Assembly (NCBI GenBank): GCA_964388035.1
Contig: CAYLZE010000114.1
Span: forward strand, 1-16,248
Length of the DNA stretch: 16,248 nt
Reading direction: 5' to 3'
From: an uncultured archaeon
GTDB lineage: Archaea > Asgardarchaeota > Lokiarchaeia > Sigyniarchaeales > SOKP01
This document shows, one piece after another, positions 1 through 16,248 of this stretch. The notes below the pieces were generated by a model. That model did not search any database and was not told where the DNA came from. It saw only the letters and a list, made by a program, of their open reading frames with translations. How positions within the stretch are numbered: the stretch's first letter is position 1; every line of letters begins with the position of its first letter. The translations under genes and the position numbers were made by a program.

Positions 1-86
1 AATGATAAACAATACAACATACACACTTTTTAATGAACATAACTCGATATAAAAAAAGATCTTAAACAATACTAACTAAATTTTAG

Positions 87-374
87 ACTTTATTAGATTT
101 TTCTTTTATATGTACTTTCATCTATAACCGAGTAAGACCAAATTTATTTGGTATAATCATCTTTCATACAGTTTTCAATTGGGGGTATGGATTTTTATTT
201 CTAATCGCGTTCCCCGAACTTTTTACTAGATCGGAAAATATTTTATTATTCTATTCGATAACTTTGACACTTTTCTCCCTTCCTCTAATAATCTATTACG
301 CCAAAAATAGAAGTCTTTCTAATTTAACTGAACCATCCATTGAAGAAAAAAAGTATAACGAGATTTCAGCCTGA
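87..374 (+). pseudogene. 3' fragment of a CPBP (CAAX protease/Abi) family intramembrane metalloprotease
   Basis: Manual translation: open frame from 87 (after TAG at 84-86) to TGA at 372-374 with no start codon at its 5' end. TLLDFSFICTFIYNRVRPNLFGIIIFHTVFNWGYGFLFLIAFPELF...ISA* resembles the last CPBP motif (Y..t.sl...i..HxxxN) followed by a hydrophobic helix. The EExxxR motif is absent. Confidence 0.55.
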
Positions 375-492
375 TTTTATTCTTTATTTCTTTTAACTTA
401 AACTCCAAAAATCTTATTATTTTATAATTATAAAGCTCGTTTTTTTTCTTTTTCATTCTCAGAGAAATAGAGAATAATATTTATATCTTGAC

Positions 493-1299
493 CTATTCCT
501 CTTGTAATAGACTTTTTATTCCATTCAGCTTGGACATATGGCCTTTAGTAATTAATTTCATGAAAGATTCTTTGCCTGCAATTTGAGTAGTGATTTCTTT
601 CAATGATATATTATTTGCTTGCAATTTTTCTGCTTGCTCTTTTGCATCCTCTAAATAAGAAATTTTTTTAAGAATTACTTTGTTTCCATCAGAGAGATGT
701 CCCATATGTCCACAAAAAATCTCCTTTACATCATATTGAGTTAACTTTTTCAAAGAAGCCAAAATTTGTATTTGATTATCGAATGGTTGGGCTTCAAGAG
801 ATAACTTTCCGGGATGAAGATCCCCTGAAAAAAGCCACTTCTTTTCGGGTTCATATAGACAAATATGCCCCGGAGAATGCCCCGGAGTGTGGATGATTTT
901 TAGAGTGTGAGATTTTGTTCTTGTTTCGAAGGGGATTTCTATGGGATGAGATGCAGGAGGAATACCCCATGTGGTTTTTTGATATCCTCGTAAATGTAGA
1001 AGTTCAGGATCTTCAATCCTTTTAATCGCATCTTTATGGGCATAAAGTTGAACTTCTTTTCTTTTCTTTTAAAATTGCATTATTTCCAACGTGATCTTCG
1101 TGTGCATGGGTGTTCACAACGATATTAAGTTCCCTTCCCTCCAAAAAATGTAATAATTGATCTTGGCATAGTGTTGTCCCCGTATCTATCAGCAAATCTT
1201 CTAATAAATAGCTATATATACAGAATAAATATATATTCCAAAAATGCCCCGACTTGTAGTTATTAGGATTAAATCCTCGTATTGTTCCGTTTTTAACAT
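493..1299 (-). pseudogene. Metallo-beta-lactamase-fold hydrolase with two frameshifts
   Basis: ATG at 1299 is preceded by SD-like AGGTGA. The reconstructed protein has LLIDTG, THAHEDHVGN (HxHxDH), LYAH, HTPGHSPGH, LFSGD and FCGH. Frameshifts lie at (TA)4 1213-1220 (premature TAG 1201-1203) and near (AAAAG)3 1056-1070 (TAA 1034-1036). The listed 89-aa ORF is its C-terminus. Confidence 0.88.
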
Positions 1300-1310
1300 T
1301 TTTTCACCTT

Positions 1311-1394
1311 TCTAATATTATTGAAATAATTCCCGAAATGCCAAAATCAGTAGTTGGGAAAATTCTAAGAAGAGAATTAAGAACAAAAGAATAA
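1311..1394 (+). pseudogene. Orphan C-terminal fragment of an AMP-forming (long-chain) acyl-CoA ligase
   Basis: Translates SNIIEIIPEMPKSVVGKILRRELRTKE*, matching the ANL-superfamily A10 motif (lPks.vGKilrr.Lr). It is followed by a T-run at about 1410-1420. The rest of the gene is absent. Confidence 0.8.
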
Positions 1395-1495
1395 ATATTT
1401 TAGTTCCCTATTTTTTTTTTATTTTAAGAATAATAATTTCCAAATTCTTGCCCGATAAGCTCATATATTTGAATATTTATTAAAATTATACTCTC

Positions 1496-2410
1496 ATGGA
1501 ATATCATCTCGCGCCTTTAAAAAATATTAGTTATTGGGTATTTCGAGCCCTTTTTCCTGAAATATCTGACTCTTACCTTGGAATGATTAATCTAAAATCT
1601 TTACTTTCTCAAAAGCAGCAAGTATTAGATAATATTGATACCTTTCCTATTCCTCAACAACGACAATGGATACAAGTTCTCACGAATAATCCGCGAGAAA
1701 TGGTAAGATTGAGTCGATGGTTGGGTGAATTTAGTATCAATTATCCCCAAAAAGCAAACATACATGGGATTAATATCAACGCTGGATGCCCAGATTTGGA
1801 CGTAATCGCTGCGGGGCAAGGCGCAGCTCTAATCAAGCGGACAAAACGTCTCGTTGATTTGATAAAAGCATTTTTAGGGGAATCTGAATCTCATCCCTAC
1901 CATATCAGTATCAAGATGCGGTTAGGATTAAATGCATTTGAATTGAGATATAAAAGAGTGGTTAATTTTTTGGAAGCTATTAGGCAAATAGACGACGAAA
2001 GACTTTCGCCGACGATAATTCATTTCAAGGATGCCCGACAATCTTCAATAGAGAATCCACATTGGGAGTTTTTGGAAAGAATTTTGGATGTAGAGAGTCC
2101 TATAATCATAAATGGAAATATTCGAAATCAAGATGATATTATTAAAATTCAATATGGGTTATCTTCTAATTATCTTAAAGATTGGAACAAATTGATTCAA
2201 GGAATCATGATTGGACGAGCTGCGATTAAGGATCCTAATTGTTTTAAAACTTTTCCTCTCACTCACGATTGTTTCAAGGAAGATCAATGGAAAATAACCC
2301 TGTGGAAAAATATTAAACTCCATCCCCCTCCAAATCATTTTATTCAAATAATGGAACAATACCATCCCTCCTTGTTTAAGGAAAAGCAAACTTCACGCAC
2401 GATATCATAA
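1496..2410 (+). CDS. dus: tRNA-dihydrouridine synthase (Dus) family flavoprotein
   Basis: N-terminal LAPL, ININAGCP with the catalytic Cys, GAAL, IKMRLG, IINGNI and IMIGRAA motifs. Confidence 0.85.
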   Translation: MEYHLAPLKNISYWVFRALFPEISDSYLGMINLKSLLSQKQQVLDNIDTFPIPQQRQWIQVLTNNPREMVRLSRWLGEFSINYPQKANIHGININAGCPDLDVIAAGQGAALIKRTKRLVDLIKAFLGESESHPYHISIKMRLGLNAFELRYKRVVNFLEAIRQIDDERLSPTIIHFKDARQSSIENPHWEFLERILDVESPIIINGNIRNQDDIIKIQYGLSSNYLKDWNKLIQGIMIGRAAIKDPNCFKTFPLTHDCFKEDQWKITLWKNIKLHPPPNHFIQIMEQYHPSLFKEKQTSRTIS

Positions 2411-2759
2411 AAGATACTCATGATTCAAATAACATCGATATAGTGCAAAACTTAATAAACATCTTCCTCATTTCAATTTCATGTAGATATTTCTCATTTA
2501 ATGCATGATTAAAAATGAGTCTTTCAAGATTGCATTTATTTATTAATTTATAATTTAACAAATTAGCAACAAAAATTCCTAAAAATTAGAGTTGGATGAT
2601 CTAAAGTGTCTTTATAATTAAATGGGATTTGGGAATAAAAAAGAAGTTAAAAACACGAGAATTTATATGATGATATTCCTAAGCTTTAAATTGCAATAAA
2701 TGATTATATATAATTTAACTTAAAAATTCTTCCTTTTAAAATATTACATATTTATAATC

Positions 2760-4136
2760 ATGGAAAACGCAAAACTCTCAAGAAAGCAAATGCTCGGATT
2801 TTCTTTGGGAGCAATTCCAGCCGCTTTACTCGTGTATATATTCAACCTTTATTATGTTGACTTTTTTTATGATGACTTAAAACTCTTACCGGTATTCTTT
2901 ATTATTGGGCAGGTAATTTATGGGATTATTAATGGGATAAACGATCCGCTCATGGGACAGCTTTCGGACAGAACGAACAGGCAAAAATGGGGCGGAAGGA
3001 GAATTCCTTATATTAAATATGGAGCACCATTATGGGCGGTAACATTCATCATAACATGGATTCCATGGAGCATGGATAATCAAATCATCATCTTTCTTCA
3101 ATTTGTTTTTACCACATGCGCTTTTGATACCATGTTAACTCTAGTCGTGCTTTGCTGGATGGCACTCTTGCCAGAGATGACTAGTAACATTGAAGAGCGA
3201 AACATGGTCGTCCTTTATGTTCTTGTTATTGGATTATTAGGAATCTTGCCCTTCATATTTTTAACACCCATTTTTAAGGAAGCGGGATTCCTTCCTTTTC
3301 AAATATTTAATACAATAGTTGGTATAATTTCCGTGGCTTGTTTTTGGATTGTTGCTAAAGTCAGTAAAGAAAAACCAGAATTTCAAAATGACGAGGTTTT
3401 TCCCCTATGGAAGTCCGTCAAAGAGACTCTTAAATCAAAATCATTTAGGTTTTTTGTGGGTTTTAATTTTTTTGAAGCATTTAATGCCTCTCTTGGAATA
3501 ACTTATCTCTTTGCTTATTCATATATCCTTGGAGGAGATATGGTGACGATAATTATTCTTTACTTACTATTTACTTTTGCAATCGGGTATAGTTCCAATT
3601 TTCTGTGCATTAAATTGGCAGCGCCAAAATGGGGCATGCGAAAAACCGTGTTAAGATTAGCATTTATTAAAGCTCTGATTCAGATCACTTTTTTCTTTCT
3701 TATTCTGAATCCTTCAACGGAATATTTAATCTGGCTTGGTGTGGTTCTTACTATGGGCCTTGGTGGATATGGGGTATTCAATACTAATTTCATGTATTTG
3801 TGCATGGATGAAGATGAGGTAAAACAAGGAATACGTAGAGAGGGTATGTTTCTGGGAACGAATGCATTAATTACTAAACCAGCTCAAAGTTTAGGGCCCA
3901 TTCTGGCGACTGTAATATTTACAGCTTTCGGATTCATTCAAAATGAACCTATTCAACCGTCCTCAGCACTTTTAGGAATTAAAATCTTGTTCTTTCTTAT
4001 TCCTGCGATAACCACATTAATTGGACTCATGTTCTTTTATTATTATAGAATAGATGGTGATATATTAGAAGATCTTAAAATCAAGCTTGAAGCACTCCAT
4101 AAAGAAAAACAAGAAAAATTGAATATTACGACTTAA
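2760..4136 (+). CDS. MFS transporter, glycoside-pentoside-hexuronide (GPH/MelB-like) cation symporter family
   Basis: About 12 hydrophobic segments with NDPLMGQLSDRT, WGGRRIPY and D-E..G.RREGMF motifs typical of MFS_2. Confidence 0.9.
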   Translation: MENAKLSRKQMLGFSLGAIPAALLVYIFNLYYVDFFYDDLKLLPVFFIIGQVIYGIINGINDPLMGQLSDRTNRQKWGGRRIPYIKYGAPLWAVTFIITWIPWSMDNQIIIFLQFVFTTCAFDTMLTLVVLCWMALLPEMTSNIEERNMVVLYVLVIGLLGILPFIFLTPIFKEAGFLPFQIFNTIVGIISVACFWIVAKVSKEKPEFQNDEVFPLWKSVKETLKSKSFRFFVGFNFFEAFNASLGITYLFAYSYILGGDMVTIIILYLLFTFAIGYSSNFLCIKLAAPKWGMRKTVLRLAFIKALIQITFFFLILNPSTEYLIWLGVVLTMGLGGYGVFNTNFMYLCMDEDEVKQGIRREGMFLGTNALITKPAQSLGPILATVIFTAFGFIQNEPIQPSSALLGIKILFFLIPAITTLIGLMFFYYYRIDGDILEDLKIKLEALHKEKQEKLNITT

Positions 4137-4330
4137 ATCTATTAATTTTTAATTTTATTTTACTTTATTTTTATCAAAAAAAGACTAATTGTTATTTTTT
4201 TTGTCTATTTAAATAATCTTTGGCTCCTCTAAATACCATTCGGGGATAAGGAGACCCGCAAATAATTTAAAGAGGATTCGTTTTCCAAATAATATAACAA
4301 TTATTCCAAAAAAATTATTAAAAATAAAAA

Positions 4331-5833
4331 ATGGTCATCATGGTTAATATAAAAACAAGGATGGGAGAAATAGCAGGCATTCAAAATTCAAATTATCAAG
4401 CATTTCTAGGAATACCTTATGTGCGACCACCAACAGGAAATTTACGCTTTAGTGAACCTGTTCCCTTGGAACCTTGGGGGGGGGTAAAGAATTGCACTAA
4501 ATTTGGCTCCATTGCTCCCCAACATCAAACAGACACGCCTCCCATGCATCAAAAAGAGGAGGAAAATTGTCTATTTTTAAACGTGTGGACTCCAAAAGCT
4601 GATAATGAAAAGCGTCCTGTCCTATGTTGGATACATGGTGGAGCATTTTTAAATGGAGCAGGTTCAAGACCACGATTAAATGGTGCAAGATTAGCGGTTC
4701 ATGGGAATGTCGTGGTCGTTACCTTTAATTATCGATTGGGAGCTTTAGGGTTTCTTAATTTATCACCTATTCCGCCTAATTTAGGCATTCAGGATCAGGT
4801 TGCCGCTTTAAAGTGGATTAAAGAAAATATATCCTCATTTGGGGGAAATCCCGAAAATATCACCATATTTGGAGAATCAGCGGGTGCGGGGTCTGTATCC
4901 GTCTTACTCACGATACCTTCTGCTAAAGGTTTATTTCAACGTGCTATCATGGAAAGTGGAGTTGCGCATCCTCGTGATTTCGAACCGATAAGTGCAAATA
5001 AAGGTGCAGAAAAATTTATTGCAAAATTGAAGATTTCACAAGAGAATATTGAAGAATTGCGACAAATCCCTCTAAAGAAATTGCTACGTATTCAACAGAA
5101 AGTTGGAGGATTGATCGGGCTTTCATTTGATAACCCATTTAGACCCTATATTGATGGGAAAGTCATTCCCGAACATCCTTTAGAATCAATGCGAAAGGGC
5201 GAAATAAACAACGTTCCGATAATAGTAGGTAATAATTTAAATGAGGCAGGCATTATTGATAATTTTTTTAGGCTTGCTTCTGATGAAACAAAAGTAAAAC
5301 CATTAATTACCATGCTTAAAAAGAATACGGAGTCCTTTGGCATAAAAAAAGAGGATTTACAAATACTTCTGGAAAAATATCGTGAAATAGCCAGGGATCT
5401 ATATGCCGAAAAACCTTACAAAGTTTGGGATCTGTTTTTTACTGACTTGATCTTTAGAGTCCCCACCACACGTCAATTAGAAGCATATATCAAACATCAA
5501 CAACAAGCTTACTGCTATATCTTTACTCATGGTGCGTCACAAGACAATAATGCATTTCATACAATAGAAATTCCTTTTGTATTTGGAAATCTGGATACGA
5601 AAGATATTTCGGAATCCTTTACTGGAATGGGAGAAGTGGCAGAAAAGCTGTCTAAAACAATAATGGACACATGGGTTACATTTGCGAAGTCAGGGAATCC
5701 AAATCACGAGGGTTTACCAGAATGGCCCACTTATGATACTCAAAGGCGAGCAACAATGATGTTCGGTCCTGAAGTTAAAATTGAACTTGCTCCAATGGAG
5801 AATCTTAGAAAAGCTTGGGATAATATTCTTTAA
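4331..5833 (+). CDS. Type-B carboxylesterase/lipase (pNB-esterase-like)
   Basis: FLGIPY, EENCLFLNVW, WIHGGAF oxyanion hole, NYRLG, GESAG nucleophile, NEA (Glu) and AFHTIEI (His). The start may be the ATG at 4340. Confidence 0.95.
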   Translation: MVIMVNIKTRMGEIAGIQNSNYQAFLGIPYVRPPTGNLRFSEPVPLEPWGGVKNCTKFGSIAPQHQTDTPPMHQKEEENCLFLNVWTPKADNEKRPVLCWIHGGAFLNGAGSRPRLNGARLAVHGNVVVVTFNYRLGALGFLNLSPIPPNLGIQDQVAALKWIKENISSFGGNPENITIFGESAGAGSVSVLLTIPSAKGLFQRAIMESGVAHPRDFEPISANKGAEKFIAKLKISQENIEELRQIPLKKLLRIQQKVGGLIGLSFDNPFRPYIDGKVIPEHPLESMRKGEINNVPIIVGNNLNEAGIIDNFFRLASDETKVKPLITMLKKNTESFGIKKEDLQILLEKYREIARDLYAEKPYKVWDLFFTDLIFRVPTTRQLEAYIKHQQQAYCYIFTHGASQDNNAFHTIEIPFVFGNLDTKDISESFTGMGEVAEKLSKTIMDTWVTFAKSGNPNHEGLPEWPTYDTQRRATMMFGPEVKIELAPMENLRKAWDNIL

Positions 5834-5951
5834 CTCAATTTTTTTTATAATTTAGACTTTTTAAGTTTCTCAGTAATTAGAAAGTTAAGTTAGATTATTT
5901 TTTCTTAAAAAAATATAAAAATGAGTAATGAGGGAAAATTAATTCAAATTT

Positions 5952-7019
5952 TTAACCTAAAAGAAGGTCCCACTTTATTGATTTTTCGAGAAGTTCTAAA
6001 GCATAATGGATTTCATCTTCTTGAATACCCGGTCTCAAGTGCATCAAGTTTCTCATGGTAGTGTATGTATCAGAAGGAGATAAAATGATTGGGATACCGC
6101 GTTCATTAGCCGCCGTAATAACTTTTATATCCGGTTGAATAAAGCCCGTTAAGATCAAGCAAGATATATCTTGATTAATCGCGGCCAAAATTAAATCAGA
6201 ACGATCCCCTCCTGTGATGAAAGCTGCTTTCCGAACTTGTCTTAAATATTTCAAGGCACTTTGAGTATTCATGGCGCCTATGATGTAATTCTCCACCAAA
6301 CTATTCAAGCCGGGAGCGGTGATTTCATTGATAAAATCTCCTCCTATTCCTTGCTGAACTTCAGAAACCCTAAGTGACATTAACTCCATACTCTTTTCCA
6401 CAATTCCAATAAGAGAGATATTGTATCGTTTGATATGGTTATCTTCCAGTTCCTTTATGCGAGCCATGTAATCATAATCAATTTTATTAAAAATCACGCC
6501 CCGAATGCCCATGTTACGAAAATCAAAATATTTCTTAGTGAAAAAGAGATTGTCTATACAATTATCGCTTGATTCCGTTTCAATAAAAATTAAATCTTTT
6601 ATACCAAGCGTTTGCGCTATGGTAAGATCGTCAAGACCAACCCTAATATACTTCTTAATGCTTGGTGCGCCTTCAATGATGACATATTCCACGTCCTTAC
6701 AAATTTGATCATAAGCCTCTTTTATTTTCCCTAAAAGCTCTTCCTTTCTATCGGCACTAATTAAATCCACGTAATAGCAATCCGGAATAGAAACGGGCGA
6801 ATGCAAATCATATGGAAGGGTAGATTGATCCACGCATGCTCTCTGAATAAATCCAACATCTCTATCCGCTTTAGCGGTAAATGCGCTTATAGGAATTCCC
6901 ACGGGCTTAAAATAAACCGCTTTCTTATTTTCTTTTCGAAGTTTTTCCAAAATGCCAATCGAAAGGAAACTTTTTCCTACTCTTTCTTTAAGAGAACATA
7001 GATAGAGGTTTTTTGCCAT
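5952..7019 (-). CDS. Phosphotransacetylase N-terminal-like protein (BioD-like/AAA_26 + DRTGG domains), no PTA catalytic domain
   Basis: N-terminal VGKS P-loop-like motif, YFKPVG, IIEGA, FNK, ITGGDRSD and LILTG; 355 aa. It lies directly downstream of the ACD gene. Confidence 0.88.
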   Translation of the reverse strand: MAKNLYLCSLKERVGKSFLSIGILEKLRKENKKAVYFKPVGIPISAFTAKADRDVGFIQRACVDQSTLPYDLHSPVSIPDCYYVDLISADRKEELLGKIKEAYDQICKDVEYVIIEGAPSIKKYIRVGLDDLTIAQTLGIKDLIFIETESSDNCIDNLFFTKKYFDFRNMGIRGVIFNKIDYDYMARIKELEDNHIKRYNISLIGIVEKSMELMSLRVSEVQQGIGGDFINEITAPGLNSLVENYIIGAMNTQSALKYLRQVRKAAFITGGDRSDLILAAINQDISCLILTGFIQPDIKVITAANERGIPIILSPSDTYTTMRNLMHLRPGIQEDEIHYALELLEKSIKWDLLLG

Positions 7020-7074
7020 TTTTTTTTCACTTTTTTCCTTACTAAATTTATTTAAACATTTTTAGTTAAAATAA

Positions 7075-9234
7075 TTATTTACTTTCCGCACGAGACACGG
7101 TTATTTTAATATCAACTGCAGAATAGCCCTTTACAAAAGATAATAACGGATTAATGTCCAGCTCTAGAATATCTGGAACATCATTAACGAGTTGAGAAAG
7201 CCTTAGCAAGACTTCTATGATTGCATTTATATCTGATGGACTTTCTCCTCGAACACCTTGTAATAGAGAGAAGACTTTAGTCTTTTGAAGCATTTCTTTA
7301 GCATCCTCTTCGGAAAACATATACGCTAATCCAAACGAGACATCTTTCAAGAAATTTGCATAAATCCCTCCAGAACCAATCATTAACTGTGGGCCAAATT
7401 GTGGATCTCTTGACATTCCCATGATTAATTCGTTCACTTTTTTCTCTTTTTTGAAATCAATCATTTCTTGTACTTCAACACCATAGATTTTTATAGTAGG
7501 GGAACTGTATTTTTTTACATTATCTATAATCTGTGTATAAGCTTCAAATGCATCTTGTGGTGTTTCAACATTCATTACAATTCCTCCAACGTCCGTTTTA
7601 TGAATAATTTGAGGACTAACAATTTTCATCACTGCCTTCCCTATCTCTTCTTGTATTTTCATGGCTTCTCGAGGAGTTTTTGCCAATCGCGATTTGGGAG
7701 ACTTAATTCCATAGCATTCGAAGATTTCACTTGTTTCATAACTTAAAAGTACAGTTCTATTGTCTTCTCGAGCACTTCTAATTATTTCTTTAACTCTTTC
7801 TACATTCGCCTCAAATCGAGGAATTTCTTTTTCATAAAAAGGTTCTTTTTTTAAAATTTCTCCCCTATCAATCAAAATTTTAAGACAATGAGCCGCTCTA
7901 TCGGGAAAAAGAAAACAAGGAACATGGTTAGTTTTTAAATATTTTCTTGCATCAGCAACTGACTTCTCTCCTATTAGAGAACAGGCAATGGGTTTATCTT
8001 TTAGATGATTTGAAGAAATTTGATAAATAATTTTAGCAACCTCGTTGGGATTCGTCTGAGCTTGAGGTGTAAGTATGATCAAGCATCCATTAGTAGTAAC
8101 ATCATTTTTTTGATCGGATTGGTCATGATTTAATGCAAAAATCGTTTCAAGGGTGAATTTATATCGTTCAGGATTAGCATCTCCCACTATATCAATTGGG
8201 TTAAATATTGCCGCTTCTTGTGGAAGCTTTTCACGCAATTCACGTAAAATCCTCTCTGAAAATTCCGCAAATTTTAACCCTTCTCGCTCAAAAGCATCTG
8301 TTGCGACAATACCAGGACCACCTGCATTGGTAATTATTGCAAAAGAATTTTTTTTGGGGACTGGTTGATACAAGAAGATTTCTCCGAAATCAAATAAGTC
8401 TTCAATGGTCTTGGCACGAATCACCCCGCATTTCTCAAAAGCAAGATCATATGCAACATCAGAGCCTGCTAATGCTCCCGTATGACTAGAAGCAGCTCGA
8501 GCTCCTGCTTCACTAATTCCTGACTTTAATATCACGATAGGCTTTTTTCTTGCCGCTTTTGGAACAACTTCCAAGAAGCGGGCTCCATCCTTTATGCTTT
8601 CTAAATAGCATAAAATGACATGGGTGTTTTCATCCTCTGCTAGATGTTCGATGAAATCCACGGCTCCTAAATCCGCCTTGTTTCCTAAACTTATATTACA
8701 AGAAAAACCAAAAGCTTGGGTCATGGAATAATCCATCATTCCCGTCAGCATCGCACCTGATTGAGAAATCATGGCAATATTCCCTTTTTTTGGAGTTTCT
8801 GCAGCAAAAGAACCGTTATATTGAAGACCTATGAACCCTAAACAATTTGGCCCTAATACGCGCATGTTATACTTCTTAGCAATACTTTTCAATTCCTCTT
8901 CTCTTTGTACCCCTTCGCCTCCAATTTCTTTGAACCCTGCTGTAATAACAATAACTCCCTTAATTTTTTTTTTTCCACATTCCTCTACTATAGGAGTTAC
9001 GAATTTTGCCGGAATCACAAAAATAGCGAGATCTATGTCATCTGGAACATCTAATACACTCTTATAAACCTTAAAACCTAATATTTCATTCTCATTGGGA
9101 TTTATAGGAAATATTTTTCCCTCATATTGCGAATCAATGATATTTTTCAATACAGAGTATCCCACTTTCTCAGATTTCGAACTTGCACCCACTATAGCTA
9201 TACTTTTAGGCTGAAAGAGAAAATCTAAGCTCAT
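7075..9234 (-). CDS. acd: ADP-forming acetyl/acyl-CoA synthetase, fused alpha-beta subunits
   Basis: PKSIAIVGAS CoA-binding fold, GPNCLG, SQSGA, SLGNKAD, SSHTGALAG (phospho-His), TNAGGPG, NPIDI, IHKTDVGG (beta His) and ELDINPL (ATP-grasp). There is no GNAT domain. Confidence 0.93.
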   Translation of the reverse strand: MSLDFLFQPKSIAIVGASSKSEKVGYSVLKNIIDSQYEGKIFPINPNENEILGFKVYKSVLDVPDDIDLAIFVIPAKFVTPIVEECGKKKIKGVIVITAGFKEIGGEGVQREEELKSIAKKYNMRVLGPNCLGFIGLQYNGSFAAETPKKGNIAMISQSGAMLTGMMDYSMTQAFGFSCNISLGNKADLGAVDFIEHLAEDENTHVILCYLESIKDGARFLEVVPKAARKKPIVILKSGISEAGARAASSHTGALAGSDVAYDLAFEKCGVIRAKTIEDLFDFGEIFLYQPVPKKNSFAIITNAGGPGIVATDAFEREGLKFAEFSERILRELREKLPQEAAIFNPIDIVGDANPERYKFTLETIFALNHDQSDQKNDVTTNGCLIILTPQAQTNPNEVAKIIYQISSNHLKDKPIACSLIGEKSVADARKYLKTNHVPCFLFPDRAAHCLKILIDRGEILKKEPFYEKEIPRFEANVERVKEIIRSAREDNRTVLLSYETSEIFECYGIKSPKSRLAKTPREAMKIQEEIGKAVMKIVSPQIIHKTDVGGIVMNVETPQDAFEAYTQIIDNVKKYSSPTIKIYGVEVQEMIDFKKEKKVNELIMGMSRDPQFGPQLMIGSGGIYANFLKDVSFGLAYMFSEEDAKEMLQKTKVFSLLQGVRGESPSDINAIIEVLLRLSQLVNDVPDILELDINPLLSFVKGYSAVDIKITVSRAESK

Positions 9235-9274
9235 GATAAGGGAAGATTCAGTTAGTAGTTGATATTAGGTGGTA

Positions 9275-9300
9275 ATTTCTAATGTATTTCTAATGTATTT
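9275..9300. repeat. 11-bp tandem direct repeat (ATTTCTAATGT x2.4) in the acd/cyclophilin divergent intergenic region
   Basis: atttctaatgt-atttctaatgt-attt, read directly from the sequence. Confidence 0.75.
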
Positions 9301-9409
9301 TAAAAAGAATTCATGAAATTTAAATTCAATATGCATAAATTATGTATGTATATAAATCAACCATTATAAATTTAAAAGAGTTTTTAAAAAAAGATCCAAT
9401 TTAATTCAT

Positions 9410-9886
9410 ATGGTTCAAATAGTCATAAAAACTACTAAAGGCGATATAAATCTTAATTTATTCGAGAAAGAAGCTCCCATGACAGTAGCTTCTTTTCTCT
9501 ATTTAGCGAAACAAGGATTTTATAATGGAGTTACCTTTCATCGCGTAATTGAAGATTTCATGATACAAGGAGGAGATCCTACCGGAACGGGACGGGGAGG
9601 ACCAAGAGATAAACAGGTTAGTTCCTTTCCATTTCAAGGAAATCAAATTAAATATCCGTTCGCAGATGAATTCAAAAGTAATAGAAAGTTTGACAAGCCT
9701 GGGATCCTGGCAATGGCCAATGCGGGGCCCAATACCAATGGATCACAGTTTTTCATAACGCACGTTCCTACTCCGTGGTTGAATAACAAGCACACTATTT
9801 TTGGAGAAGTTGTAAGTGCTGAAGATCAACGTATTGTTGATGCTATAAAACAAGGGGATCGAATTCAAGAAATGAAACTGAAATAA
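9410..9886 (+). CDS. Cyclophilin-type peptidyl-prolyl cis-trans isomerase
   Basis: [39 protein letters not shown] and [12 protein letters not shown]. Confidence 0.97.
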
Positions 9887-10001
9887 CTTTTTCTTTGATT
9901 TCCTTTTTAAACATGAAATATTAAATTTATTACACTCATTTTTCATATTTCTTCTAAAGCAAAATGTTTTTTATATAACCAATTAGTTATCAATTTGACT
10001 C

Positions 10002-11027
10002 ATGGCACCAAATTTAAGAAAAATTATTGAAAAAATAGATGAACATAACCAATATCAATCAGAAATAGAACAGCGATTAGATTTATTACAAACTGAAAAT
10101 ATCAAGTTAAGGATACTCATAAATGAGCAAAAAGAGATAATCGAAAAGCAGAAGCAAGTTGAACAAAAGGATATTCCGGAAGAAATTCAAATTTTAAAAG
10201 ACATGATCTTGGCATTAAGGGAGAAGGTGGAAGAGAGGGAAAGAGATGTTCAAAAACTGAGAAATGATAACCTATCTCTTCAAGAAAAATTAAGAGAATT
10301 TGATTCAAATACTCTTGTCGAAGACAATAAAGAGGTTCTTAGAAAAGTACAAGATCTTACCGAACTAAATAATCAATTAAATGCAATAAATGATGAGAAC
10401 TTAAAAGAAATTGATACACTAAATAAAGAGTTAAATTCAATTAGACGTGAACACAAAAGGGAATTGCCGACCGAAATAATGAGATTACGAATAGAAAGTT
10501 TACGGCAAGAAAAAGAATATTTAAAATACATCTATCATCAAAATGAACGCATTAATGGGTTAAATGAATATGTTGAGAATCTCAAAATGCAAATTAGAGA
10601 CCTTCATGTGAAAGAATCAACTACCTCGACAAAGAAAGAACAATATCCGAAAAAGCTAAGTATAAAACCTTATTCGGGAGAATATCAAAGCTTTTACTAT
10701 CAATTGGATCTAATATTAAACCTCATAACTTTATTACAAGAAAGGGATAAGAAAACTATCATGTTGCGGTTATTTAGAGATTTAAAGACGAAAGATTTTG
10801 ATGTAAGACGTTTTATCATTAAAATTCTCAGCAAGATCAAGACTCCGGAAGTTTACAAGGAGTTAGTTGATAATTTAAAAGATCCTAATTGGTTAATAAG
10901 GCTAAGCATTTTACATGCAATAAAGAATTTTGATAATAAAGAAATTAAATCCGTATTAGAATCATTATTGAATGATTCCGATGTAGATGTAAGGGAAACA
11001 GCTTCCCAATTGCTAGAAAAGTATTAG
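10002..11027 (+). CDS. Long coiled-coil protein with C-terminal HEAT (HEAT_2-like) repeats
   Basis: About 200 N-terminal residues are E/K/Q/L-rich with heptad character. The C-terminus has three repeats: LKTKDFDVRRFII, LKDPNWLIRLSIL and LLNDSDVDVRETA. Confidence 0.8.
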   Translation: MAPNLRKIIEKIDEHNQYQSEIEQRLDLLQTENIKLRILINEQKEIIEKQKQVEQKDIPEEIQILKDMILALREKVEERERDVQKLRNDNLSLQEKLREFDSNTLVEDNKEVLRKVQDLTELNNQLNAINDENLKEIDTLNKELNSIRREHKRELPTEIMRLRIESLRQEKEYLKYIYHQNERINGLNEYVENLKMQIRDLHVKESTTSTKKEQYPKKLSIKPYSGEYQSFYYQLDLILNLITLLQERDKKTIMLRLFRDLKTKDFDVRRFIIKILSKIKTPEVYKELVDNLKDPNWLIRLSILHAIKNFDNKEIKSVLESLLNDSDVDVRETASQLLEKY

Positions 11028-11204
11028 AACCGGCTACTTTTTTTAAATATTTTAAGAAAAGTGTTAAGTAAAAAAAAAGAATATTTATATATATTGATTA
11101 AAAAATAAAAGTTAAATTAATCGAATCTATAATTAAGTTTAGATTCTCATTTGTTATTAAATGTACTTTCTTAGGGGAAAAATCGTAAAAATGGGGAATA
11201 TCTT

Positions 11205-11468
11205 TTGAGAAAACATGAAATTGATCGCTGGAATTACTCATCGAAAGCGCATAAATGGGTATACGTGGAATTAGATGAAAAAGGAAATCGTGTTTATAAA
11301 TATCAGCCTGATACCCCCCCTGAATTTATTGCGTTAACTGAGCAATTGAAAGTAATTAATCAAAAATTAATGGCTACTACTGATGAAAGAGAAAATCGCG
11401 AACTATTTCAAAAATTAATGGAAATCTCCGAAAAAATGCAATCCATGCAAATTAATCATGAAGAGTAG
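11205..11468 (+). CDS. Hypothetical small protein (aromatic-rich N-terminus, helical C-terminus)
   Basis: 87-aa ORF with a TTG start preceded by GGGGA. It has protein-like composition and fills the gap without overlap. Confidence 0.65.
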   Translation: MRKHEIDRWNYSSKAHKWVYVELDEKGNRVYKYQPDTPPEFIALTEQLKVINQKLMATTDERENRELFQKLMEISEKMQSMQINHEE

Positions 11469-11490
11469 TTTCAGATATTCCTTATTCGTT

Positions 11491-12231
11491 CTATTTGCCT
11501 AATTCTTGAATATAATTATTTAATTTTACTTTTAACTCACTAAATATATTACAATCGATGGTTTGGAATGTTTTTAAGGCTCTTTGTAGAGTAATATTAT
11601 TTCCGACTGAAATATAATAGTATTTATTAGAATTCGGTCTAGGAATCCCCATTCCTATTATTTCATCTTGATCTTTTATTGTATGTAGTTCGGAATTATC
11701 ATCTTTCATTTCATGCCCATATAAGAGCTTCTGAGTATAGCCAAAAACAGGTATATCTATCCTCATTCCTACATCACAAGCTATTCCATATAAGAAAGGA
11801 TGTATCCGCCCGCTGGCATTTAATAAATAGCAATCGGGATGAGTTTCAACGCTATTGATTAATGCAAGATATAGTTTCGTTTGATTTAAAAACAGGACGG
11901 AAGGAAAATATTCCGAAAAAATAGGTTCAAATATCCTAAATTTTGAAAAGATTATTTTTTTTTGATTGAAATCGTATGAAAAAAATCCACAAAAGGCTTT
12001 TTGGTTTTCAATTTTTATTTTCAAGATACCAATCGATTCAATAAAATTTTCTTTATCCTCTTGGATTACTTTTTCAGCCATGTTGATTTGATATTGCCTG
12101 ATTTCGGCTAAATCTGAGAATCTTGTTTGTTCCAAATATGGTTGCAAGCATTTAGGACAAACATAATCATATTGTAAACCGTGAATTTTACATTTTCTTC
12201 CTGAAAATCTCGCGTCTTGGATTCTTTTCAC
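11491..12231 (-). CDS. Endonuclease V-like protein with N-terminal CxxH-x7-CxxC Zn finger and degenerate catalytic residues
   Basis: EYFPSVLFLNQ (cf. PYIPGLLxFRE), LLNASGRIHPFLYGIAC (cf. lvDG.G..HPr..GlAs), IPVFG...K and YYISVG (cf. lyvS.G). The N-terminus carries CKIH...CPKC. Confidence 0.8.
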   Translation of the reverse strand: MKRIQDARFSGRKCKIHGLQYDYVCPKCLQPYLEQTRFSDLAEIRQYQINMAEKVIQEDKENFIESIGILKIKIENQKAFCGFFSYDFNQKKIIFSKFRIFEPIFSEYFPSVLFLNQTKLYLALINSVETHPDCYLLNASGRIHPFLYGIACDVGMRIDIPVFGYTQKLLYGHEMKDDNSELHTIKDQDEIIGMGIPRPNSNKYYYISVGNNITLQRALKTFQTIDCNIFSELKVKLNNYIQELGK

Positions 12232-12299
12232 CGTGATTAATATTTCATAAACATTTATTAAGAAAACCTTTAAGATTTAAAAATATAAGGTGAGAAAAC

Positions 12300-12315
12300 T
12301 AGGATTTGAATCCTA
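12300..12315. promoter_or_regulatory. Perfect 7-2-7 inverted repeat, candidate operator
   Basis: TAGGATT-TG-AATCCTA lies in the divergent region between the EndoV-like gene and cooC. Function is inferred only. Confidence 0.35.
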
Positions 12316-12402
12316 AAAATTTAATTAAATTCAAAAAATTACATCAATAGGAAGAATAAGGTTATTATTTATTAGAATTTAAAATTTGAAAGGAGATTCT
12401 CC

Positions 12403-13209
12403 ATGAAAATAGCTGTAAGTGGAAAAGGGGGAGTGGGTAAAACCTTAATAGCGGGAACATTGGCAAGATTATTTGCAAAGGACGGATATAGCGTTCTAGC
12501 TATAGATAATGATTCAGCAATGAATTTGAGCTATACTTTAGGTATCAAGGAAGATGTTAAAAAGAAAATCGTACCTATCTCAAAAATGAAGGAAATCATA
12601 GAGGAGAGAGTAGTTATTAAAGGAGCTGGTTCCGGTGTTTATAACATTAATCCTAAAGTAGCAGATATTCCCGATAAATATAAGGTTCCAGGACCCGATG
12701 GAATACAATTATTAGTATTAGGATCGATCGAACAACCCTTAACGGGATGTTTATGTCCTGAAAACGCACTCATTCGAACGCTTCTCTATAATTTATTCGT
12801 AGAGAGGAATGAGGTCGTGATCGTGGATTTTGAGGCAGGTTTAGAGCATTTAGGCAGAGGGACTGCCAAAGGCGTCGATGTAATGCTCGTAATTACAGAA
12901 CCTTCACAAAAATCGCTTGATTTAGCTGCAAAAATAATAGATTTATCCAAGAAATTAGGAATCATTAACATCTTTTTAATAGCAAATAAAGTATTTGACG
13001 ATGCTCAATTAAAGATAATCCAAGAACGTGTTGAAGAATGGGAAGTACCCCTTTATCATACCTTACCATTTGATCTTGAAATAGGAAAGGCAGACTTAGA
13101 AGGTATCCCACCTCTAGATTTCAATCCTCAATCCGAGGCAATCCAATCGATTAAAAAACTATATTCTAAGTTAAAAGAATTAAAAACTCGAGTATTCGAC
13201 ATAGGATAA
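12403..13209 (+). CDS. cooC: CooC-family nickel-insertion ATPase
   Basis: MKIAVSGKGGVGKT deviant Walker A, GCLCP Ni-binding CxC and DFEAGLEHLGRGT. SD AGGAG lies upstream. Confidence 0.93.
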   Translation: MKIAVSGKGGVGKTLIAGTLARLFAKDGYSVLAIDNDSAMNLSYTLGIKEDVKKKIVPISKMKEIIEERVVIKGAGSGVYNINPKVADIPDKYKVPGPDGIQLLVLGSIEQPLTGCLCPENALIRTLLYNLFVERNEVVIVDFEAGLEHLGRGTAKGVDVMLVITEPSQKSLDLAAKIIDLSKKLGIINIFLIANKVFDDAQLKIIQERVEEWEVPLYHTLPFDLEIGKADLEGIPPLDFNPQSEAIQSIKKLYSKLKELKTRVFDIG

Positions 13210-13214
13210 GAAAA

Positions 13215-13463
13215 TTATATTAATTCTGATAAATCAAGATCTTGGTCATCTGCAATTTTTTTCCATTGTTCAATTGCTTCTAAAGCATCGGTTTCATTCA
13301 TCTGTTCAATTGCATAACCTGCGTGAACAATCACGTAATTTCCTATTTTTGGCTCTTGGATTAATGCGATAATTATTTGTTGCTTGAGACCATCAAAATC
13401 AACCAATGCAGTTTTATTGAGACCATTAATTTCTAAAATCTTGCCAGGAATTGCTAAACACAT
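13215..13463 (-). CDS. hypC: Hydrogenase maturation chaperone HypC
   Basis: MCLAIPG N-terminus and YVIVHAGYAI. The true start is the ATG at 13463, because HypC needs Cys2 at the N-terminus; the listed ORF start at 13475 is 4 codons too far upstream. Confidence 0.95.
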   Translation of the reverse strand: MCLAIPGKILEINGLNKTALVDFDGLKQQIIIALIQEPKIGNYVIVHAGYAIEQMNETDALEAIEQWKKIADDQDLDLSELI

Positions 13464-13631
13464 GGTGTGAGGCACTGTATAAGTTTTTATAAATAATTTA
13501 ACATGTGGAATAAATTAAAATTACTTATTATTTCCGATAACCAAAGAAAGAAAAATTTAAATCTTTCTTATTGTTAAAAATTATTTAGATTAGTTTTTTT
13601 TAATCTAAATAAATAGAGGATTTCTATATTA

Positions 13632-14180
13632 ATGTCAACTAATAAAATTAAAATCTTTCCTTCTAATAAGATTCTTTTGTTATTAACCGTAGCTGGTTTT
13701 GTAATCTTTATTTTGATTAATCAATTGATTTTTGCAGCATTAAGTGCAACATATACTACTTATGGTATTCTTGATTTCGAATTTGCTTGGACAAAAGCGA
13801 GAGTACTTACTATTTTTACCGTATGGGGACAACAAGGCATGCTTGACCAGAGAATTGGAGTATATTGGGATTTTCTTTATATTGTAGGATATGTTTCTTT
13901 CATATCAGGATGCATTCTATTGGTCACGCGTCAATTGGAGGGTAAAGTAGAAGGTATTGGTTATAGAGTTAGCGTGTTACCTGCGCTCGCAGGAGTATTT
14001 GATATAATCGAAAATATTAACTTGTTGATCATGATTAATAATCCTATTACATTTCCAATTTCCTTGCCCAGCATTGCTTCAATTTGTGCATTAATAAAAT
14101 TTGCATTATTGGGCGTGAGTATTGTCTTTTTCGTGATAGCAATTATAATCTTGATTTATCGTAAACTAAAAAATAAATGA
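13632..14180 (+). CDS. Hypothetical integral membrane protein (about 4 TM helices)
   Basis: Four hydrophobic segments with intramembrane acidic residues (WDFLY, FDIIEN). GAGGA lies upstream. Confidence 0.8.
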   Translation: MSTNKIKIFPSNKILLLLTVAGFVIFILINQLIFAALSATYTTYGILDFEFAWTKARVLTIFTVWGQQGMLDQRIGVYWDFLYIVGYVSFISGCILLVTRQLEGKVEGIGYRVSVLPALAGVFDIIENINLLIMINNPITFPISLPSIASICALIKFALLGVSIVFFVIAIIILIYRKLKNK

Positions 14181-14230
14181 AAATAATTAAACTTCCAATT
14201 GTTCTTTTCTCTCTTTTTTAATTAAAGATT

Positions 14231-14255
14231 GAAGTAATGTATTGAGAATTACTTC
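14231..14255. terminator. Small hairpin between convergent genes, possible terminator
   Basis: GAAGTAAT-9 nt-ATTACTTC, a perfect 8-bp stem. Confidence 0.3.
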
Positions 14256-14385
14256 TATTTAATAAATTCTTTACTCAAATAGAAATAGTTCAATAAAAAA
14301 ATCATGTAATGAGATATGAAAGTAGGAGTAAGAGATTACTTGAAGATAATGAAAAAAAATATAAAAAATAAACTCTTACCCAACA

Positions 14386-14460
14386 AAGTTGGTCATCCCC
14401 CCATAAAATTTTTTATTTTTTTAGAGTAAATGTCCTATAATCATTATGGGATGATAACTT
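14386..14460. repeat. Imperfect GC-rich inverted repeat downstream of hdrB
   Basis: AAGTTggTCATCCCcccATAA (14386-14406) versus TTATGGGATGAtAACTT (14444-14460). Confidence 0.6.
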
Positions 14461-14516
14461 GGCAATTTAAAAAAATAAAAAATATATAAAAAAAAAAGGA
14501 ACTATTTGATGAAATA

Positions 14517-15389
14517 TTATAAACCTAATTTGTCCAAAACTGTTTTCAATCGGGTTCTGTGAAAATTTAGACCAATATCACCGGGACTAATGCCCATGCC
14601 TAATGCAATTAATTCTGTAATATAAAGTATGGGAATATCATAATTTTCATTGAACTTTTTCGATAAATCTCTCTGTTTCGTATCAAATTGCTGGAAGCAA
14701 GCAGGACAATTCACGCAGATGACATCAGCTCCTGCTTTTACTATGCTATCAAGTTTTTTCTTTAAAACTTGATCCCCATGCTCCTCATAGGCGTTAGATA
14801 CTGCTGAACCACAACATAATGATAATTCATCATAGTCAACAACAGTAGCCCCTGTAGCAGCTACAATTTTTTTTAGGTTTTCTGGTCGAAACGGATCATC
14901 GGCTTCCATCCATTCTGCTGGACGCATGTAATGACATCCCGGATGGCATGCAACTTTTAAGCCGCTTAATTGTTTCGTGATTGCTCCTTGAATCTTATCC
15001 AAGTTATCCTTAATCACGTCAACGAAATGTCTCACTTCAATGGAACCTTTATATTCCTTTCCAATTTTCCCTAATTGCTTGTTGACCCGTTCTTTTAGGT
15101 GAGAATCGTGCTTTAATTGATGTTGAACACCTCTTAGAGTATTGGTGCATCCATTACATAAAGAAATGATGGGTTTTCCTTCTGCTTCAGCCATACAAAG
15201 ATTTAATGCACCTAATGCTAACCAAACATCATTATCAAAGCTTTTCATCCCCGTTGGGTCGGGACAGCAAGTAAATGGAGCTTCCGAGGTTATAACTCCA
15301 ATTTTTTCGAATACTTTCCTCGATGCAGCTTCAATAAAAGGAATTCTATTTCCAATGGTACAGCCTTCAAACATTTTATATTCTGTCAT
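14517..15389 (-). CDS. hdrB: Heterodisulfide reductase subunit B
   Basis: Two CCG domains: GC..TCCPDP..LCNGC and GCH..LCCG..NCPAC. SD GGAGG lies upstream, directly after hdrC. Confidence 0.95.
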   Translation of the reverse strand: MTEYKMFEGCTIGNRIPFIEAASRKVFEKIGVITSEAPFTCCPDPTGMKSFDNDVWLALGALNLCMAEAEGKPIISLCNGCTNTLRGVQHQLKHDSHLKERVNKQLGKIGKEYKGSIEVRHFVDVIKDNLDKIQGAITKQLSGLKVACHPGCHYMRPAEWMEADDPFRPENLKKIVAATGATVVDYDELSLCCGSAVSNAYEEHGDQVLKKKLDSIVKAGADVICVNCPACFQQFDTKQRDLSKKFNENYDIPILYITELIALGMGISPGDIGLNFHRTRLKTVLDKLGL

Positions 15390-15402
15390 TATATTTTCCT
15401 CC

Positions 15403-15909
15403 TTATTTTAGCTTCTTATCAGCTCCAATATTTTTCATTAGAGATTGTACTAAATTTACGTCCGGATTAAGTATTTCAGGTAATCCTAACTGCTGTCTTC
15501 TTCGCTCAATCGCGCTTTGAGAAGGAATTGCTTTAGCATTATCAAATATTGCTTTTGCTTGTCCATAAATGAATTCGGGTGCTTTGCCCTGCTCAGCACT
15601 CTTATTTTTCAAGAATGTAAAGATTTCAGTCAATTCTATATTCTGTGGGCAGACCTCATCGCACGTATCGCATACCGTACAGCCCCAGATTGCTAAAGGA
15701 TCAGCTGAAAAAATTGCATCTTTATATCCTAAAAGTGCGTTTAAAATGTTTGCCCTTGGATTGTATCCTGATGTAGTGTAAAAATCGATTGAAACGGCAG
15801 AAACGGGACAATTATCAGTACACCTGCTGCATTGATAACAATATTTGATTAGATCGGAACTAATGTGATGATCCATGACCTGTTTTTTAAATTCAAAATC
15901 TAATACCAT
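15403..15909 (-). CDS. hdrC: Heterodisulfide reductase subunit C
   Basis: Two ferredoxin motifs, CYQCSRCTDNCP and CTVCDTCDEVCP, adjacent to hdrB. Confidence 0.93.
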   Translation of the reverse strand: MVLDFEFKKQVMDHHISSDLIKYCYQCSRCTDNCPVSAVSIDFYTTSGYNPRANILNALLGYKDAIFSADPLAIWGCTVCDTCDEVCPQNIELTEIFTFLKNKSAEQGKAPEFIYGQAKAIFDNAKAIPSQSAIERRRQQLGLPEILNPDVNLVQSLMKNIGADKKLK

Positions 15910-15952
15910 TTTTCTACACTCTTTTTTTTTCTTTCCAATTTATTTTATAAGG

Positions 15953-16026
15953 TATTGGCTTTAACCCTTGCAAGGGTAGTTATATTCAATCCAAAATTTA
16001 TATTGAATATTCATCCTAAGCCAACA
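15953..16026 (-). other. Predicted three-way-junction RNA spanning the vhuU stop codon; candidate Sec-recoding element
   Basis: Hand-folded: UGUUGGCUU/AAGCCAAUA closing helix, AUAUUCAAU/AUUGAAUAU hairpin and ACCCU-UGCA-AGGGU hairpin. Function is not demonstrated. Confidence 0.4.
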
Positions 16027-16163
16027 TTCAACTTGCGGGAGTAAATTTCATTGCCCTCTTCATCAACAACCGTGATGTGAGCTGCACACGATAGTCAGCA
16101 ATCATAACAGCGAACTATCATTTCTAATAAATTTACTACTCCTTCAGGAATGTCTTCACTCAC
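16011..16163 (-). CDS. vhuU: Selenocysteine-containing [NiFeSe] hydrogenase small peptide subunit VhuU (50 aa, U23)
   Basis: GTG start at 16163. Translates MSEDIPEGVVNLLEMIVRCYDC-U(TGA 16095-16097)-LSCAAHITVVDEEGNEIYSRKLNVGLG*. The TGA is at the first ligand of the C-terminal DPCxxCxxH motif of NiFe large subunits. Confidence 0.92.
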
Positions 16164-16189
16164 TTTTTTTATCACTTTTTATTATTAGT

Positions 16190-16248
16190 TTACTTTATCC
16201 AAGGTTCTGGTAATTTCAACCCTTCCAAAGCTTTATCTTCGAAGACTT
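16190..16248 (-). CDS. 3' end of upstream gene, probably hydrogenase large subunit VhuA/MvhA (partial)
   Basis: Open frame from the window edge: VFEDKALEGLKLPEPWIK*, ending 26 nt before vhuU. Identity is inferred from position only. Confidence 0.5.
   Translation of the reverse strand, partial: VFEDKALEGLKLPEPWIK

Follow-up and report, generated by a model that had tools for sequence, protein, structure and literature searches.

A short stretch near one end of a lokiarchaeial contig, in which a reading frame of 50 codons is interrupted by an in-frame TGA, raises the question of how that codon is read and what kind of peptide is made if it is decoded. The window analysed here is the whole of contig C114 (CAYLZE010000114.1, 16,248 nt) of the assembly GCA_964388035.1 (hereafter G000; 5.47 Mb, 33% G+C, 211 contigs, 96.7% complete, 7.3% contaminated), and contigs of this genome are cited below by their C numbers. 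On the minus strand, from 16163 to 16011, translation with TGA taken as selenocysteine (U) gives GTG-SEDIPEGVVNLLEMIVRCYDC-TGA-LSCAAHITVVDEEGNEIYSRKLNVGLG-TGA, i.e., a peptide of 50 residues running ...LLEMIVRCYDC-U-LSCAAH-ITVVDEEG...NVGLG. This bears out the first-pass annotation, which had noticed a 50-codon minus-strand gene missing from the list of open reading frames; under translation table 11, the locus holds no ORF of at least 40 aa. A Shine-Dalgarno-like GUGAU lies 7 nt ahead of the GTG start, and the codon aligned with this start is ATG in relatives. We propose, with high confidence, that the gene is vhuU and specifies, as a separate peptide, the C-terminal part of the large subunit from a [NiFeSe] hydrogenase of group 3c (Mvh/Vhu type) in a member of the Lokiarchaeia (Promethearchaeia), and that its UGA codon 23 would be read as selenocysteine (Sec) by means of a lokiSECIS element (Table 1).

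Table 1. Coordinates of the vhuU gene, its SECIS element and the neighboring genes in the window
Feature	Position	Strand	Remarks
vhuA 3' end	16190..16248	-	Last 19 codons (16246-16190, ...VFEDKALEGLKLPEPWIK) and TAA; remainder lost at contig end
vhuU CDS	16011..16163	-	50 codons and TGA stop; GTG start at 16161-16163; VhuU is best NCBIfam family; kept in relatives
Active-site segment R18-H29	16077..16112	-	RCYDCULSCAAH; C19 and C22 (CxxC) extra relative to RAYDPC of MvhA
In-frame TGA, codon 23, predicted Sec	16095..16097	-	On first Cys of DPCxxCxxH Ni-ligand motif (MvhA alignment)
21-residue extension past His29	16014..16076	-	Last codons also form SECIS helix I; removal by HycI-type protease presumed
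SECIS	15953..16026	-	Sequence, RNAalifold on 60 orthologues, pair counts, single-sequence MFE
SECIS helix I	16026-16018 paired with 15961-15953	-	
SECIS AUGA	16014-16011	-	Its UGA is the vhuU stop codon
SECIS helix II	16010-16002 paired with 15990-15982	-	AUAUUCAAU with AUUGAAUAU; 9/9 bp
SECIS apical loop	16001-15991	-	11 nt, AUAAAUUUUGG
SECIS AA	15981-15980	-	
SECIS side hairpin III	15977-15964	-	G+C-rich, between core and 3' strand of helix I
hdrC-like	15403..15909	-	Two [4Fe-4S] motifs; Pfam Fer4_8; best NCBIfam TIGR03290 HdrC, 77.9 bits, under cut-off
hdrB-like	14517..15389	-	Two CCG domains; Pfam CCG, 94 bits; best NCBIfam TIGR03288 HdrB, 262.5 bits vs cut-off 345
hypC/hupF maturation chaperone	13215..13475	-	Pfam HupF_HypC, 83.6 bits; TIGR00074, 81 bits, above cut-off
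MinD/ParA/CooC-type P-loop ATPase	12403..13209	+	Pfam CbiA; best NCBIfam archaeal MinD, 71 bits vs cut-off 202

The identity of the peptide is indicated by both family models and solved structures. Its top NCBIfam family is VhuU (NF041786, E = 8.5e-15), which is by far the best, with a score of 54.3 bits that lies under the equivalog cut-off of 70. To judge by its name, this model was built on VhuU of methanogens; scores under the cut-off, here as well as for VhuA, VhuG, HdrB, HdrC, PSTK and SelB below, are expected because the models were built on methanogens. A Pfam search with the peptide returned no match, as the peptide is too short. Among PDB sequences the top match is MvhA, at its C-terminus (5odc_F, residues 422-456, E = 3.8e-6). 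The alignment spans the 35 C-terminal residues and includes EDIPEGVVNLLEMIVRCYDCULSCAAHI of the peptide; U23 falls on the first of the two Cys in the DPCxxCxxH motif and C26 on the second. The PDB chains 7t2r_D and 9sw2_F give the same Sec-to-Cys placement, and a solved VhuU chain (9sfi_M, 27 residues) also matches (E = 0.0011) and ends at the aligned His region. Hence, the earlier naming of the peptide as VhuU holds in alignments with VhuU and with the C-termini of MvhA alike.

This hidden gene is real, and its conservation is far beyond chance. A vhuU peptide with exactly one TGA, always at the same codon, is present in 36 of 40 related genomes, namely in 23 of the 24 from its own family and in others from elsewhere in the order; all close orthologues have the TGA at codon 23, and Cys (as DCC) occupies the site in the locus L052. 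A scan for the motif D-C-TGA-L-S-C-A-A-H in one genome per prokaryote species yielded at least 118 stretches. Among the matches listed, nearly all are Asgard metagenome-assembled genomes, with Promethearchaeota (the NCBI name for Lokiarchaeota), Hel-, Thor-, Hod-, Hermod- and Atabeyarchaeia represented, and the cultured Promethearchaeum syntrophicum MK-D1 is found with them. In every Asgard stretch that was read, with one chance bacterial match left out, vhuU is a short, separate ORF in which LLEM..RCYDCULSCAAH is almost invariant, and an in-frame stop precedes the motif by no more than about 52 codons. Homologues with Cys occur naturally, both in the split form (L052, the protein entries P0020 and P0027, and others) and in a fused form (P0037, a large subunit of 492 aa). 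G000 itself has a second copy of vhuU at C90:1601-1750 (locus L048, C90:1-1800), which is 90% identical and has both the TGA and a SECIS; part of the stretch past this second SECIS reads N. The match in Testudinibacter was rejected as a chance match. Two contigs filed under Deferrimicrobium (L071, DATKTP010000196.1) and Nanopelagicaceae (L085, DATKTW010000156.1) carry a typical Asgard vhuU with a lokiSECIS and are probably mis-binned Asgard contigs.

The set of genes for decoding Sec is complete in G000, comprising tRNA-Sec, PSTK, SepSecS, SelD and a SelB/EFSec-like factor. SepSecS (C6:4476-5777, 471 bits) and SelD (C47:26194-26994, with an in-frame TGA of its own) score above their cut-offs, PSTK (C18:6576-7301, 153 bits) lies under the NCBIfam cut-off, and the SelB/EFSec-like factor (C59:5069-5956) attains 237 bits vs a cut-off of 242; for both of the latter, the Sec-specific family is by far the best. 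The tRNA-Sec gene is at G000:C6:4052-4205 on the plus strand (L021:1468-1621), about 270 nt upstream of SepSecS, and displays a 9-bp acceptor stem, a G discriminator, CCA and a UCA anticodon. It contains two introns, one of 30 nt in the D arm and one of 31 nt in the T loop, and in-silico removal of both leaves a 93-nt RNA that ARAGORN calls tRNA-SeC, with a 9/4 fold, a 7-bp D stem and a 4-nt D loop. For the tRNA-Sec of Lokiarchaeum, the available text of the primary report mentions only the 31-nt intron in the T loop (PMC4989117). On the unspliced genome ARAGORN reports no tRNA-SeC, and the Rfam tRNA-Sec model at default settings finds none either, its best weak match (25 bits) being mis-aligned because of the two introns. 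Parts of the two inserts can pair together, and it is this pairing that Rfam takes for the acceptor stem. When introns are allowed, ARAGORN finds only 22 tRNAs genome-wide, including an intron-containing “tRNA-Pyl(cta)” and “tRNA-Stop(tta)”; these two calls are probably artefacts of the intron-rich tRNA genes of Asgard archaea.

Taken together, the conserved TGA, the lokiSECIS described below and the genes of the Sec machinery favor the recoding of UGA as Sec that the first-pass annotation had inferred; the checks it named came out in its favor wherever they were run. Three other ways of reading the codon have to be set against this. One is that the TGA is a true stop, so that all that is left would be a degenerate relic, or a gene for a peptide of 22 residues, followed by a meaningless frame. 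Translation with table 11 does end there, as does the database entry P0035 at ...RCYDC; however, the 27 codons past the TGA are conserved as protein in more than 100 genomes, inclusive of the invariant LSCAAH that supplies the second Ni ligand and the His, the Cys homologues align straight through the site, and a SECIS with covariation follows downstream, making this reading extremely improbable. Less probable still is a sequencing or assembly error concealing a TGC or TGT, since separately assembled genomes of dozens of species have the same TGA, as does the copy on C90. As the TGA is conserved together with its flanking peptide and forms with Cys exist, we exclude that the codon is a stop or a read error and that vhuU is a pseudogene. 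The remaining alternative is insertion of Cys or Trp at the UGA, whether by suppressor or near-cognate decoding or because the genetic code has changed. Many database entries do show W, and Cys works at the aligned position in homologues, but TGA acts as an ordinary stop elsewhere in the window, terminating both vhuU itself and the ORF 13632-14180, and therefore has not been reassigned genome-wide. Moreover, the genome has a dedicated tRNA-Sec (UCA) with SepSecS, PSTK, SelD and a SelB-like factor, and the lokiSECIS stands exactly at its published place; hence, we judge decoding as Cys or Trp to be very unlikely.

The element that would direct Sec insertion was sought in the 3' region of vhuU. 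In the available text of its description, the lokiSECIS consists of AUGA, a 9-bp stem, an apical loop of 11 nt with an A-rich start and a G at its end, and then GA; in the version associated with VhuU, AA replaces GA, and in VhuU.1 the AUGA provides the UGA stop (PMC4989117). The segment 16014-15980 of the window fits this published description exactly, with a loop, AUAAAUUUUGG, that is less A-rich than the consensus AAAAA...AG. A strict lokiSECIS pattern occurs at 6 sites in the whole genome (5.5 Mb), 4 of which lie directly behind vhuU or Sec-vhuD genes. The other two sites, G000:C9:106082 (+) and G000:C38:10999 (-), lie behind no gene that was examined and may mark other selenoprotein genes. 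An Rfam search of 15000-16248 gave no SECIS family and only chance snoRNA and CRISPR matches (E > 4); apparently, no Rfam model recognizes the vhuU lokiSECIS.

The vhuU SECIS is predicted to fold as a three-helix junction, the closing helix of which uses the last sense codons of the gene. RNAalifold returns three helices when the 3' regions of 60 distinct vhuU orthologues are aligned; across this alignment, 95.8% of the cells of the full structure are paired, and both partners vary in 11 of its 21 pairs. The real alignment exceeds all of 500 shuffles in every measure, and as a control, shifting the 3' partners by 1-3 columns brings pairing down to 22-57%. Helix II has both-sided changes in 8 of its 9 stem pairs. 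In helix I, the Val-Gly-Leu codons GUUGGCUU (16025-16018) pair with AAGCCAAU (15961-15954): the Gly codon ends in C or U, which covaries with a downstream G or A (UA 34, CG 21), and the Val codon ends in U or A, which covaries with A or U (UA 50, AU 8). The pairs of hairpin III are near-invariant and thus provide little evidence either way. In single-sequence folds, the SECIS elements of three Sec-vhuD genes (G000:C4:~111927 (-), C45:~4569 (+) and C57:~18980 (-)) adopt the same three-armed shape, i.e., a closing helix, a K-turn stem-loop and a small side hairpin. In the available text of PMC4989117 and PMC11227280, figures aside, there is no mention of a lower helix or a third arm.

The split nature of the large subunit is apparent from the upstream gene, whose stop lies 26 nt ahead of vhuU. 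The 19-residue vhuA tail in the window is the same as the end of the 434-aa VhuA of the relative G003 (L049:5593-6897), which has RICGIC at its N-terminus, covers positions 3-417/418 of the VhuA model (488 bits, under the NCBIfam cut-off) and closes with ...LNLPDPWID, stopping before any CxxCxxH. Accordingly, orthologues and these 19 residues suggest that the vhuA of G000 likewise lacks the C-terminal motif, in keeping with the prior expectation of a large subunit without a CxxC of its own. The start of a vhuA (18 codons) is found at G000:C46:1-54, adjoining vhuG (C46:58-1380), and C114, read on its minus strand, shares its first 55 nt, which belong to the 3' end of vhuA, with C90, read on its plus strand. 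The two paralogous clusters have near-identical copies of vhuA; therefore, the assembly broke there, and vhuA fell into the gap. A true absence of vhuA, as suggested by PF00374 (which finds only an unrelated large subunit, on C28), was rejected in view of this assembly break.

Three arrangements of the surrounding genes were observed: hypE-hypD-vhuG-vhuA-vhuU-hdrC-hdrB...hypC for the cluster of the window, vhuG-vhuA-hdrC-hdrB-vhuU on C90 of the same genome, and vhuG-hdrC-hdrB-vhuA-vhuU at L051 in another family of the order, where the VhuU peptide is nearly identical to that of MK-D1. VhuG is the best NCBIfam family for the small subunit, under its cut-off. The vhuA end, vhuU, hdrC, hdrB and hypC thus stand as first read; the gene called cooC in that reading codes for an ATPase that scores under every cut-off and, matching only generic CbiA/ParA/MinD P-loop families, cannot be named CooC on these scores. 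In L049, an ORF of 268 aa lies at the place matching this ATPase, the likeness being one of size and position only. Between hypC and hdrB, the ORF 13632-14180 on the plus strand, which ends in TGA, codes for 182 aa with no Pfam or NCBIfam match. The genes hdrA and vhuD are outside the vhuU cluster, on other contigs: the genome has four hdrA-vhuD tandem pairs with in-frame TGAs, several Cys pairs, 14 FlpD/MvhD matches in all and many HdrA homologues, so that MvhA(U), MvhG, MvhD, HdrA, HdrB and HdrC are all encoded in G000. A gene for a HycI-family protease is present at G000:C33:28221-28547.

We accordingly envisage the following scenario. The sequence of the locus suggests that the ribosome reads UGA codon 23 as Sec. 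It would be directed to do so by the eukaryote-like lokiSECIS, whose start coincides with the UGA stop of vhuU itself, 80 nt past the Sec codon, and would use the tRNA-Sec, PSTK, SepSecS, SelD and EFSec/SelB-like factor encoded elsewhere in the genome. By analogy to the respective families, Sec23 and Cys26 of VhuU would bind the Ni-Fe center along with the two N-terminal Cys of VhuA (RxCGxC), and the 21 residues past His29 are likely to be cut off, as in the maturation of [NiFe] hydrogenases. VhuA, VhuU and VhuG might then pass electrons from H2 to the HdrCB encoded next to them, probably via the VhuD-HdrA pairs with Sec; such an electron-bifurcating Vhu-Hdr complex is suggested by the gene content.

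A simpler device is conceivable, in which Sec-VhuU takes part in no flavin-based bifurcating VhuAGUD-HdrABC, VhuGAU-HdrCB alone serving as an oxidoreductase between H2 and a disulfide or other acceptor; we consider this rather unlikely. Equally doubtful in our view is its corollary, that electrons go from the long VhuG (~440 aa) straight to HdrC. For such a device speaks the fact that vhuG, vhuA, vhuU, hdrC and hdrB keep together with neither hdrA nor vhuD in all three arrangements, as does the length of VhuG, which exceeds the 286-position VhuG model by about 150 residues and matches it in three stretches. Asgard archaea, moreover, are not known to make CoM-S-S-CoB, which leaves their Hdr without an assigned substrate. 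Against it, hdrA also stands apart from hdrCB in the operons of Methanothermobacter and Methanococcus, the genome supplies four Sec hdrA-vhuD pairs in addition to several Cys pairs, and the closest structures are the solved MvhAGD-HdrABC complexes (5odc).

Sec-VhuU of this kind is already known, the locus being an orthologue of a published form. The first-pass annotation had mentioned Sec-VhuU as reported in Lokiarchaeota, and such a report exists: as far as their available texts go, the split form, the SECIS with its AA variant and its overlap with the stop, and the Sec hdrA-vhuD pairs were described in Lokiarchaeota by Mariotti et al. 2016 (PMC4989117), and Huang et al. 2024, surveying more than 200 Sec-using Asgard genomes, recorded FrhA/MvhA/VhuU in 68.3% of Sec-using Asgard archaea (PMC11227280). 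As in VhuU.1 of Lokiarchaeota, there are about 50 codons, a single Sec, an AUGA that provides the UGA stop, a 9-bp stem, an 11-nt loop and AA, and the genome likewise encodes VhuA, VhuG, HdrB and HdrC, with Sec in hdrA-vhuD pairs; judging from the part of that description at hand, nothing essential differs, and the gene is an orthologue in another lokiarchaeial genome. With the VhuU of Methanococcales (NF041786, 9sfi_M) it shares the form of a separate selenopeptide giving C-terminal Ni ligands to a truncated VhuA. It differs from the latter in its eukaryote-like K-turn SECIS, that of methanogens being described in the text available as of the GAA_A-bulge type (PMC4989117), in the two extra Cys of RCYDCU, in the clustering of the gene with hdrCB and in its score of 54 against the cut-off of 70. 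MvhA of MvhAGD-HdrABC (5odc_F) is likewise of group 3c and Hdr-linked and aligns over its C-terminal 35 residues, but is one polypeptide with Cys, whereas the segment here is a separate gene with Sec. The fused P0037 from the same clade (JGI “F420-non-reducing hydrogenase large subunit”) has ...LLEMIVRCYDCCLSCSAH and a tail, with the same extra Cys; unlike vhuU, it is unsplit and has Cys for Sec. Beyond these parallels, modest additions are made here, namely a three-way SECIS in which coding nucleotides take part, the RCYDCU with its extra CxxC and the tRNA-Sec gene with two introns beside SepSecS.

The active site of the Asgard versions, RCYDC(U/C)LSCAAH, has a CxxC (C19/C22) directly before the Ni ligand that is absent in MvhA and is found in the Sec, split-Cys and fused-Cys forms alike. 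This CxxC has no mention in the available text of PMC4989117 or PMC11227280. We give about even chances to a combined proposal, namely that the vhuU SECIS is a K-turn three-way junction that goes beyond the published core stem-loop, its closing helix being formed by the Val-Gly-Leu codons and a segment about 60 nt downstream with the G+C-rich hairpin between them, and that the C19/C22 CxxC of the Asgard proteins could act as a redox switch or as a selenenylsulfide partner. If the three-way junction is true, the strongly conserved ...NVGLG end of the tail, which is presumably cleaved off, would be kept for the sake of the RNA and not of the protein.

The main import of these findings lies in annotation: standard gene callers miss vhuU, cut it at ...RCYDC or apply a code in which TGA is Trp, and the hydrogenase therefore seems to be without two of its four Ni ligands. 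Besides this, the published picture for the Lokiarchaeia is confirmed in one more genome, and the three-helix SECIS and the extra CxxC beside Sec are small additions. The public protein entries P0002-P0036 mostly have W at both TGAs (DCWLSCAAH...GLGW followed by read-through), because the gene callers used the code with TGA as Trp, or are cut at ...RCYDC; only one of them is named, as a “coenzyme F420-reducing hydrogenase alpha subunit” from JGI.

Follow-up and report, generated by a model that had tools for sequence, protein, structure and literature searches.

Cysteine in place of the conserved proline beside selenocysteine in the VhuU hydrogenase peptides of Asgard archaea

The window analysed here, 16,248 nucleotides in length, is one whole contig (G000:C114) from an Asgard archaeon of the Loki type (Promethearchaeota), and it carries at one end the gene cluster vhuA-vhuU-hdrC-hdrB. 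It is practically certain that the second gene of this cluster is vhuU, which encodes the separate, selenocysteine (Sec)-bearing, Ni-binding C-terminal peptide of a split group-3c (Mvh/Vhu-type) [NiFeSe] hydrogenase. The features of the locus are given below, with residues of the peptide numbered relative to Sec (position 0).

16190..16248, minus strand: 3' end of vhuA, a large subunit without the C-terminal Ni-binding motif; encodes ...VFEDKALEGLKLPEPWIK and a stop codon, the remainder lying beyond the contig end
16011..16163, minus strand: vhuU coding sequence, 50 codons plus the UGA stop (16013-16011), with a GTG start at 16163-16161
16077..16112, minus strand: Ni-binding (L5-type) C-terminal motif RCYDCULSCAAH, aligning to RAYDPCLSCATH of MvhA (5odc_F) and to RAYDP-Sec-YSCAAH of VhuU (9sfi_M)
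16112-16110, minus strand: Arg codon that opens the motif, from the translation
16107..16109, minus strand: Cys(-4) codon, TGT, where small residues (A, S or C) are ordinary
16098..16100, minus strand: Cys(-1) codon, TGC, standing in place of a nearly invariant Pro
16095..16097, minus strand: Sec codon, TGA, position 0; matches the leading Cys of the C-terminal CxxC, which solved enzymes use as terminal Ni ligand
16086..16088, minus strand: Cys(+3), second Cys of U-x-x-C in an invariant column; the bridging Ni-Fe ligand in solved enzymes
16077..16079, minus strand: His(+6), a column with His in at least 90% of the alignment, followed by a 21-residue extension
15980..16014, minus strand: lokiSECIS, composed of AUGA, a 9-bp stem (16010-16002 with 15990-15982), an 11-nt A-rich loop ending in G, and AA
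15403..15909, minus strand: hdrC-like gene (two 4Fe-4S clusters), matching TIGR03290 with E 7e-22, under the curated cut-off
14517..15389, minus strand: hdrB-like gene (CCG domains), matching TIGR03288 with E 4.5e-78, and PF02754
13632-14180, plus strand: 182-aa membrane protein without a family match, near hdrB
13215..13475, minus strand: hypC, hydrogenase maturation chaperone, matching PF01455 with E 1e-23
12403-13209, plus strand: MinD/ParA-type P-loop NTPase with the motif GCLCPEN, near hdrB

Translation of the minus strand from position 16247 with TGA read as U yields ...NLLEMIV-RCYDCULSCAAH-ITVVDEEGNEIYSRKLNVGLG-stop, in which the segment before the motif is KVIKKVSEDIPEGVVNLLEMIV. The original prediction had placed the motif R-C-Y-D-C-U-L-S-C-A-A-H at 16112..16077, and our codon-by-codon reading, checked by hand, agrees with it in both coordinates and in all residues. 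This motif is not a product of chance: it recurs in identical form in a paralogue of the same genome, and a six-frame search retrieved a matching short frame in 56 of the 61 genomes of the class and 146 of the 201 genomes of the phylum, most with one in-frame TGA. The start codon was set to the GTG at 16163, as the paralogue has a stop codon just upstream of the equivalent codon and relatives have an ATG there. The in-frame UGA sits at the first Cys of the C-terminal CxxC, is followed by xxC and His (U-L-S-C-A-A-H), and aligns with the Sec of 9sfi_M. By this alignment, U(0) and C(+3) are assigned to the two canonical C-terminal metal-ligand positions, and H(+6) with the 21-residue tail to the usual maturation end. 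By analogy, His(+6) would be the point at which the maturation protease cleaves.

The earlier assignment of the gene as the VhuU of an Asgard archaeon is well supported, with a VhuA tail upstream, hdrC-hdrB downstream, VhuU as the best family match, and an alignment to 9sfi_M. The peptide is encoded by a small separate open reading frame of 50 codons straight after the 3' end of a large-subunit gene that itself has no Ni-binding motif. Its best NCBIfam match was NF041786 (VhuU; E 6.6e-15, 54.6 bits), under the cut-off of 70, which by the NCBI threshold classes it as a divergent lineage and not as an equivalog. The canonical D-P-U tripeptide of VhuU, present as D-P-Sec in 9sfi_M, is replaced here by D-C-U. 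The VhuA proteins of relatives, 434-446 aa long, share the ...KLPDPWIK tail and stop without a DxCxxC motif; they start with MVKEI.VEP.TRLEGHG, and RICGICPIPHH is present in the VhuA of locus L034. The best NCBIfam match of a relative's VhuA was likewise VhuA. The N-terminal RxCGxC and the large-subunit fold were found on proteins of relatives, namely the L034 VhuA and the fused protein P0001 (see below).

Sec insertion into the VhuU of a Lokiarchaeon, with its SECIS element and UGA stop, was published in 2016 (VhuU.1, Mariotti et al., PMC4989117). The lokiSECIS, as set out in the available part of that paper, consists of AUGA, a 9-bp stem, an 11-nt A-rich loop ending in G, and GA (AA in VhuU), and lies near the stop codon (PMC4989117). 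The element in the window, in the order GGAUGA / AUAUUCAAU / AUAAAUUUUGG / AUUGAAUAU / AA and with a fold z of -2.8, matches this description of the Lokiarchaeota VhuU element point by point, including the shared stop codon (PMC4989117): the UGA of the SECIS AUGA doubles as the stop codon of vhuU. Judged by this match, insertion of Sec into VhuU is predicted, firmly, to be directed by a lokiSECIS whose AUGA provides the stop. UGA is thereby read twice in one gene, as Sec at 16097-16095 and as stop 28 codons later at 16013-16011, and the VhuU peptides of family f1 end in ...GLG-UGA nearly without exception. A search of the window against Rfam, which has no lokiSECIS model, gave 0 matches, and ARAGORN reported nothing in the window. 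In the same genome, a profile search retrieved SepSecS at 471 bits, above its cut-off, whereas the best SelB/EFSec-like match, at 236.7 bits, was just below the bacterial cut-off; an EFSec-like factor is thus likely encoded in this genome. A quick ARAGORN run of the genome listed 7 tRNAs in all, with tRNA-Sec not among these few.

The NTPase, hypC and the 182-aa membrane protein adjoin hdrB, and the same neighbours were found in the relative L062. The C-x-C motif of the NTPase recalls that of CooC-type nickel-insertion ATPases, and by this analogy the protein encoded at 12403-13209 could be a candidate maturation factor of the hydrogenase.

A second vhuU gene with an identical motif resides in the same genome (C90:1604-1750; locus L002, G000:C90:1-1800) and has 79% DNA identity to the gene in the window. 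The gene order on C90 is vhuA tail-hdrC-hdrB-vhuU, in contrast to vhuA-vhuU-hdrC-hdrB in the window; relatives have both orders. When the contigs of this genome's bin were searched, the body of the partner vhuA was absent, and the sole large subunit found was a canonical MvhA on contig C28 with the motif RSFDPCISCATH. Both the window contig and C90 end in the same 55 bases within the 3' end of vhuA, which suggests that the assembly broke at duplicated vhuA genes and that vhuA was lost there. With the canonical MvhA on C28 and two copies of vhuU, a single organism thus appears to have a D-P-C enzyme in addition to D-C-U enzymes.

The distribution of the two additional cysteines was examined in 168 distinct VhuU-type sequences, obtained from 210 loci of Asgard genomes and used for all codon counts; these sequences are mutual relatives and not independent samples, and phylogenetic inertia can imitate selection among them. 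Conservation in homologs, on which the original prediction had made its reading depend, holds for position -1: Cys is found there in 161 of the 168 (TGC 105, TGT 56), with Phe in 4, Pro in 2 and Asn in 1. Neither Ser nor Ala was seen at -1 in any of the 168. Nine of the eleven family codes with a VhuU (f1, f2, f6, f7, f12, f13, f18, f21 and f24) include Cys(-1), while full-length Cys-type group-3 enzymes of the same phylum read D-P-C.

For comparison outside this clade we used a library of family representatives, chosen after a search for the C-terminal region of the fused form had given 2 proteins. In a search whose query was a natural fused Asgard homologue, the best 150 representatives, each standing for one 50%-identity cluster, included 86 group-3 large subunits with the motif; their residue at -1 is Pro in 82, Leu in 2 and Cys in 2, the last being the fused query itself and its near twin. 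Pro occupies -1 in at least 90% of the alignment. Solved group-3 relatives all read RAYDPC, and every solved relative, including the methanococcal VhuU, has D-P-C/U. The usual motif had been given correctly as RAYDP(C/U)xxC, on which the solved relatives, the 86-member reference set and the alignment agree. Both extra cysteines had been described as atypical; this stands for Cys(-1), given Pro in 82 of the 86, and falls for Cys(-4), given that RCYDPC occurs in 12 of the 86. On the sequences compared, Cys(-1) is the norm, even a trademark, of the Asgard Vhu clade and no peculiarity of this genome, and within our survey the Cys-Sec pair was found in Asgard [NiFeSe] hydrogenases only.

Some individual sequences deviate around the motif. 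In L196 (JBHLNR010000021.1, near base 3894) the motif reads RCFDFULSCAAH, a one-base change of Cys to Phe at -1. The sequence comes from a close relative that shares the VhuA family of the window, and its change is distinct from the Phe(-1) of the f4 lineage. In L058 (G002:C57, near base 3206) vhuU reads ...LLEMIVRCFDSLVNSTKW..., with a frameshift within the motif and a search match in two pieces, and represents either a pseudogene or an assembly error. Two representative large subunits, P0008 and P0032, end in ...LLEM(T/A)VRCF(G/N)W, where the motif should go on; their gene calls may have stopped at the Sec codon, in which case the invariant Asp would be replaced and Trp would stand at -1. 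Other gene calls end in ...RAYDP and would be fused D-P-Sec forms.

A phylogeny of VhuA was built with FastTree after removal of the motif region; its support values are local and many long outgroup branches were flagged, and we draw from it claims of clade and nesting only. The Asgard Vhu clade has a support of 100, with Cys(-1) in 85 of its 90 rows and Pro in all outgroups. Its exceptions lie inside the clade, with Asn (L052) at the unresolved base and Phe and Pro nested deeper, and the tree needs at least 4 changes of the residue at -1. As read from the sequences sampled, the change from Pro to Cys maps on the tree to the root of the Asgard Vhu clade or close to it.

Cys(-1) is retained where Sec itself has been converted to Cys, in L050, L053 (fused), L101 and L110; at least 2 of these conversions occurred on the tree (L050 and L053), L101 and L110 being outside it. 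Conversely, Sec is retained in the variants with Pro, Phe or Asn at -1. Taken together, the two patterns mark Cys(-1) as a feature of the protein, independent of recoding and of selenium. L101 (G122:C63, near 1942) and L110 (G118:C227, near 1894) are split Cys-type VhuU paralogues with the motif R(C/A)YDCCLSCSAF, in which His(+6) is changed to Phe, and their genomes also have a Sec-type VhuU. By analogy with Vhc of Methanococcus, they may be Se-independent back-up isoenzymes, perhaps without the usual protease site.

The fused form in L053 (P0001; L053:3538-5016, minus strand; near twin P0002) is a large subunit of 493 aa (RGYDCCLSCAAH). P0001 nests within the clade of split Asgard Vhu enzymes, indicating that a split gene was re-joined. 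Its AlphaFold model (pLDDT 91) is helical up to -4 and a coil from -3 to -1; in a fold comparison it matched MvhA best (5odc_F, TM 0.93).

Position -4 behaves differently. Its codon in the 168 sequences is TGT in 99, TGC in 50 and another in 19 (N, I, A, S), so that a CxxC formed by C(-4) and C(-1) is present in 149 of the 168. Whole Asgard families have S, A, N, I or G in place of Cys(-4), which is missing throughout f24, f13, f6 and f7. The same position in the 86 motif-bearing enzymes among the best 150 representatives is Ala in 46, Cys in 12, Ser in 11, and others. Because Cys(-4) is common among canonical enzymes and drifts among Asgard families, it is best seen as part of ordinary A/S/C drift. 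Position 0 is TGA in 165 of the 168 sequences and TGT in the other 3, which are split forms; a fused form has TGC there. None of the 168 has TGA at -1 or -4; the idea that relatives interchange Cys and Sec at these two positions is thus contradicted, and only position 0 switches.

VhuA Cys391, a candidate inter-subunit partner of Cys(-4), tracked that residue in the first 43 loci, but the link was gone with 91 loci, and the pairing is rejected: VhuA 391 is I, L or V in many sequences with C(-4), and is Cys in the S(-4) family. Nor, at these 91 loci, does the presence of VhuA Cys155 follow that of Cys(-1).

These data argue that Cys(-1) is kept by selection acting on the amino acid, because both Cys codons are common while changes of residue are rare, in a peptide that is otherwise 40-70% identical across families. 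Replacement at -1 is by Phe, Pro or Asn only, never by Ser or Ala, although Cys-to-Ser takes one base change and -4 swaps with S, A and G; this hints that it is the thiol itself that is kept at -1. We therefore considered several accounts of what the residue may do. The one that we tentatively put forward, as possible rather than probable, is a thiol-specific second-shell role, in which Cys(-1) would most likely act as a resolving or protecting thiol. Upon oxidation of the Ni-bound selenolate (thiolate in Cys-type forms), the neighbouring Cys(-1) would capture it as a vicinal selenenylsulfide (or disulfide); reduction of this Se-S or S-S bond would then restore the Ni ligand, with chemistry as in the Cys-Sec pair of thioredoxin reductase, and Cys(-4), where present, could help to reduce the Cys(-1)-Sec bond. 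Such a protecting thiol has to contend with geometry, as an extended backbone turns neighbouring side chains opposite ways and a vicinal Se-S bond would need local rearrangement. Moreover, 7 sequences do without Cys(-1), which is therefore not essential, the putative helper Cys(-4) is missing in families f24, f13, f6 and f7, and methanococcal Vhu works with Pro at -1. The literature searched contained no biochemically characterised Asgard hydrogenase. A bolder and unlikely version is that the Cys-Sec pair forms a built-in redox switch, in which the oxidised selenolate would leave Ni and be parked on Cys(-1), to be resolved via Cys(-4) in most lineages. To our knowledge, no such selenenylsulfide switch has been described for any hydrogenase.

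The absence of Ser and Ala also bears on a non-redox account, which we regard as somewhat unlikely. Loss of Pro frees a backbone N-H and could alter conformation or hydrogen bonding near the Asp(-2) 'canopy' residue and the selenolate, which would adjust potential, proton transfer or bias without Se-S chemistry. Such tuning would be in keeping with the location of -1 beside the invariant Asp and the Ni ligand, with other substitutions, as compared with canonical enzymes, fixed in the VhuA of this clade (M148 for R, T272 for K) that suggest a generally remodelled enzyme, and with the tolerance of Pro, Phe and Asn at -1 in some lineages. It would, however, lead one to expect Ser or Ala at -1, which were found in 0 of the 168 sequences yet are common at -4. 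It is distinctly unlikely that Cys(-1) is a historical accident, fixed in the ancestor of Asgard Vhu and since maintained, without a specific function, by inertia or weak constraint. An accident of this kind would fit with a change that arose once, basally or nearly so, in one clade, and with the Phe, Pro and Asn exceptions, which look intact and keep Sec; but non-synonymous change has remained rare over deeply diverged families in spite of the mixture of TGC (105) and TGT (56) codons, while -4 drifts in the very same peptides.

It is very unlikely that Cys(-1) serves as an additional metal ligand, its thiolate being a fifth Ni ligand in the oxidised resting state or a transient binder of Ni or Fe during assembly of VhuU with VhuA. 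For a group-3 enzyme in which the protein supplies an additional Ni ligand there is a precedent in Glu32 of the NAD-reducing hydrogenase 5xf9, whose fold matches P0001, and the CxxC in 149 of the 168 sequences and the presence of hypC in the same cluster could both be accommodated. Against this, the split methanococcal VhuU assembles with Pro at -1, and C(-4) is not conserved across families. Finally, a UGY codon ahead of the Sec UGA might improve Sec insertion by the lokiSECIS system, and one Loki HdrA is also reported with Cys beside Sec (in the available text of PMC4989117). This recoding account is extremely improbable, being largely refuted by the retention of Cys(-1) in the UGA-less Cys-type forms L050, L053, L101 and L110 and by the retention of Sec after Pro, Phe and Asn codons.

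The gene family as such is known. The available text of a 2024 survey of the Asgard selenoproteome counts the gene under FrhA/MvhA/VhuU (PMC11227280), and VhuU is counted across Asgard archaea in the accessible portions of the later surveys (PMC11227280, PMC11291895, PMC13188914). In the available portions of the literature searched, the motif is given as UxxC, with no mention found of the Cys-Sec pair or of the loss of Pro (PMC4989117, PMC11227280, PMC11291895, PMC13188914). As far as could be seen from these portions, the D-C-U variant of the active site is undescribed; it is a peculiarity at the level of sequence, within a gene family that had been published before. The variant has a thiol, beside the catalytic selenolate, in place of a residue that ranks among the most conserved of the [NiFe] active-site motif, which suggests that these enzymes may depart from the model enzymes of methanogens in how they handle oxygen, in maturation or in catalytic bias. 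The H2-based syntrophy proposed for Asgard archaea, which among prokaryotes are the closest relatives of eukaryotes, gives Hdr-Mvh/Vhu hydrogenases a central place. If the redox switch were true, it would provide reversible protection or regulation of the H2-evolving Hdr-Vhu on which this syntrophy is thought to depend. The Pro-to-Cys change is also a simple engineering idea for a tractable [NiFeSe] hydrogenase.

Compared with known systems, the gene in the window is the same as the VhuU of Lokiarchaeota, as presented in the available text of PMC4989117: an open reading frame of about 50 aa with a single Sec, vhuA and hdr neighbours and a lokiSECIS, with no difference in kind. The VhuU of Methanococcales (9sfi/9t1s chain M, 27 residues, solved together with VhuA) is likewise split, has Sec at the first position of the CxxC, and has in common with the window peptide the local sequence ...NL(I/L)E(I/M)V.R.YD.U.SCAAH; it differs in having Ala at -4 and Pro at -1 (RAYDP-Sec) and in its type of SECIS. 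MvhA of the Hdr-Mvh complex of Methanothermococcus thermolithotrophicus (5odc_F, group 3c [NiFe]) matches both the peptide and the fused Asgard homologue best in sequence and fold; like Asgard Vhu it is Hdr-associated, but it is a single fused chain with Cys at position 0. The periplasmic [NiFeSe] hydrogenases of Desulfovibrio vulgaris Hildenborough and Desulfomicrobium baculatum (5jsk, 1cc1) are related in fold to the fused Asgard homologue, but they belong to group 1 and are fused, unlike the split group-3c VhuU. These Desulfovibrio and Desulfomicrobium enzymes have Pro at -1. A Cys directly N-terminal to Sec, as in the window motif, occurs in the Gly-Cys-Sec-Gly of thioredoxin reductase, a chemical analogy and not a homology. 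There, the Cys-Sec pair, carried on a flexible C-terminal tail, forms a reversible vicinal selenenylsulfide and serves as the redox centre itself, whereas the Sec of VhuU is an internal metal ligand.
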